From positions 1 to 64,000 of the IMG/VR virus record IMGVR_UViG_3300011587_000017: a stretch of DNA of 64,000 nucleotides. The stretch is one strand, 5' to 3'. The notes under the pieces are model-generated. The model was not told where the DNA came from and made no database searches. It worked only from the letters and a program-made list of their open reading frames with translations. Position numbers and translations under genes: made by a program. Origin of the DNA: an uncultured virus (IMG/VR IMGVR_UViG_3300011587_000017) (taxonomy: Duplodnaviria > Heunggongvirae > Uroviricota > Caudoviricetes). Of this stretch, positions 1 to 64,000 are shown piece after piece; the first letter of the stretch is position 1, and every line of letters begins with the position of its first letter.

Positions 1-1440
1 ATGAATAATATATTCGCCCACAAGCACCACAGAAAAACGACAATCTTTTCTTTAGCAACAATTATAATATTTATCTCCTTGTTTGCGGGGCTTATTCCGC
101 TCGGATATTGGAGACCAGATGAATTTAGTACGGCTGTACTATTTCGAGATGGCGGGTTAGAAGGGCTGAAACATCGTTTATTCTATTGGAGTCCGAGGCC
201 ATTTTCAGAAATTTTACTTTACGGTTATTTCTGGATAGTTGTTAAACTGAATGATCAATTTATAACTGCTACACTTTCGATCCTTTGGATGATGATGTTC
301 ATCGCGATTTTGGTGCCGTCGGTAGTTGGTCGTCCAAGATCGCGATTGCTAGCGTTTTTCTGTTTTACAGTGCTGCTATTTCTTATTATTGCAGGACAAA
401 AAAACAGCGAAGCTTTATACTGGATTCAAGGATCCGGTGCGTACATTCCAACAATTGTTGGCTTATTGATAGCCTTTGGAGTTCTGGTTACGAGTAGTAT
501 GGAAGAAAGCGCAGCAAGGTTTTTGCTCGCTGCAGGCCTTTCCATAGCGGCGTTAAGTTCAGAAACCGGAGCATTTCTCGTTGGAGGCTTTACAGCCTTA
601 ACGATAATAGTACTGCTGTTTGAGAAACTTTTTCTCAATCATAAAATGCTCCCTAACGGTTTACGTACGACCGGTTTACTTTTCCCGTTCGTTTGCTCAA
701 TTTTCGTTGGTTGCTTCCTTTTGGTCAATCGAACAGGCAGTCAACTCGAAGTATTTGGTGACACTTCTATAGCGCATAGTGTTCTCGGGTCCGGCACGGA
801 GATGCTTAGAACATTACCAAATCGTCTATTTAAATTTGGCGATAACGTGATTTTCGAAGGTATGAGATGGGCCGGCATACCTGTCAAATTACTGTTTGGC
901 TTAGGATGCTATCTAATTTTCCAAACTTTTAGTATCGATAAAAGGTCTGGAAATTTATTACTATTGTTCGGAATTGCGAGCGTCTCAGCAATTGCGGTAT
1001 CATCATTTGCAAGTTATTTTCAGTTTGGATTGCATTGTTGCGAACGTCACTCAACAATGGAACAAGTCTTTGCATGGATGGCAATTGGAAGTGTTTCAGC
1101 TTTTTTTGCTTCTCACTTTATCCTCGGAAAAGATTATTCAAAACTCGGAATATCGTTCTTAATGTGCGCATGTTTTATAACGATGGCGATCCTCTTCAAA
1201 GGAATCATTAAAAACTACCAAGATTTCCGAACAATTGAAGCCAATAACTTTATAACGTGGTCATCTGGTAACGAAAAAAGCGATACGGTAATCCTGCGTA
1301 AATTTCCCCCAGCGAGTATAACACAAGGTGGAAATGATTATGCCTCTCCTGGTGTGTATAACTTGAGTGATAGTGATTTAGCTTGGCACAACAAATACAT
1401 TCTTGATTTCTTCAAGAAGGATAAACTGATCGTTGAATGA
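1..1440 (+). CDS. Polytopic membrane protein, GtrII-like/GT-C-type glycosyltransferase (serotype-conversion moron); may extend left of the window
   Basis: 479 aa, about 10-12 hydrophobic segments, acidic WRPDEF loop after the first TM, soluble C-terminal tail, AT-rich, opposite strand to lysis genes. Confidence 0.55.
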   Translation: MNNIFAHKHHRKTTIFSLATIIIFISLFAGLIPLGYWRPDEFSTAVLFRDGGLEGLKHRLFYWSPRPFSEILLYGYFWIVVKLNDQFITATLSILWMMMFIAILVPSVVGRPRSRLLAFFCFTVLLFLIIAGQKNSEALYWIQGSGAYIPTIVGLLIAFGVLVTSSMEESAARFLLAAGLSIAALSSETGAFLVGGFTALTIIVLLFEKLFLNHKMLPNGLRTTGLLFPFVCSIFVGCFLLVNRTGSQLEVFGDTSIAHSVLGSGTEMLRTLPNRLFKFGDNVIFEGMRWAGIPVKLLFGLGCYLIFQTFSIDKRSGNLLLLFGIASVSAIAVSSFASYFQFGLHCCERHSTMEQVFAWMAIGSVSAFFASHFILGKDYSKLGISFLMCACFITMAILFKGIIKNYQDFRTIEANNFITWSSGNEKSDTVILRKFPPASITQGGNDYASPGVYNLSDSDLAWHNKYILDFFKKDKLIVE

Positions 1441-1540
1441 CCCGCTAAAGGCGCCTTGTATTGGACGACCTTCAGTTGAAAAGACAATCTGAACGATGAT
1501 TACGGTCTTTGCGGAAGTGGTAACCACTACCATATCAAAT

Positions 1541-1567
1541 AACCCCGCCGAAGCGGGGCTATTTTTT
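1541..1567. terminator. Bidirectional intrinsic terminator
   Basis: CCCCGC-CGAA-GCGGGG hairpin with T-rich tails on both strands between convergent genes. Confidence 0.75.
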
Positions 1568-1858
1568 GTCTTGTGCTAGAACGGCCAACACCTGATCGAG
1601 GCGCTTGTTCGTCTCTTTCAAGCCTTCGCGGGTTTCGTCTCGCATTTCCTTCATGCCATCTCGTAATTGCCTGACATGGTCATCAAGATCGACACGGCGC
1701 ACATATTCGTCGCGCACGCGGTTCACACGCTCGTGCAACTGATCGTCGCCTGATTTGATCGATGCTGACAATGAGCGAAAGGCCGTCAGAAGTGCGCCGC
1801 CAAAGAAAAGGCTTAGCGTGATCGCCGTTCCGATCAACCACTTGATATCATCGCCCAT
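1559..1858 (-). CDS. Lysis-cassette membrane protein (holin-like; N-terminal TM plus coiled coil)
   Basis: TM WLIGTAITLSLFFGGALL then charged helix; last gene of the lysis cassette. Confidence 0.55.
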   Translation of the reverse strand: MGDDIKWLIGTAITLSLFFGGALLTAFRSLSASIKSGDDQLHERVNRVRDEYVRRVDLDDHVRQLRDGMKEMRDETREGLKETNKRLDQVLAVLAQDKK

Positions 1859-2044
1859 TTACCAGCAGCCTCGCCGTTTTCCGTTTTCATCGTTGCCCTC
1901 GACCCGCTCAGCCGCAAGCCGATCCGTTCGTGTCAGCGCTACCAATCCAGCCGCGCTGAGATTATTTTGACGCCATCCCCCGCAGCTGCTCACAGTCTGC
2001 GGATTGCAGGCCGCGACGGCGAAGAGACACGACACAAAAATCAT
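1859..2044 (-). CDS. Outer-membrane spanin (Rz1-like lipoprotein)
   Basis: Signal peptide MIFVSCLFAVAA-C lipobox; overlaps the upstream spanin gene in another frame. Confidence 0.65.
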   Translation of the reverse strand: MIFVSCLFAVAACNPQTVSSCGGWRQNNLSAAGLVALTRTDRLAAERVEGNDENGKRRGCW

Positions 2045-2249
2045 AGTCCGACAGAGAACGTAGCTTCGCATCGTCCTTCACCCTTTCGCGTTCAGCCTTA
2101 ATGTCAGATTGCAGTTGCTCGGCTTTTGCTTGCTGGCGACCTTCGCGCTTGCCTAGCAGATAGCCGCCGCCCGCAATGATGCAGGCAGTGACGATTCCGG
2201 CGAGAAGGTATTTCAGCCAGGCCGGAATGAGTTTCCAGATGATCGCCAT
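1962..2249 (-). CDS. Inner-membrane spanin (Rz-like)
   Basis: N-terminal TM then helical periplasmic region; follows the endolysin. Confidence 0.6.
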   Translation of the reverse strand: MAIIWKLIPAWLKYLLAGIVTACIIAGGGYLLGKREGRQQAKAEQLQSDIKAERERVKDDAKLRSLSDYDFCVVSLRRRGLQSADCEQLRGMASK

Positions 2250-3076
2250 CAGACGAACTCTCTGGAAAGCTCTTTGACGGCCTTATACAAATCGAAGCGG
2301 CGTTTGATTGCGTAGGCAGCAAACCCGCCAACCATTGCGCAGATGAAAAGCTGCGCACGCCAATCCAGACCGCCGAGGAAGGTGCCGACAGCTGTAACGG
2401 CCATTCCGATGCCGGTGAGAAAGTTTGTGATCACCGTCTTTGACTTCACGGGACTTTCGCCCAGTTCGCCTGGATCTGCTACAATAGGAACCTTTTCAAC
2501 GACCACAGCTTGATCCGCTGATTGCGGAGCGGATCCCGCCGCTTTCACCTTATCGAGGATCGCTTCCATCCGCTCCGGTGCTACCAAAGCCTTATTGAGC
2601 TTGTCTCCTGCATAAAAGGTTTCGCCGCGCTGCAATGCGCGACTGGCACCCTTCGTCGGTGCAAGGACTGGAAAGGATGCCCATTCCTGCGCCAACCGTC
2701 GCCCGAACTCAGTACGGCTGATCTTGCCCGCAATGAAATCATTATAACCGCGACGGATCGCAAGATGATATCCGAGGCGATCTTGCAAGTCCGGATCCAT
2801 GATCTGGGTTCCGCGCAAGCGTAGCTCAGTTTTCAGATTGCGCAGCGTGTTCCGCATGAACTGATATCCACCGGCAGCTGACGACTTAAACCGCTTGGTG
2901 AATGTAGGCTGAGTGGCGATCAGTTCATCGATCGTCATCGAGGTGACTTTCTTCGATATCTTTCCTTCATTGTGACCGTAGATCACATCGTAAGAGGAGC
3001 GGTCGGTTTTGCCGGTCTCGATGAGACGCGTGAAATCAAGCAAAAGCGCCGCGCCTGCTGGCACGGTTTTGTCCAT
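2249..3076 (-). CDS. Endolysin, lambda-R-like lytic transglycosylase (GH104-like) with C-terminal hydrophobic segments
   Basis: Motifs IETG..SYDVIYG, SSAAGGYQFM, QDRL, EWASFP; two C-terminal TM-like stretches. Confidence 0.8.
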   Translation of the reverse strand: MDKTVPAGAALLLDFTRLIETGKTDRSSYDVIYGHNEGKISKKVTSMTIDELIATQPTFTKRFKSSAAGGYQFMRNTLRNLKTELRLRGTQIMDPDLQDRLGYHLAIRRGYNDFIAGKISRTEFGRRLAQEWASFPVLAPTKGASRALQRGETFYAGDKLNKALVAPERMEAILDKVKAAGSAPQSADQAVVVEKVPIVADPGELGESPVKSKTVITNFLTGIGMAVTAVGTFLGGLDWRAQLFICAMVGGFAAYAIKRRFDLYKAVKELSREFV

Positions 3077-3230
3077 TGTCTTTTCCTGAGATTGTGAGAT
3101 TATTTACTTTCCGCGCCTGCCAAAACCCATAAGCCCAAGGTGCGCTACCCCGGTTCATGGCTGCCCGCCTGCCGGGGTTTTGTTCTTTTATAAGCTGCGA
3201 TAAAAGTGCGTGAACTGAAGGGAGGAATGA

Positions 3231-3329
3231 GTGTTTCTGATCGACGTTTTGAACGAACAAATCATCCCGATCATCGTATTAACTGTCGCCGTGCTGATTC
3301 TTTGTATTTTGATATGGCGATCAGTATGA
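3231..3329 (+). CDS. Small single-TM peptide, 32 aa (MFLIDVLNEQIIPIIVLTVAVLILCILIWRSV), not in ORF track
   Basis: GGAGG RBS 5 nt before GTG; strongly hydrophobic core. Confidence 0.5.
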   Translation: MFLIDVLNEQIIPIIVLTVAVLILCILIWRSV

Positions 3330-3419
3330 AAATCGCCGCAAGGGCGTCTCTCATAGGTTGATTTGTTAACTTTAGGTGATGGGTGTACAGATCAGAAAAT
3401 TTAAGTGAGGCGACTGAAT

Positions 3420-3638
3420 ATGAATGGTCCAATTGCATTTAATTTGTTCGGCTTTCACATTACCCTTGGGCGAGAAAACACTGATTGGCGAGATGTGCGC
3501 GCCGGAAAGAACGTTCGTTTAAATGATGGAAGCTGTAGCGATGGCCTGATTATGCGCCGGACCTTGAACGGCAAATACGAATATCGCATGATGACCGATC
3601 AAGAAGTTTCTGCGTTCCATATGCGGACAGCTTGGTAA
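3420..3638 (+). CDS. Hypothetical moron protein
   Basis: ORF opposite to late genes, GAGG before ATG 3420, followed by a terminator. Confidence 0.55.
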   Translation: MNGPIAFNLFGFHITLGRENTDWRDVRAGKNVRLNDGSCSDGLIMRRTLNGKYEYRMMTDQEVSAFHMRTAW

Positions 3639-3644
3639 AAGAGT

Positions 3645-3674
3645 ACCCTGCGCTAGTCTTTCATAGCGCAGGGT
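3645..3674. terminator. Hairpin terminator between convergent genes
   Basis: ACCCTGCGCTA-8nt-TAGCGCAGGGT perfect 11-bp stem. Confidence 0.7.
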
Positions 3675-3697
3675 TAGTACATTTCGTTTAAAACAAA

Positions 3698-4774
3698 CTA
3701 TGCCCTAGCGGCCATTTTTGACGCTATTTTCCTGCCCCAGTCATTCGACGGCTTTTCAAGTAGGCGGTAGGTTATGCTTGCCACACAAATTACGATGACT
3801 GCCGTAACTAGCAGACAGGCCACGTAGGTCGCGACATGCCCAAAATCCCACTCTCGCATCTTTGCGTAAAATGGAAATAAGGCGGCAACAATTGGTCCGT
3901 GAACAAGGTAAACAGAGTAGCTAATCTTCCCCAACCATGACGTGCATCGGTTAACAATGAAGCTAGGCTGTATCTGGCTCATACCAACCACGAGACACGC
4001 GAACATCAGTCCCTGCCAGTAGTAAGCAGGCACAAACGCAACTTGTCCTTTGACTATCGCAAAAAACAGAACTGGCACCGAACCTAACAGGATGAGCGCG
4101 ATACCTCTAGAGTTCTTAGAATTACGCAGGAGTGGGACGGCGTAAAAAGCTACCAAACCAAACATAAAAATCGGAGCTCTATAGAAGATCGAGTACATAT
4201 TGTAAGTGCCGGGGTCGGCAACGAAAATATGTATCACACTATAAAAAATCGCTGAAATCGTTAAAGCGACTGCAACCGCAAAAATGCTTTTATAAATATC
4301 CCTCGTCCGATGGTACACAAACGGGAAGATGGCGTAGAAGGCCATTTCAACACCGATGGTCCAGCCAGCAATTACAAGAGAAGTCTGGTAGCTATGCCCC
4401 GGTATGAAGTTGAATATGAAAAAGACATTAGCAAGCAGGGTGTTGAAATTGAACGTAAATCCAGCAGGATTGAAAAAATAAGTTACTACGATCATCAAAT
4501 AGAAAAGCGGCGCGATGCGAAAAAAACGTCGTAGAGCGAAACCTAGTAGAGGACGTTCTTCTTTTGCGTGACCAGGCATACTCAGGCATAGAGAGAAGGC
4601 ACTCAGGACGAAGAATAATTCAACGCCCATAACACCATTTGTCACGTAGACGCCAAACCACTCCGGCAAATAAAACGCAGGCTGAGGCATATTCGCAACG
4701 TGAACCATAACGACCCAGAGCGCAGCAAAACCACGCAGCGCATCAAGGTACTGAATTCTATCTTTTGTGAGCAT
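3698..4774 (-). CDS. Acyltransferase-3 family (OafA/Oac-like) membrane O-acyltransferase
   Basis: LDALRGFAALWVVMVH, GVELFFVLS, RRFFRIAPL, WTIGVEMAFY, LGKISYSVYLVH motifs; about 10 TMs. Confidence 0.92.
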   Translation of the reverse strand: MLTKDRIQYLDALRGFAALWVVMVHVANMPQPAFYLPEWFGVYVTNGVMGVELFFVLSAFSLCLSMPGHAKEERPLLGFALRRFFRIAPLFYLMIVVTYFFNPAGFTFNFNTLLANVFFIFNFIPGHSYQTSLVIAGWTIGVEMAFYAIFPFVYHRTRDIYKSIFAVAVALTISAIFYSVIHIFVADPGTYNMYSIFYRAPIFMFGLVAFYAVPLLRNSKNSRGIALILLGSVPVLFFAIVKGQVAFVPAYYWQGLMFACLVVGMSQIQPSFIVNRCTSWLGKISYSVYLVHGPIVAALFPFYAKMREWDFGHVATYVACLLVTAVIVICVASITYRLLEKPSNDWGRKIASKMAARA

Positions 4775-4778
4775 AATA

Positions 4779-4870
4779 AAATTTCACCGATCACTGCATT
4801 GAAAAAACTCAAAAGTGATCACTCTGTTATCAAGCGTCCTTGAGAATGGGAACAGAGATCGGTGAAATTT
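4779..4870. repeat. 14-bp perfect inverted repeat in the acyltransferase leader
   Basis: AAATTTCACCGATC (4779-4792) and GATCGGTGAAATTT (4857-4870). Confidence 0.9.
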
Positions 4871-4879
4871 CTTCACATT

Positions 4880-7231
4880 TTATCGTAAGGTACTTAGCTT
4901 GTTCACACTTAGCAGCCCGTTTCCGCTTTTTCTGATGCCGAAAAACCCACCCAAAAATGGCACTGAGACTGTTGCCCCCACCGACCCGACTCCATCCACC
5001 CACACCTGAAGGCTGGATGGTGAACCCGCCGCAAGGTAGACCCGGAAGTCTTTGGACTGGCCGGATATATCAGCGGAACCGATAGCTGTCTTGCTGTAAG
5101 CGCCTTCACCGTTTGCCTGGAATATTGTTAGATAGCCAGTTGTTTCATCGCAACCAACTCCAAGCCCCATTACAGCAACACCGTCTGTCGCGTTAGCAGC
5201 CCATTGTCCAAATATGCAGACAGCATCCCCTTTATTAAACGCGGCGGTAAATCCAATATCGAGCGGGCCTGAAAAACGATCAAGGTGAATCTGGTCTGTG
5301 ATTTCAATGGCATCAGAATTGCCATTCGAAACAGATAGCAGCGCCTTTCCCAAAATTTCAGTGTAAGTTAAAAGCGCATGTGGGCCAGCATTCTTAAATC
5401 GTAGTTCTTGGGAAGTGGAGTTACGGACCCTCAAGTAATTGGCACCGATGGACCAAGTGGACGCATCGGCAGAAATAGACACCATATGAAGGCCGGGCGG
5501 AACGTTTCTAGCGACACAAATTTCATGATCTTGGATATAGCGACCACCATAGCCGGCTGAATGGCGCTGAGAAATTCCGCCGACATAGACCTGATCAAGC
5601 CCCACTCCTGCAGCTTCTACGCCACCAATCCAAATCGGATACGCTAAGAACAGATCCAGACCGGGTTTTTCGATCTTAATCAGCATTTTTATACTCTTCG
5701 CAACGTTATCTGTACTGCTTATGAGTTGCATACCTGTTCGGCTATTGACCGCAGCCGATACTGGGTTGTAGGGGGTGATTAGCACGGTGGGCGATGCCAC
5801 TGAAACGATCTCTCCATCTGTGGAAACACCTTGCTGAGGATGCATAAATGGTGCCGCCATCAGCTGGCCGATATAATTATAAGCCAGCTGCGTAGGATGG
5901 ACGCCATCTGGAAGGATTTGCTGTACCTTGTAACGGCCACAAGTGAGCAGCTGCCAAGTCTGTTGAAATGCATCAACTAAGGCCACCCTATCCGTCCTAC
6001 ATACTTCACGCACAACTTCAGCGTAAGATTTGAGACGTTCCGATTTATCGATCACACCAAGCGAAGGCACCGGCGCTAAAACATTCGGTGTCATTAGGAC
6101 AGGTATTTTCCCAGCTGCTCTTATGATACGAACGATTTCAAAGAGGTTGGCTTTATAATCGCCAATTGGCGTTGGTGGTGTGTTCTGGCAGTCGTTAATC
6201 CCGTGGTTGCAGAATACTATATCTGCATCACTTTCAGAGATGCGCTCTCGGAATGTTTTTCCACTCCCGTCCGTTCCTGCAAGCATACTTACAGTACGCG
6301 TTCCACTAATGGCTTTATTGTTAACATCAATACTGCCGTTGGAATAATAGTCGCGAAGAAACATCTGAAGTTTTGCCGGAGCAGGAATGGCGGCAATGTA
6401 ATCTGGAGGATTAGTTACGTCCACACCAACCATTGTGCTATCACCAAAGCAGTCGATCTTTACAGGCTGGGCATTAAACATGCTGACAGCAAAGCTCCGC
6501 AGGCGGTCATCCTCTTCTACTGCTTGAAACCAGCGTCCCTCCCCGTCTTGGACCTTACTGAAATGTGCTGGTTCGGTAGAGCTTTCTAGATAAAGTGAAA
6601 GCGCCTTATCTCCAGCCGCACTATAACCATTTGTGCGAAATGCATTTATTGCTACAGGAACTACTAACGTTTCAATTGCATCGCGAGACGAGTAGATTGG
6701 CACATTGCTCTGTGAGACAGCATCGGAAGCTGCGTTTTGAGCTTGATCTCTCGCTAATTCAGCGGCTGCTTTAGCGGCTTCAGCACTAACAACCATTTCT
6801 TCAACAATGCTTTCGACATTGCCATAAGAAAGCATACGGAGCGTTGAGCCTGTATCAATACACAAAACAGCCATGCCAGGCTTAAGATATCCATTCGGAA
6901 CTGGCTGGCTCGTATTCGTCACCAAGGCACGGTTGATAGCACCGGAAACTGTTACAGCTCCGGTGTTTGCTTGCGTTACGTTCAGGACATATAGGACCTG
7001 ATAAGCTGCTGATGGGATCGCAACTGACGACGAGACAACAATGTTATTGGCCGTTCCCTCGTTCGCATTGTTAAGGCGAATTACTCGATTGTCAGGAAAT
7101 GTCGACAAGCCCTCAAGCAGCTTTTTGAGGGTATCGCGAATATCTGGCTTGTACGGATTGAACGGTCCTGATGCGGGCATTCCTTCAATCACGAAATCGC
7201 GGAAGATATCGTCAATAGTGCGAACGGTCAT
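4880..7231 (-). CDS. Tail fibre/spike with SGNH/GDSL hydrolase domain
   Basis: Last tail gene; N-terminal anchor and coiled coil, then SGNH blocks FGDST, NKAISG, GIND, DGVHP; beta-rich C-terminus. Confidence 0.8.
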   Translation of the reverse strand: MTVRTIDDIFRDFVIEGMPASGPFNPYKPDIRDTLKKLLEGLSTFPDNRVIRLNNANEGTANNIVVSSSVAIPSAAYQVLYVLNVTQANTGAVTVSGAINRALVTNTSQPVPNGYLKPGMAVLCIDTGSTLRMLSYGNVESIVEEMVVSAEAAKAAAELARDQAQNAASDAVSQSNVPIYSSRDAIETLVVPVAINAFRTNGYSAAGDKALSLYLESSTEPAHFSKVQDGEGRWFQAVEEDDRLRSFAVSMFNAQPVKIDCFGDSTMVGVDVTNPPDYIAAIPAPAKLQMFLRDYYSNGSIDVNNKAISGTRTVSMLAGTDGSGKTFRERISESDADIVFCNHGINDCQNTPPTPIGDYKANLFEIVRIIRAAGKIPVLMTPNVLAPVPSLGVIDKSERLKSYAEVVREVCRTDRVALVDAFQQTWQLLTCGRYKVQQILPDGVHPTQLAYNYIGQLMAAPFMHPQQGVSTDGEIVSVASPTVLITPYNPVSAAVNSRTGMQLISSTDNVAKSIKMLIKIEKPGLDLFLAYPIWIGGVEAAGVGLDQVYVGGISQRHSAGYGGRYIQDHEICVARNVPPGLHMVSISADASTWSIGANYLRVRNSTSQELRFKNAGPHALLTYTEILGKALLSVSNGNSDAIEITDQIHLDRFSGPLDIGFTAAFNKGDAVCIFGQWAANATDGVAVMGLGVGCDETTGYLTIFQANGEGAYSKTAIGSADISGQSKDFRVYLAAGSPSSLQVWVDGVGSVGATVSVPFLGGFFGIRKSGNGLLSVNKLSTLR

Positions 7232-7295
7232 GCGATTGCTCCATGGCAATTAGCCCCGCCAGAGCAGGGAGGAATTATCTAGTTTGCTTTGATGA

Positions 7296-9068
7296 TCAGG
7301 GGGTCGTTTTGATTGTGCTGGCCGAGTAAGTTCCAATTCGTCCCTTTTCCGTCCGCATTGCTAACTGAAATTCATATTCTGCTGCTGCGGAAAGGCCCGG
7401 CGTCGTGTAGGTCTCGGCATTGTTTGCAAGTGGACCGAACGTTGTCCACTCAGTGTCTGAGGTCTTTTTCCATCGAACCATATAGCTCAGAAGAAGGTTT
7501 CCCGTTGGCGGAAAACTTAGTTCAGCAACGGGTCCCGACTGAATTATTACATCAGGTGCGGATGGGATCGGCAGATCGTCATCAACGGTGCTGCTGTCCG
7601 ATACCGGCGCAGTCCCCTCTTGGCTAACATCCCATTGGTATGCCGTCTGTGGCATTGATTGAACCTGAATGGTCGCTCCCAACAAAATACCGCCTTCTCC
7701 AAGAATGAACTTGAAATCAATCACCTCAAAGACGCTGTTGATCCCAAAAAGAGGGTACTGTATGCGCACAAACCGTTCGCCAAACGCTGCAAGGCCCATA
7801 AGATTAGTGTTGAACGTTCCGACCCAATTCGGATTTGCTCGGAACCATTCGAGTTTCATCAAGCGCCGTGCCTGACTGTGTGAAGGGGCCATATTGAACT
7901 GAACATCTTTGGCTTCTTCACCACGCTCAGACACATCGTTTTCGTCAGCCCAAGGGTCTGCATCAGTGGACTGATAATCCTGATTTGGATCAAGAAATGT
8001 CGCACGGATGGTGTTCGCTGACGTCATCACATCGCGGCCACGACCAACCTCAGAAAAGCCCGTGATCGAGTCGGTCGTTAAAATAACTGAAGGCTCGGCC
8101 CATGCGCCCACATCAAGGGTCAAGCCTCCGTCTGGCGTAGGAACCAAACGACCGTCACAACAAGCAAGCATCCGACCCAGAACGTCCGCTGGACGCTCAT
8201 TAAGCTGATAAGATCCCCAGAGACGATAGCGCGGTTCGGTGCCTCCGGCAGATATCGCAACGCCCTCGTTTGAACGATTGTATGCGGCCACCCACCCCGC
8301 CTGTGCCAATGGTGTGGTGAAGAGACTTTCAGGCAAGCGCATACCGTCCCGATGCGTCATGTAATCACGGATGACCGCAGCTGCCTTGTCGTTCCACTCA
8401 GTCACGCCAGTTACAGGGTTTTTGACCAACGAGGTGCGGGCGACAACACGATAATTGGTATTGATGCCGTTTGAAAAAAGGCTGAGATAATACTCCTGCC
8501 CGACTGCGTACTGACATGCGAGAAGTGAAGCCACACCATCACCTCGATGGTCGTATGTCCATTCCGGAAAGTTTACCAGTAGCTCGTCATAGGAGGTTTC
8601 AGTAGGCTGGCCCAATCGGCTTAGGATGCGCAGAAGTGGCGCGCCGGTTCCGCCTTGTCTGTAAGGCGTCGGTCCAATCGGGTATCCATCACCGTCGAGC
8701 GGTAGATAATTGTCATCAATCCAAAAGCTTTCGATCCCATCGAACGGCCCCTGCCCCAGCGCCAACACCTTATAGAAATTGCCGCTTTTCGTTTCAGCAA
8801 AGGCCCATGTGCCTGACATTTTCACACGTCCGTAATGCCGGATACGCGGTGCAGTCGGCTGGCGCACCTGCTGTTGAACATCTTCCGGCTTGGGTTGTGA
8901 TGGCCTGAATATGGATGATGCCAAGTATGACAGACCAAGAGACAGTGCCAAGCCGCCAAGGGTTGTAGATGCGAACATCGTGATTGCAGCAAGACCGGTT
9001 TGTAAAGCTGCACCAATAGCACCTGTGCCGATAATGCTTGCAATTATGCCGGAAAGAGCTACTGGCAT
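7296..9068 (-). CDS. Tail tip/central fibre protein with C-terminal FN3 domain
   Basis: RIRHYGRVK motif; C-terminal YMVRWK...GL...EYEFQL FN3 pattern. Confidence 0.75.
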   Translation of the reverse strand: MPVALSGIIASIIGTGAIGAALQTGLAAITMFASTTLGGLALSLGLSYLASSIFRPSQPKPEDVQQQVRQPTAPRIRHYGRVKMSGTWAFAETKSGNFYKVLALGQGPFDGIESFWIDDNYLPLDGDGYPIGPTPYRQGGTGAPLLRILSRLGQPTETSYDELLVNFPEWTYDHRGDGVASLLACQYAVGQEYYLSLFSNGINTNYRVVARTSLVKNPVTGVTEWNDKAAAVIRDYMTHRDGMRLPESLFTTPLAQAGWVAAYNRSNEGVAISAGGTEPRYRLWGSYQLNERPADVLGRMLACCDGRLVPTPDGGLTLDVGAWAEPSVILTTDSITGFSEVGRGRDVMTSANTIRATFLDPNQDYQSTDADPWADENDVSERGEEAKDVQFNMAPSHSQARRLMKLEWFRANPNWVGTFNTNLMGLAAFGERFVRIQYPLFGINSVFEVIDFKFILGEGGILLGATIQVQSMPQTAYQWDVSQEGTAPVSDSSTVDDDLPIPSAPDVIIQSGPVAELSFPPTGNLLLSYMVRWKKTSDTEWTTFGPLANNAETYTTPGLSAAAEYEFQLAMRTEKGRIGTYSASTIKTTP

Positions 9069-9451
9069 TGAATTCTCCAAGCTTTCCAGAGAGCATCAAG
9101 AGGCGCGCCGATGAGGCCGCTTTCATCCCGTGAGAACCAGAATGTTTCAGCGTGAATGGCGAGGCATAGTTTTCGATTGTGCATGATCAGCCCGGCATCG
9201 CCGATCTGTGGCGCATCCGTTTTTTCAAAGCCGACCAGCTTCATTGCCCGGTTGACGATGACCGGGAACCCGCCGCGCTCGATCAGAAGCGCCGTTGCGT
9301 CATACTCATCGCGATAAATCAGCCCAGCCTGCACTAGAGGTGATTTGCCTGTCTGAAGATTGATCCAGCGATCAGCCGTTGAAGCACAATCGGTCTCGCC
9401 CCACCGAAAAGGCTTTAACGCCTCGGCTGCTACAAAATCAGCGATGTGCAT
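9059..9451 (-). CDS. Tail assembly protein, NlpC/P60-like (DUF6950-type)
   Basis: PFRWGETDC motif; position in tail-tip module. Confidence 0.7.
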   Translation of the reverse strand: MHIADFVAAEALKPFRWGETDCASTADRWINLQTGKSPLVQAGLIYRDEYDATALLIERGGFPVIVNRAMKLVGFEKTDAPQIGDAGLIMHNRKLCLAIHAETFWFSRDESGLIGAPLDALWKAWRIQCQ

Positions 9452-9460
9452 GGCTTGACC

Positions 9461-10051
9461 TTAGTAGTCTGGGTACTTGAAGGATTTGAACAGCAAAGAA
9501 CCGACGAACTGAAAAAACTTGTCTCCGTTCGATCTGGCTTGCTGGTCGCGGTCGGTATATCGGCCATAAGCTGGACGGGATCGGTTGAAAAAAGCATTCT
9601 CAGCAGTCATCGATATTGACTGGATTGCACCTTCAGTTCCTTGCATTTCCGTTCGGCTGATACGCGGCGGCTGCATAAATCCCCACCAGATCGGCGCAGG
9701 ATTGCCGAGCGGCTGCCATTCGGTATCGAACAGTTGGATCAAGATAACCACGATGCGCTGATCAACCTCATCGTTGGCATCAAGTGCCATAGCGAGAAAG
9801 TTCAGTGTTACATCTGGCAAACCGCTCAATTGGAATGAAACGCTCTGTGCAGCAGTCGTAGATGACATTCCGATGCCATCGATCGAACCGTATCCATACA
9901 TAGGCTCATAGATATTACCACCAGCTAGCAGCTTGGTATTGCCGTTCCATACCCGCATTGTCTCAGACGCAAAGCGGAACTCGACAAGCATATCCAGCCT
10001 GACTTCACCCTTTGAGAACTCGGCGAGTTGAGCTGATGTGAAGAATGACAT
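9461..10051 (-). CDS. Minor tail (hub) protein
   Basis: RYTDRDQQ..GDKFFQFV C-terminal motif; position. Confidence 0.65.
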   Translation of the reverse strand: MSFFTSAQLAEFSKGEVRLDMLVEFRFASETMRVWNGNTKLLAGGNIYEPMYGYGSIDGIGMSSTTAAQSVSFQLSGLPDVTLNFLAMALDANDEVDQRIVVILIQLFDTEWQPLGNPAPIWWGFMQPPRISRTEMQGTEGAIQSISMTAENAFFNRSRPAYGRYTDRDQQARSNGDKFFQFVGSLLFKSFKYPDY

Positions 10052-10731
10052 CACACATCCTCAATGAAGTTAACAGTTGGATACGACCACGGCGAAACAA
10101 GATCCAAGTCCAGATCCATCTCAGCGTCCGTTGCAAGGCGCATCCGACAGACAGGCCGGTCAAATTCCATCTCAGCCCCCGCAGAAACAGCTTCACGCGC
10201 TGGAGGCCTGAAAGTGATGGTTGCCGTGTTTGAACCTGTCATCTGGACGGTACGGATACGGTACATACGTTCACCAATGGAGAAGTCTTGGCCAGGCTGT
10301 AACTGTCCAGCTGCAATCAAAGAGATGTTAGCTGTCGTTCCACGCAAAGGGATATTACCGGTCAGACGGATATCTATTGCGCGCGATCGATACAGTCCGC
10401 CGTCACTGAATGGGCTCGTGTCAGAGTGAGGCACCTTTTCAAGTGCCTTGCCCCAATCTGGATCGAACGGCTGATAAGCGCAGCATCTCGGAACAAGAAT
10501 TGGATGCAGCCTACCCTCAAGCATAGTGGAAATGGCGCGGAAGGCTAAAACAGAAGCCGTCCCGCGCTTGATGATGATATCGGCAAATGTTGCCTTCCAG
10601 ATGCCAGCATCGGAAGCTGAAACCTGCGTCACGCCCGATACGCTCGACGGCCCCGCCAGAGTGCGAGGTGCAATGTTAAAAGGATCGCGCTTAGGCTTCA
10701 GAACCGAACGAGGCCAAAGAATAGTCGCCAT
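10051..10731 (-). CDS. Distal tail protein-like
   Basis: Immediately after TMP; PHSDTSPFSDG and FIED motifs. Confidence 0.6.
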   Translation of the reverse strand: MATILWPRSVLKPKRDPFNIAPRTLAGPSSVSGVTQVSASDAGIWKATFADIIIKRGTASVLAFRAISTMLEGRLHPILVPRCCAYQPFDPDWGKALEKVPHSDTSPFSDGGLYRSRAIDIRLTGNIPLRGTTANISLIAAGQLQPGQDFSIGERMYRIRTVQMTGSNTATITFRPPAREAVSAGAEMEFDRPVCRMRLATDAEMDLDLDLVSPWSYPTVNFIEDV

Positions 10732-13664
10732 TACATTTTTCTCGCTTGTGCATCGGCCATCATTGACGGCAGCGACTGCTGGACGGTTCGGGTGCTTTGT
10801 TGAACAGAAACCTGCACAATTGCACCAGACGCTGTCTGGATGCGCTGATCGGCAATCTGGGCCATTCGACCACTGTCATCGTGGAGCATCACGCGAATAG
10901 TCTCGGTTGGCCCTTGGCTACGCATGCCTTTGATGCCAGGCGCGGTTGGTGCGTTCGAAGTTGGCAATGGACCAACATATCCGCCATTCGCATAACCTTT
11001 GAGACCACGGCGCATGGCGTCGAGTGCGGCAGGACCACCAGCTGCGCGGACAGCATCTTGATCAAAGACATACTCGCCTTTGTGCACGACACCCGCTGGC
11101 TCATATTTGCCGCCAGAACCTGTGTAGCCGCCTTTATCGAATCCCAGCAATTTACCAAGCCCGCTGAATATCCCGCCGCCTCCGCCGCCGAAGATCCCAG
11201 CAAGCGGCCCTTTGCCCAGCAAGCTTGCCTGCAATACCGCTTCGATCAAAGTATTCAGGAATTTATCGAGGGCCGAATTGCCAGTTTCAATCGCCGGTAT
11301 CATCGACTGGAAAGCATCCATCATGCTTCCCTTGAAAAAATCAGCGGCTTCGCGTGCTTGATCCTGACTTTCTGCAAGCTTGTTTGCCTGCACGGTGGCG
11401 TTAGCGTATCCCTCGGCCAGTCCTTCAATCTGCTCTTTCAAAGCAGGAGTGATTTCAATCCCGGCTTTTTTGGCAGCATTCAGTAACTCTTGTGTGGCGC
11501 GGGCCTTAGTGATCGCATAGTCGTAATCATCAATCAGCGGATTGATGCCAGCCTGCGCCTCGGTTTCGGCCTGAATAGCAGCAGTACGCTCTTTGATCTG
11601 CTCGATCTCTCGCTTGAATTCATCGGGTCGGTCTTTTTTGGATCGCCCACCGCCACCCTTACGGCCTCTGCCACCGCCAGATGCTTTTTTCGCAGCGTCC
11701 TCTATTGCCTTGGCCTGTGCTTCGAGGCTCTTTTTTGTTTCAGCGAAGTCGCCGAAACGTTGGTTGAAGTTCACCTGAGATTGCCGAACACCCGCTTCTC
11801 TCGCTTCGCGTTCAGCATCGGTTTCCTTGCCGACGCGACCGCCCTTGCCGCCAATGGAGTTAAGGGCAACGCTCAGCGCATTGACCTCGCCGCGAGCAGC
11901 TGCGGCTTCTGATGCAATTTGCTGCATACGTGCAACAACGGATGTTACGTTCGGATCAATGCCAGACAGGCGATCAAGCTCCGAATTGAAATCCTCAACC
12001 GATATCTCGCCGTCTTTAAATCGGCTGACGAGATCACCCATCTCACCATACACCGACGATAGATAGGTACTCAGACCTGCAATGCCACGACCGGCAGAGT
12101 TGAAAGCCTCTTCCAGTGCCGCAATCGACTTCTCAACATTTGCAGTTGCATCATCAAGGCGGATTGCCTTCTGTGCCTCAGTCAAGCTGCTGGCTAGGGT
12201 GAACAGTTTCTGGGCAGTTTTTTCGATGCCAAGACCTGCAAAGTCGGTGTCGTCTCCAGCCTTTCTGATTGCTTCACCATAGCGATTGGCGCGCTCCTCG
12301 GCTTCCTGCGAGCGTGTCGATATCGCGTACATGATGCCGGTGAGCGCCAAGAGACCAACGCCCACGGGACCACCAAGAGCTGTCATTGCAGTAGAAAAGC
12401 CCCGAATTGCAGCAGCTGATGCAGTTGCTATCGGCCCCGTTGCCGAAACTTGCGCGTTGGCAGCACTCATTGCCATACGAGCAGCCAGCAACTCGCGGGT
12501 CACATTCCGCAGTGAGTTGGTGACAAGTCCGTTGGCCTGGACACCAGCCATAGCAGCTTCAGCGCTACGCAGACGGGCAGCGGCCATCGCCTGCTCTTCC
12601 AAAGCCGCAGCGCGCGCTGCGGCGGCGGCTGAAATAGTTGTTCTTGCATATCCACCTAGGCTTGTGGTTGCTGCACCGATCTGACGTGCACCGAAAACAG
12701 CAGCCATCGCCACACCAGAAGCAGCAACGGTATCCATATTCTTTGCAACGCCGCCAAGGATACCGGAAAGTGTTTCAGAAACCTTGCCCGCCTGATCCAG
12801 TGCACCAACGGATTTCAGCGCTGCATTCTGGATCTGCTGGAATGCGTCACCGATTGTTGCAGGCATGGCGCCAGCCTGATCGGCCAACTCTTCCATGCGC
12901 TTAGTCAGCGCGCTGTAAATAACCTGCGAAGTGATCTTGCCCTGTGCTCCCACGTCGCGCAGTGCATTAACGCCCACGCCAAGCTCAGCCGCAAGAACCT
13001 CGGCAACGCGTCCGCCTGTCTCGATGATGGTGTTGAGGCCATCGCCAGACAGCTTACCGGCTGCCATCGCCTTCGAAAGCGCGTTTGTAACACTGGTTGC
13101 GCGATCACCCTTAGCGCCCGAGACAACCAGAGCATTGTTCAACGCTTCTGTGTAATTGAGCTGCTGATTGGTATTGTAGCCAAGCTCTTTGAGAGCGGTG
13201 CTATTGGCGATGAAGCTTTCGGCAGTCTGCTGAAAACCTGAATAGGTATTCTGGGCCAGATCATACAGACGCTCCATAACAGCCGGAGCTTCTGCCATTT
13301 CACCAACAGCGATACCGACGCGGGCGGAAACATCAGACCATGTATCGGCCATCGTGACCAATTCTCGGGCTGCAAATATGCCCGCCAAGCCAGTCAACAT
13401 TCCTTTCATGGATGATGTCGACTGGCTGAGCTTTGCTTCTGCCGATGAGACGGCAGCAACAGAAGCTTCGAGGTCTTTCTTCAGGGCTTGACTGATGCCA
13501 CCGCGCGCAAAAACATCTTCTATGTTTTTGTTCATGTCACGGAAGCGCCGTTCAATCTGGGTGGATTGCTTTGCCGCCTGGTTGTATGAGCGGTTGAGCG
13601 CCTTTTCAAAAGCAGCAGTCCGCGCTTCCATCGCCACGACAAGGCGTTCAACGTCAGTTGCCAT
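10731..13664 (-). CDS. Tail tape measure protein
   Basis: 977 aa Ala-rich helical; tape_meas-type N-domain (ALSKAMAAGKLSGDGLNTI); C-terminal GGYTG..PAGVVHKGEYV. Confidence 0.92.
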   Translation of the reverse strand: MATDVERLVVAMEARTAAFEKALNRSYNQAAKQSTQIERRFRDMNKNIEDVFARGGISQALKKDLEASVAAVSSAEAKLSQSTSSMKGMLTGLAGIFAARELVTMADTWSDVSARVGIAVGEMAEAPAVMERLYDLAQNTYSGFQQTAESFIANSTALKELGYNTNQQLNYTEALNNALVVSGAKGDRATSVTNALSKAMAAGKLSGDGLNTIIETGGRVAEVLAAELGVGVNALRDVGAQGKITSQVIYSALTKRMEELADQAGAMPATIGDAFQQIQNAALKSVGALDQAGKVSETLSGILGGVAKNMDTVAASGVAMAAVFGARQIGAATTSLGGYARTTISAAAAARAAALEEQAMAAARLRSAEAAMAGVQANGLVTNSLRNVTRELLAARMAMSAANAQVSATGPIATASAAAIRGFSTAMTALGGPVGVGLLALTGIMYAISTRSQEAEERANRYGEAIRKAGDDTDFAGLGIEKTAQKLFTLASSLTEAQKAIRLDDATANVEKSIAALEEAFNSAGRGIAGLSTYLSSVYGEMGDLVSRFKDGEISVEDFNSELDRLSGIDPNVTSVVARMQQIASEAAAARGEVNALSVALNSIGGKGGRVGKETDAEREAREAGVRQSQVNFNQRFGDFAETKKSLEAQAKAIEDAAKKASGGGRGRKGGGGRSKKDRPDEFKREIEQIKERTAAIQAETEAQAGINPLIDDYDYAITKARATQELLNAAKKAGIEITPALKEQIEGLAEGYANATVQANKLAESQDQAREAADFFKGSMMDAFQSMIPAIETGNSALDKFLNTLIEAVLQASLLGKGPLAGIFGGGGGGIFSGLGKLLGFDKGGYTGSGGKYEPAGVVHKGEYVFDQDAVRAAGGPAALDAMRRGLKGYANGGYVGPLPTSNAPTAPGIKGMRSQGPTETIRVMLHDDSGRMAQIADQRIQTASGAIVQVSVQQSTRTVQQSLPSMMADAQARKM

Positions 13665-14208
13665 CAGAAACCCTCGATACCAAGTGCAGATAGTTGATCG
13701 TCGCTCATGCCCGGAGCGGCTTTCTCATCGGTCGCGTTAGCGGCCTTGAAACCCTCAGTGGCGCAACGGAACTCCCAAAGCGTCATCTTGCCGATGTCGC
13801 GATGAACTATTCCGGCCCATTGGTAGAAGCGGTTAAACTTCCACTTGCCGCGCGGGAGCGGGTTCGGGTCTTCGCCTTCACCCCCGCTTTCGGCTCCCCC
13901 GGCTGATCGTCTACATCTCCAAAGAGTGCGACCATCAACACAGCTTGTGCAGTCAGAACCGACAATGTGAGCGGACGATCTTCAACGAATTTTTGGACCA
14001 GCTTCCGAGCCGCTTCCTTTTCCATGCCACCGCCTTCAAGACCTAGACGGATGGGCTGGATCACGTCATCAATGAACCATTGTTTGGAAGTAAGCCGCAT
14101 TAGTATCCATTGCGGCCCTGCATCGCATTTGTCTTGCAGGGCGCGCAGATGCTCAAGGCGGAGTTCAAAATCATGCTCTCCGCCAGCCCAAGTGAGAACT
14201 TTCGCCAT
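13664..14208 (-). CDS. Frameshifted tail assembly chaperone (gpGT-like), -1 shift at CCG GGG GAG (13894-13902)
   Basis: -1 frame stays open to TGA at 13664-13666 overlapping the TMP ATG, encoding ...FYQWAGIVHRDIGKMTLWEFRCATEGF... Confidence 0.7.
13807..14208 (-). CDS. Tail assembly chaperone (gpG-like, GTA-gp10 type)
   Basis: Between tail tube and TMP; IRLGLEGGGM motif. Confidence 0.75.
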   Translation of the reverse strand: MAKVLTWAGGEHDFELRLEHLRALQDKCDAGPQWILMRLTSKQWFIDDVIQPIRLGLEGGGMEKEAARKLVQKFVEDRPLTLSVLTAQAVLMVALFGDVDDQPGEPKAGVKAKTRTRSRAASGSLTASTNGPE

Positions 14209-14660
14209 TACGCAGCCTTAGCTGTACGCGTTGGCAAGCCATCAAACTGGATTTCGATTTCAGCCGATACCTTCTGGCCTTTTTCGACCGCGTTGTTGAG
14301 GTTAACCAGAATGGCCGATCCAGTTTCATATTCGGTATCACCAATTTTCGCATTCACATGTTGAACACGAATTGTCTTCTTGCCGCCGGAATACCACCAA
14401 TCAAGCATCATTTGATGGCTCTGACCGGCCCAAACGCCAGTACCAGAAATTGTGACTTCCGAGGACTGAACAGCTCGTTCAACAACAGCTGGCAGGCTCT
14501 CATCTTCACAATCGGCAGGAACTTCGGTCGTCTGCATGTTATGCTGACGGTTGATACCGCGCTGTGTGATGCCGCAAATCTTCGAGAAAGTTCCCTCGAC
14601 ATCTGTTTCAATTTCAACAACCAGATGCTGAAATTCTGCGGTGGTTGGCTTAACGGCCAT
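14208..14660 (-). CDS. Major tail tube protein
   Basis: FSKICGI..TTEVPADC motif; position. Confidence 0.8.
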   Translation of the reverse strand: MAVKPTTAEFQHLVVEIETDVEGTFSKICGITQRGINRQHNMQTTEVPADCEDESLPAVVERAVQSSEVTISGTGVWAGQSHQMMLDWWYSGGKKTIRVQHVNAKIGDTEYETGSAILVNLNNAVEKGQKVSAEIEIQFDGLPTRTAKAA

Positions 14661-14737
14661 GATATGCCTCCATTCGAAAACGGGCCAGCAAAATGCCAGC
14701 CTTGATAGGGCTTGTGGCCCGGTTTCAGGTGATTGGG

Positions 14738-14941
14738 CTATTCTGCCCGTTTACGGCCTTTCAAGGCGCGTTTCTCATCGCGTGACGGGCTTGCGACCGC
14801 TTCGGCCCAGCCTTTCGATACGCAGTAATCAATGAAATCTTGTGGGCGTTCTTGCGGCTCCGGCGAAGCTTTAGCATTGAAGGAATAGCGGCTACTAGGA
14901 CGCGACCAGTTGCTCTCAACTTTAAAAATTGCCCAAGCCAT
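14738..14941 (-). CDS. Hypothetical phage protein
   Basis: 67-aa ORF coupled to the upstream gene. Confidence 0.55.
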   Translation of the reverse strand: MAWAIFKVESNWSRPSSRYSFNAKASPEPQERPQDFIDYCVSKGWAEAVASPSRDEKRALKGRKRAE

Positions 14942-15357
14942 CAGTTCACCTCGACCATAATTTCAACTTGAATTATTCCGTGCGTCGTCAATCCGTCTGG
15001 ATCTCGGACGATTTGTGAAATTGGTATGTTCACTCCAACCACAGCGTTTTCATCCAACTCTGGTTGTGAGCGGTTCAATGACTTACGGATGCCATCAACA
15101 ATATTCTTGCACTCACCCTGCCCGACCGCTCGCGACCACACATCAAGCTGAATGGTGTGGGTTTCGCCATCAACACAATCAGCGTAATCGTCAATCATAT
15201 TGACAGGACCGAATGACACATAAGGAAATTGCGCAGTAACCTGCCCGTTTGTGCTAGGCACTCGGTCATAAACGCGACCACCAGCAAGGTTCGTTACCTC
15301 GGGAACGGTTCGTAGCGCGGCATAAAGATATCGCTGAAGCTCTTCGGAAATGTTCAC
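14941..15357 (-). CDS. Tail terminator (DUF3168-like)
   Basis: GRVYDRVP..FPYVSFG, LDVWSR, RDPDGLTTHG motifs. Confidence 0.85.
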   Translation of the reverse strand: MNISEELQRYLYAALRTVPEVTNLAGGRVYDRVPSTNGQVTAQFPYVSFGPVNMIDDYADCVDGETHTIQLDVWSRAVGQGECKNIVDGIRKSLNRSQPELDENAVVGVNIPISQIVRDPDGLTTHGIIQVEIMVEVN

Positions 15358-15788
15358 TTTGCAGCATCCCTCACGGCTTTTCGCATTTGTCTTGTCACGC
15401 GGCTCCCAACCCGCTTCCGCAATGTTCTCCACGATGGAAAGAAGTAGGGGTGAGCTTGCATGTGCTGGGTTCCAAACTCTTGCAGTCTGGCAAGCTGAAA
15501 CTGCTCGCGCACACCGACCATAGTGGATTGGTCGCCTGCGTAGATTGTGATCACCAATCCGTCACGGGTTGGTGCTGACTTACCCAGCACCATTGCGCCC
15601 TTCGGCGCATCTCCCCAAGTCCAGTTGATGGACTGAGCAAGCTTGCCGCTGTCTTTGGGAGCAAGTCTTCGCATCATGCCAACAACATCGTTAGCGCCCT
15701 GCTCCATAGCCTTGATCGTAACGTCGAAAACAGATTGGGGAATTATCTTGGTTAACTTCCGCTTCAGGCGATCCAGACCCTCAACCAT
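15354..15788 (-). CDS. HK97 gp10-like tail completion protein
   Basis: APKDSGKLAQSI and EFGT..M.AHPYFFPS motifs. Confidence 0.85.
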   Translation of the reverse strand: MVEGLDRLKRKLTKIIPQSVFDVTIKAMEQGANDVVGMMRRLAPKDSGKLAQSINWTWGDAPKGAMVLGKSAPTRDGLVITIYAGDQSTMVGVREQFQLARLQEFGTQHMQAHPYFFPSWRTLRKRVGSRVTRQMRKAVRDAAK

Positions 15789-15792
15789 GACA

Positions 15793-16143
15793 TCACCCCG
15801 TAGCAACGCCGCTTTCGCATGTAAGCGAAATAAACTGGCGGTTGGTTTCCCACTCGATATCGCGAATGTTGAAAGCGATGTTTCTACGAGTGTCACGAAC
15901 CCGGAAATCTGTGGTTATCAGCCTTGTATTGCTGGAAATACGAACCCGGATAACCTGTGTGTGCTTCCCCTGAAGGCGACCGGCCATAACGGCTTCAGAC
16001 CCGCGGAGATGGATAAACTCGGCGCGTGTCTGGAACTGCTCTTGCCAGCCAGAAACCGTGTTGCCCATGCCATCGACAACATCTTCACGCTTATCGAGAG
16101 CGACTTTCGAATGAAGTGATCCAGCGGAGTTTTTGTCAGCCAT
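15793..16143 (-). CDS. Head closure / head-tail adaptor
   Basis: AGSL...DGMGN...W motif; position. Confidence 0.8.
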   Translation of the reverse strand: MADKNSAGSLHSKVALDKREDVVDGMGNTVSGWQEQFQTRAEFIHLRGSEAVMAGRLQGKHTQVIRVRISSNTRLITTDFRVRDTRRNIAFNIRDIEWETNRQFISLTCESGVATG

Positions 16144-16150
16144 GATCACC

Positions 16151-16759
16151 TCACCGATATATGCGATAAGGCTGCAATAGCGCTTCGACCGAGAATGGCA
16201 TTTTATTGACAGCCCCTTCAGTCGTCGCAGCTTCGCGAACAGCGTACCATTGAGCCACCAACATCATGATCGCAGTTCGTATGGCCTGCGGAACATCAGA
16301 CACCAGCTTCGAAGGATCAGCCGGATCCGGCTTCTGCCAGCCGACCTTATAACGGATATGCACGGAGTCTGCCGTGCCTTCCGCTGAAGGCCAACCGTCA
16401 TGCAATGGCCGAACGCCACCTAATGTTACCTCATACCCATCGGAGGGCATAACAACCGAAACGCCGCCTGAATCGCGATAGGTGATTGAGATAACTTCGA
16501 GGACCGGCGGATATGGCAACGGAATGACGTCACGCTGACAGGGTAGCGAATAGAAATCAGCGACGCGGAGTTCCAATGTCTGAACCCCAAGCGCGCAGCC
16601 AAGCCAGCCTGTCGGGCCATCAATCCACGATGTGGCGGCGAGCAGAAGCGACTTGATGAGTTCGTCATCATCATTAAAATCGACAATCAGATGACGCTTT
16701 GCCTCCTCAAGCGTAACGATGGGCTGGGGAGGCTCTATAACGCGGACTTGGCTATCCAT
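16151..16759 (-). CDS. Head-tail connector (HK97 gp6-like)
   Basis: VTLEEAKRHL..DDDELI; VPQAIRTAIMMLVAQWY..RE; LLQPYR. Confidence 0.88.
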   Translation of the reverse strand: MDSQVRVIEPPQPIVTLEEAKRHLIVDFNDDDELIKSLLLAATSWIDGPTGWLGCALGVQTLELRVADFYSLPCQRDVIPLPYPPVLEVISITYRDSGGVSVVMPSDGYEVTLGGVRPLHDGWPSAEGTADSVHIRYKVGWQKPDPADPSKLVSDVPQAIRTAIMMLVAQWYAVREAATTEGAVNKMPFSVEALLQPYRIYR

Positions 16760-16771
16760 TACACCTGACCG

Positions 16772-17305
16772 TTATTTTTCCGACTTGCCCTTGGACTTGT
16801 CGTTTTCTGTCGTTTCCGATTGCGATGCAGACTTCTGAAGATCGTCTATTGCAGCCTTCAGACCGGCAATTTCATCAGCAGCCGCAGTAAGCTGCCCTTC
16901 GGTTTCAGACTTGTATGCGGTAAATTCCGCTTTGGCCTCGTCGGTTGCTTTGTTGGCATCCGCGAGCTCCGCCTCAGCCTCGACTTTGAAATCTGCCAGT
17001 TCTTTAACTGCCGTTTCAGTTTCAGCCTTCGATACAGTCAGGGCTTGTTCCGCGGCTTCAATTTCCGCAAGCAAAGTGTCGATATCGGCAGTATCGCCTT
17101 TCGGAGCCGCCGCAATTTTCTTGGCATCGAGAATGCCGAGTTCTTTGCGGTTTTCTGCATCCTTGATGTCCTGCGCCGAAGCTTCGGAGTAAGCGCCATT
17201 CTTGATCAGCTTTTCAGCTAGCTTCTTATCCACATCCTTTAGGATCTGGCCTTTGCGGACGCGACCAAAGTCGCCAAAACTTCCACGTGTTGCTTTGAGG
17301 TGCAT
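16772..17305 (-). CDS. Hypothetical post-capsid protein (acidic coiled coil)
   Basis: ORF with RBS directly after the capsid gene. Confidence 0.6.
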   Translation of the reverse strand: MHLKATRGSFGDFGRVRKGQILKDVDKKLAEKLIKNGAYSEASAQDIKDAENRKELGILDAKKIAAAPKGDTADIDTLLAEIEAAEQALTVSKAETETAVKELADFKVEAEAELADANKATDEAKAEFTAYKSETEGQLTAAADEIAGLKAAIDDLQKSASQSETTENDKSKGKSEK

Positions 17306-17373
17306 TGTTCGTCTCCTTTGGTTCATAGAGCGGGCGGCAAAACCGCCCGCCTTGATGAGCCAAAAGCCAATGA

Positions 17374-18696
17374 TTATGGCTGAAGTGCAGTAGCAAAATC
17401 GCCAGTGACCAGTGCTGCACGGCGCTTGACTGCGAGAGCCAGGCGGCGTTCTGCACGAACTGTCAGCATGTTCTTGATGAAGTTGTCGCGATCTTCAGAC
17501 GAGATCAGGACTTCCGTTTCCATGCGATCCCAAATCTTTGCAGCCATCCGGAACGCACCAACAAGGAACTCATCCAGATCCATCGCCTGAGTGGAGATAA
17601 CCGGACGTCCCCAGAGCTGCGGACCGGCAAGCTGGATCACGTTGGCAAAAATGTAGCGGTTCTCACCGTCCTTGGTCAGTTCGATATCTGCCCAGTCGGT
17701 AGGGTTGAGAACGATTCCGTCAGCTGGATATTCAGCAAGCGAAGCCTGAAGGATTGCCAAACGAAGAATATCAATCTTTGTCGGATTGACCACCGTAACA
17801 CCGGGATTTGCATATGGTGTCGCCTGCGGAACAAGGCCGTGGATATGCTGCCCCGTGCCGTCGCCTTTGAGGATTTCAGCCTCTTCCACAAAGTCGAGAC
17901 CGTAACGCAGCTCACCGTCGATTTCGCTCTGAAGCTGCGGAATATCATCCATGGCCTGACGCGAGACCGGCACCCAGTGGGCGATGGTGCGGACAGGAGC
18001 GTCGTCCATTTCCCAAATGTAATTGGATTCCGGTTTCTGCGCAGTTTCAGCGACGACACTCGCTTTGTTATCGCGAGTGACCAGACGCGCATACTCGATA
18101 GAGTTGCTCGTGGTTTCGCCAACAGAGAGAAGCTGACGGATTGTCATCTGACGGCGAGGAATGCCGACAATTTCTGTGTCCCGTTGTGGCGTGATCAATG
18201 CGCCACCGGAACCGGTTGCCGAAGTGATGGCATTCTGGATGACGATACGAACAGCACCCTTTGCGCCACTCTTACTGACGAAGTTCTTCAGATCTTCGGA
18301 TTCACCGACCATCTGGCCCAGAGACTTCACCGCCTGATCATTGCCGCCACCGCGACGAGACGCAACACGCTGCTCAATGTCGGTGGATTTGGTTTCGAGC
18401 GCTTCAAGACGCTCAGTGAGTTTATCCTGAGCAGCAGAAAGCTTGCCCTGCGCCATCAGAAGTTCATCGGCCTTCTGCTTAACTTCAGCAGTCAAACCGC
18501 CCGATTCTTTGGCCTGCTTTAGAGCATCCTCAGCGGTCTGCTTGACATCGCTACCAACGCGAGCAAGTTCGCTCTTAACTTCGCCCAGCAACTTTTCGAT
18601 GTTCTGTGCGTCATTACGAACGGAACCGACGATACCAGCAGGACGTGCGGCCATGAGTGCCGCCAGTGCTACTGACGGCATGAAAAACTTGGACAT
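17374..18696 (-). CDS. Major capsid protein, HK97 family
   Basis: Coiled-coil delta domain; VRTIAHW, EILKGDGTG, FIKNMLTVRAERR motifs. Confidence 0.95.
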   Translation of the reverse strand: MSKFFMPSVALAALMAARPAGIVGSVRNDAQNIEKLLGEVKSELARVGSDVKQTAEDALKQAKESGGLTAEVKQKADELLMAQGKLSAAQDKLTERLEALETKSTDIEQRVASRRGGGNDQAVKSLGQMVGESEDLKNFVSKSGAKGAVRIVIQNAITSATGSGGALITPQRDTEIVGIPRRQMTIRQLLSVGETTSNSIEYARLVTRDNKASVVAETAQKPESNYIWEMDDAPVRTIAHWVPVSRQAMDDIPQLQSEIDGELRYGLDFVEEAEILKGDGTGQHIHGLVPQATPYANPGVTVVNPTKIDILRLAILQASLAEYPADGIVLNPTDWADIELTKDGENRYIFANVIQLAGPQLWGRPVISTQAMDLDEFLVGAFRMAAKIWDRMETEVLISSEDRDNFIKNMLTVRAERRLALAVKRRAALVTGDFATALQP

Positions 18697-18715
18697 GATT
18701 GCCTCCTTGGCTGTC

Positions 18716-19558
18716 CTAGATAGATTTTATGGATGCGAGGAGGTCTGAGACCTCAGCTAATACGGCAGCGTCCTGCATGCCGGTTACGGTAGCGCCGGGC
18801 ATACCGCCTTTCAGCGCCTGAAGCAGTTCGCGCCGCTCGGATCGCGGTACGTTCGCTCTGGCGAGAAGAGTGTCGAACTTGTGAGCCGCAGCTTGCTGTC
18901 GGCTCGCAATCGAATTGTTGGCCTTGCTCTCAATCTCATCAGCAGAGAGCAGGCTGTCTGCAAAACCTTTATCGACAGCGTCAGCGCCACCAATCCAAGT
19001 TTCACGGTCAAGCATCCGGCCGATCTCTTTCTCATCGAGACCAGTGCGAGCGGCATAAATATCGGTGGCAGTCACGTCGAACGGCTCAAGCCAGTCAGCG
19101 ACATCCCGAAGTGCATGACGGTCGCCAACCGCCACAACCCACGTATTGTGGATCATGATGAAACCCGCACGCGCGATCTGCACTTCATCTGCGGCCATTG
19201 CGATAACGGATGCTGCAGAAGCCGCAATGCCGACGATCTTGACTGTCACCTTCGCAGGATGTTCGCGAAGGAGGTTGTAGATCGCCAGCCCTTCGAAATA
19301 ATCGCCACCCGGCGAATTGATTGAGACGACAACGTCTTTCTTGCCAATATTGCGCAAAGCCGCAGAAATGCGCTTGGCGGTAACGCCATCCCCAAACCAG
19401 TCCTCTCCAATTGGATCGAGAATGGAAATGGTATTGTCTGCATCATCAGCTGCCGACTTGACCGAACTATTCCAACGGTCAAGTGCAGCTGGCGCAAGTT
19501 CCGACCGCAAACCCGGACGGACATTGACCTTTGCGGAGGGAAGATCACGCATCGTCAT
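18716..19558 (-). CDS. ClpP-like head maturation protease
   Basis: INSPGGD, GIAASAASVIAMA, IMIHN, ETW motifs. Confidence 0.93.
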   Translation of the reverse strand: MTMRDLPSAKVNVRPGLRSELAPAALDRWNSSVKSAADDADNTISILDPIGEDWFGDGVTAKRISAALRNIGKKDVVVSINSPGGDYFEGLAIYNLLREHPAKVTVKIVGIAASAASVIAMAADEVQIARAGFIMIHNTWVVAVGDRHALRDVADWLEPFDVTATDIYAARTGLDEKEIGRMLDRETWIGGADAVDKGFADSLLSADEIESKANNSIASRQQAAAHKFDTLLARANVPRSERRELLQALKGGMPGATVTGMQDAAVLAEVSDLLASIKSI

Positions 19559-20873
19559 TGGAATGCCTTTCTTCGGAAGAAACGCCAAGCCAGGCACGCA
19601 TAGCCGCCCGTGCAGAGTTGTTGTCTGTGGCGACGCCAAGCTGACTTAATGGGGCAAGGTTTGTTTGCGCTGTGAGCTCGTCACCGCCATCCTTGCGAGG
19701 GAGATTGAGTTTCGCCCTGCCCTCATTCCGGGTCATCAGACCGTTTTGCGTCATGGTTGACAGGAATGCAGCCTTGGATTTGCTGTCCATCTGCAAGAGT
19801 GCTTCGCGATTGAACTCAGCATACCTGCGGCGATTGCCGGTTGGACGAATAAGCTGCTTTTTGATGCGGGCTTCGATGCGATCACAAAGCGGGTCGATGC
19901 CGAGGGTAAGCCACGCCAGCAGAATCTGTTCGACACCAGATCCCCACATTGTCTGGCCTTGCGCAGCGTGACCTATGATGATCGGCGGCACGCCCCACCA
20001 ACGGCAAATTTCCTCAACGCTGAAGCGCTTGTTTTCAAGCATCTGCGCATCAACCGGGGAAAGCGCCAGCCGGTCATATTTGAGACCGGCTTCCAGAACC
20101 ATCAACTTGCCTGCGTTACGAGAGCCGACAAACTTTTCCATGATCGTCTGGAGCTGCTCACGTTGATCTTTCTCCAGCGTTTTGTCTGACGAAAGAACGC
20201 CACTTGCCTGCAACCCATTGCCATAAAGCTTGCCGGTCGCCTCATCGAGAGCGATTGCAGATCCAAATGCCTGCGCGCCGAACTGAATAGGCGACAATCC
20301 CATATCGCCGCCAAATCCAAAGCCCCGCAGATGAAACACCTTGCCTCGTGGAAGAACCTCGGCCTTTCCTCTGTCGTTGACCCGATAATGCAACTCACCG
20401 TCACTATCGCGAAACGGCGCACAGTGCGTACTGGCCAGAGGCTGGAGAGACACCAGACGATTGCCGCTTTGCACCTTCTCGGAATAGGCATTTCCGGTGG
20501 CCGCCATCCATGCAACCATCGACTCCCAATATTCTAGCGCCGTCTGATCTTCGTTCGGGTTGTCGCAAATGACCTCCGCAAGATCGTCATCAGAGACGCG
20601 AACCCGGTCATCATTGCCGCGCTTCTCGTACATTGCGAGCGGCAGACATGAGACGGCCTGCGCTGTCAGTCGGATACAAGCCCATGCCGTTGCAAGTTGC
20701 AGAACAGAATGAAGGTGGACACTTTTGCCAGCATGATTGCTTGTGCCGAATGCACCGGCCCAGCCAGAACCATTCTTAAGAGACAACCGCCGATCCTTGG
20801 CGATGATCTCATCACGCGTCATGTTTGCCGGTAAGCTGGACTTCCGGTTTCGCGTCTTTTTGCGAGTTGCCAT
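19545..20873 (-). CDS. Portal protein, HK97 family
   Basis: WACIR, PN..QT..EYW, GNAY, GLSPI, MTRNEGR..LNLP..GGD. Confidence 0.95.
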   Translation of the reverse strand: MATRKKTRNRKSSLPANMTRDEIIAKDRRLSLKNGSGWAGAFGTSNHAGKSVHLHSVLQLATAWACIRLTAQAVSCLPLAMYEKRGNDDRVRVSDDDLAEVICDNPNEDQTALEYWESMVAWMAATGNAYSEKVQSGNRLVSLQPLASTHCAPFRDSDGELHYRVNDRGKAEVLPRGKVFHLRGFGFGGDMGLSPIQFGAQAFGSAIALDEATGKLYGNGLQASGVLSSDKTLEKDQREQLQTIMEKFVGSRNAGKLMVLEAGLKYDRLALSPVDAQMLENKRFSVEEICRWWGVPPIIIGHAAQGQTMWGSGVEQILLAWLTLGIDPLCDRIEARIKKQLIRPTGNRRRYAEFNREALLQMDSKSKAAFLSTMTQNGLMTRNEGRAKLNLPRKDGGDELTAQTNLAPLSQLGVATDNNSARAAMRAWLGVSSEERHSNDDA

Positions 20874-22618
20874 TAGACTCCAACCATTACCGGGTTTGAG
20901 AGGAAATCATCAAGACGGTTGCCAGAAGGTTCCGGGTTCCAGCTCATCAGCACGGCCGCATGAAGAGCGGCAATCAGCGGATCAATCTTGGCTTTGCCTG
21001 CGGCCTGCTTGGTAATCATGTCAGCGTTTCCCTTCCGCTCGACCTTGGCGTTGCTGACACACCATTTCATCAGATCACTGCCATCATGGGTGATCGTTCC
21101 GTTTTCAAGCTTGCGCTCTAATCCCCAGACAGCCGAGGCAAGCCATGTGCCTTGCCTAAGGCGCGCCATTTCTTTGTCGGTATCAATCCCTGCGAGCGCC
21201 AGTTCATCGACCAGCTCTGCGATATTGTTCGGATCGATGCCGATAAAGTTCTTTTCAGGCGCAAGCCCAGCATTCTTGATGCGAACGAGGATGCCGACGA
21301 TATCACGCAGATGCCCAGTGGAATCCTTGCAGATCGTAAGCGAGCCCTCTTTCTCGAAGTCGAGCAAGCGGGACGCGATATCTTTGCGGCGCTCAAGTGC
21401 TATCGGATGCACCCAGGCATGAAACCATCCATACCAACGCCGCGTAACTTTCTCGCGACCAATGATGCCAAGCCCGAAAAGATCGTCGAGCGAGCCACCA
21501 TCTGCGCCAGCAACACACACGTCGCATCGCTCAAGTATGAAATCGAGTGTGACATCAGGCTCAGCTGCATTCAGCCAGAAGTCAGCACCGCCCCACCGAT
21601 CACCATGCAAAGCCATGCCGACTTGGATGTTGAGATGCTGCGATGCCCAGATGATTTCGGATTCAGCGCCCTTGTGCTGTTCTGCCTCGAAATCGGCGAT
21701 CATCGTGTCGATATCGAGCGACAGGCCAAGGTTTGGCATTACGAGATGCCAATTCCGGGGATCGGCCCACGGCTTGTTCTTTTCGTCTACCTGCCACGCT
21801 TCGGGGAACTCATAGAGGATCGGCAGCATGCGAACGTTGCCGGTGATTTTTCCGTCGCGAACGCCGCGCGCATATTCGAGTTCTGTCTTAAACGCGCCTG
21901 CTGGCTGTTCGTCGCTCTGCGTAGAGATGATAATAAGGAGGCTATCTTTGCGGCGAACCAAAGCGCCACGGATCTGACGAATGACGCGGCTCGCGTAATG
22001 GATAGAGCCCATAATGTGCAGCTCATCGATCAGCACGATAACTGGCTTCGAGCCGGTCATGACCTTCATGTCAAAGGTCTTAATCTTGATGAAGGCCTTC
22101 GTCACGCGGTCGCGGATTGTCTTCTTGTGCTCCATGACGTGAAAACGCTTTTGGAGATACCCTTCCTCATCCTCTTCGATCATGCCCACGGCAGCCTGAA
22201 ACGCGGTATCGGCGATTTCCTGTGTCGGACCGACGAACAGAATTTCAGCACGTGGCGTCTTGTTGGCGAGCAACAACGTCAGGATGAGACCGCCCGAATA
22301 TGTTGTCTTCGAGTTCTTCTTGCCAACGAGCGCGAATATCTCAGACACGTGCCGGACGTTGTCGTCATCGACCGATCCCATGACGACGCGGACGATATCC
22401 TTGAACCACTGTCCGCAGGAATCACGAAGTAGCGGTTTGTCGTCCACGTCAGGGAGGCGCAGCTTGCTGAAAATGCGTTCACCGCGATCCGCCTTCTCCT
22501 TATCAAGCGGAAGATCAGCGATAGGCGATTTCCCAGCCTGAAGGCGCTCAAACCAGTCCGGACAGGCAAAGTCCCAGCGAGCGCCGGACGAACGCAACTC
22601 ATCAAGTGTTTTCGTCAT
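20873..22618 (-). CDS. Terminase large subunit
   Basis: Walker A-like VGKKNSKTT, Walker B IDELH, C-terminal KIDPLIA. Confidence 0.93.
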   Translation of the reverse strand: MTKTLDELRSSGARWDFACPDWFERLQAGKSPIADLPLDKEKADRGERIFSKLRLPDVDDKPLLRDSCGQWFKDIVRVVMGSVDDDNVRHVSEIFALVGKKNSKTTYSGGLILTLLLANKTPRAEILFVGPTQEIADTAFQAAVGMIEEDEEGYLQKRFHVMEHKKTIRDRVTKAFIKIKTFDMKVMTGSKPVIVLIDELHIMGSIHYASRVIRQIRGALVRRKDSLLIIISTQSDEQPAGAFKTELEYARGVRDGKITGNVRMLPILYEFPEAWQVDEKNKPWADPRNWHLVMPNLGLSLDIDTMIADFEAEQHKGAESEIIWASQHLNIQVGMALHGDRWGGADFWLNAAEPDVTLDFILERCDVCVAGADGGSLDDLFGLGIIGREKVTRRWYGWFHAWVHPIALERRKDIASRLLDFEKEGSLTICKDSTGHLRDIVGILVRIKNAGLAPEKNFIGIDPNNIAELVDELALAGIDTDKEMARLRQGTWLASAVWGLERKLENGTITHDGSDLMKWCVSNAKVERKGNADMITKQAAGKAKIDPLIAALHAAVLMSWNPEPSGNRLDDFLSNPVMVGV

Positions 22619-23082
22619 TGCAGGAGTTTACCCCAGTCGCCGTCTTCATGAGCGGTTTGCGCATCCCGAATAGCCTGCTCTTTCTTGCCAAGCTTTTCCT
22701 CTTCAGGTGTAGCTTTCGGCTTAGGTGGCGGCTGTACGAGATTGGCCTTTTCGGTGATATCGAGGATACGTCCTGTCGCGACGGAATTACCTTGTCGCAT
22801 TTTCTGAAGCGTGACTTGCAAGGCCATCGCTTCGATTATGTCCGCACCTTGTTCAAGCTCACGGGAAAAATGTTTTCGTAAAGTCTTCTCATCGCAGCCA
22901 AGATGGCGGGCAATTCGTGAGACTGACCAACTCGCAGCCTTGAGAAGCGCTACAAGCTCTTGGTTTTCTTTGCTTTTTGCGAATGATGGTCGGCCCCACC
23001 GTTCTTTGATCTGCCCAACAGGTGCGCCAAAGAGATCGGTGTCTGACTTGTCATCGCCCGACTTGCCGGAAAAATCACTCAT
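22615..23082 (-). CDS. Terminase small subunit
   Basis: GRP motif, HTH IARHLGCDEKTLRKHF; directly upstream of terL. Confidence 0.75.
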   Translation of the reverse strand: MSDFSGKSGDDKSDTDLFGAPVGQIKERWGRPSFAKSKENQELVALLKAASWSVSRIARHLGCDEKTLRKHFSRELEQGADIIEAMALQVTLQKMRQGNSVATGRILDITEKANLVQPPPKPKATPEEEKLGKKEQAIRDAQTAHEDGDWGKLLQ

Positions 23083-23084
23083 CT

Positions 23085-23160
23085 CAGGAAAAAAACCTCT
23101 GCATGAGGGGGACGCGGGTCTAGGAGGCAGACCCGATTTCAAGTTTCATACCCCCCACCC
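23085..23160 (-). other. Probable cos/packaging-initiation region
   Basis: G-run GGGTGGGGGGTA and CCCGCGTCCCCC tract upstream of terS, as typical of HK97-like cos phages. Confidence 0.45.
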
Positions 23161-23604
23161 TCATCGAGAGGCAAAGGGCATGTGCCTTTCTCGCCATTCC
23201 GATGCGGCTCTCGACGCTTCTTCTGCTGTTTTGAACATGCCGAGCCGGTGAGAAACGCTGTTGAGGTAAACTACGGCTCGAAAGGTCTTACCGATCTGCT
23301 TAACGCCACGAAGTCCCAAGGGATTGTTTCGATGTGCATCTCGGTTCTGTGCGCTCTGCGCCATTGTCAGCCAACGAAGGTTGGAAGATCGGTTATCCAA
23401 CTTGTTTCTATTTACGTGATCGCGAACCATTGAAGGATAACGATCTCCCGGCAAGACGACGTGATGAAGGTAGATGCGACGCCCCTTCGCCTTTCGCATC
23501 ACGTATCCGTTTTTATCCAATCTCCACCGGTAATGTCGCAGATTTGAATAGCCGTCATCTACAAGTGCAGGAGCATCCGCGCCCACGACAGTCAGTTCGA
23601 TCAT
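23161..23604 (-). CDS. HNH homing endonuclease with AP2-like domain
   Basis: DHVNRNKLDNRSSNLR plus RGV...LGMFKTAEEA. Confidence 0.85.
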   Translation of the reverse strand: MIELTVVGADAPALVDDGYSNLRHYRWRLDKNGYVMRKAKGRRIYLHHVVLPGDRYPSMVRDHVNRNKLDNRSSNLRWLTMAQSAQNRDAHRNNPLGLRGVKQIGKTFRAVVYLNSVSHRLGMFKTAEEASRAASEWRERHMPFASR

Positions 23605-23639
23605 ATTGTCACCAGATTTAGAAATGGAAGGAGTTTAGA

Positions 23640-23954
23640 TTAGTCCCAAACGCCACGATGATGCAGGCTGGCCTGCTCTTGCTTCTGCTTTTCGCTGTCG
23701 TGATAGGCTTTGCTCAAAGCCTGAAGATTGTTCATATCCCAGAAGAGTTCGGCATTGCCGCGATGCTCTTGGATGTGATCGACAACAGGACTATTCGGAG
23801 CTGGATGCTTGCCGATCAGGAGAACGCCGGTTTGCTGGCAGGTGAAGAGGTCACGCTTGAGAACATCCTCTCGAAGCTTTTGCCAACGGGCAGTCTTATA
23901 CCACTTGCGCCATGGTGCAGCTGCATCACGTTCGCGCTCGATACGTTGGCTCAC
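23640..23954 (-). CDS. Packaging-associated HNH endonuclease (HK97 gp74-like)
   Basis: WYKTARWQKLR..RD.FTC, VVDHI..HRG, NLQAL, HDSEKQ. Confidence 0.85.
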   Translation of the reverse strand: MSQRIERERDAAAPWRKWYKTARWQKLREDVLKRDLFTCQQTGVLLIGKHPAPNSPVVDHIQEHRGNAELFWDMNNLQALSKAYHDSEKQKQEQASLHHRGVWD

Positions 23955-23973
23955 GTCAGCCTCATATACATAT

Positions 23974-23998
23974 GGAAAGAGCGCCACGAAGGGCGCTC
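23974..23998 (-). terminator. Terminator at the head of the late operon
   Basis: GAGCGCC-CTTCGT-GGCGCTC then TTTCC. Confidence 0.55.
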
Positions 23999-24165
23999 AG
24001 TGTGATTGGTTAATTTCAGACATAGCTTACGCTCTGGCCCTGAATCGATGTCTCGTGATTGAGACCGTCAAGGCGGGGTCCGAGCGCGACCACCTCAGCA
24101 ACTTGTGCCCACGTGCTACCGTGTATTGAGGCTCACTATTCTCTACCGGATCATCCCGTGGCTGG

Positions 24166-24195
24166 ATTACGCTCACAATGGGGTTAGAAATGCAA
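24166..24195 (-). promoter_or_regulatory. Candidate late promoter (pR'-like)
   Basis: TTGCAT-18nt-CGTAAT overlapping the end of the NusG-paralog gene. Confidence 0.4.
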
Positions 24196-24829
24196 GAGGC
24201 ATAATCATCGATCGAGGTTGGCCGAAAAGTACCAGTTCGACAACAGCCACACCTTTGCCTTTTGCAGGTCCCGATATGAATTTTGCTTCTATGCCCGCAA
24301 ATACACCTTCACGAATAGCCACCCTCTTAACGCCGGTAAATGCTGATTGCGGGACTTCGTGATCAAATTCACCTTTTTGGGCCTTCTCATTGAATTTGCT
24401 TACTTTATCAGCATCCACCAAATAGGGTTTCTCGCAGCCACCGAGCACCGTGACTACGTGATCGAATGTAAGTAGACCTGCCATTGAAGTATTGTTCAAG
24501 GCACACCTGACCAAGATATAGCCAACCATTACAGGCTGCTCCTTAGCCGGTATTTCCTTGTGAAAACGACGAAGCTTTGGCCCCATTTTCATGGGGACAA
24601 TCACTTCTATATTGGCGGCGATCAATTCATCACGAACTGAAAGTTCACGCCCAGTCATAACGTTTAGAACCAACCAAGGAGAATTATCACCCGCGCGAAT
24701 CGCTGCTGCTGCCCTCATCCGAGCGATACGACGGCGCTCAGCGAGCACCTTATCAATCGCCCTGCACTGCTCATCAGTGGGTGCAGATGCCATTGCGATA
24801 TCGATCTGACGTTGATCAATTGCCATCAT
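24173..24829 (-). CDS. NusG-paralog antiterminator (late regulator, in the position of lambda Q)
   Basis: NGN-like WLVLNV..GRE, PVMVGYILV; KOW-like V.I.EGVFAG. Confidence 0.85.
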   Translation of the reverse strand: MMAIDQRQIDIAMASAPTDEQCRAIDKVLAERRRIARMRAAAAIRAGDNSPWLVLNVMTGRELSVRDELIAANIEVIVPMKMGPKLRRFHKEIPAKEQPVMVGYILVRCALNNTSMAGLLTFDHVVTVLGGCEKPYLVDADKVSKFNEKAQKGEFDHEVPQSAFTGVKRVAIREGVFAGIEAKFISGPAKGKGVAVVELVLFGQPRSMIMPLAFLTPL

Positions 24830-26054
24830 TATCACCCAATCCCCTCAAAGCTGTTTCATAATCGACTAAGGCCGACGGACCACCGCGCGGGCAGAACACG
24901 ACTTGCATGCGGTCAAACTCAGAAGGCCATGGCCAAGCACGCCGCTTGAACTCATCCTTCCAGGCAGAGAGAATGATTGTTCCCTGCGGTACCGGCTCCA
25001 TCAGATCGCCAGCCGTGTGCCAGATCTTCTGAAACACCGCACCGCTGCGCTGCTGCTGGACATCACGGAAGCGCGTTAGCTCCGGCCACGCCTTGGCAAG
25101 CAACGCACGCGGCAAGAAGGAACCCTTCGCAAGTTGATGATCGGCTGGCCCGTCCAGCAAATGACCAAAGAAGCGAGCCATACCAACAGGACCGTAACCG
25201 GCTGCCCAACCATCGGGCTTGGCTTCCTCGGCTCTTGCAGCTTGCGCCTTCACACTCTCAGCCTTTTTCAGGATTTCTGGATCAAGAGCATTCCAGAGGC
25301 GGTCGCGGAAGAAAGCGCCAACAGGCTGTGGCTTCACTTTCCGCTGGACAGCATCCAAAAGGTAGCCATCACGCCAACGTTCCGCTTCCCTGCGTTCTGC
25401 AACCGACAATCCGGCGAACTGGCGCTTGATCCAGTCCAGCGTTGTACTGTGATCCCACCTTGGCCAGATACCGGAGTGGAAACCCACGCCGTTCACGAAA
25501 TGGATAACCCGCTTCTCGAATGCTGCCGTTTTCGGATCATCATCCGCCGAACTGGAATCCTGCTTCTCATTCCCATTCATACTTTCGCTTGCGCGCTCTT
25601 TTTCTTCTTCGTTTGAAGGGGAAGTTAAATAAGGGTCGTTAATAGGTGCCGGTCCAGAGGCGGCAGGGGGTGCCGGTTCTGGACCGGCAGGGGGTGCCGA
25701 TATACCGGCAGGGGTGCCGACATACCGGCAGGGGGTATCAGCGTCTTGAACCGATGAAATATCATGATGCTTCGGATCAAGAATGACACGGTAGAAATGA
25801 GCGCTATCGCGCCCACTGTCGCTTTCCTGCTCATGACGTTCGAGATAGCCCGCACTGATGAGGCGGTTGATGGCGTCAAACACGGTCGCACGGCCACAGT
25901 TCATCTCAGCAGCCATTTTAACCTGACTACGACGACACCAACCGTATTCATCTGTATGACGCCCCAGCACGCAAAGCACCTGCAAGTCGCGCGGCTTCAA
26001 TGCCGGATCAGTAGCAGCCCTTGCAGGGATGATTGATAGACGAGGATTACTCAC
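24816..26054 (-). CDS. Replication initiator with N-terminal wHTH (lambda O-like)
   Basis: SQVKMAAEMNCGRATVFDAINRLISAGYL helix-turn-helix; internal iteron-like repeats. Confidence 0.75.
   Translation of the reverse strand: MSNPRLSIIPARAATDPALKPRDLQVLCVLGRHTDEYGWCRRSQVKMAAEMNCGRATVFDAINRLISAGYLERHEQESDSGRDSAHFYRVILDPKHHDISSVQDADTPCRYVGTPAGISAPPAGPEPAPPAASGPAPINDPYLTSPSNEEEKERASESMNGNEKQDSSSADDDPKTAAFEKRVIHFVNGVGFHSGIWPRWDHSTTLDWIKRQFAGLSVAERREAERWRDGYLLDAVQRKVKPQPVGAFFRDRLWNALDPEILKKAESVKAQAARAEEAKPDGWAAGYGPVGMARFFGHLLDGPADHQLAKGSFLPRALLAKAWPELTRFRDVQQQRSGAVFQKIWHTAGDLMEPVPQGTIILSAWKDEFKRRAWPWPSEFDRMQVVFCPRGGPSALVDYETALRGLGDNDGN
25645..25737. repeat. Iteron-like repeats, probable phage origin
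   Basis: Four copies of CGGCAGGGG(G)T at 21-24 bp spacing inside the initiator gene, next to an AT-rich patch. Confidence 0.7.
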
Positions 26055-26337
26055 CCGAATCCCCTTTCCCACGCGCCCACACGCCGCCGTAATCGACGAC
26101 GAATGAACGCATGATATTTTCGCTTCCGACAAACACAGGTGGCTGCGTAGTGCCGGAAAGCACCGTCAGAAACACCCTGCCAGTGCGGGTCACTTCAGCA
26201 AGTTCGTCCTGTGTCAATTCCCAACAGGAAACTGAGCACATGCCGTTTGTGTAGGTGTGCAGCGCCTCGACATTCTCAGCACCTTGCGGCGGCAACAGCT
26301 TTCTATTTGAGCCTGCAAAATCAATAGCATTTGCCAT
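26047..26337 (-). CDS. Hypothetical phage protein
   Basis: SCWELT..EL....TGRVFL..QPP motif; coupled in operon. Confidence 0.65.
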   Translation of the reverse strand: MANAIDFAGSNRKLLPPQGAENVEALHTYTNGMCSVSCWELTQDELAEVTRTGRVFLTVLSGTTQPPVFVGSENIMRSFVVDYGGVWARGKGDSGE

Positions 26338-26882
26338 TATAGAACCACCCTCTTCCATGCTTCGAAAGCAGCGCGGAAATCCTGCCAGCGTTCAGCGGCA
26401 GCACTGTTTTCGTTCAATTCTTTTCTGGATTTGATATTAAGGATCGAGCGCAGCCGTTGCGCCGCTCGATCCGATGTCAAAGGCTTCTCTAAGCCGTGCA
26501 TTTCTTCGAGGAACACCTTGAACGCAGGCTCATCGCACTTCATTGCAGCTTCTGCCGCGAAATCCTTTTCGCGCCTCGGTGCTCGCCGCACCTGATACTG
26601 TTGTGGCCTCTGAGTGCCGCGCGCCGACTGAATAGCCCGATCGACAAGCCGCAGCAGGAATGAGACCATCTCAGGCGCACTTGCAACGAAGTCTGTTTCC
26701 TCTGGCAAAGCACCGGGATGAAGCCGTGCAATCACGTTAAGCTCACCGTGGCGGGTTTTCGCTTCGATAAAATCACCGCGCTCATCGGTCGAGCGGAACC
26801 ATTGAGCGCCGTCCAGAGCTGCTAATTTAGATCTGATCCGGCGGAGCTCATCCGCCTCCGCACTCAAAGCACACCTCGCCAT
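26337..26882 (-). CDS. Hypothetical phage protein
   Basis: AAEAAMKC..FKVFL..I.SRKEL motif; operonic. Confidence 0.65.
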   Translation of the reverse strand: MARCALSAEADELRRIRSKLAALDGAQWFRSTDERGDFIEAKTRHGELNVIARLHPGALPEETDFVASAPEMVSFLLRLVDRAIQSARGTQRPQQYQVRRAPRREKDFAAEAAMKCDEPAFKVFLEEMHGLEKPLTSDRAAQRLRSILNIKSRKELNENSAAAERWQDFRAAFEAWKRVVL

Positions 26883-27196
26883 TCGATGATTGCTATGCTG
26901 CAGTTGAGCGCTAGCTGTCGCTCAGCAAGAGCGCCTTTCGAGTTCTCCCATCCGGGCAACAAGACAATCGTGTCAGCTTCCAGACAGATGAAATTGCAAT
27001 ATGATGCGAACGCCTTCCGAATAGGAAAACCCTTCGGATCACCATCATGCGGGAACTCAGCTGGATTATAGACGCGGTGCCCTGATTGCCTAAGCTGGGC
27101 CGTAACCCGATGAAATGTGGGATAATTGAAATCAGGAAGCCCGGTCATCGGCCCGGAGAGGTAAATGTTACGCTTGCGCGCGCCGCCGATCGTCAT
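26864..27196 (-). CDS. DUF4406 (nucleoside deoxyribosyltransferase-like) protein
   Basis: IYLSGPMTGLPDFNYPTF, YNPAE, LLPGWENSKGALAE. Confidence 0.85.
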   Translation of the reverse strand: MTIGGARKRNIYLSGPMTGLPDFNYPTFHRVTAQLRQSGHRVYNPAEFPHDGDPKGFPIRKAFASYCNFICLEADTIVLLPGWENSKGALAERQLALNCSIAIIEWRGVL

Positions 27197-28494
27197 TCCG
27201 CAGCCCTCCCCGCAGCTTCAAAGCCCCAGGCATCCCAACCCGGACGCGGATCACGGCAGAATAGTTCAAGCTTCGGGAGATCGGGCCAGATGCGCTCTAT
27301 CGTTTCTGCGAAGAAAGCAGGCTTGACCGAATGTCTGCCTTTAGCTTCCTGATAAACCGTGCGCGGTTGAGTGCCTTTTTCCGGCGCTACAACATCACCA
27401 CGCCGCCCGATCAGAAGGCATTCATGACAATCAAAGCCCCAATGACCATTGCCTTGATGAACCTTGTCCCAAACCCAATGGTGCACGTACTCAAATCCGC
27501 ATTCTTCAAGCACGCGAATGCCCTGCTTGCGCAAACCTGCATTGGTGCACCACAAGAATATGATTGCTGGAAAATCTGGATCTGCTATGCCAAGCCGATG
27601 GAACAAGGCAATGATCTCTTCAACGTCCATCGTCGGATAATGATTTTCAGCACTGCGATCCATGCCGCTTTCTTCCGACCAGACCTCATATTTCCAAGGC
27701 GGATCAGCATAGTAAATTGCGTATCGCTTCCCCAGTTCTGCCGGGGCGGTCGCAGCACCTTTTTCGACGATATGCGCCATACGCGCTATGCGAACCGCAC
27801 GCTTCACCTTTTGCGAATGCGCCCGAACCTGCTTATTCTCAGCCGCAACGCGCCGATCTTCCGCAAGTAATCCCTCGACAAGCGCGATCTGGGCAACGTC
27901 ACTCGGAAGCTTTTTGAGCTTGTCGAGCGTAGTGCCGTTATCAAAGCGAGATCCGCGCAACAGGCGAAGCGCAGCTTCACAAATCTTTTCGCCGCGATCA
28001 GCATCTCGCCTAATCGCGCGCTCTGATTTCCCGGATAATTCCGCCGTTGCCGCAACGAAGCTTTTACGCTCTTGCCTGTCGATCAACTGGCCAACTTGGC
28101 CACTTGATTTCCTGTCACCGCCATGCGCGGTTTCAGGATATTTGAGCAAATACAGTTCCTTGCGACGGAATGTGAACACCGCCCTGTCAGCAGGCGACAA
28201 TTCAGAACGGGCAAGATTTTCATCAATCTCCCACAGTTCCGCATCCAGCTTGCTTTCATCTCTGACAAACGCTGGAATTTCGCTCCAACCCAGCTGCCGT
28301 GCGGCTTCCAAACGGTGTGCACCAGCCGATAGCGAATATGGCAATGCATCGTCAGTAGTCAGGCGCACCGTGATGGGTGTCCGCATACCCAATTCCGCAA
28401 AGGAAGTTTTGAGCGCCTCGACCTTTGACGCTTCAACATCACGCAAACGGTCGCGCACTTCGATATCTGCGATCTTGATCACAAGTTCATGCAT
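27193..28494 (-). CDS. ParB-like N-domain fused to MT-A70 family N6-adenine methyltransferase
   Basis: LSAGAHRLEA and EIDENLAR (ParB); YADPPW, HYPTM, WDK, HSVKP, LELFCR (MT-A70). Confidence 0.88.
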   Translation of the reverse strand: MHELVIKIADIEVRDRLRDVEASKVEALKTSFAELGMRTPITVRLTTDDALPYSLSAGAHRLEAARQLGWSEIPAFVRDESKLDAELWEIDENLARSELSPADRAVFTFRRKELYLLKYPETAHGGDRKSSGQVGQLIDRQERKSFVAATAELSGKSERAIRRDADRGEKICEAALRLLRGSRFDNGTTLDKLKKLPSDVAQIALVEGLLAEDRRVAAENKQVRAHSQKVKRAVRIARMAHIVEKGAATAPAELGKRYAIYYADPPWKYEVWSEESGMDRSAENHYPTMDVEEIIALFHRLGIADPDFPAIIFLWCTNAGLRKQGIRVLEECGFEYVHHWVWDKVHQGNGHWGFDCHECLLIGRRGDVVAPEKGTQPRTVYQEAKGRHSVKPAFFAETIERIWPDLPKLELFCRDPRPGWDAWGFEAAGRAAE

Positions 28495-28495
28495 C

Positions 28496-28612
28496 TCAGC
28501 GCCTTTCCGCGAGCCAAACGACAATGAAAAATGGAGAGGCCGCAGCCAGTGTGACGATGACCGCGATAATGACAGGGACAAGGAAATCGTGAGCCAGAAG
28601 ACGCTTGATCAT
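28496..28612 (-). CDS. Small TM peptide, 38 aa ([38 protein letters not shown]), not in ORF track
   Basis: ATGA coupling to the upstream gene; fills the gap to the next gene. Confidence 0.55.
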   Translation of the reverse strand: MIKRLLAHDFLVPVIIAVIVTLAAASPFFIVVWLAERR

Positions 28613-28881
28613 TGACGCACCTGAAAAGGCTGCTTTCCCTCAGCAATCCGCATTTCATCGACAATCTTCAGGACTTGCTGCCAAGTGGTAAGCCTGCGTT
28701 GTCCGTTGCGGACGATGCGCCACTTGTTCGCCTGCGAGCTGATATGAATGCCGCGCTGCGCCAGATAATCCCGCGCCCAGTCGGGCGTACAACGGACACC
28801 GCACTCAAACTGGCGAGGCGGTCCATTCTTCGCGATATGCTCTGCTACGAGTAATTGTTCTGCCAGCATATCGAACCTCAC
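28609..28881 (-). CDS. Hypothetical phage protein
   Basis: Operonic ORF with overlapping start/stop. Confidence 0.6.
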
Positions 28882-29336
28882 GACATGCCAAGAGCGTCCA
28901 TGTAGAGTTGAAGCATTGCTTCCTCTTCATGGCGCTCATGGTCTTCTTTTTTGCGAAGGCGGATGATGGCTCTGACGGTTTTGGCGTCGAAACCGGAGCC
29001 TTTCAACTCGCCATAAACATCCTTGATATCGTCGGCGACGGTCTGCTTTTCTTCCTCAAGCCGCTCAATGCGCTCGATAAAGGATCTCAGCTGCCCTACC
29101 GCGATCACATTCGAAGAAACCTCTTCGGCCTTGTCGACCTTCGATTTCTTCGGGCCCCGCATAAATCCAGCGACATTTTCAGCCGCAGTTGAAAGTTCAC
29201 TTAACGGAATTTCCGGCGTGCTCGGCCCGTCCGGAACGCTGATACTTACAGTCGGCTCATCAGGTGAAGGTTTCGCTTTGGCCTTAGCCTTCTGCTTTCC
29301 GACAGGCTTAGTTGTCCATGGATCATAATCAGACAT
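28878..29336 (-). CDS. GapR/DUF2312 nucleoid-associated protein homologue with N-terminal extension
   Basis: [16 protein letters not shown]...DIKDVY.E.K..GFD.K..R.IIRLRK..EEEA.L.LY..ALGM. Confidence 0.9.
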
Positions 29337-29504
29337 GGCGGACGGCCTTTCCTGCACGCAACGTCGAACCTGCCTCGATGACAAGGCGGGCGATGCGGTC
29401 AACTTTTTCGGGATTGTGAGAAAAGCGATCGACAACACGACGTGATCGGTCGCATCCGTAGCGGCTTTTCGGGTGGCGCTGATACTTGAGCGACTTCAAG
29501 GAGA

Positions 29505-29981
29505 TCATGGCTCGACCTCCAAAGAGTGCTTCACATCTTCTAGGGCTTGAATGGCCTCATTGATTTCTTTGAGGATATTCTTTCGATCAGCAACGTCGAT
29601 CCGGTCGTCTTTCCGGGCTTCAATGATCGCCTGGGCAACATCCATCGTTTCTTTCATGACGCGGGTGGCGTCTGATTCAGTAACCTGAGCACTACGGAAT
29701 GCTTTGCCGGCAGACGTCTGGGAAGGTATCAACTTGTAGCCGAGCAGTTCCGCCGCAACTTTGATGATCAGGGGGGATTTCAATCTGCGATCAACTTCAA
29801 TCGCCACATCAAGCGGGATGAAATGTTTGCGGAACTCATCGTTTTCGGACGCATATTTTGACAGCGTAGAGGTACTCACCCGCGTGAAAGGCAGTAGGCA
29901 GGTAATCCCACCTGCGAGCGTGTATCCGCCGTCAGTTGCCTTCTTAAGAGAAAGGCGCTCTTGCTCGGAAATTGTGCGCAC
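29505..29981 (-). CDS. Phage regulatory CII-family protein
   Basis: LKKAT..LAGG, STLSKYAS, FIPLDVA; downstream of cro. Confidence 0.65.
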   Translation of the reverse strand: MRTISEQERLSLKKATDGGYTLAGGITCLLPFTRVSTSTLSKYASENDEFRKHFIPLDVAIEVDRRLKSPLIIKVAAELLGYKLIPSQTSAGKAFRSAQVTESDATRVMKETMDVAQAIIEARKDDRIDVADRKNILKEINEAIQALEDVKHSLEVEP

Positions 29982-30298
29982 GAAAACACCCCCGAAAAAT
30001 CAAGGAAAAAATATCGACAAAGGATTCAGTGAAACTCGAAAGCGCCGCCGTTATAGACGGAACAACGCAAATCTACGGAGGGCTAAATGCTCGAAAGCGA
30101 CCCGCATCTAGTGACTGGATTTCCCGTGTTGCGATTAGCTCGCCAATCAGGGCGAGAACAAACTCATCAGCAGCATCGCGGCGTTGCGCAGCTTCCCATG
30201 CCTCAAACAGCTTGGACATGGCGGAGCCAGACCCACTACCCGTCAGCGCAGATTTGATATAGCCATTTACAAGTTTGGTTTTTTCCCGGGGGTCAATC

Positions 30299-30994
30299 AT
30301 GGGACAACTCGTCACTACCTGCCCGCATTGCAACGCGGTTGATATTGCTCTTGAGCTTTTTGGTGCAAAACCAATTGGACAAGATCAGAAAACGGGCGAA
30401 TGGCGGGCGGCGGGAGGAGCTGTTTGCCGCCGATGCCGTAATGCAATAGGCGTATCTATTGTAGCGCCACCAGCAGCTTTCGGCACGCTTAGTGATTTTG
30501 ATAGCGCGCTCGCAGAACTCTACGACGATCCGGTGGTCACTCTGACTGATATCAACTGCAACGGTTTTGTTGTGAGGACCCCTGAGCAAACTACTGAAAC
30601 ACCAACCTCGTTGCCTGACGCAACCCTTAGATCGTTCAGCGCAGCTGAAAAGAACTTTCATCTTGAAGGGTGCGAAGATGCATCCGCGATCATGTATCGC
30701 CGGGCAATCGAAACTGCCATTCATACCAAGCATCCAGATGTTACGGGTAACTTGCTTCAACGCATAGACAAGCTGGCTGCCAAAAACCTTATTCCAGAAG
30801 CCATGAAAGACTGGGCCCACGAAATAAGACTCATTGGAAACGACGGCGCGCACGGCATCGACGGTGTTACCCGTGAAGAGCTTACGGCATCTCGGGGGTT
30901 CACCGATGCGTTTCTGCGATATCTCATTTCCTTGCCTGAAGAGGTACGTCTTAGACGTGAGGCGCGAAACGCGCCAACAATTGGAAACGTGTGA
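30299..30994 (+). CDS. Zn-ribbon plus DUF4145 (HEPN-like) protein, moron
   Basis: CPHC and CRRC pairs; ASAIMYRRAIE, LLQRIDKL, IRLIGNDGAH (R-x4-6-H). Confidence 0.85.
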   Translation: MGQLVTTCPHCNAVDIALELFGAKPIGQDQKTGEWRAAGGAVCRRCRNAIGVSIVAPPAAFGTLSDFDSALAELYDDPVVTLTDINCNGFVVRTPEQTTETPTSLPDATLRSFSAAEKNFHLEGCEDASAIMYRRAIETAIHTKHPDVTGNLLQRIDKLAAKNLIPEAMKDWAHEIRLIGNDGAHGIDGVTREELTASRGFTDAFLRYLISLPEEVRLRREARNAPTIGNV

Positions 30995-31005
30995 TGGCAA
31001 ACAGT

Positions 31006-31398
31006 TCATCGCGCGCCCTCCCCGGAAACAGACGCTGGAGCGCAGACAGCCGGAGAGCGCTGCGCCCCAGCTTCGCCCGGCGGGAGGTTGCCGAGCGAAT
31101 TAGAACTGGTTGCCGGAGCGCCCGGTTGGGCGGGGGGCTGCTTGATGGGCGCCCCGGCATCATCACCCGCCGAGGAACTGGCGGGGGAATCAGACTTCCT
31201 TGAAACGGACTTGGCGAGAGCCTCATAAGTGACTCCAATTAGACCCCGCGCCTGTGCCGATAAGACAACCGCTTCCCAGTACTGAGAAGGTATAACGCCA
31301 CGTCTTTTCATCGCTTTGGCGGTGCCATAGGCGACGCAAAGATCGTCAGCAAAATCGGCCAGTGACGGCCACTTTTCGATGAAAGGAATATGTGTCAT
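31006..31398 (-). CDS. Cro-like repressor with low-complexity C-terminal tail
   Basis: WPSLADFADDL.V.YGT...MKRRG.IP..YW HTH; divergent from cI. Confidence 0.75.
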   Translation of the reverse strand: MTHIPFIEKWPSLADFADDLCVAYGTAKAMKRRGVIPSQYWEAVVLSAQARGLIGVTYEALAKSVSRKSDSPASSSAGDDAGAPIKQPPAQPGAPATSSNSLGNLPPGEAGAQRSPAVCAPASVSGEGAR

Positions 31399-31406
31399 GT
31401 GTGAAT

Positions 31407-31483
31407 GGGTACTATTAATACCCTTTCGCGTCAAGCGCGATAGTTATTACTTATACCCGATATCGTGGGTACAAATTACACCA
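31407..31483. promoter_or_regulatory. Three 17-bp operators GGGTA-N7-TACCC (OR-like) and cro promoter TTGACG-17-TACCCA
   Basis: Sites at 31407-31423 (perfect arms), 31442-31458, 31467-31483. Confidence 0.75.
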
Positions 31484-31866
31484 TGACTAAAAATGCTGAA
31501 AAAAAAGAGCGTGAGGACAGGGCCGTCAGGCTTCAGAACGCGCGAAGGAAAGCAAGCCTCGGCGGAGCAAAAGCTCTATCCGATAAATTTGGCTGGAGCG
31601 AAAACAATTACAAAGCACATGAATCCGGTCGAAATGGATTTGGTCTTTCAGACGCTCGAAAATATGCAAAAGCTTTCAATGTTTCAGTAGCTTGGCTGTA
31701 CCTTGGAGAGGGTGCCGAAACCGACGAATATGCGGAAGTAGACGACATCAGGTCGGAGGTAATAGACCTCTTCGACAGACTTCCAGCAAAGGTTCAAGCG
31801 GTTGTCCTTGATCATATTCGCGCACTAGCAGCGATAGACAAGAACGACAGTCCCTCATCTGACTAA
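31483..31866 (+). CDS. CI-like XRE HTH repressor without S24 peptidase domain
   Basis: RLQNARR...YKAHESGRNG...YAKAFNVSVAWLYLGEG; only 127 aa, short helical C-terminus. Confidence 0.88.
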   Translation: MTKNAEKKEREDRAVRLQNARRKASLGGAKALSDKFGWSENNYKAHESGRNGFGLSDARKYAKAFNVSVAWLYLGEGAETDEYAEVDDIRSEVIDLFDRLPAKVQAVVLDHIRALAAIDKNDSPSSD

Positions 31867-31933
31867 CAGAAAGCGAGCAGATAAGGCTGCAAAATTCAGC
31901 CCTAAGTTCACTATTATTTTCACCCTCACTCAT
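31748..31933 (-). CDS. Candidate SOS-induced antirepressor (61 aa)
   Basis: Preceded by promoter and LexA box; resembles the CI C-terminal helices. Confidence 0.55.
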   Translation of the reverse strand: MSEGENNSELRAEFCSLICSLSVSQMRDCRSCLSLLVREYDQGQPLEPLLEVCRRGLLPPT

Positions 31934-31947
31934 CTCCCACCCGCAAT

Positions 31948-31991
31948 GTTCTCATTTCGTTCATGAAAGCACTGCGGGCGAAGCGGGTCAA
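31948..31991 (-). promoter_or_regulatory. Sigma70-type promoter with alphaproteobacterial LexA box
   Basis: TTGACC (31991-31986), 17 nt, TTTCAT (31968-31963), then GAAC-GAAATGA-GAAC (31962-31948). Confidence 0.8.
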
Positions 31992-32007
31992 GGGTAAGTT
32001 TGCATCG

Positions 32008-32090
32008 CGGCATTTTTCATACCCATAATTCATAGTGGGTATTTTTTGTATCTTTTTAGCTTGACAGTTTGTGGGTACATATAATACCTC
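32008..32090 (+). promoter_or_regulatory. Three operators (OL-like) and early promoter TTGACA-18-TACCTC
   Basis: GGGTA-N7-TACCC variants at 32008-32024, 32037-32053, 32073-32089; TTGACA at 32061. Confidence 0.72.
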
Positions 32091-32176
32091 TTTCCTGCCC
32101 CACCTAAAACCGGCTGCGCTGGATTGGGTAAGAGTAGAAAGCGCAGTCGGTTCTCCGGGGTTAAGCGGAGAGACCA

Positions 32177-32599
32177 ATGTCAAACATCATTTTTATGGCC
32201 AGACTGAAAGGCGGTAATTACCGCTCGAACGCCAATCGCGCTGAAAAACTTTTAAAAGCTCACGGCTTTTCCGTTGGACGCATGCAGGCCCATCAGCCGC
32301 GTGGCCTTCTCTATGGCGAGTTCGACATTCAGAAATGGCGAAATCTAAGCCAACGGGATCGCGAGCAATTGGATGGTCTGCTGTCCGGTCGTCATGTGCA
32401 TCACGGTGACATTTCCATTGAAATACTTGATTCAGCGCCTTCGGAAGCAGTGCAGAAACTCGCTCAGGCATTTGCCCTTGAAGATGGTGCGACCATCATT
32501 GTCGCACCGTTGACCACAGCCGCATCCAACGCGGCAGAGAACTCAATTAGCGAGAGAAGCCAGCACGCCGCAAGCATGGGAGTCGCTCCTCATGCATAA
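32177..32599 (+). CDS. Hypothetical early protein
   Basis: First ORF after the early promoter, GGAG RBS. Confidence 0.65.
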   Translation: MSNIIFMARLKGGNYRSNANRAEKLLKAHGFSVGRMQAHQPRGLLYGEFDIQKWRNLSQRDREQLDGLLSGRHVHHGDISIEILDSAPSEAVQKLAQAFALEDGATIIVAPLTTAASNAAENSISERSQHAASMGVAPHA

Positions 32600-32741
32600 A
32601 CCAACAAAAACTGACGGCTTCAACCTCACGTCTGCATATCGATGTCATGATAACAAACTCAGCCATAAGGTTGTTTTATTTGTCTTTTTCATCTGCACCA
32701 CATGCGCTGCCGTTTTGGGCAGCCAAATGATCTGGGGCTGA
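32592..32741 (+). CDS. Small C-terminal-TM peptide, 49 aa, not in ORF track
   Basis: GGGAG RBS; fills the gap before the MTase; KVVLFVFFICTTCAAVLGSQMIWG. Confidence 0.45.
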   Translation: MHKPTKTDGFNLTSAYRCHDNKLSHKVVLFVFFICTTCAAVLGSQMIWG

Positions 32742-32744
32742 TAG

Positions 32745-34709
32745 ATGCAGACAAGCCAGCCCATCATAATTGATTCATTCGCAGGCGGCGGCGGCGCAAG
32801 CACCGGGATTGAAATGGCCCTTGGCCGTTCACCTGACATCGCCATTAATCATAACGCGGCAGCGCTGGCTTTGCATGAAGCGAACCACCCGCAGACACTT
32901 CATATCTCGCAGAACGTCTACAAAGTTGATCCACTGGATTACTTGCAACGGGCGCATGTCGGTCTTGCGTGGTTTTCACCTGACTGCAAACACTTTTCCA
33001 AGGCGAAGGGCGGCAAGCCTGTCGAGCGCAACATTCGGGATCTGGCTTGGATCATTCCCGGCTGGATCGAACGCATCCAGAAAAGCGGCGGCAAAGTGGA
33101 TGTTGCTATTCTCGAAAACGTCGAGGAGTTTCGCGACTGGGGACCGCTGATGGAAACATCAGCCGGCCAAATGCCAGATCCAGATCGTAAGGGCGAAGAT
33201 TTCCAGCGTTGGTGCAAAAAGCTCAAAAGGCTTGGCGCGAAGATCGAATGGCGCGAAATCCGCGCTTGCGACTTTGGTGCACCGACAATCCGGAAGCGGC
33301 TATTTGTCATCATCCGCTTTGACGGCCAACCTATCGTTTGGCCAGAACCAACCCATGGCGCACCGAATGATAAGGACGTGATTGCAGGCAAGAAATTGCC
33401 ATGGCGCACCGCAGCAGAAATCATCGACTGGTCGCTGCCCTGCCCTTCGATCTTCGACACAAGCGCAGACATAATGGACAAGCATGGCCTTCGCGCCATT
33501 CGCCCGCTTGCCCACAACACGATGGCGCGCGTTGCGCGCGGGATGAAACGCTATGTCATAGACGCCGAGAAGCCCTTTATTGTGGATCTATCGGCACCAT
33601 CGATCATCCGATTCAACACTGGCGCAACAGGTCAGGATCTCCGCGAGCCGTTATCGACCATCACCGCGAATAGCTACATCAAAAGACCGGGAGGGGCCGC
33701 ACCACTTGGCATTATCTCGCCGCACGTCATGACGATGCGCAATGCTGGCAAGCCATTTAACGGCGTTGATGAGCCAACGCATACAATAACAGCTGGCGGT
33801 GCAGGGTTGTCTGTGGTGGCGCCGATACTTACGGCTGCCCAACATGGCGGATCTAACCGGCCCATTGAGACGCCAACCCACACCATCACTGCCAGCCGCA
33901 AAGATCAGAACAGCGTCATTGCGCCTACATTGGTGCAGATCGGCTATGGCGAGCGCAAAGGCCAAGCACCGCGCTCACTCGATATACAGCAACCATTAGG
34001 CACAGCTGTTGCAGGCGGCATCAAACACGCCGTTGCATCTGCTTTCATTGCTCGCCAGTTCGGAACATCGACCGGCCACAGCATCGAAGAGCCGACGCAC
34101 ACGGTTATGGCAGACGGCGCAGGTAAGTCGCAGCTTATCGCAGCCTATGTGGCGCAGCACAACAACGACAGTCGTCGTGACGGCGGCGTTAATCCGGGCA
34201 GATCAGCCAGCGAACCGCTATCGACCATCACCCAGACTGGCAGTCAGCAAGGCATCGTCGCGCCCTTCCTCCAGGCATATTACGGCACAGGTGACGGCGG
34301 CGCTGAAAACGAGCCAATGCGCACGGTAACAACCAAAGATCGTCACGGCCATGTGGAGGCATCATTGGAAGTGCCGCCATTCACGCCAGAGCAGGCCCAG
34401 CGCGCCCGCGCTGTTGCAGATTTTCTCAGATCATTCGGCTTCTGGGATCACCGCGAGTTCGTCACCATCGAAGCCCACGGCGTCACGTACGTGATTGTCG
34501 ATATCGGCATGCGCATGCTTGTGCCGCGAGAATTGTACCTCGCCCAAGGCTTTCCAGCTGACTACGAGATCGAGCGCGGCGCAGACGGCCAGACATTTTC
34601 CAAATCAGTGCAGGTTTCATGCTGCGGCAACAGTGTTTGTCCGCCAGTCGCCTGCGCACTCGTATCCGCAAATTGCGGCAACCTCATCGCCCGAAAGGAA
34701 GCGGCATGA
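32745..34709 (+). CDS. DNA cytosine-C5 methyltransferase with long repetitive variable region
   Basis: DSFAGGGG (I), SPDC (IV), LENV (VI), TIRKRLF (VIII), RML..EL..AQGFP (IX), GNSV (X). Confidence 0.92.
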   Translation: MQTSQPIIIDSFAGGGGASTGIEMALGRSPDIAINHNAAALALHEANHPQTLHISQNVYKVDPLDYLQRAHVGLAWFSPDCKHFSKAKGGKPVERNIRDLAWIIPGWIERIQKSGGKVDVAILENVEEFRDWGPLMETSAGQMPDPDRKGEDFQRWCKKLKRLGAKIEWREIRACDFGAPTIRKRLFVIIRFDGQPIVWPEPTHGAPNDKDVIAGKKLPWRTAAEIIDWSLPCPSIFDTSADIMDKHGLRAIRPLAHNTMARVARGMKRYVIDAEKPFIVDLSAPSIIRFNTGATGQDLREPLSTITANSYIKRPGGAAPLGIISPHVMTMRNAGKPFNGVDEPTHTITAGGAGLSVVAPILTAAQHGGSNRPIETPTHTITASRKDQNSVIAPTLVQIGYGERKGQAPRSLDIQQPLGTAVAGGIKHAVASAFIARQFGTSTGHSIEEPTHTVMADGAGKSQLIAAYVAQHNNDSRRDGGVNPGRSASEPLSTITQTGSQQGIVAPFLQAYYGTGDGGAENEPMRTVTTKDRHGHVEASLEVPPFTPEQAQRARAVADFLRSFGFWDHREFVTIEAHGVTYVIVDIGMRMLVPRELYLAQGFPADYEIERGADGQTFSKSVQVSCCGNSVCPPVACALVSANCGNLIARKEAA

Positions 34710-35110
34710 CCATAACAAATTGGAAATGGTACGCAGGCAATAACGACGAGAGTTATTCATGCGGACCGTTCGACACCCGCGAAGAAGCCATTGAAGAGGC
34801 GCGCGGTCAGTTTGGTGACGATGCTGGAATTTATGTAATTGAGGCAATCAAAGACGAAGTTCGCTTGTGTGACTACATCGGAGCAAGCAGCATCTTAGAG
34901 GAAGCCGAGGAGCGCGCCTACGATCTGCGCAACGAAGACAGCGACGACAACATCTTTGATGTGTCTGCGGAGATGGAAAAGGACCTCGTCGTAATGCTGC
35001 GCACCGCCTGCGATGCATGGCAGATCAAGCACGATCTTCGATTTATCCCTTGGTGCTTCACGAGCACTCGCAATTCCGAGTTCATTGCATCGGAGGTTGA
35101 TAATGGTTGA
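34706..35110 (+). CDS. Hypothetical acidic phage protein
   Basis: ATGA coupling; WKWYAGN..E.Y..FDTREEAI motif. Confidence 0.7.
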   Translation: MTITNWKWYAGNNDESYSCGPFDTREEAIEEARGQFGDDAGIYVIEAIKDEVRLCDYIGASSILEEAEERAYDLRNEDSDDNIFDVSAEMEKDLVVMLRTACDAWQIKHDLRFIPWCFTSTRNSEFIASEVDNG

Positions 35111-35792
35111 CCGCCCTATCCTTTTCAGCGCCCCTATGGTGCGCGCCCTGCTTGAAGGCAGAAAGACACAGACCCGCCGCGCGATTAAACCGCAACCGAC
35201 AGGCCGGATTGATCCGTTAGTTAGTTTTAATCATGGCAGAATGGAAATCGCCTTCGGCCCTGACATGCGCGATAAAGACGGCGGCCCGAAATGGTGGCGC
35301 CCACTCGCACAAGCAGGAGATCGCCTATGGGTACGCGAGGCTTGCGCTATTGTCGGTACGGTAGATCCGGGCTTCGTGTTGTATCGCGCGGACGGTTATG
35401 AATCCGAATGCATTCGCCATGGCTTCGACAAACCATTCCCTCCTGAAGCGGAAGCCCGCTGGCGTCCATCGATCCACATGCCACGCTGGGCTTCACGCAT
35501 CACGTTGGAAGTGATCGACGTTCGTGTTGAGCGCCTGCAAGACATCAGCGAGGCGGATGCGATTGCTGAAGGCTGCACTCAAGCCCTCGCAGATGAAATT
35601 ATGCAGGTTGAAGAGTTGGCAGTTTACGCTTCGACGCACATCCTTTGCCCCGAGGCTCGCGCCCGCATTTTGTTTGAAACTTTATGGGATCAGGTTAACG
35701 GTCCCAGTTCATGGGAAGCCAACCCATGGGTTGCCGCTTACACGTTCAACGTCATCAGCCGCAATATCGATCAGATCGAGGTGGCAGCATGA
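35103..35792 (+). CDS. ASCH/PUA-like phage protein
   Basis: RPILFSAPMVRALLEGRKTQTRR, GDRLWVRE, WRPSIHMPRWASRI, W..NPWV. Confidence 0.8.
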   Translation: MVDRPILFSAPMVRALLEGRKTQTRRAIKPQPTGRIDPLVSFNHGRMEIAFGPDMRDKDGGPKWWRPLAQAGDRLWVREACAIVGTVDPGFVLYRADGYESECIRHGFDKPFPPEAEARWRPSIHMPRWASRITLEVIDVRVERLQDISEADAIAEGCTQALADEIMQVEELAVYASTHILCPEARARILFETLWDQVNGPSSWEANPWVAAYTFNVISRNIDQIEVAA

Positions 35793-36037
35793 CCCCTTGG
35801 ACATGGTTTGCAGGCAATCTTGGCGATGATGTCTACGATCTTGCCGAGGCGGACACCCGCGAAAAGGTGATCGCAGCAGCTCTTGATGCCTCCACCGGAT
35901 GGCTAAAGCCCGGCGATCAGTTCCGCATTGTCGAAGCACGATCCAGCACCGCGAAGAAGTATGAAGGATCGGACTTCGTACCGTTTCTTCGGACGCGGAA
36001 TGCGGAAATCATCACAGTGCAAGGATCTGATCGATGA
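35789..36037 (+). CDS. Hypothetical protein, apparent paralog of 34706-35110
   Basis: WTWFAGN..DVY...DTREKVI motif. Confidence 0.65.
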   Translation: MTPWTWFAGNLGDDVYDLAEADTREKVIAAALDASTGWLKPGDQFRIVEARSSTAKKYEGSDFVPFLRTRNAEIITVQGSDR

Positions 36038-36528
36038 AGCCAATCCTTGATATGTGCTGCGGCTCTCGCATGTTCTGGTTTGACAAGAAGGATGACCGGG
36101 CTGTGTTCGGAGATATACGCGCAGAAAGCCACGTTCTATGCGACGGCCGCCAGCTAATCATTTCGCCAGATCGCATTATCGACTTCCGCAGCCTGCCTTT
36201 TGACGATGAGACATTCAGCCTTGCTGTTTTTGATCCGCCGCATCTGGTCAATGCTGGGGAGAGAAGCTGGTTGCGCGCAAAGTATGGTGCGTTGAACCGC
36301 GAGACATGGCGGGAGGATCTGCGGCAAGGATTTGCAGAGGCTTTCCGCGTCTTGAAACCCCACGGCACACTAATTTTCAAATGGAACGAAACGCAGATCA
36401 AAGTGCGGGAAATTCTCGCGCTTACTGATGTTCAACCTGTCGTCGGGCATGTGTCTGGCAAGCAGGCGAACACACACTGGATTTGCTTCCTTAAGCCCCT
36501 ACGCCCGTCAGGAGGCAGTCTGCTATGA
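36034..36528 (+). CDS. Small SAM-dependent (amino-type DNA) methyltransferase
   Basis: ILDMCCGSRMFWF, VFDPPHL, FRVLKPHGTLIFKW. Confidence 0.88.
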   Translation: MKPILDMCCGSRMFWFDKKDDRAVFGDIRAESHVLCDGRQLIISPDRIIDFRSLPFDDETFSLAVFDPPHLVNAGERSWLRAKYGALNRETWREDLRQGFAEAFRVLKPHGTLIFKWNETQIKVREILALTDVQPVVGHVSGKQANTHWICFLKPLRPSGGSLL

Positions 36529-36734
36529 GTATGGCGTGGATCCGGACGAACTATCGTGTCCCTGCCAAGCGCGGCGGCCGTGTCAAATACACAGGCGGAA
36601 GGCAGCCTCAATATGGAACGATTGTAGGCGCTCGCAATCAGTACCTAATCATTCGCCTTGACGGTGAGAGCCATGAACCCGGATCGTACCACCCAACGTG
36701 GGAAATCACCTACTTGGACGGCGGTAGATCATGA
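36525..36734 (+). CDS. Hypothetical phage protein
   Basis: IR..Y.VPAKRGGRV...HPTW motif. Confidence 0.7.
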   Translation: MSMAWIRTNYRVPAKRGGRVKYTGGRQPQYGTIVGARNQYLIIRLDGESHEPGSYHPTWEITYLDGGRS

Positions 36735-36901
36735 TCGCCATCGCCCAGCATGTTCAGATAGTTGGTTATTTCCTGCGCTTCATCTCTCCGAAGATTGCAA
36801 CAAAATTGGCCGTTCAGCTTGGCAGGCTCGCCTGTCAAAAGCCTAACAACGGTCCATGTTCCATCCGGCTCTTGCCGTTTGTTGAAGTGAATTTTCGTCA
36901 T
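36710..36901 (-). CDS. Small hypothetical protein on the opposite strand
   Basis: DGTWTV...TG.PA...L...EA......LN pattern recalled from small rhizobial proteins. Confidence 0.5.
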   Translation of the reverse strand: MTKIHFNKRQEPDGTWTVVRLLTGEPAKLNGQFCCNLRRDEAQEITNYLNMLGDGDHDLPPSK

Positions 36902-36974
36902 GGCGGTGTCAGTTCGTTGCTCTGCCAGACAGATAAGACAGTGAAGCCTGCATTCAAGCCTTGGAGATATCAAA

Positions 36975-37196
36975 ATGATTGATAGACCACGTTTACGCCG
37001 CAAGGACGTTCCTGAATATCTTCGCACAACTCACGGGATCGATATATCGCGCTCGACGCTTGAAAAGCTCGCCACTAACGGCGGCGGCCCGTCAATGCAG
37101 TATCAAGGGCGCTTTCCGCTATATCATAAGTCGGATCTAGACAGATGGGCCGAGCAAAAAATATCGCCGTCGGTCAGTTCAACCGCCGAGCGCTAG
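36975..37196 (+). CDS. Excisionase / AlpA-like DNA-binding protein
   Basis: RLRRKDV.EYL...STLEKLA..GGGP..Y.GR.PLY...DLD.WA; last gene before att. Confidence 0.78.
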   Translation: MIDRPRLRRKDVPEYLRTTHGIDISRSTLEKLATNGGGPSMQYQGRFPLYHKSDLDRWAEQKISPSVSSTAER

Positions 37197-37221
37197 ATGG
37201 AGCGAATAATCAGAATCAAAC

Positions 37222-37245
37222 AGCCCCTTTCAAAGGGGCTTTTTC
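37222..37245 (+). terminator. Intrinsic terminator after xis
   Basis: AGCCCCTT-TCA-AAGGGGCT followed by TTTT. Confidence 0.75.
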
Positions 37246-37327
37246 TTTAAAAGCATTACTCACCAAACCATCAACGCCGTGTGAGTATTTGGTGAGTGCA
37301 TCATTAGGAAGTTAGTCGAAAGACATC

Positions 37328-37340
37328 TAAGTGATTGATT
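37328..37340 (-). promoter_or_regulatory. IHF-binding site beside the att core
   Basis: AATCAATCACTTA matches WATCAANNNNTTR. Confidence 0.6.
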
Positions 37341-37343
37341 TTA

Positions 37344-37392
37344 TGGCGCACCCGACAGGATTCGAACCTGTGACCTCTGCCTTCGGAGGGCA
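37344..37392 (-). other. att core: 3' half of tRNA-Arg(CCG)
   Basis: Minus strand TGCCCTCCGAAGGCAGAGGTCACAGGTTCGAATCCTGTCGGGTGCGCCA: anticodon arm, T-arm, CCA; 5' half absent. Confidence 0.9.
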
Positions 37393-37518
37393 AATTCGGA
37401 TGACTTTCCCGATTCTACCCATCTTTCTTTTTATTGAATAAGCTTCTGTTTTCACTTCTGTTTTCGTAATTGCCATCTGCGCGAAATTATCTGGCATCTT
37501 CCCTCTTTAACGATTTTA

Positions 37519-37539
37519 TGGTGACACTGTGGTGACACT
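37519..37539 (+). repeat. Integrase arm-type direct repeat
   Basis: TGGTGACACT twice, 1 nt apart, just before int. Confidence 0.65.
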
Positions 37540-37558
37540 AAATCAAAAGGCAGGGGTA

Positions 37559-38812
37559 ATGGCGAAGCTTACAAAGACGATATTGGACGCTGCAGAACTG
37601 CGTGACAAGCCATATTTTATATGGTGCACAGACCTAGCAGGTTTCGGCGCGCGCGTGTTCTCGTCGGGCAAAAAGACTTTTTATGTCGACTATTATACGA
37701 AGACTGGCGACCGCAAAAGAATGTCGCTCGGAGCTTTTGGCAAGCTGACCGTTGATGAGGCCCGGAAGATGGCCCGCATCACGCTTGGTGACACATTGCG
37801 TGGTGAAGATCCCCTGCTTGAAAGACAAACGCGTCGCGGTTCAATTACAATCTCGGAGCTATGCGACGATTATGTAAAGGCTGCTGAAAAGGGCTTAATC
37901 ATCGGGCGCAATGGCAAACCGAAGAAGATGTCTACGCTTGACACCGACAAGGGCCGGATAGAACGACACATCAAGCCATTACTTGGCAAAAAGCTGGTCA
38001 TCGAAATGAGCCGCGCAGACGTGGCGAAATTCATACGCGATGTTACTGCGGGCAAGACAGCGTTCACTGGCCAGTCAGATAAGCTCCGGGGAAAGATTGT
38101 CGTGTCTGGCGGTGCAGGTACAGCGTCTCGTACGACAGGTTTGCTGGGAGGGATTCTTACCTACGCAGTCTCGGAAGGGATCATCGAACACAATCCAGCA
38201 CAGGGTGTGAAGCGCCCCGCCGATGGCAAGCGAGAGCGCCGTCTAACAGCGGACGAGTTTAAAGCTCTTGGGAAAGTTTTGGCTAATGCCGACGAAATGA
38301 CGTGGCAAGCGGTCAAAGGCACACTGCTCCTGATTTATACAGGGAGCCGCCTAGGGGAGATTGTCAATCTTCGTTGGGAAGAGGTCAGCCTGGAGGACAG
38401 ATGCTTGCGGTTTGGAGATACGAAAACTGGCGCATCGATACGGCCGCTGGGGTCTCCTGCGATCAAAATACTCGAAGGCATAAGGCCGCCAAACGCAAAA
38501 GGCTGGGTGCTTCCAGGACCGCGCAATCCGGAAAATCCGGTGGGTTCACTTGATGATATGATTGATAGTATAACTAAGGCTGCCGGCTTAACCGGAGTAA
38601 CAGCTCATACATTTCGTCACAGCTTCGCGTCAGTTGGCGCTGATCTCAACTATTCGGATAATACCATTGGGGCTATTATCGGCCATTCATCAGGCACGAC
38701 CACAAGTCGCTATACTCACCGGTTAGACAGCGTTTTGATCGCCGCAGCGGATTCCATATCAGAAGAGGTGGACCGTCAGCTTATGGGAAAGCCCGCTAAG
38801 AAGCCCGCGTAG
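37559..38812 (+). CDS. int: Tyrosine integrase with arm-binding domain
   Basis: N-terminal GFGARV..SGKKTF; catalytic R (TGSRLGE), K (DTKTG), HTFRH, IGH, Y (RYTH). Confidence 0.95.
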   Translation: MAKLTKTILDAAELRDKPYFIWCTDLAGFGARVFSSGKKTFYVDYYTKTGDRKRMSLGAFGKLTVDEARKMARITLGDTLRGEDPLLERQTRRGSITISELCDDYVKAAEKGLIIGRNGKPKKMSTLDTDKGRIERHIKPLLGKKLVIEMSRADVAKFIRDVTAGKTAFTGQSDKLRGKIVVSGGAGTASRTTGLLGGILTYAVSEGIIEHNPAQGVKRPADGKRERRLTADEFKALGKVLANADEMTWQAVKGTLLLIYTGSRLGEIVNLRWEEVSLEDRCLRFGDTKTGASIRPLGSPAIKILEGIRPPNAKGWVLPGPRNPENPVGSLDDMIDSITKAAGLTGVTAHTFRHSFASVGADLNYSDNTIGAIIGHSSGTTTSRYTHRLDSVLIAAADSISEEVDRQLMGKPAKKPA

Positions 38813-38877
38813 TGGCTGGACGTGGCGAGCCTGTACGCTATTCTCTTCATACTGATACAATGGAGGGTGTGCTTAAA

Positions 38878-39159
38878 ATGTTCGGGCCAAAGCAAGAAGG
38901 TGACTATCCAGATCGGGATCTCGACTGCCAAGAGGCGGTTTCGCAAGGCATCGCTGATCTAGTCGAGCAGGGTGTGGTGTCTGGCGGCACCGAGGCGGAA
39001 GTGACGGCTGCATTAGCGGGCGCAAAAGTGCTCGGTATTCGCGAGTTAATCCACGATGCTGTTGAGGCCGGTTGGTCTGAAGAAGAAGCGGCTACAGCGA
39101 TTAGGATAGTAGCTGAGGGCATGCATCGAGGCGCGACCGGAACAGAAATTGACGAATAA
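38878..39159 (+). CDS. Hypothetical acidic protein
   Basis: YPDRDLDCQEA and AGWSEEE motifs; followed by a terminator. Confidence 0.6.
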   Translation: MFGPKQEGDYPDRDLDCQEAVSQGIADLVEQGVVSGGTEAEVTAALAGAKVLGIRELIHDAVEAGWSEEEAATAIRIVAEGMHRGATGTEIDE

Positions 39160-39164
39160 ACGCG

Positions 39165-39213
39165 AAAAAGGCCCCATGCACCATCCCGAAGGACAGCGCA
39201 TGGGGCTTTGTTT
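39165..39213. terminator. Bidirectional terminator
   Basis: GCCCCATGC...GCATGGGGC flanked by A and T tracts. Confidence 0.7.
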
Positions 39214-39214
39214 A

Positions 39215-39490
39215 TCAACTATTGCATCGGGCTACATACGCGGCACCAACTTCCTTAGTCCATGCTTGGGCTAAAAGGTTGGCGGTCATTGGCGATATTT
39301 GCAGCAATTCTTCACCACTCTTGATGTAGATAGCATCACCTGCGCGTATCGGATGCAGGTTTCGGATTTCTTCGTATGTAGCCAGACGAGATGCAGTTGC
39401 GATTGAGCCAGGCGATGTTTTCACACGCTTCCTGAAAAGCCGCTTCAACGTCGCCACTGTGTTTTTCCAGCAAGTACTGAGAATATTCAT
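39215..39490 (-). CDS. Hypothetical protein, end of late operon
   Basis: 91-aa ORF ending at the terminator. Confidence 0.5.
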   Translation of the reverse strand: MNILSTCWKNTVATLKRLFRKRVKTSPGSIATASRLATYEEIRNLHPIRAGDAIYIKSGEELLQISPMTANLLAQAWTKEVGAAYVARCNS

Positions 39491-39512
39491 AGGGCGTCAT
39501 CTCAACTTTCCA

Positions 39513-40751
39513 CTACATCACCATCTCAGGTGTTTTGACCTCTTCACCCACCTTCCCGTAATCGGAATGATAAGTGATCACTTTAGCCGACCGGCCCGAG
39601 ATCCATCCGCCAGCCGCTTCGTATGAGGAAGGCGCTGCCAGTGTCTCGTGCCGTTCAACTTTCATGAGGTTGGTTGTTTTCAGCTCATCTGAATGAAGAT
39701 GGCCAACATGAGCATAGGAATACTTAGTCCGGCCGTAGACTTCACGAAACTTGCCGGCAAAGACGCTGTCGACGTCCTTCACGTTGCGGCGATGCCCGTG
39801 GTGATAGAAGAGCGAAACGTTGCCGAACTCGTGGTAATAATACGTCGTAGCAGACGTATCGACTTCGATGCGCGGCTCTTCATCGTAATGCGCAGCCATC
39901 CATTCACGCATGAGAGTGGCGGATACCGGATCATGGTTTGCGTCAGCCATTACGACTTTGACGAACTCATGCTTCTCCAAAAGCATCGCGATTATCTTGC
40001 GGACGATGCGAACGGCAACACGTGCGATCTTCTGGAACCGGCTATCGCTGTCCAGAACATGGCCGCTCGTGGGCGTTTTGGCCTCCATGCTGTCGTAGTG
40101 CATAAAATCGCCAAGTTGCGCCAGAACGGCGAATTTGGCTGGAGGAGAGCCATCAATGGAAGCTCTGAACCATTTGAGGATTAGATCCTCCGCGATTTTG
40201 AGATCGTAGTCGGCTCCGGACTCGTCTTTCCATGACAAAAGACCAAGATGGAGATCCGTGACCGTATACTGGCAAAGCAGCTTTTCGTTTAAGCCACGAG
40301 GAGAAATTACCGGCTCAGCGCGTGGCAGAGCGTCGGTAAGACCGAGTGCCATGGCTTTGAGTCGAGCCTGGGCTGCTTCAGCATCGATGTCGTGCCGAAT
40401 CCAGCTCTGAACTTCAATGCCGTCCTTCACGTGAGAGGTGATCTTCTTAATCACCCTGCCCTCGCCGACATCGAATGGCTTTTCCTCCGGTTCGCCCAGC
40501 TTCTGGGTTACGGTCTCGCTAAGCGTGGCGCCATTCTTGCCCGTTGTCGTTTTGACCGATGAGATGTGATAGCCAGGCATAGCGGGATCAGAGAGAAGAA
40601 AGCCACGCTTGCTGGCCACACGAAGGCGACTGTCAAATGTGTTGCGGTTCAGTCCAACTGATTTCGCCGCGGCCGACACGTTTCGGCCTGATGCTAGATA
40701 TGCATCTACGGCGATGCGACAAAGTTCGTCCGATAATGGCGGCGTCGGCAT
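39513..40751 (-). CDS. HTH plus calcineurin-like metallophosphoesterase
   Basis: N-terminal NVSAAAKSVGLNRNTF HTH; DLH, GDF, NHD, HHGH, GHLH motifs. Confidence 0.75.
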   Translation of the reverse strand: MPTPPLSDELCRIAVDAYLASGRNVSAAAKSVGLNRNTFDSRLRVASKRGFLLSDPAMPGYHISSVKTTTGKNGATLSETVTQKLGEPEEKPFDVGEGRVIKKITSHVKDGIEVQSWIRHDIDAEAAQARLKAMALGLTDALPRAEPVISPRGLNEKLLCQYTVTDLHLGLLSWKDESGADYDLKIAEDLILKWFRASIDGSPPAKFAVLAQLGDFMHYDSMEAKTPTSGHVLDSDSRFQKIARVAVRIVRKIIAMLLEKHEFVKVVMADANHDPVSATLMREWMAAHYDEEPRIEVDTSATTYYYHEFGNVSLFYHHGHRRNVKDVDSVFAGKFREVYGRTKYSYAHVGHLHSDELKTTNLMKVERHETLAAPSSYEAAGGWISGRSAKVITYHSDYGKVGEEVKTPEMVM

Positions 40752-41083
40752 TATTCACCATCCTTTGGCTTGCGGCCTGTGCGGCGGGTGAACCAGTCGA
40801 AAACCGCATCGGAGATCCACATCGCGCTTGTGCCGACAAGGAAAGCTGCTGCATGGATCGCCACGTTTGAACCATCGTCGGGTGGCAACGGGAAATTCAC
40901 GGTACGGAGGTAGTGAAGGATTGGAGTGGTCAAATAACCCGCAGCCAGAGCGCCACAGATTGGTGAAGCCACGATTTCACGTATCGTATAGCGGCCGCGC
41001 GAGAGAGCGCGGATAACGCCCCCTGCAAAGCCAGCCAAAAGAACGGAATCTTTCAGGCCGAGCTGGTCGAGAAGATTGCTCAA
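40751..41083 (-). CDS. Holin-like membrane protein
   Basis: Three hydrophobic segments, AGFAGG motif, basic C-terminus. Confidence 0.6.
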   Translation of the reverse strand: MSNLLDQLGLKDSVLLAGFAGGVIRALSRGRYTIREIVASPICGALAAGYLTTPILHYLRTVNFPLPPDDGSNVAIHAAAFLVGTSAMWISDAVFDWFTRRTGRKPKDGE

Positions 41084-41094
41084 CGTGGTGCCCC

Positions 41095-41304
41095 TTAAAG
41101 AGTTTTGCGTGCGGGAGGCTTCCAACCGCACAGGGCCGCGCCCTTTTCGTTGTGAGCTAAGGCCGCGGCGACTTCACTGTCCGTCATTGATTTGATTGTG
41201 CGCTCGCTTAACGAGATCGGCGAAGCGATCGAACAGAACGAACCGGTAACTGAGCTGCAGCCGACCAAGATGGCGAACAATGCGGCAAGGATCATCTTCC
41301 CCAT
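41095..41304 (-). CDS. Outer-membrane spanin lipoprotein
   Basis: Lipobox LVG-C; FC..A.PI...HN......CGW. Confidence 0.7.
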   Translation of the reverse strand: MGKMILAALFAILVGCSSVTGSFCSIASPISLSERTIKSMTDSEVAAALAHNEKGAALCGWKPPARKTL

Positions 41305-41534
41305 TTGCTCAACCTTTTTCTATTAGTTTCAGCGTCTTGTGAGGCAATCTTTCTATCTATCTCATCTGAAATAGTTTTTGCCGCATTTTCAGCTTCTGCT
41401 GCACGCTCTTTTTCAACTGTTTTCCCATCGGCTTTGCCTTTGAAATAAACGCTAACCGCTCCGATAAGAGCCAAGCCGATATAGGTTAGCCAGCCACCGG
41501 TTACTGTGTTCAGGAACACTAAAGCTTCAAACAT
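41292..41534 (-). CDS. Inner-membrane spanin-like
   Basis: N-terminal TM then helical charged region. Confidence 0.6.
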   Translation of the reverse strand: MFEALVFLNTVTGGWLTYIGLALIGAVSVYFKGKADGKTVEKERAAEAENAAKTISDEIDRKIASQDAETNRKRLSKWGR

Positions 41535-41536
41535 GG

Positions 41537-41743
41537 CTACGTTCTCCAGCCAAAACGCTTCGCCATCACGTACAGGCTCTCTGAGAGAACGGCGCCAATG
41601 AACGCGAGACATAAGGACACGAGTTGGACCACGTCTGGATCTGTCGAGATCCGATGAGCGACATCGTCCGATAGTAGGAAGATGGCGGCCATTGCTCCGG
41701 CGCCGTAGCGCAATAGAATGCGGGCTAGAACTGACGAGATCAT
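41537..41743 (-). CDS. Small two-TM holin-like protein
   Basis: RILLRY...E.LY..AKRFGW.T; follows the endolysin. Confidence 0.6.
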   Translation of the reverse strand: MISSVLARILLRYGAGAMAAIFLLSDDVAHRISTDPDVVQLVSLCLAFIGAVLSESLYVMAKRFGWRT

Positions 41744-42495
41744 TTGGATGCCCCTTTCCAACGATCAAAGAGCTTGCCGAGAAGCGAGGCGATCAATGCA
41801 ACCAGATTACTTGGCTGGGCTTCTGGAACTGTCTCAGGCGTAGCGGGAGCATCGGGTTCCCGCATGCTGCCAGCGACATAACCTTTCCATTTGCCCGCGC
41901 GTAGCTGGTCGGATGCTTTCTGCATCTTTCGTGCATACTCGCCGTTCAAGCCGCCACCGTTGTAGACTTCCTCGACTTTAGCGAAGTCTCTGGCTTCGAT
42001 GGCCGGGATCAGCTTTTTCGATTTCAAGAACGCTGCAAAGGCACTTAGCTGGTTGACTTCACTGTCAACAAACTGCTCGAACATCAACTTGGCCGTAGCA
42101 AATCCGCAGATGGCATGATTGAAGCCCATGATCTGGTATCGGCCGATGCTGATTGACTGATAAGCCGCGTCCTCGTTGAAGCGGATTGCCTTTGCCAGCA
42201 AATCATATCGTGCTGCGGTCGTGTTCTGCTCTTTGTACCCACCCTTAGCAGGAGAGATCCAATCCTTGCGGGCAATCCTGGCCTTTACGGCTTCAGACCG
42301 CTTGGCCGTTGGGATCAGCTTATAGAACCAATGTTTCTCGAAAAGGATCTTGATGCGCCCGTCTGGATACCAGCCAAAGCCATTACTCTCGACTTCCGAG
42401 ATTGCTTCGATATCTGCGGGGTGAACTCCGAGCTGATCTGCGAGCGTCGCTATATGGCGATCAGTGATCGCTTCAGCTCTACCGGTGCCAAGCAT
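41740..42495 (-). CDS. Endolysin, N-acetylmuramidase (DUF3380-type)
   Basis: AISEVESNG, KILFEKHWF, S.GRYQIMGFNH, YNG. Confidence 0.9.
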   Translation of the reverse strand: MLGTGRAEAITDRHIATLADQLGVHPADIEAISEVESNGFGWYPDGRIKILFEKHWFYKLIPTAKRSEAVKARIARKDWISPAKGGYKEQNTTAARYDLLAKAIRFNEDAAYQSISIGRYQIMGFNHAICGFATAKLMFEQFVDSEVNQLSAFAAFLKSKKLIPAIEARDFAKVEEVYNGGGLNGEYARKMQKASDQLRAGKWKGYVAGSMREPDAPATPETVPEAQPSNLVALIASLLGKLFDRWKGASK

Positions 42496-42507
42496 AGGCG
42501 CCTCCAT

Positions 42508-42532
42508 AAAAAAACCGCCTCAAGGGCGGCGG
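42508..42532 (-). terminator. Intrinsic terminator before the lysis cassette
   Basis: CCGCC-CTTGA-GGCGG then T7. Confidence 0.75.
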
Positions 42533-42556
42533 ATCAATCAAAAATGGGGAATGTTG

Positions 42557-43576
42557 CTAGGCTCGTCCGTCTTTGCCGGCGCCGGCTTGTGGCTGGCGAA
42601 CCTGAATAGATGTGCGGAAACCTCCGCGCTTCGTAAGGCGGTGATCGATATCGTGGATGCGATATGTTCCGTCCACACCGGTACGAACGCCAGAGACATC
42701 GATATTGGCTTCAGGCTCTGCGAGTGCGTTGCCCACAATCTCAATCGACCCTTGGCCGGATTGGCGCATGGATTCTTTCTTCAACGCTTCGGCACGGCTT
42801 CGAGCGTGTTTCTCCGTAGCAGTGGAAAGATGCTGCCTGAGAATTGCGTCGACATCGGTATCATCGACGTCTGCATCCACATCAACGCGCTTGCCCTTAT
42901 CCTTGTCGAAATAGGAAACACGCACCTTGCTGTATTTAGGCTTCGTCGTGATCACCTTGATGCTGGCAGAGATTAGATTGTCGCCCCATGCCGCTGAGAT
43001 TGAGGTTAGCGGCTTGCCGGATGCCGAAACGCCTTCGTTTCTGGCAACAAAGATGGCTTTTGTTCCCTGCGCTTTGAAGGTAGCACCCATCTCACGAGCC
43101 ATTCTCTGGCCCCAAGAAATGAAGCTTTCATTCTGCTGCAGCCAATAATCACGTTCTTCATCACCGATCGTTCCGACGGTCTTAACTGTGAACCCGGCTT
43201 TTTCACCAAACTCTGCAGCGGTTTCCGAGAACTTTGCCTTATCCTTGTGACGAAGGCTGCGCTGCTTCGCCCTTCCACCTTCATCAACGGAACTGGCAGA
43301 CAGTTTAACTGTTCGGCCCTCATCCTTCGTGATGTCGCATGTGACGTCAGTGACGAAGCCGTCAAAGATCGTTGTTCCAGAAACGGAGACGTGAACTGTC
43401 GAGCGCTTGTTGGGTAATGCGATGCGACCGTCGGCATCTGCAAGCGTCATATCCAGATTATCGGCCGCCTGGCCAGCTGAGCGCTGCACCCTCAATTCTA
43501 GAAGCAAAGGATCTAGGATCGATGTGACGTTTCGGCCATCAATGGTGACAACAAAACTATTCTTGATGAAAGCCAT
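42557..43576 (-). CDS. Late control D / baseplate hub (P2 gpD-like)
   Basis: AD.LDMTL.D, QQNES, DGTY.I..I.H...GGF.T. Confidence 0.88.
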   Translation of the reverse strand: MAFIKNSFVVTIDGRNVTSILDPLLLELRVQRSAGQAADNLDMTLADADGRIALPNKRSTVHVSVSGTTIFDGFVTDVTCDITKDEGRTVKLSASSVDEGGRAKQRSLRHKDKAKFSETAAEFGEKAGFTVKTVGTIGDEERDYWLQQNESFISWGQRMAREMGATFKAQGTKAIFVARNEGVSASGKPLTSISAAWGDNLISASIKVITTKPKYSKVRVSYFDKDKGKRVDVDADVDDTDVDAILRQHLSTATEKHARSRAEALKKESMRQSGQGSIEIVGNALAEPEANIDVSGVRTGVDGTYRIHDIDHRLTKRGGFRTSIQVRQPQAGAGKDGRA

Positions 43577-43579
43577 GGC

Positions 43580-43822
43580 TTAATCCCAGAGACTGATAAC
43601 TTCGGCCTTCGAGGTTTCCAGATCTGCGGAAGGAATTGCATCCAGCGGAATTCGCACAACCGTACCAACGGGAAGCTGATAACCTTGATCTGCCAATTCC
43701 GGATTGAATGCGAGTACGGCCTCGACAAAGCCTTTGGGCTGGCGTCGCAGAAGACGCCAAATGATTTGTGACAGTGTGAAGCCTTCGGCCTTCACCACCT
43801 CTTCGAGAACTGCTTGGGTCAT
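43580..43822 (-). CDS. Tail protein X (LysM-like)
   Basis: TLSQIIWR...VEAVL..NP.LA...LP.G.VV.IP. Confidence 0.85.
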   Translation of the reverse strand: MTQAVLEEVVKAEGFTLSQIIWRLLRRQPKGFVEAVLAFNPELADQGYQLPVGTVVRIPLDAIPSADLETSKAEVISLWD

Positions 43823-44238
43823 AGAAGTAAGCTCACAATCGAGGTCGCCATGGACATAATCGGTGTGTCAACACGGGTTAGCTTCAACGAAAAGGTAACT
43901 TCCTGACCAACGCCGCCCGTTGAGATTTCACCATGCTTCTCATCAATTTCATTGATGATGTGCCAGCCGAGTGGCACGCCGTCGCCTCTAAGCAGCGACA
44001 GCGGGATTTGAGCCTGCATCGCAAGGTGCAATGCTTCTAACCGCCCCAGCCCGCCGAAGTGAAACGGATGAAGGACGCATTCGAGGTTTGCCGTGGCTTC
44101 ATCCGCTCCCATTGCTTCATAGACCGGTGCCGCCCCAATGACGTCGTGTTTGGCGAAAGCCATTCGAGCGTTGCGCGAGCGGCCAGTGATATTATTCCGT
44201 AGATCGAAGATCACGGGGCCAAGTATCATCAGCGCCAT
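43819..44238 (-). CDS. P2 gpU-like tail protein
   Basis: LMILG...F, LLRGDG..LGW.II. Confidence 0.85.
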   Translation of the reverse strand: MALMILGPVIFDLRNNITGRSRNARMAFAKHDVIGAAPVYEAMGADEATANLECVLHPFHFGGLGRLEALHLAMQAQIPLSLLRGDGVPLGWHIINEIDEKHGEISTGGVGQEVTFSLKLTRVDTPIMSMATSIVSLLL

Positions 44239-44250
44239 CGGGTAGCGTCC

Positions 44251-46458
44251 TTATGGTGTAAGTTGGTGATCAGAAAAGGACCGGTTCAACTGGTTATTTA
44301 GATCCGCAACAGTGGATGGGATGCCCACTTTCAACTGCTGAAGAGTGGCCACGCATGCCTGCAGTTTCGCCTGAAGCGCGTTGAGCCCAACGAGATCGAC
44401 GGTCGGCCCAACGGTGACGTTCAGAGCATTGCGGATATCTTCTGCGGTGCTGTGAGCCTGCTGGAGAGCTTGTTCGCCATCGACTTGAGGCGTTATCGAA
44501 TCTTCACGGTTGCTGGCGAATGTGCCTCCCGTATCGATTTTTAGCTTGTCGCGAATGCTGGTCGAGCTGTCACCAAGCCAAAAGTCACGATTTCCCGCCC
44601 ACCCGAAATAACGAGACAGATCTCTCTTTAAGCCGTCTTTGCGTTTTGCCTGAATGGCGACTTGCTCTTCAAACGTGTCACCTGGGCTGTCGGATAATAA
44701 GCTGGTCGCAGTGGTTAGAGCTGCCCCAACAGTCGCGGCCTTTCCCAAAGCCGCCGTGATAGCTGACCACGTTCCATTTCCTTTGGTCGCTTTCTTACCG
44801 TCCGTCCCACCGGGCATCCCTCCTGCGGCGCCCAGCTTAGCTGCGGCTGCATCAAGGGCGGCTGCAGATCCCTTCAAGGCAGTGCCTGCGGTAATCAAAT
44901 CCCAACCGGCCTTGAGGAGCAATGCTACTGGTCCGCCTACAACAGCTGTGCCGCCGAGTGCTAAACCGCCCCATGCGGCAGGATTGCCATCACGAAGTGA
45001 CTGCTGGAAGTTATTGATCACGCTCGCCATAGTGTTCAAGCCAGACGAAATCGTATCCATCGGCATAACGGCCGCTGAAAGGTTTGACATGGCATCTTTG
45101 AACGCATCGAAAGCGGCAAAGGGGTTTTCAGCCTGAATGGTGTCTGCTGCCTTCAAACCAAAGGCGTTGTCACCACGGTTTTCTTTCTGGCGCTTGTACT
45201 GGTCAAATTGCTCCAGCGCGCCAAACAACATGTCGCCTGCAAGTCGATTTCCCACGATCTTGCCGACATAGGCCGCCATATCGCCGGAATTGTTTACATC
45301 GATGCCTTGTTTGACCAGTGCCGGCTTTAAGACACCATCCATCCATTCCAGCGGGTTCGCATAGAAGCGATCAGATTCGGTGAGCGTTCCCGGATCAACG
45401 ATTTTCCCCTTGTTGTTGCGAACAACACCCTGACGAAGCCCGAGCTCAATCTGGCGCTCCAACTGAGCCAAAGGAGTGCGCCCGGTTGCGAGATTGTCGA
45501 AAGCTGCTCGGATCTTACCACCGGCATCAGAGCCGCCCGTTTCCGCTGCCATGTAAGGTAGCCAGGTGGAAATAAAATCTTTGCCGTAAGCTTTACCCGG
45601 CGCACGTGCGAACTTGATCGCCTGAGCATAGCTCTCTGGCGAAATATCGCGTCCAATCACCTGCTGCGAGCGAACATAACCATCGAGCATCTTGGTGTAG
45701 AGCTCAGGATCTTGCACGCCCATGTTGTCCATGGCCTTATTGAAAGCGCGGAGGCCGTCAACGGCTCCTTCTTTTCCAAATAGGTTTTTCAGAACAAGCA
45801 TCGCCTTCATCATGGGATCAGCCATGCTCAAAGCGGTATCGGTGTCGATGGCGTTGAGAGACGAGTCCTTCAGAACTTCCAGGACTTCGGCCTTATTCAA
45901 ATTGTATTTTGAGACGAATTTATCTGCGGAAGAATCGATCTTCCCGCGCTCGCCTTCGCTAAGCCCAGCATACTTCATTTCGGCTTGCTGGACGCGTTCC
46001 TGAGATGCAGCCGTCAACGCGGCCCGAGTGCCTGTCGACGCCATGTATAGGCCGGTGTAACCACCACCCATCAGGTAGCCGAACTTTTTCATATTCTCGA
46101 ACTGAGCGTGCAGTCTGCCTGCAGAGCGCTCTGTTTCGTTAAGCCGGGCACGAACCGCTGTAAGGTGCGAGACGGTCGCCTGGCGCCAAGCAGCGATGTC
46201 GTTTTTCCGCATCGCATCAGTGAGATTGCGAGACTGGAAGCCTTGATTTAGCCGCTCCCAGCTCCGTAAAACCAGATCAAACTCACGCGGGGTGGCCTTG
46301 AGCTTATCAAGCTGCTTCTGCATTCCCAGACCCCAAGGGGCTGCATTCAGCCTCTTGGAATCCTGTTCGATCTTATGAAGCGCCTTACTGACGGTTTCGG
46401 CCTCTTTGGTATCAGCCTTTACCCTTAGCAGCAGCTCGCCAATAAGCGTTCGCGCCAT
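44251..46458 (-). CDS. Tail tape measure protein
   Basis: 735 aa helical, between chaperone and gpU. Confidence 0.8.
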   Translation of the reverse strand: MARTLIGELLLRVKADTKEAETVSKALHKIEQDSKRLNAAPWGLGMQKQLDKLKATPREFDLVLRSWERLNQGFQSRNLTDAMRKNDIAAWRQATVSHLTAVRARLNETERSAGRLHAQFENMKKFGYLMGGGYTGLYMASTGTRAALTAASQERVQQAEMKYAGLSEGERGKIDSSADKFVSKYNLNKAEVLEVLKDSSLNAIDTDTALSMADPMMKAMLVLKNLFGKEGAVDGLRAFNKAMDNMGVQDPELYTKMLDGYVRSQQVIGRDISPESYAQAIKFARAPGKAYGKDFISTWLPYMAAETGGSDAGGKIRAAFDNLATGRTPLAQLERQIELGLRQGVVRNNKGKIVDPGTLTESDRFYANPLEWMDGVLKPALVKQGIDVNNSGDMAAYVGKIVGNRLAGDMLFGALEQFDQYKRQKENRGDNAFGLKAADTIQAENPFAAFDAFKDAMSNLSAAVMPMDTISSGLNTMASVINNFQQSLRDGNPAAWGGLALGGTAVVGGPVALLLKAGWDLITAGTALKGSAAALDAAAAKLGAAGGMPGGTDGKKATKGNGTWSAITAALGKAATVGAALTTATSLLSDSPGDTFEEQVAIQAKRKDGLKRDLSRYFGWAGNRDFWLGDSSTSIRDKLKIDTGGTFASNREDSITPQVDGEQALQQAHSTAEDIRNALNVTVGPTVDLVGLNALQAKLQACVATLQQLKVGIPSTVADLNNQLNRSFSDHQLTP

Positions 46459-46461
46459 AGA

Positions 46462-46997
46462 TCACCTTTTGAATTTAGCCCCAGCAATCTTCGCCTGAAG
46501 CAATATTTCTTCCCGGCGAAGATTTAATGCGTCACAGTAGAAGGCCAGCATGTCGAGCCAGTCCATCTCAATGACTGTTGGGAGGGGCGTATTGAAAACG
46601 TTCGCGACTAATCCGACGCATTCTCGCCAGTTGGCAGGGTAAATTCGGCCGATGCGTCGCGAACAGAACGGGGCAAAAAATCCAGACCCGCCTCATCGAG
46701 TGCGTCGGCGTCGTCTGCATCGAGTGCGTCATAGACTTCGAATGGGATATCGAAGACTGGCGGTGCAAGCTTTTTGCCAGCGCGAGAATTAGCAACATAC
46801 TCGCGAATTTCTGTACCAGTCACGCGGCGGACACGTACTTCCGTATAGCGCACGCCGTTCACAGTAAGCGGCCACTCGAGCGGAATAATCTTTTCGCGTG
46901 GTTTGTCGCTGTCGAAATGGATGACATTGCTGTCAACCTGCTCGGCGACTCCACTATTGATGATGGTAGTTGGAGCGTCCATCGTTTTCGTACCCAT
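46462..46997 (-). CDS. Frameshifted chaperone (P2 gpE+E'-like), -1 shift at TTTTTTG (46674-46680)
   Basis: -1 frame open to TGA 46462-46464 encoding ...WRECVGLVANVFNTPLPTVIEMDWLDMLAFY... Confidence 0.75.
46608..46997 (-). CDS. Tail assembly chaperone (P2 gpE-like)
   Basis: IPLEWPL...G..Y.EV.VRR; LD.DD..L..A..DFL. Confidence 0.8.
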   Translation of the reverse strand: MGTKTMDAPTTIINSGVAEQVDSNVIHFDSDKPREKIIPLEWPLTVNGVRYTEVRVRRVTGTEIREYVANSRAGKKLAPPVFDIPFEVYDALDADDADALDEAGLDFLPRSVRDASAEFTLPTGENASD

Positions 46998-47530
46998 TAG
47001 GAAATACCGATATTAGCCGCCACAGGAGCCAACGGCGCTCTGCCATCGAAACGAACACCGGCCGGGCCAGCGAAGTAGTCGAAGTAGATCTTCTCTTCGT
47101 TTTTGATTGTGAGCTCGTAATAAACGATCTCATTGACGGCATAGGCAGTTGAGACGCCCTGATCTGGGCTATACTCGCCTGGATCAAGTTCCGTCATTTT
47201 GCCTTCGATCACACCGATGAGAGGCATATCCTCCTGTGTTTGTGTATCGTAAAGATTGGCTCGGAAGGTGTACTTGATGCGGGTGTTTGCCATAAACCGC
47301 TTCATCAGATGCGGCTGGACGCCTTCAAGAGAGAACGTAAGAGCGTCAATCTTGAAGCTGTTCAATCCAATCGTCAGACTTGCAGCAGCACCACCGCCCA
47401 AGTGTTCCTTGGTGTTGCGGGTGAGCTTTGGCAGCTTCACAGACTTCATCGACAGGAATTCCGAGCTGGTCGGATCATCATCGCCGATGAAAAGGTTTGC
47501 TGCATTGAGGTTTGTAATAGTAGCGGACAT
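46997..47530 (-). CDS. Major tail tube (FII-like)
   Basis: VKLPKL...EH.GGG; YYELTI. Confidence 0.85.
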   Translation of the reverse strand: MSATITNLNAANLFIGDDDPTSSEFLSMKSVKLPKLTRNTKEHLGGGAAASLTIGLNSFKIDALTFSLEGVQPHLMKRFMANTRIKYTFRANLYDTQTQEDMPLIGVIEGKMTELDPGEYSPDQGVSTAYAVNEIVYYELTIKNEEKIYFDYFAGPAGVRFDGRAPLAPVAANIGIS

Positions 47531-47560
47531 TTATTGCTCCGTATCCTAAATGGGCAACGA

Positions 47561-49090
47561 TCACTGCGAGGTGATCGTGCCGTCCGAACCGATTGCCACG
47601 GCAATGCTCGCCACAAGCGACTCCAGCGCCGCTTCATAGCGGCGGGAACGCAGAGTGAGCTTACGGAACACAGGTGGTTCTTCTGCCTGGAAAGTGATGT
47701 TGAGGAAGCCAAGCCGGAGCTGTGACGTCGAGTTGTCCGCTGGGGTGAAGTAGATCTTGTATCCCAACAGATAGTCGCGGTTGCTCATATCCCGAAGCTT
47801 GGATTCGATCGTATTCACCACGGCCTGCACAAGCGCCAAGGTGATGTTGTACTTGCCCAGATAACCGCGGATCGTCTTGACCTGGTAAAGCTCAAGGAAA
47901 TCACGCAGTCGATTGACGTGAGCAAACTGCCAAGCGCTTTCTGCAGAGAGCGTATCGGTTCCCCAGAACGTGTATCCGCCGTCAGTCAAAGAGCCATCCA
48001 CGCCAACTTCACCACGGAAGATAATGCCGAAACCGCGGCTGATATCGAGCTGGCCCTGATTTGAGGCGTCAGTAATGGAGAATGGAATGCGCGGCGCAAC
48101 GCCTGAGATACCGTAGAGCTGCTGGTTCGCAATCGAGAACGCAGGAACGCCACCGGCTTCAGCATCGCGACGCGCATAAAGCGCAATCACATATGGCGAG
48201 AGCGGCTTTTCCACGATACTCCCATCTGCGTCGACAATCTTTGCCACCTGACGGAGAGGATGCAGGATATGCGCTGACCGTGGAAGCGTTTCCAGCCATG
48301 TCAGTGCTTGTTCTGGAGATCCGGTTGGACCTTCTGGAAGGAAGCGTGCGCGCGTGCGTTCCGCAACAGTCACGATGTTTGCGCAGACAGCATTCGCCAT
48401 AATCTCAATCGTCGCTGTCGCGGCCGGCATGACCTTGTCTTCTGCAGCGCCACCGCCGCTAAAGGTCACATTCACTGAACCAGAGAGATTTGCGCCAGGC
48501 TTATCGATCACAATCGACACAACTTTGTCAGCATTCGCGCCTGTACCAAGCACTGCGTGGGCCGTCGGCAAAACCTTCCCTGAACCGCTGCCACCACCAG
48601 TAAAGGCGACAGTTGGCACTTCAGTTAGGCCAGAGCCCGCATTGGTGATAACAACATTCGGGCCGGCCATTTGCTGGTGTGTATGGCCCGGTGCGATCAG
48701 AAGGCGAGCGGTTACGCCAAGAAGTTCTGGTGCATCTAAGAAGGCCCAAATACCCGTCGCATCCGCCTCGCTGCCAACGATGTTTGCGATTGTGGCGTTG
48801 TCGTCTGCACCCTTTTGGACACGTACGATGACTACGCTTGCAGCCGCGCTAGAAGCGGCCAGCTGAGCCGAAATGCCTACGAGCGCATCTTCGAGCGTGC
48901 CACCACCGAGCTTGCTACGCTTCGTGATATCGTTCGTGAACAGATGAACTGGCGTATTGAGCGGAAATACTGTTTCGTCTGCATCGGGCGCCGTTCCAAT
49001 AACGCCGATGACGCTCATGTCGGCATTCAAAGCAGTCGACGCCTCGATGCCGTCTCGAATATGCTGGATGCCAACTACAAGTTCGGCCAT
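47561..49090 (-). CDS. Tail sheath protein (FI-like)
   Basis: SVIGVIGTAPDAD..FPLNTPV, LLIAPG, FWG..TLS, W.F..V.R. Confidence 0.92.
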   Translation of the reverse strand: MAELVVGIQHIRDGIEASTALNADMSVIGVIGTAPDADETVFPLNTPVHLFTNDITKRSKLGGGTLEDALVGISAQLAASSAAASVVIVRVQKGADDNATIANIVGSEADATGIWAFLDAPELLGVTARLLIAPGHTHQQMAGPNVVITNAGSGLTEVPTVAFTGGGSGSGKVLPTAHAVLGTGANADKVVSIVIDKPGANLSGSVNVTFSGGGAAEDKVMPAATATIEIMANAVCANIVTVAERTRARFLPEGPTGSPEQALTWLETLPRSAHILHPLRQVAKIVDADGSIVEKPLSPYVIALYARRDAEAGGVPAFSIANQQLYGISGVAPRIPFSITDASNQGQLDISRGFGIIFRGEVGVDGSLTDGGYTFWGTDTLSAESAWQFAHVNRLRDFLELYQVKTIRGYLGKYNITLALVQAVVNTIESKLRDMSNRDYLLGYKIYFTPADNSTSQLRLGFLNITFQAEEPPVFRKLTLRSRRYEAALESLVASIAVAIGSDGTITSQ

Positions 49091-49162
49091 CTTTAATTCT
49101 CCGTAGGTGAAGCCCAATTGCGGGCAAAAAGAAAGCCCGGCGCGATGGCCAGGCTTGGAGAC

Positions 49163-49187
49163 AAAAAAACCGCCTCAACGGCGGCGG
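49163..49187 (-). terminator. Intrinsic terminator(s) after the tail-fibre module
   Basis: CCGCC-GTTGA-GGCGG then T7; a second hairpin with T tract at about 49126-49156. Confidence 0.7.
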
Positions 49188-49190
49188 TTG

Positions 49191-49847
49191 TTAGAGTTTG
49201 AAGGCTTCTCGCCAGAAGTCGTCTTTTTGCTCGACCGTCCATTCCAGCGCGAGGCGAACCGTATCGCTTAAAGGATGCAGACGGTTGAAGTTCTGCGCAC
49301 CGATAATAAACATTTGCGCTTCAAACTGATCATCTTCCGATGGTAGCTGGTCGATAATCGCTTGCAGTGGTGCCGGGATAGCGCCGCTTTGTAGTGCCGC
49401 CAACGCTTCCTGACGGCTGATGATCCCAAGCACCGCGAGATACTGGAAGAACTGGCGGCGGCTAATTTCATCAGGAACCAGCTCGGTAACGGGTGGCTCA
49501 ATAATGGCCTTTCCGTTCCAGATTTTCCCATAGACCGTTCCGCCCGGCCCGAAGGTAAATCCAAAGTCATTATCAATCCCGATAATGTCGGCTCCTTCGA
49601 TCTGCGATTGCTCAATGTCATCTGTCATCGAGAAAACCGCGCCATCTCGATCAACAGCGATATAGAACTTGTGCGGATCGTCTTTCGCAATGTCGCAAAT
49701 GTCTGTTCCATCCTCGTTTCGGAAGAAGAAGACATTCACATATCGCTTAGGCCCGTACTCGAACTCGCCGTCATCCTTCTGGCCTATAACCTCGGGAGGA
49801 AGCTCTACCGGAGTAAGAACCCTTTTGAATTTTCCAAAGTTTCTCAT
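49191..49847 (-). CDS. Tail fibre assembly-like protein
   Basis: Follows the fibre; VPDEISRRQF..., F.R.HP, EQ.DDFW..A. Confidence 0.65.
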   Translation of the reverse strand: MRNFGKFKRVLTPVELPPEVIGQKDDGEFEYGPKRYVNVFFFRNEDGTDICDIAKDDPHKFYIAVDRDGAVFSMTDDIEQSQIEGADIIGIDNDFGFTFGPGGTVYGKIWNGKAIIEPPVTELVPDEISRRQFFQYLAVLGIISRQEALAALQSGAIPAPLQAIIDQLPSEDDQFEAQMFIIGAQNFNRLHPLSDTVRLALEWTVEQKDDFWREAFKL

Positions 49848-49848
49848 T

Positions 49849-50982
49849 TTACCAGCCTCCGAAAGCTCGCCAACCGACGTTAGGGATATGAATTTGCAAT
49901 TGCCGGGTGGATAGTCCGGTAACGGCTCCCTGTCCGCTGATAGATTGAAAACGATACCCGGTGCATACGTAGCCACTGTCAAATTCTTGAAACAAGTTCG
50001 CGGTGCCTGCGGCTGCCCGCGTAATGTATCCGGCGAACCGCGTGTCAGTAACGCGCCAATTGAGCTGGCCCTGAACATCGGCAAGCGTCCAGCCGCCCGC
50101 GCCCAAGCGATCCGCATATGTCGCGCCGTTCGCCCAGTTGGCCGAATTGGCGTAATTTACGCTGAAATTGGCCGGATTGTATGCGTAGACATTTGCCCCG
50201 TCGCTTCCGCCCAAAACCCAAGACGGCATGCCTGACTGACCGCTCCATATGATGTTCAGTGCACCGCCGTCTGACCTGCGCGGATAAGCACGACCGCCCA
50301 TATTGCCTGCAATGATATTGTTGACTTCAGTTTTGACGTAGAAAATCGAGCGCAGCCAAGTGACAATGTTTCCCCACGTCCATCGGACGAGAGTTCCAGA
50401 ACCCGCCAATACACCTGTAAGGCTATCACCATCTGCGATTGACTGTTGTCCATTCGCCCCCGCCACAGCGGCACCCACGGTGCCGGTCGTGGTCAGCGCG
50501 GGCAGATAGACACCTGCAATCTTGCTATCGGCGCCAAGTGGTGCAACGCCGCCTGCGGCTCCCTTGTCGACAACGCCGACGGCTTCAATGTTGTCGCGTG
50601 CGCGCTTCTTCTGCGCGAGGGTGAATTCCTGCGCATCATCTACGCGGACGCGAAGCCCAAGCGCTTTACCAATGGTGTCGGTCAGATTGGAGAGCGCCTG
50701 GGTGAACGATTGGCTTAGACTGCTGCCCGATTCCGTGATGGCACTTTCAACCTGCGCGGATGTCATCGCATCCTTAATGCCATATCCTTCAAGCGTCGTC
50801 GGCGTCTGCTCAATATCGCCGAACTTGTGTTTGTGCTCGTTATAGGCGTCCACGAACGTCTTGAAAGTGGCGTCGATCTCGCTGATCGTATCACCGATCT
50901 GCTTGATTTCGACAATCTGATTGCCTTGCGGCAGTGGCAGAGGCCAGTGGTAGTTCGGTGTGAGTGTGCGTTCTTCTGCCAT
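49849..50982 (-). CDS. Tail fibre protein
   Basis: TPNY..PLP, PTTLEGYGI.DA, GVAPL.AD.KI, VNYANSA motifs. Confidence 0.8.
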   Translation of the reverse strand: MAEERTLTPNYHWPLPLPQGNQIVEIKQIGDTISEIDATFKTFVDAYNEHKHKFGDIEQTPTTLEGYGIKDAMTSAQVESAITESGSSLSQSFTQALSNLTDTIGKALGLRVRVDDAQEFTLAQKKRARDNIEAVGVVDKGAAGGVAPLGADSKIAGVYLPALTTTGTVGAAVAGANGQQSIADGDSLTGVLAGSGTLVRWTWGNIVTWLRSIFYVKTEVNNIIAGNMGGRAYPRRSDGGALNIIWSGQSGMPSWVLGGSDGANVYAYNPANFSVNYANSANWANGATYADRLGAGGWTLADVQGQLNWRVTDTRFAGYITRAAAGTANLFQEFDSGYVCTGYRFQSISGQGAVTGLSTRQLQIHIPNVGWRAFGGW

Positions 50983-50983
50983 G

Positions 50984-52015
50984 TCATGCCACCTTCGAAA
51001 TCCACATGCGCAGGTTCGATATTTCCGGGCGCGCAGCTGGCGTGCCGTTCAAAACAATGCGCGTGCGGGCATCCAGATTTGCTTCGGGATAGTCAGGCCG
51101 CTGATAGGTCTGCTCTGCGAGCCCATCACCAAGCGGGATCGCTTCAACCGGCGCGGCCTGGACGAAATCACCTTGCACACCAATCGACACTTGTGCGGAT
51201 GAACCGCTCGGAAGCTTTGCTTCGATCGTGGTGACAACCTTGCTCGCATCCTTGAACTCAACAGAGCGGGTTTCATAAGTTGCGGTTGGCTGAAGCTCTC
51301 CCTCACGCACCTGTACACCGGGAAAGACGAAAGGCGTCACCCGATCCGATCCGCGCAAATGAGCGAACACCTGAATATCCTCGTTGACGATATATTCGGT
51401 GAGCATATGTGCCTGCGTCGGCGACGACACGATTTCACTGCCATCCGGACGTTTGAGGATGATCGCAACATCAGTTCCCGTTTCGGGATATTCGACACCG
51501 GCTGACACCAGAATATCTGACATCTTCGCCGCCTTGAACGTGCCGACATAGGCGCGCTTCTCGGTTTCGGTAAATCGTGCGCCGCGCAGCTTGCAGACCA
51601 GATATGTGCCGTCGAGCGTTGTAACGGTTGCACCGTTCGAAGAAATCTGAAGCGAGCCAACAGTAAAGGGCTGCTGGCTGATCAGCTGGCCGGTTTTGTC
51701 CACGTCGCCCAGCCTGCCAACCGCCACAGTACGGGTTGGATCGTCCGTCATCAGCACGATGGCAAGGTTGCGGGCCTTGTCGGAATAGACCGGATAACGG
51801 AAGTTGGCATCAAAGAACTCGCCTGCCTTCAGGGCCGATCCGGGGACATATGCTTCCGCCAGCACAGTTTTAGGATCGGCTGCGCCATATTCCATCGGCC
51901 TGATCTGCACCAGAACCGGCTTCGCGGGATCGCCTGCGCGGGTGCATTTGACCGATACGCCAGTAAGGCAACGCGATTCAGTCAGCACGAAAGGCTGCGA
52001 GATCGGGTTAGTCAT
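50984..52015 (-). CDS. Virion protein, C-terminal partner of the DUF4815-like protein
   Basis: Begins PISQPF; QPFTVG.L..SSN; GTPAARP. Confidence 0.65.
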   Translation of the reverse strand: MTNPISQPFVLTESRCLTGVSVKCTRAGDPAKPVLVQIRPMEYGAADPKTVLAEAYVPGSALKAGEFFDANFRYPVYSDKARNLAIVLMTDDPTRTVAVGRLGDVDKTGQLISQQPFTVGSLQISSNGATVTTLDGTYLVCKLRGARFTETEKRAYVGTFKAAKMSDILVSAGVEYPETGTDVAIILKRPDGSEIVSSPTQAHMLTEYIVNEDIQVFAHLRGSDRVTPFVFPGVQVREGELQPTATYETRSVEFKDASKVVTTIEAKLPSGSSAQVSIGVQGDFVQAAPVEAIPLGDGLAEQTYQRPDYPEANLDARTRIVLNGTPAARPEISNLRMWISKVA

Positions 52016-54302
52016 GGTGTCCGCTCCTTGGTCCGCGTTCTTTGATAACGATCGAGTTGTTTTGATTGCCGGTCGGCTGAGTGACGTTGGTCACGTTGGT
52101 GACGTTGTTAATCACTGTGTTGTTGACGACAGGCTTCGGCATTGTCGCGGTTGTTGTCTGGACGGAAGTGGCAAGGCGATACTCTTCTGTGCTGATCTCA
52201 CCGCGCGCCGCATAGGTGCATGAGGCTTCAGTGAACGCGCCCTGGAACACAACAATCTTGGTGCCGGTCGGAACTTTGGGCGGGATTTCCAGCGTGCCGG
52301 TAATAACGCCATCGTTTCCGGCAGGACCGGAAAGGGTGGCTGGCGCGATCTCGATCTCGTCAAAGAATATCTTCGCCAGTGTTTCGTTGGGCCGGAAACC
52401 TTCGATCCGGAAGGCAAGCGGACGCTGCCGGATGAACTCTGCCGCTTTCACATCCGTCCGGACTTTCTCCACGTTGGCCGTGATGTCTATGCCAGTGATG
52501 TAGTCCGGCAAATACTCGCCCATCGAGGAATCGAAGCTCTGTGTTTCGCTCGATGACCAGACCGTGTTCTTGTCCGTCCACGTATCTGTCGCGGGATTGA
52601 GCGTTGCGCGGCCCGGTACTGCGGTAAAGACGGCATTCGGATTGATCTCGATCTCGCCGCTTTCGCGCAACTGGCTCAGAACAATTTCCTCGGAGAATGG
52701 CAGCATCAACGGATCTGTCATTGCCGGGAACTCGTGGGCCGTTGTCTTGATCGGCAGGCGCAGCTTTCCGCCATAGCTTGCAGCCGTCTGCGCCACGCCC
52801 TGATCACGCATGGCATCGTTGACGAAGGAATCCACAAACATGCCGCGCCGGGCTGATACGTCCCGTGCGTTGACATCGAAGCGCAAGCGGAGCTGCGCCA
52901 CCAGATCGGCCAGATTGACAACCGTCTCCTTCAGGTTGCGCATTTCCGAATAGTCCATATTCGGAACGGCAGTCTGCTCGATGCCTGGAAGCAAGCCCCA
53001 GTTATTGGTCACGCGGGCAAGTTCAAGATGCGTTGCAGGAACCGAAGGTGCTCTGGGCCGGGTGGCGGACGATGTTCCCTTGATATGAGCCAGATAGCCT
53101 CCTGGGATCAGCGCGATCACATCGATGCGCGGCAGCTTGTAATCATAATCAAGGAATACGTCTGTTTCCTTTGCCGCGCCGCTGATCTTCAGGAAGTTGC
53201 GCCCGATCGCTTCCGGTGCCAGCGTGATGTTCTCGTAATATTGATAGTGGATTTCATACGAGGCACCGGGTGCAGGTTCAGGTCCGGAAGGCGACCAGTC
53301 TAGCGAGCCGCCAGAATTGATCCATGACGTGGTTGCCGGATATTCGCGCGTTGTATCCCACACCTTGAAAATCTGCTTGATGGATGAATGCGGCAGCTGA
53401 TCAGTCACGCCGCTGTAAGAACCGTGCACGATCGTCTGCGTTGTCTCTTTAACAATGGTGACGCGGCGAACCCTGGCAATCGGTGATTTGGTGAGCTGGA
53501 TCGTCTGTTCACCGCCTGTCGCGGCGGTGAAGCGGTGCGTTTCATTATCGACGGGTGCAAGGTCCGGTTCTTCAGGAATGACGAAACGCAACCCTTGAGA
53601 ACGTGCGGTACGCCATCCATTGAGCCATGCAACGCCTTCGGAAACGGAAAACACCTGATTTCCGCTTCCATCAGCGCCGTTCGCAAAAACTTCGAAACCG
53701 CTCGTTACAAAGCTGCCGTTGCTTTCGTCCGACTGGCGGGCGAGTGCCTTGTAGATCTCCGAGAATTCGGTGTTGGTGTCCGACATCAGGATCGTGCCGT
53801 CGAGAACGGTATAGACGTTGACGAGGGGACTTTCGTTGAGGATGCGCGAGTGCGACCAGGAGACGGAAATTTCAATCCGGCTTGCGCCTGCCTGCATGTA
53901 TGCCTGCGTGTCCGGAATACTTCCTTTAAGCGATGGATCAATTACATCGTCAATGGTCTTCTCGGTAACGATCACACCGATAAAGGCGGTACCAGCTTTA
54001 TTCAGGACGAACTCGGCGGCAGGAACATCGTGGAAGTAGCCACCAACATAGACCGTGCAATCGCCAAGTTTGACGCGGATGCGATCCTCGTCGACTTCCT
54101 CCACAACCGGAGCCGGTCCAGCCGTAACGCGACCGTCCTGAAACAAGACGTCAAAACCGCGCCGCATCTTGTCGTCGCCCATAGACTGAAGCTCGTTCAA
54201 GTCTGTCGATTGCAGATAGAGCTTCTTCCTGAAGGCAAGCGCGAAGCGTTTTGCGCCTCGGCTATAGCGGTCAAGAAATCCATGTCGAATGAAAATGCTC
54301 AT
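52008..54302 (-). CDS. DUF4815-like baseplate/tail protein
   Basis: LQSTDLNELQ, YKLPRID, GMFVD.F..D..RD.G, INP.AVF, L.P.TD.W. Confidence 0.78.
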   Translation of the reverse strand: MSIFIRHGFLDRYSRGAKRFALAFRKKLYLQSTDLNELQSMGDDKMRRGFDVLFQDGRVTAGPAPVVEEVDEDRIRVKLGDCTVYVGGYFHDVPAAEFVLNKAGTAFIGVIVTEKTIDDVIDPSLKGSIPDTQAYMQAGASRIEISVSWSHSRILNESPLVNVYTVLDGTILMSDTNTEFSEIYKALARQSDESNGSFVTSGFEVFANGADGSGNQVFSVSEGVAWLNGWRTARSQGLRFVIPEEPDLAPVDNETHRFTAATGGEQTIQLTKSPIARVRRVTIVKETTQTIVHGSYSGVTDQLPHSSIKQIFKVWDTTREYPATTSWINSGGSLDWSPSGPEPAPGASYEIHYQYYENITLAPEAIGRNFLKISGAAKETDVFLDYDYKLPRIDVIALIPGGYLAHIKGTSSATRPRAPSVPATHLELARVTNNWGLLPGIEQTAVPNMDYSEMRNLKETVVNLADLVAQLRLRFDVNARDVSARRGMFVDSFVNDAMRDQGVAQTAASYGGKLRLPIKTTAHEFPAMTDPLMLPFSEEIVLSQLRESGEIEINPNAVFTAVPGRATLNPATDTWTDKNTVWSSSETQSFDSSMGEYLPDYITGIDITANVEKVRTDVKAAEFIRQRPLAFRIEGFRPNETLAKIFFDEIEIAPATLSGPAGNDGVITGTLEIPPKVPTGTKIVVFQGAFTEASCTYAARGEISTEEYRLATSVQTTTATMPKPVVNNTVINNVTNVTNVTQPTGNQNNSIVIKERGPRSGHHD

Positions 54303-54307
54303 AGGGT

Positions 54308-54832
54308 TCAGACCTCAAGAATAGGCGTCATCGACTGGCTCAACGAACCGTCGCGAACGATCGGAGGAAAGCGGGTGAGCTGGATCAGCGTGCCCGGCGA
54401 AGTCACGTCCGCAAGTGGCACGTACATTTGACCGGCTGGAACGCTGGCTGCGAATTGCGTGCCGACATAAATACCGTTTTCACGCAAAGAGACGCCGGTC
54501 GCGTCTTCAAGCTCCAGCAGATATTCGAGCATAAATGCCGGAACCGGATCATTGGTTTTCGACCATTTGGAGCCATCCAGCATGACGATCGTTCCTGCCT
54601 CATCGGGCATGACGAAAGACTTTGATCGGATGCGCGTGAAGCCGACGCAGTTCTTCAGCGATGTCTCTTTTGAAAGAGCCGCCATTTCGAGCGCTTCTTC
54701 CTCTGGAGTGGCGGGCGGCGGAATGTCGTCCCACGCGGGATCGCCACTTCCAACCGCGAGAAATAGCGGCTGCTGCATTAACAACTGCGCGACAATGGTG
54801 CGGGAGCCAATGGTAAAAACTGGAGAAGCCAT
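54308..54832 (-). CDS. Baseplate/tail-collar-like protein
   Basis: LAVGSGDPAWD, RE.GIY motifs. Confidence 0.65.
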   Translation of the reverse strand: MASPVFTIGSRTIVAQLLMQQPLFLAVGSGDPAWDDIPPPATPEEEALEMAALSKETSLKNCVGFTRIRSKSFVMPDEAGTIVMLDGSKWSKTNDPVPAFMLEYLLELEDATGVSLRENGIYVGTQFAASVPAGQMYVPLADVTSPGTLIQLTRFPPIVRDGSLSQSMTPILEV

Positions 54833-54833
54833 T

Positions 54834-55643
54834 TTATGAAAGCCCTAAATGCGCCCGGAAGGCTGGCTTGCCGAACGATGCGGAGACAAAAGGCGCGTTT
54901 TGAAACGGCTGGATGGCCGGTTCGCTATAGCGCGTGAGGCGGGTTGATATTGCTGCGAACATGCCTTGACGTTGGCGCATCGGAAGGTCGTAGCGGATAC
55001 GATAGGGCTGAGTTAAATGGGCGGCGTACCGAGCCTTAACGATATCCTGCCGCCAGAAACGAACGCGGTCACGGTGATGGAAGCGCAGTGACAAAACCGG
55101 CTCGTCGGGTGTTCGACGAATACCGGACCAGTCATCAAGATATGCGCCGCCGTCGAGCTGATGCGTGTCGAGACGAAAAGCCCGCACATCCCATCCCGCC
55201 GTGACGCGTATGAAATCCGATCGCAAGGGCTTTGAAGCTTTAACGAGCCGCGTCATCGGCTTCACAAAGCCGGTGTTGCGAACCTCGAACGGCAAATGGA
55301 TTTGGAACTGCCACCATTTTGCATCATCGAAGCTGGATTCCTCGATATCGCCGTCATGATTGATCCAGCGCAACGCTGTGTGAACTGCAGATGGAGTGCC
55401 AATAATTCGCTGCCACGCGACGCCGCGTGATAACAGCAATCGTAAATCTGGAATGAAATCGGCGATCTCTTGCAGGCCGTATTCTGCCACCAGGTAAGGG
55501 ACGATCTCATCAGAAGGATTGTATTTAAAACCGCGCAGCGCAACCACACCGGGCCCGATTTCAGGTGTCCGGTCCATGGACTCGGAAATAGCTGTTTCGA
55601 GCGCCGTGGCATTGCTGGGCAGCAATGCGGAACGGTCAACCAT
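54834..55643 (-). CDS. Tail protein I (P2 gpI-like)
   Basis: LLPSNATALE, PYL..EYGL, GTP.AV..AL. Confidence 0.85.
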   Translation of the reverse strand: MVDRSALLPSNATALETAISESMDRTPEIGPGVVALRGFKYNPSDEIVPYLVAEYGLQEIADFIPDLRLLLSRGVAWQRIIGTPSAVHTALRWINHDGDIEESSFDDAKWWQFQIHLPFEVRNTGFVKPMTRLVKASKPLRSDFIRVTAGWDVRAFRLDTHQLDGGAYLDDWSGIRRTPDEPVLSLRFHHRDRVRFWRQDIVKARYAAHLTQPYRIRYDLPMRQRQGMFAAISTRLTRYSEPAIQPFQNAPFVSASFGKPAFRAHLGLS

Positions 55644-56497
55644 CAGTAATCCCGGCCTTTATTGGTGAGTGTGATAGTTCCGAGGGCCGTTGCCGAGCCT
55701 TCGGAGTTGATGATCGATGCAGATGGAGAGGTGACGACTACCTTTTTAACACCCTCAATATGGAGACGAGATTCCAGCCACGAGATCTCAAGATCAAAGC
55801 CGACGCCAGATTCCTCCTGCCATGCTTTTCTGAGGATACCCTCCAACTCCGTGACTAAATTGGAGCTTGCGTCTGGCAACAGCCAAATATCCGCTGCGAC
55901 GTCGACGGTCTGCGTTACTGCGGCCTCAACAATAATGGTGTCGTTCAGCAGGCGGACGCGATCACTCATGATCTCTGCTGTGACGGCGTCGAGCATTGCC
56001 TTATCAGGAACGCCGCCATCTTGCGAAGATAATACAGCCACATGGATAATCGGCCAGAACATCTCGCGATAAACGACGACATCTTTGATGCGCGTATCAG
56101 CGCGCAAAGCGGCCTGCTTATACCAGTATGAAGACCCTCCAGGTGAGCGTGCCTGAATTGCGAGAACGACTCGAGCGCGAAGCTGGATGTCATTCTCTCC
56201 CGCCAGTCTTGTCACATCATAAAATGCTGCGAGATGGTCAAGATCGCTTCCCGATGCATAGGCAATGAGGTTCGCCTTTGCTGCATCGTTGATGCGCTGT
56301 CGAATGATGATCTCACGAGCCGATGAAACTTCGACAAGGATCTTGGCGGGATCAGTCTCGAGATTTCCGACATCATATGTGATGCCGGATTTAAGAAACC
56401 GCTCCTTCAGATCCGCAAGTGCTTGATCTAAAATGCTCGCATAGCTGACCGTCTCGATCACTCTAGGAGTGGCCAAGGTTGTTAAATCAATAGTCAT
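55643..56497 (-). CDS. Baseplate J
   Basis: RQRINDAA..NLIAYA.GSDLDHLAA...E.D..LR.R. Confidence 0.92.
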   Translation of the reverse strand: MTIDLTTLATPRVIETVSYASILDQALADLKERFLKSGITYDVGNLETDPAKILVEVSSAREIIIRQRINDAAKANLIAYASGSDLDHLAAFYDVTRLAGENDIQLRARVVLAIQARSPGGSSYWYKQAALRADTRIKDVVVYREMFWPIIHVAVLSSQDGGVPDKAMLDAVTAEIMSDRVRLLNDTIIVEAAVTQTVDVAADIWLLPDASSNLVTELEGILRKAWQEESGVGFDLEISWLESRLHIEGVKKVVVTSPSASIINSEGSATALGTITLTNKGRDY

Positions 56498-56508
56498 GGA
56501 CTTATTCC

Positions 56509-56889
56509 TCAGTCAGCTAGGGAAAGCCTTACAGTGCCGCCTGAAACGCTCACGAACGCCTTTGCCTGCGTCCAATCGAGGTGGGCGAACGGGCGGTACT
56601 GCCCGAACATGCTAAATTCTCCGAGGCCATCACGATGAATTCCGTCCAAATCGAAGCGCTCGATTTTGAATCGTGGCTCGTACAAATCGACAAGCATCCA
56701 GATTGTGTTTATCCAAAGAAGAACGTTGGGCTCATTGGCATTTTGGCCTAGAAGGCGGAGACCGGGATTGCCGAACCATTCGTGCATCCAGCGTTCGCCT
56801 AGCCGTGTCGTAATAATCTTAGCGAGGCTCTGCTCGACGTGATCGTACCCGCCGAGAACAAGCCCGGTATCAGCGCTCATGCCTGGCAT
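56509..56889 (-). CDS. Baseplate W / gp25-like
   Basis: GM...TG...HV.QS...I.TT.LGER....FG; EPRF. Confidence 0.88.
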   Translation of the reverse strand: MPGMSADTGLVLGGYDHVEQSLAKIITTRLGERWMHEWFGNPGLRLLGQNANEPNVLLWINTIWMLVDLYEPRFKIERFDLDGIHRDGLGEFSMFGQYRPFAHLDWTQAKAFVSVSGGTVRLSLAD

Positions 56890-56898
56890 GGTGACCTC

Positions 56899-57162
56899 TT
56901 ATGGAATTCGGAAGAACGAACGGCCGGATGTGGTGTGACCACACGTGGCGGCATGGCCTTCGCGGCAAACCGGAATGCCTGAGACGCGGAACTTGGAAGT
57001 TCCTTGCGCCATTACCGGGCTGGTGTGTGGTGGTTCGCCATGTCCTGCGACACGGTCTCCAACCACTACAAGAGCTTGCCCTCGGATCTTAAACTTAGCC
57101 GCCTGCATGCCCAGCTGTACGCCACCTGCAAAATCGACACCTACGCAAGCGACACCTGGCAT
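56899..57162 (-). CDS. PAAR-like spike tip
   Basis: VGD.V..HG..PH, G.PVCR.GH.ATCGH. Confidence 0.85.
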   Translation of the reverse strand: MPGVACVGVDFAGGVQLGMQAAKFKIRGQALVVVGDRVAGHGEPPHTSPVMAQGTSKFRVSGIPVCREGHAATCGHTTSGRSFFRIP

Positions 57163-57170
57163 GAAACACC

Positions 57171-57659
57171 TCAGTCAAATTGATAATCGTTTGCGACCGC
57201 TTTCAGGCCGCCTCCAGATAGTTCAAAGGTTGTGCTTCCACTCTCGACCAGTAGCCGAGGAAGCTTCAGCACAAGCTCTCCGTTGCGCAGCTCAATACGG
57301 ACATTGCCGAACGTGATGACATGCTCGTCTCCCTTCTCAGAGGGCGATTGATTGTCATCGGACCAGTGAAGCGAGCGTGCTGTCCCCTGCTCCACATCGC
57401 CACTGTCTGACGAGATTTCCATCGTCTGGCCGCCAGACGGCGCCGAATGGACTTTCAAAGCCCCAGCCGTCTGCGCATATGGAACCCATGGCGACAGAAC
57501 GTCTTTTCCGTCGTCATCCTGACCAATAATCAAGCGAACCTTGCCGGCTTTGGGATCGATATGATCCGGCGAGACTTTGCCTTTCATCGATACACCGCCC
57601 ATGCGGCGCTGGACGTCGACAAGCTGCTCCATCAGGGACTGGAGAAATTCAAGTGCCAT
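57171..57659 (-). CDS. Baseplate spike V
   Basis: SPWVPY.Q.AG.......PS.GQ. Confidence 0.85.
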   Translation of the reverse strand: MALEFLQSLMEQLVDVQRRMGGVSMKGKVSPDHIDPKAGKVRLIIGQDDDGKDVLSPWVPYAQTAGALKVHSAPSGGQTMEISSDSGDVEQGTARSLHWSDDNQSPSEKGDEHVITFGNVRIELRNGELVLKLPRLLVESGSTTFELSGGGLKAVANDYQFD

Positions 57660-57661
57660 GG

Positions 57662-58423
57662 TCAGCCCCCGTCTTGATCGGGCCTTTGCTCCACGAGATT
57701 AACGCCTTGCAAAACAGGCGTTTCCTCAATCATTACGGGCGCAAAGCCGGTGGTTTCGAGCTCAGAGTATGTCAGCGCATGATTTGCGCGGAACTTTTGA
57801 TAATCCAGCACATCATCCGGAGATTCGATTGCTGCTTTGATATAATCAGCGACAATCGCACCATCAGGAGTGGCGCGTAGTAAAGTGTCGAGCTGAAGCC
57901 ATGCGGCATACAGCGGCTTGCCAAACATTGGCTCTTCAACGGCCATAAGTTCGTAAGTCAGCTCAAGTGTCGGGATGCGTACGCCGGTTTCGATTTCAAG
58001 CAATACAAACCGAGACTTTTTCGAAGTGATCCTTGGAACGAGACGGCGCCAGAGAGCAATCCAGTCATCGTGGCCGTAGTGCATCGACGCGTCGATCTGC
58101 CTGCCTAGCAAGTTTAGGGCAAAACCAGCCTGTGCGGCCCCGAGCTCTGCGCTTCCGTCAGGAACGAGAATACCAGCCGGTGGCAGATAAGCGAAAACGT
58201 TCATGGAAACGCTCTGCATTCCACTTTGGGTTTCGCGTCCCGATGGGTTCCCGGCGACCTCATCACAGTAGACCGCAATGACCGGTAAAGGTGGGCGCCC
58301 GTCAGCACGGAGCACGTCTGCCAGCGGATCGACTGGCTGCTCAGAAACTCGATCAGCGGCCCATGTCCGGTCGGTCACCATCTTCCGAAACGATGTAACG
58401 AGCGCTTGGGAGAGAATGCTCAT
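57662..58423 (-). CDS. Tail completion/terminator-like protein
   Basis: Position between neck and baseplate V; T.A.DRV...P.I.VY. Confidence 0.5.
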   Translation of the reverse strand: MSILSQALVTSFRKMVTDRTWAADRVSEQPVDPLADVLRADGRPPLPVIAVYCDEVAGNPSGRETQSGMQSVSMNVFAYLPPAGILVPDGSAELGAAQAGFALNLLGRQIDASMHYGHDDWIALWRRLVPRITSKKSRFVLLEIETGVRIPTLELTYELMAVEEPMFGKPLYAAWLQLDTLLRATPDGAIVADYIKAAIESPDDVLDYQKFRANHALTYSELETTGFAPVMIEETPVLQGVNLVEQRPDQDGG

Positions 58424-58821
58424 TTCTTTACCTCGCAAACACAGACGATGCGTCCAAGTTCGTCCGGATCGGCTCGTGTGACGCGAAGTCTAAAGTTTTG
58501 TGGGCGATCCATCGTTTCGATGACAGTGCCATCTACGGGACGATCGGAGGGGTTTTTGAATGCGTACTGATCGTAAGAGACAATAATCTTGTCGCCAGCG
58601 AGCGACGGAATGAACCCGTCGTATCTTCCGCGATCCTGCATTTGTGGAATCGTTGGCGTGAAATCAACCACGCCAACGACTTCAAGGGGCTCACGTTCAG
58701 GGTCCGGCGCTGCAGCGACAAATTCCGCTTTTTTATAGTGGGTTACGAGCGTGCGCTCACCCATGACGTCATCGACGCGGTCGGAAATTAGCCGCTCGAA
58801 TTCGGCGAACTTACTGAACAT
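58420..58821 (-). CDS. Head-tail joining protein
   Basis: Follows the capsid; D..MGE and PD..GR motifs. Confidence 0.55.
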   Translation of the reverse strand: MFSKFAEFERLISDRVDDVMGERTLVTHYKKAEFVAAAPDPEREPLEVVGVVDFTPTIPQMQDRGRYDGFIPSLAGDKIIVSYDQYAFKNPSDRPVDGTVIETMDRPQNFRLRVTRADPDELGRIVCVCEVKK

Positions 58822-58830
58822 GTGAGATCC

Positions 58831-59853
58831 TTAGAGCTTGCCCTTCAGCAGAACGCGCGGACGGGTGCAGACGTGAAGACTGTTGGTCTGCACTTCGAGG
58901 TGCACACCCTTGTCATTCAGCATTCGGTACTGCTTGGCATAAACGCGGCGACCCGGCGTATTCACGGTTTCGATGTAGTCGGCCGGCGAACGGATCGACT
59001 TGAAGAGGCCACGCACACCCATTGGGAAGAGCTGGACCTTGTCCTTCTCAATGAAGTCGGTTCCATTTACGGAGCCACGGTAGTTTTCGAAGACGATATT
59101 ACCAAACTCGAAAATTCCGTAAGTGGAGCGATTTGGCCCGAGATAACCTTCGCGCAGAATTTGAGCGTCAGACCAGCCCTTATATGTTTCACGCACTTCG
59201 ACGTTTTTCAAAAGCGCGTCAAAGAAGTCATCACCGCAAAGAGCGTGGATTCCGGTGAAGCGCAGGGCTCCAAGTTCATCCGAAACAGTGCGGACAAGCT
59301 TGGAGCAAGTCGCGCGTAGTGCACCATCCTTCGCGGTCCCCAACGCGAAATTGATTTCAGGAATGCGCGTAACGCCAAATTCCTTAAACAAGTCCGTTGA
59401 GCTGCCATCGGCATAAACGATAGTGCCCTTAACAGCGCCCATGCGTGCATGTTCTTCCGTCGCAGCTACACTGTCGTTGTGCTCGCTCAGGCGGCCAGCG
59501 ACCTTATCGGAGAGCTGTTCAAGCTCGCTCGTGGTGCCAAACTTGCGAATGCCCTGCACTTCTTCCGCATAGATTGCGTCGTCAATCTGGAAATGAGGCA
59601 CTTCAAGGGCGCGCATTTCGCGCTTCTTCTTATCTGTAGTGACGCCTGGACCACCGCGCGGAGTCGGCTGGATAAGCGTCAGCTGTGTGCCTCGCTTTTC
59701 AAAGCTTGCCAACGTGGTTGAGATCGAATCTTCAGCGAAGATGCCCAGCTCGCCAAGGCGGCCAGGGACAAATTGCAGATCTTCGATAGTGTCGGTGAGC
59801 GAATGAAGCGAGAACGCGTCGTCGTTGAAGGCGTCAAGTGTAAGTTCAGCCAT
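58831..59853 (-). CDS. Major capsid protein, lambda gpE family
   Basis: DAFS..SLT..I, T.EH.R.GA.KG, PAD..ETVNT.G, QTN.L..CTRP. Confidence 0.93.
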   Translation of the reverse strand: MAELTLDAFNDDAFSLHSLTDTIEDLQFVPGRLGELGIFAEDSISTTLASFEKRGTQLTLIQPTPRGGPGVTTDKKKREMRALEVPHFQIDDAIYAEEVQGIRKFGTTSELEQLSDKVAGRLSEHNDSVAATEEHARMGAVKGTIVYADGSSTDLFKEFGVTRIPEINFALGTAKDGALRATCSKLVRTVSDELGALRFTGIHALCGDDFFDALLKNVEVRETYKGWSDAQILREGYLGPNRSTYGIFEFGNIVFENYRGSVNGTDFIEKDKVQLFPMGVRGLFKSIRSPADYIETVNTPGRRVYAKQYRMLNDKGVHLEVQTNSLHVCTRPRVLLKGKL

Positions 59854-59867
59854 GTCTAGCGTACTCC

Positions 59868-60251
59868 TTAGCGTACAACGATGCCGACACCAGCGAGCTG
59901 CGCCTTTTTGGCGGCCTTCGCTGCGTCATCCGCAACCGTCGTATCGTACTGAATGATGTGGGAATTGACGGTTGAGCCGCGCACGAGAGCCGAAACGGCT
60001 ACGTCAGCTTCTGTTGCATCAACGCCGTAGATGTTGATTGCGGAAGCCACTTCGGCGCCTTCCTTGCCTTCGACCGCACTGGCCGGGGAAGGAATAAACT
60101 TTCCTGACGTGGTAACAGCGCCCAACACGGTGCCTGGTTCAACCTTGCCAGTCCCTGCCGGAATTACGATATTGTCACGAGAAAAGCTTACGCCAAGCTC
60201 TTCCATGATGAATTCGGCCGCGTGACGGCCTTCTGTTAGAACTCTCGCCAT
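59868..60251 (-). CDS. Head decoration protein (gpD-like)
   Basis: SRD.I.I..G...GTVLG...SGK...G.E.A. Confidence 0.85.
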   Translation of the reverse strand: MARVLTEGRHAAEFIMEELGVSFSRDNIVIPAGTGKVEPGTVLGAVTTSGKFIPSPASAVEGKEGAEVASAINIYGVDATEADVAVSALVRGSTVNSHIIQYDTTVADDAAKAAKKAQLAGVGIVVR

Positions 60252-60258
60252 TGGTTCC

Positions 60259-61476
60259 TCACTTGTTACGCTTGGCGTTGATTTTTGCGGCTGATGCTCG
60301 CATAGGGTTCGGCCGCTCTTGGCTGGCCTCTGGCTGTCCGAAGCCGAGCGCGCCTGCGTCTTGCTTCCGCTGCTGGTAGCTCTCTTTACCCGGAGTGGAC
60401 TGTGCAGCCGCTGGCGCTTTGTCCTCCGCCACAGCTGCAAGAACGGCCGCTGCAGCTTCAGCGCCAAGATCGGTGTCGAAAGCGAGCGCTGATGCGGTTG
60501 CAGGGAACTGCTTGCCCAGATCAGAAGTCACGATCGCCCGGATACGATCTTTCTGGTCTACGGCCGCAGGCGCCTGCGATTCCGGCACCTGCTCGGTGCC
60601 AGTCTTGTTTTCTGTTGCTACAGGGGCCTTATCAGCCATTGAAGCTTCTCCCTTGATGGAAATTTTAGTGGAGGTGTTTGGGGTGGACTTCTGAAGGTCA
60701 GCTAGAACCTGTTCGAACTGTCCGACTTTATCAGCCATGCCGAGGGCTACGGCTTTTGCGCCGATCTCGACCCCGCCAGAACCGAATTTCTGCTTAACGG
60801 TGTCTTCAGACACCCCGCGGTTACGCGCTACGGCCGAGATGAAGACCGTTTCTAGGTCGTCAACCATTTGCTGGATACGCGCGCGACCTTCATCAGTTTC
60901 TACGTCCGGACGCTTTGCAGGCGCGTTTGAAGAGACAATTTCAGTTGCCTTCTCGCCGGTCTTTGGAATGGTCATAACCACGCCAATCGAACCAACCATT
61001 GAGCTTTCGCTGATCACAATTTTGTCTGCTGCTGACGCGATCCAGTATCCAGCGGAGCAAGCCGCGCCGGAAACGTAGGCAGTGATCGGCTTTTTCCCGC
61101 GAGCGTCAAAAACGGATTGCGCAAACTCATCGCAGCCAGAAGCGACTCCGCCTGGCGTGTCCATATACAAGGCGATACCCTTGATCGAAGGGTCATCCAG
61201 CGCCGCCTGAAAGTCGCGGTTCAATATCTCGTATGACATCGCACCGCAGACATCTACGAACAGATTACCCCGTTTGAACAACGCGCCATGAATATTGAGA
61301 ATGGCAACATCACCACGACGCGCCGCACGTTCGGTTCGCTCCAGGGGACGGGAACGGTATTTTTCCAGAACTTCGGGCGTCCATTCCTTCTCTCGCGCCG
61401 CAATGCCGAGGATATCTTCCAGGTTTTGCTGCACAATGAGCCATGGCGCCGAAAGCGCAGCTTCCAATACTTTCAT
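60259..61476 (-). CDS. S49 capsid maturation protease/scaffold (gpC-like)
   Basis: DTPGG, ACSAGYWIAS, VGSIGV; Ala-rich scaffold tail. Confidence 0.92.
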   Translation of the reverse strand: MKVLEAALSAPWLIVQQNLEDILGIAAREKEWTPEVLEKYRSRPLERTERAARRGDVAILNIHGALFKRGNLFVDVCGAMSYEILNRDFQAALDDPSIKGIALYMDTPGGVASGCDEFAQSVFDARGKKPITAYVSGAACSAGYWIASAADKIVISESSMVGSIGVVMTIPKTGEKATEIVSSNAPAKRPDVETDEGRARIQQMVDDLETVFISAVARNRGVSEDTVKQKFGSGGVEIGAKAVALGMADKVGQFEQVLADLQKSTPNTSTKISIKGEASMADKAPVATENKTGTEQVPESQAPAAVDQKDRIRAIVTSDLGKQFPATASALAFDTDLGAEAAAAVLAAVAEDKAPAAAQSTPGKESYQQRKQDAGALGFGQPEASQERPNPMRASAAKINAKRNK

Positions 61477-61490
61477 TGGATTTGTCCTTG

Positions 61491-61751
61491 TCAGTAGCGA
61501 GAGCCGGCCGTGATCGCGCGTCTTGGACCGCGACGGCCGTGGATCGCTGCGCATTCGCTCTCAAGTTGGTTGACGAGGGATTCCAGCGACGAAAGATCCG
61601 CCGCCTTCATCTCAACGGATCGGTCTCGAAAGGAGACGCGCGTTGTTTGCCCTTCGACCTTCAATTTGATCAATGCGGGCCGAAGCACTTTCAGCGCCGC
61701 ACATGGATCATAGGTCTCCTCACCGAAGAGGGCGTTATAGTCGATCGCCAT
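61491..61751 (-). CDS. Head completion protein (gpW-like)
   Basis: G....V.F.DRSVE...DL..L; next to portal. Confidence 0.7.
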   Translation of the reverse strand: MAIDYNALFGEETYDPCAALKVLRPALIKLKVEGQTTRVSFRDRSVEMKAADLSSLESLVNQLESECAAIHGRRGPRRAITAGSRY

Positions 61752-63451
61752 TAGTCGTCCTCTTCCTTGTCGGGATCATTTTCCGGCCGGCCAGCGCCTT
61801 TACGAGATCGGCCGGGGATCTTACTTCGATCACGTTTTTCGCCGGGTGGTTGGCCGGGGTCTTTCAATCCGAGCTCGGTATCGTCCCTGCCCTGATCGAA
61901 TGCCTCCTGCTCCGTGTTACGCCACGGCTCTGGAAGGCCAAGATCACGGTAGTAAGCATTTTCTTCGGACTGCTGGCGCGCTACATCATCCCAGTCTTCG
62001 CCATATGCTGAGCTGATGGCGGAAAGGGTCGTGACGCCCATTTCTTTGAGAACTTGGTACGCACGGGCAGTTTTGAACTCATCTGCCTGTGGACGGGCTG
62101 GTCCGCTCCAATTCGCGGTGCAAGCGGCATCTTTGTTTTCGAGAAACTTATCGATACCACCGGGGAATTCGAGTTTCCCCGTCATTACCATTTCCTCTAG
62201 CCAAGCCTCATAAACAGCCTGACAGAAAGGAATAATGATGTTGTTGCGACGGCGCATGACAGTTAGCCATTCATTGGCACCCGCCATGCGAACTGAAGAG
62301 TATGTCGCGCCGCGATAGTCGCCGGTGAGCGATTCATAGGAAATGTTGAAGCCAGCAGCGATTTCTCGCAGTAGCCATCCCATAAACGAGTCGTATTGCT
62401 GCCCAGGCTGCTTTGCTTCAGTGAATTGAAGCTCGTCATTCGGGAAAAGATGAGCGATGCGGCCGTGTTGCGTAAGGTCGATCTGCGAACCGTCGTACCA
62501 TTCACCTCGAGCGGCGCCAAAATCTCTGATGTCAAAATCAGTGCTCTTCTGAGCGTCTCGATCCGTAAACAAGCCATCAAAAGCCGCGATACCTTTGATA
62601 TCGGTCTTTAGCGTTGCGGCAAAAATTGTCTGGATTAACGCGCTTGTGAGCGTAGCATCGGCATATTGATCGACCTGACGAGTCACTTTCAGGACATTCG
62701 CGATAGGAGATATACCGCGAGTAGTACTGATAGCCGGATCGAAATAGTGAAGTACATTTCGCCGACCGTCTCCGTCGCAAGCTTGGATTTCAACAGCATC
62801 TTCCGTCCCAACGCCCGCAGGCTTGCGACGAATGAGATAAGATTGCGGACAACCCCAGCCATCGACTTTGACGCCTTGATAAAGGCCGCCCTCCATATCA
62901 TTACGGTTTTCGAGACGAGACGGAGGCAGCAAGGCTACCTTCGTCATGGTTTTTGTATGCGGACGATCAATAAGAGGCAGAAGCCCAAGGATCTCCCCAT
63001 AGGCGAGATATGAGGCGTACGCCGCTTGCTGCTGCATGTAGAAGTTCATGCGTCCACCCGCGTCGCATTCACGCGGATTGATCGCCCAGAGATAGAACTT
63101 GGAACCGACCTTACGGCTCCATTTATTCGCCTGCTTTGCCGTCCAACCGAGAGTCACAGCATCCGGCCGGGGCGCCAGCTTGAGACCATCCCCGACAACA
63201 CCGCCTGTACTGACTGCAACACCATTCCCGATGAAACCGGAATTCTGGATACTATCGATCGCGCGGGCAGCGGCCTTTTCCCACGAGTTTTGGATGTCGA
63301 CGTAGCCTTCACGCAACGCCGGCCGCCATGAAAACATGAGCGGATTTTTCTCACCCTTGAAGTAAGCCGCCTGTGGCTGCGGATATGGCAGCGGCGCGCG
63401 CGATACAGCGGGCACGCGGTATCGCGGCTTCTCAATGCTTGCTTCAGCCAT
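61751..63451 (-). CDS. Portal protein, lambda family
   Basis: VVG.GL, CDAGGR.NF, RGISP, SYE.LTGDY...YSS.R. Confidence 0.93.
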   Translation of the reverse strand: MAEASIEKPRYRVPAVSRAPLPYPQPQAAYFKGEKNPLMFSWRPALREGYVDIQNSWEKAAARAIDSIQNSGFIGNGVAVSTGGVVGDGLKLAPRPDAVTLGWTAKQANKWSRKVGSKFYLWAINPRECDAGGRMNFYMQQQAAYASYLAYGEILGLLPLIDRPHTKTMTKVALLPPSRLENRNDMEGGLYQGVKVDGWGCPQSYLIRRKPAGVGTEDAVEIQACDGDGRRNVLHYFDPAISTTRGISPIANVLKVTRQVDQYADATLTSALIQTIFAATLKTDIKGIAAFDGLFTDRDAQKSTDFDIRDFGAARGEWYDGSQIDLTQHGRIAHLFPNDELQFTEAKQPGQQYDSFMGWLLREIAAGFNISYESLTGDYRGATYSSVRMAGANEWLTVMRRRNNIIIPFCQAVYEAWLEEMVMTGKLEFPGGIDKFLENKDAACTANWSGPARPQADEFKTARAYQVLKEMGVTTLSAISSAYGEDWDDVARQQSEENAYYRDLGLPEPWRNTEQEAFDQGRDDTELGLKDPGQPPGEKRDRSKIPGRSRKGAGRPENDPDKEEDD

Positions 63452-63457
63452 GAACAC

Positions 63458-64000
63458 CTACCCATGAAGTCTTTTGGAGAGCTCACGCAGGCTCGGACGG
63501 GCCGATGCATTGCTGCCTTTGAGCTGTTCGTATCGTTTTTCGTACTCGAAACGGCAAAGGTTCTTGGCGGCCAAGGCATAGACAGTGCAGTCTAATGCTT
63601 CAGCACGCTTCTTTCCGATGCGTTCGAACGAGATGACCGGTCGGCCTTTGACGTACTTGATCTCGCGTCGCTCCGACGTGAACTGGTCAAACCATTCAGG
63701 CTGGAGCGTATTCGAGTACCGAAACGACTGCTGATCGCCCTTTTCCAAGGGCAAATTGACCAAAATGTCGGTTTTTACGGTATCAACACCCACGATATAG
63801 AGAGTGGCAGTACGGTTTCGCCGTTTGTTGCGGCTTGCCCGAAGAACCGGATGTGGTCCGGCCTGACCTTTAATGGCGACGATGCGTCGTGCCATCGTGT
63901 ATTCGCAAAAGTCATAGACGCGTTGCGTCATATTACCGTCGCCGGAGTCGACGCATGCCGCTTCGACACCAATTTCACCGCCGAGCGGATGCTTCCATCT
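63458..64000 (-). CDS. Terminase large subunit GpA, C-terminal part (truncated by window edge)
   Basis: Frame open to the edge; CVDSG, AIKG, VGVD..K, R.EALDC.VYA.A. Confidence 0.9.
   Translation of the reverse strand, partial: RWKHPLGGEIGVEAACVDSGDGNMTQRVYDFCEYTMARRIVAIKGQAGPHPVLRASRNKRRNRTATLYIVGVDTVKTDILVNLPLEKGDQQSFRYSNTLQPEWFDQFTSERREIKYVKGRPVISFERIGKKRAEALDCTVYALAAKNLCRFEYEKRYEQLKGSNASARPSLRELSKRLHG

Follow-up and report, generated by a model that had tools for sequence, protein, structure and literature searches.

How might an alphaproteobacterial prophage sense DNA damage when its repressor cannot cleave itself? The question is raised by the 64,000-nucleotide stretch of uncultured virus DNA analysed here (the window), in which a short cI-type repressor gene is met at its 3' end by a small ORF that runs towards it on the opposite strand from behind a LexA-type box. 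Comparison with related loci indicates that this module is real and recurrent, and suggests that it is most likely an SOS-gated antirepressor mimicking the repressor tail, which would offer a concrete, testable account of SOS sensing by alphaproteobacterial prophages whose repressors lack self-cleavage. The features on which the argument draws are listed below; the coordinates given in the initial annotation for cI, the promoter hexamers, the box, the 61-aa ORF and the 119-nt overlap all proved correct.

29505-29981: cII-like gene (PHROG search)
31006-31398, minus strand: cro-like gene, divergent from cI, with its ATG at 31398 and a product of 131 aa; relatives have similar divergent ORFs
31407-31423 and 31467-31483: putative CI operators of GGGTA-N7-TACCC type between cro and cI (pattern scan)
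31483-31866, plus strand: cI-type repressor, 127 aa (PHROG 4/8/2328 repressor matches, Pfam HTH, AF2)
31741-31830, plus strand: cI C-terminal helix-turn-helix core, residues 87-116, presumed oligomerisation surface, kept in short relatives
31748-31933, minus strand: convergent 61-aa small ORF, candidate antirepressor, overlapping cI by 119 nt
31823-31912, minus strand: repressor-tail-like core of the small ORF, residues 8-37 (leave-one-out tail profile, hhalign register)
31948-31962: alphaproteobacterial LexA box GTTC-N7-GTTC (GAAC-N7-GAAC on the minus strand), exact motif, 14 nt before the small-ORF start
31963-31991, minus strand: putative promoter TTGACC-17-TTTCAT (TTGACC 31991-31986, TTTCAT 31968-31963), abutting the box
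32037-32053 and 32073-32089: putative CI operators ahead of the rightward early operon (pattern scan)

A short repressor in a lambda-like immunity region

The head of the repressor is an XRE helix-turn-helix (HTH) of about residues 2-74, followed by a C-terminal domain of two helices, which the AF2 model of cI (pLDDT 84.9) places at residues 88-98 and 102-121. A Pfam search of the 127-aa protein returned HTH_19 and HTH_3, both under the curated cut-off, together with a weak TRCF match, and found no peptidase S24 domain. The nearest labelled relative, the repressor of Ochrobactrum sp. S46, shares 91% identity with cI, and the host of the prophage is an Ochrobactrum-like bacterium. By analogy with SinR and AimC, residues 87-116 of cI would form the oligomerisation surface.

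The immunity region is lambda-like, with cro-like, cII-like and replication genes on one side of cI and an early operon ending in integrase on the other; the head and tail genes of the prophage are located further left. The cro-like gene (31006-31398), which has no PHROG match of its own, leads into the cII-like and replication genes, and its product, at 131 aa longer than the about 80-100 aa of relatives, carries a long low-complexity tail. On the early-operon side, the region upstream of the small ORF holds putative operators, a 140-aa ORF and a DNA methyltransferase. The GGGTA-N7-TACCC-type repeats that flank cI are presumably the CI operators, and a hairpin with a T run at 32019-32042 could mark the end of the cI transcript.

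Within the early lytic region, a DUF4145 gene (30275-30994) between cro and cII is encoded on the opposite, plus strand and is probably a lysogen-expressed moron. Between the tail-fibre and lysis genes, an O-acetyltransferase gene (3701-4774, minus strand) is likely to be a serotype-conversion moron. After the integrase gene (37529-38812), a second phage region with tail sheath, head protease and exonuclease matches occupies window positions 39500-64000, and the record appears to hold two tandem prophages.

A LexA-type box behind short repressors

A published account (PMC7987155), in its accessible part, gives GTTC-N7-GTTC as the LexA motif of alphaproteobacteria. In a Pseudochrobactrum genome with a copy of the module, the exact box is found upstream of recA and of one of the two LexA-domain genes, consistent with the box at 31948-31962 being a host-type LexA site over the promoter of the small gene. 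The layout of this promoter recurs, with TAACAT, in L001 and L134, both of which were found by protein search. A sigma-70 consensus scan of 31200-32300 called no promoter, because the -10 hexamer of TTGACC-17-TTTCAT is without the usual A at position 2. The window contains two exact boxes, with 2.19 expected; the other, at 4069, is inside the O-acetyltransferase gene and is probably a chance occurrence. The box, the promoter and the pairwise alignment of the ORF with the cI tail do not rise above chance when taken alone; significance comes through the relatives.

The link between a short cI and a LexA box, drawn by the initial annotation for this locus, indeed recurs. Among repressor relatives gathered by protein search only, and with the box counted in either orientation, an exact box is found within 250 nt behind the repressor stop for 10 of 29 short repressors but for none of 48 long ones (>160 aa, mostly S24-type), with a Fisher p of 1.8e-5. 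This p value is optimistic, since the loci share ancestry and two of the profiles used as queries came from modules first found by the DNA pattern. This count drops two duplicates and excludes L296, L298-L300, L306, L310 and L311, which are DNA-pattern finds or repeated ids. Within phage records only, the box stands behind 7 of 9 short and 0 of 16 long repressors, and the background is 17 of 1162 windows, the 10 included. Seven of the 10 boxes (L297, L301, L305, L291, L316, L293, L312) point the opposite way to the box in the window, which suits an operator rather than a transcribed signal. Neither an exact box nor a tail-like ORF is seen for 11 of the 29 short repressors.

Two cultured phages share the layout, namely Atu_ph08, in which the ORF is unannotated, and POI1126, whose short repressor is accompanied by an exact box and by a convergent gene that is annotated as gp72. 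In POI1126 (L292) the box is located inside the annotated 5' part of gp72, so that the annotated start may be too far upstream, and this is the sole module with a different overlap phase. As far as the accessible text of the two reports goes, POI1126, which may also have a second, cleavable repressor, was recovered by mitomycin C treatment (PMC5492332), and UV induction of Atu_ph08-infected cells, among which lysogens may or may not have formed, was unsuccessful (PMC6630229).

The module recurs across distant repressor clades and varies in its parts. Six modules with tail-like convergent ORFs have no exact box (L320, L321, L322, L323, L326 and L328, all beside short XRE genes of Rhizobiales); a divergent cro-like gene accompanies L321, L322 and L328, but no such gene was noticed beside L323 or L326. 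In L293, L303, L312 and L314, the same slot and overlap phase are taken by another type of convergent ORF, which is 76-83 aa long, not tail-like, and starts 130-136 nt behind the repressor stop; these four loci represent two HTH clades, and two of them have an exact box.

A loose box-plus-promoter pattern matched at least 117 stretches of viral contigs, mostly noise and with no HTH neighbour at E<0.001 among the matches listed, and was set aside; a stricter pattern occurred in 4 of 401 Rhizobiales genomes, where only the already known L134 module had an HTH gene. A clade-C profile gave 24 matches in 21 of 301 genomes, and no exact box was found behind any of these 24. Beyond the window, near an excisionase-like gene at the far end of the record, a 90-aa four-cysteine ORF (95339-95067, minus strand) begins 35 nt after an exact box (95375).

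A convergent gene that resembles the repressor tail

There are signs of the small ORF being maintained as a protein-coding gene. Scans by DNA pattern, blind to protein sequence, led to 11 separate loci where an HTH gene (E<0.001) lies upstream, and all 11 contain a convergent ORF of 51-63 aa. Together with protein-found cases, these loci form a set of 25 modules (start codons chosen by eye); left out of it are the 11 short repressors that lack such an ORF and the 4 whose ORF is of another type. In 24 of the 25, the two genes overlap in a single antisense phase, although this phase is stop-free in only 9 of 75 control windows taken from the heads of the same cI genes. The conserved phase sets the third codon position of each gene against the second of the other, an arrangement that Rogozin et al. 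(2002) are said to have found favoured by true convergent overlaps. Less clear are the dN/dS values between close pairs, which for the core range from 0.2 to 0.9. In a related strain, read by hand, the only substitution outside cI leaves the ORF product unchanged, but both of those inside the overlap alter the peptide (C32Y, V52A), which counts against coding.

The product of the small ORF is predicted by AF2 to form helices at residues 3-19 and 23-41. It has no PHROG match at E<=0.01 and no Pfam match at E<=0.1, in searches whose sensitivity is limited for short proteins. Protein searches with small-ORF profiles returned only one query member and one repeat protein. Gene callers seem to miss most genes of this kind, as a profile search of 1.84 billion representatives returned a single family member and the ORF is unannotated in Atu_ph08. 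A further point against coding is a competing GTG at 31929 in another frame, with a stronger predicted ribosome site (-9.1 kcal/mol, compared with -7.0 kcal/mol for the small ORF); this 24-aa frame was set aside because its start is absent, by eye, from the closest module, L200.

The initial annotation had aligned the ORF by eye with the tail of its own cI. As a pairwise alignment this is not significant (score 17, 5 of 30 identities, p=0.73 by shuffling), and across the modules only 10 of 25 pairs reach p<0.05. The register itself, however, is exactly that obtained when the small-ORF profile is compared with the tail profile by hhalign (probability 95.4%, E 1.8e-8); a smaller hhalign comparison (A3 vs A1) gave a probability of 25% and an E of 7.7e-4. 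With a leave-one-out tail profile, from which the own repressor is excluded, none of 500 shuffles scored as high as the ORF in the window, and 22 of 25 small ORFs were at p<0.05. Reversed sequences, which keep the helical periodicity, scored lower in 24 of 25 cases. Residues 8-22 of the small ORF, which are encoded outside cI, match the tail profile alone (p=0.0005), as does the portion outside cI in 12 of 14 testable modules (p<0.05); the likeness to the tail is therefore not a shadow of the cI codons. The AF2 models likewise show matching helix-turn-helix arrangements in the cI tail and the small ORF. By these profile comparisons, the candidate antirepressor is homologous to the repressor's own presumed oligomerisation helices at the level of the family, not pairwise at this locus, with the qualification that pairs of short amphipathic helices are commonplace and that the loci, being related, do not count as independent samples.

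These results bear on whether the ORF has a function at all. It could be an antisense shadow or a decayed duplicate, with a box that is there by chance or serves another gene, and the chance-level box count, the non-significant pairwise alignment and the dN/dS of 0.2-0.9 would all be at home in such a scenario. We consider it very improbable given the box enrichment, the profile match, the conservation of the phase and the recurrence across distant repressor clades; in addition, the next gene on the other side of the box (32177) is more than 200 nt away and behind its own operators.

Whether the peptide tracks and contacts its own repressor was approached by scoring and by structure prediction, along lines that the initial annotation had proposed. 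Cognate peptide-repressor pairs score above non-cognate ones (p=0.03 for 21 pairs; p=0.0095 for 15 pairs, one per close group), and this preference is absent within HTH clade B (p=0.93), so that the anticipated co-variation is modest overall and fails in that clade. When cI residues 80-122 and peptide residues 1-44 were predicted as a complex, the score was 0.35, against 0.00 for the best control; the runs shared at least 96% of their contacts, and the partner pLDDT was 71. The tool grades this score as weak support: of 157 solved complexes only 18 passed with 0.60 or less, and of 215 mismatches 2 passed, both within that range. Likeness to the solved SinR-SinI or AimC-AimX structures could contribute to the score. 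Foldseek found nothing for cI at E<=0.001, and the best Z for the peptide in a fold search was 4.8. The C-terminal domain of CapH could be superposed on the peptide at an rmsd of 0.9 over 35 residues, with a Z of 4.2 that is not significant.

The weak cognate specificity in clade B also suits a peptide that binds CI without inactivating it and instead tunes it, by affecting operator preference, re-establishment of lysogeny or the repressors of co-resident prophages. The six modules without an exact box point in the same direction, as do the Gifsy antirepressors, which are reported to act across prophages (PMC3121763, accessible part). Such a tuning role is hardly likely, in our view, because the box marks repressors without self-cleavage and is absent behind 48 of 48 long ones, a distribution that fits a substitute for induction.

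The two genes meet in a fixed geometry. In 19 of 25 modules, the two 30-residue cores meet tail to tail and overlap by only 5-11 nt, so that each core lies opposite the variable tail of the other gene. Together with the single phase in 24 of 25, this is the basis for a possible, if doubtful, origin of the antirepressor as an inverted (fold-back) copy of the 3' end of the repressor gene. Tail, mirror-image decoy and LexA promoter would then make up a portable cassette, exchanged many times with S24 on unrelated heads and open to rewiring to other signals, as in the box-less modules, or to replacement of the decoy by the second, unrelated peptide. Against this, almost no symmetry is left at the DNA level (third-position identity 0.1-0.5), and a single old origin with tight packing accounts for the geometry equally well. 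Fold-back RNA between the cores is not evident in the window (-47.9 compared with -42.8 +/- 3.8 for shuffles); it reaches about 3 SD in L001 and stays below 2 SD in four other loci. When the DNA-binding heads are placed on a tree (64 rows and 87 columns, without the matches of the clade-C profile; many forks poorly supported), S24 tails and boxed cassettes are interleaved, with 8 changes for each label, at least 5 of them forced by well-supported branches. This interleaving is a further basis of the cassette idea, against which the small number of columns counts. The two ways of sensing SOS thus look interchangeable.

The proposed switch and its precedents

Directly established are the anatomy of the module, its recurrence, the link between box and short repressor, the family-level homology of peptide and tail, and the signs of a protein gene. 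We put the probability at about 75% that the module is a prophage SOS switch, in which a LexA-repressed antirepressor stands in for a CI partner within the oligomer; the steps that we infer are transcription, LexA binding, CI oligomerisation, direct binding and induction. In the lysogen, CI would oligomerise via its two C-terminal helices and hold the operators on both sides of cI, with host LexA on the box keeping the convergent promoter off. DNA damage would trigger RecA-dependent cleavage of LexA, allowing the 61-aa protein to be made. Its helix-turn-helix would then replace the CI partner at the C-terminal domain, yielding CI-peptide complexes unable to hold the operators, and with CI off its operators the cro and early operons would be expressed.

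The convergent transcript would necessarily be antisense to at least 119 nt of cI, and no terminator-like site was found on the minus strand before 31371. The 5' leader of the small ORF is short and its predicted ribosome site modest. Each of these properties could equally belong to LexA-gated transcription that shuts cI down by antisense pairing or polymerase collision, the ORF being secondary or additive. That mechanism seems improbable to us, as it leaves unexplained both the tail-like helices encoded outside the cI coding sequence and the fixed, stop-rich phase, and as a phiW23 start-codon mutant transcript over the whole repressor is reported not to induce (bioRxiv 10.1101/2025.11.23.689978, available text). 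Where the initial annotation had envisaged a dual protein/RNA switch, the comparative evidence and, weakly, the complex score favour the protein half, and the non-inducing start-codon mutant transcript of the AimX/AimC system speaks against the RNA half. The proposed displacement of CI by a tail mimic is open to trial in the cultured phages Atu_ph08 and POI1126.

The AimC-AimX-AimL extended arbitrium switch of Bacillus phi106-family phages achieves antirepression by a C-terminal-domain heterodimer, according to the available text of the preprint, which compares it explicitly with SinI and reports antisense RNA to be without effect (bioRxiv 10.1101/2025.11.23.689978). As described there, it has in common with the module a small HTH repressor, a helical C-terminal domain and a divergent cro-like gene, and AimX is a convergent ORF of 29-80 aa that sometimes overlaps the repressor gene, as the 61-aa ORF does here. 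Upstream of the AimX ORF, phi106 has a LexA site, whereas in the module the LexA motif and the host are alphaproteobacterial. Unlike arbitrium, the module has no aimR-aimP beside or directly upstream of the small ORF; it adds family-level sequence homology between peptide and tail and a fixed tail-to-tail geometry, whereas for AimX the same text reports structural replacement only. Foldseek matches of cI to AimC entries (9iaq, E 0.06; 9sf2, E 0.14) are no better than those to other HTH proteins. By analogy, the module would work like AimX but is not a member of that system, given the missing aimR-aimP and no demonstrated homology. This precedent, unnamed in the initial annotation, lowers the novelty of the module.

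SinR is a chromosomal biofilm regulator, encoded with SinI by chromosomal tandem genes that are not known to be under LexA, whereas the module is a convergent overlap inside a prophage immunity region. The two nevertheless resemble each other in what is proposed, since in the B. subtilis SinR-SinI pair an XRE repressor is inactivated by a small helical mimic of its oligomerisation domain, as related in the available preprint text (bioRxiv 10.1101/2025.11.23.689978). Foldseek relates cI weakly (E 0.075) to the SinR-SinI entry 1b0n.

Coliphage 186 Tum and N15 AntC are LexA-repressed antirepressors of non-cleavable phage repressors. In the Gifsy prophages, as far as the accessible report goes, the repressor is not cleaved and the small antirepressors GfoA, GftA and GfhA are under direct LexA control, a layout that the module shares by sequence (PMC3121763). 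Compared with the Tum, AntC and GfoA families, the ORF of the module is distinct in its overlap with the repressor gene, and PHROG and Pfam searches gave it no match. TF-smORF modules and Qtip also employ small proteins to inactivate phage cI, as proposed here, but are described in the accessible text as SOS-independent and governed by a dedicated transcription factor, whereas the gate of the module would be a host LexA box (PMC10432266). A search of the literature open to reading, preprint supplements such as the AimX sequence lists aside, found no description of this alphaproteobacterial module. SPbeta antirepression is reportedly the subject of a second preprint (10.1101/2025.11.27.690993), and PraR-CinS that of one paper (PMC4149787).

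If the proposed switch is correct, the convergent decoy reported in 2025 from arbitrium phages of Bacillus would extend to Gram-negative hosts without arbitrium, the descent of the decoy from the repressor tail would be visible, and the presence of the cassette would predict the induction mode of a prophage. What the module would add to the known systems is an alphaproteobacterial host range, homology between decoy and tail at the level of sequence, a constant tail-to-tail arrangement of the two cores, and interchangeability with the S24 domain on shared DNA-binding heads.
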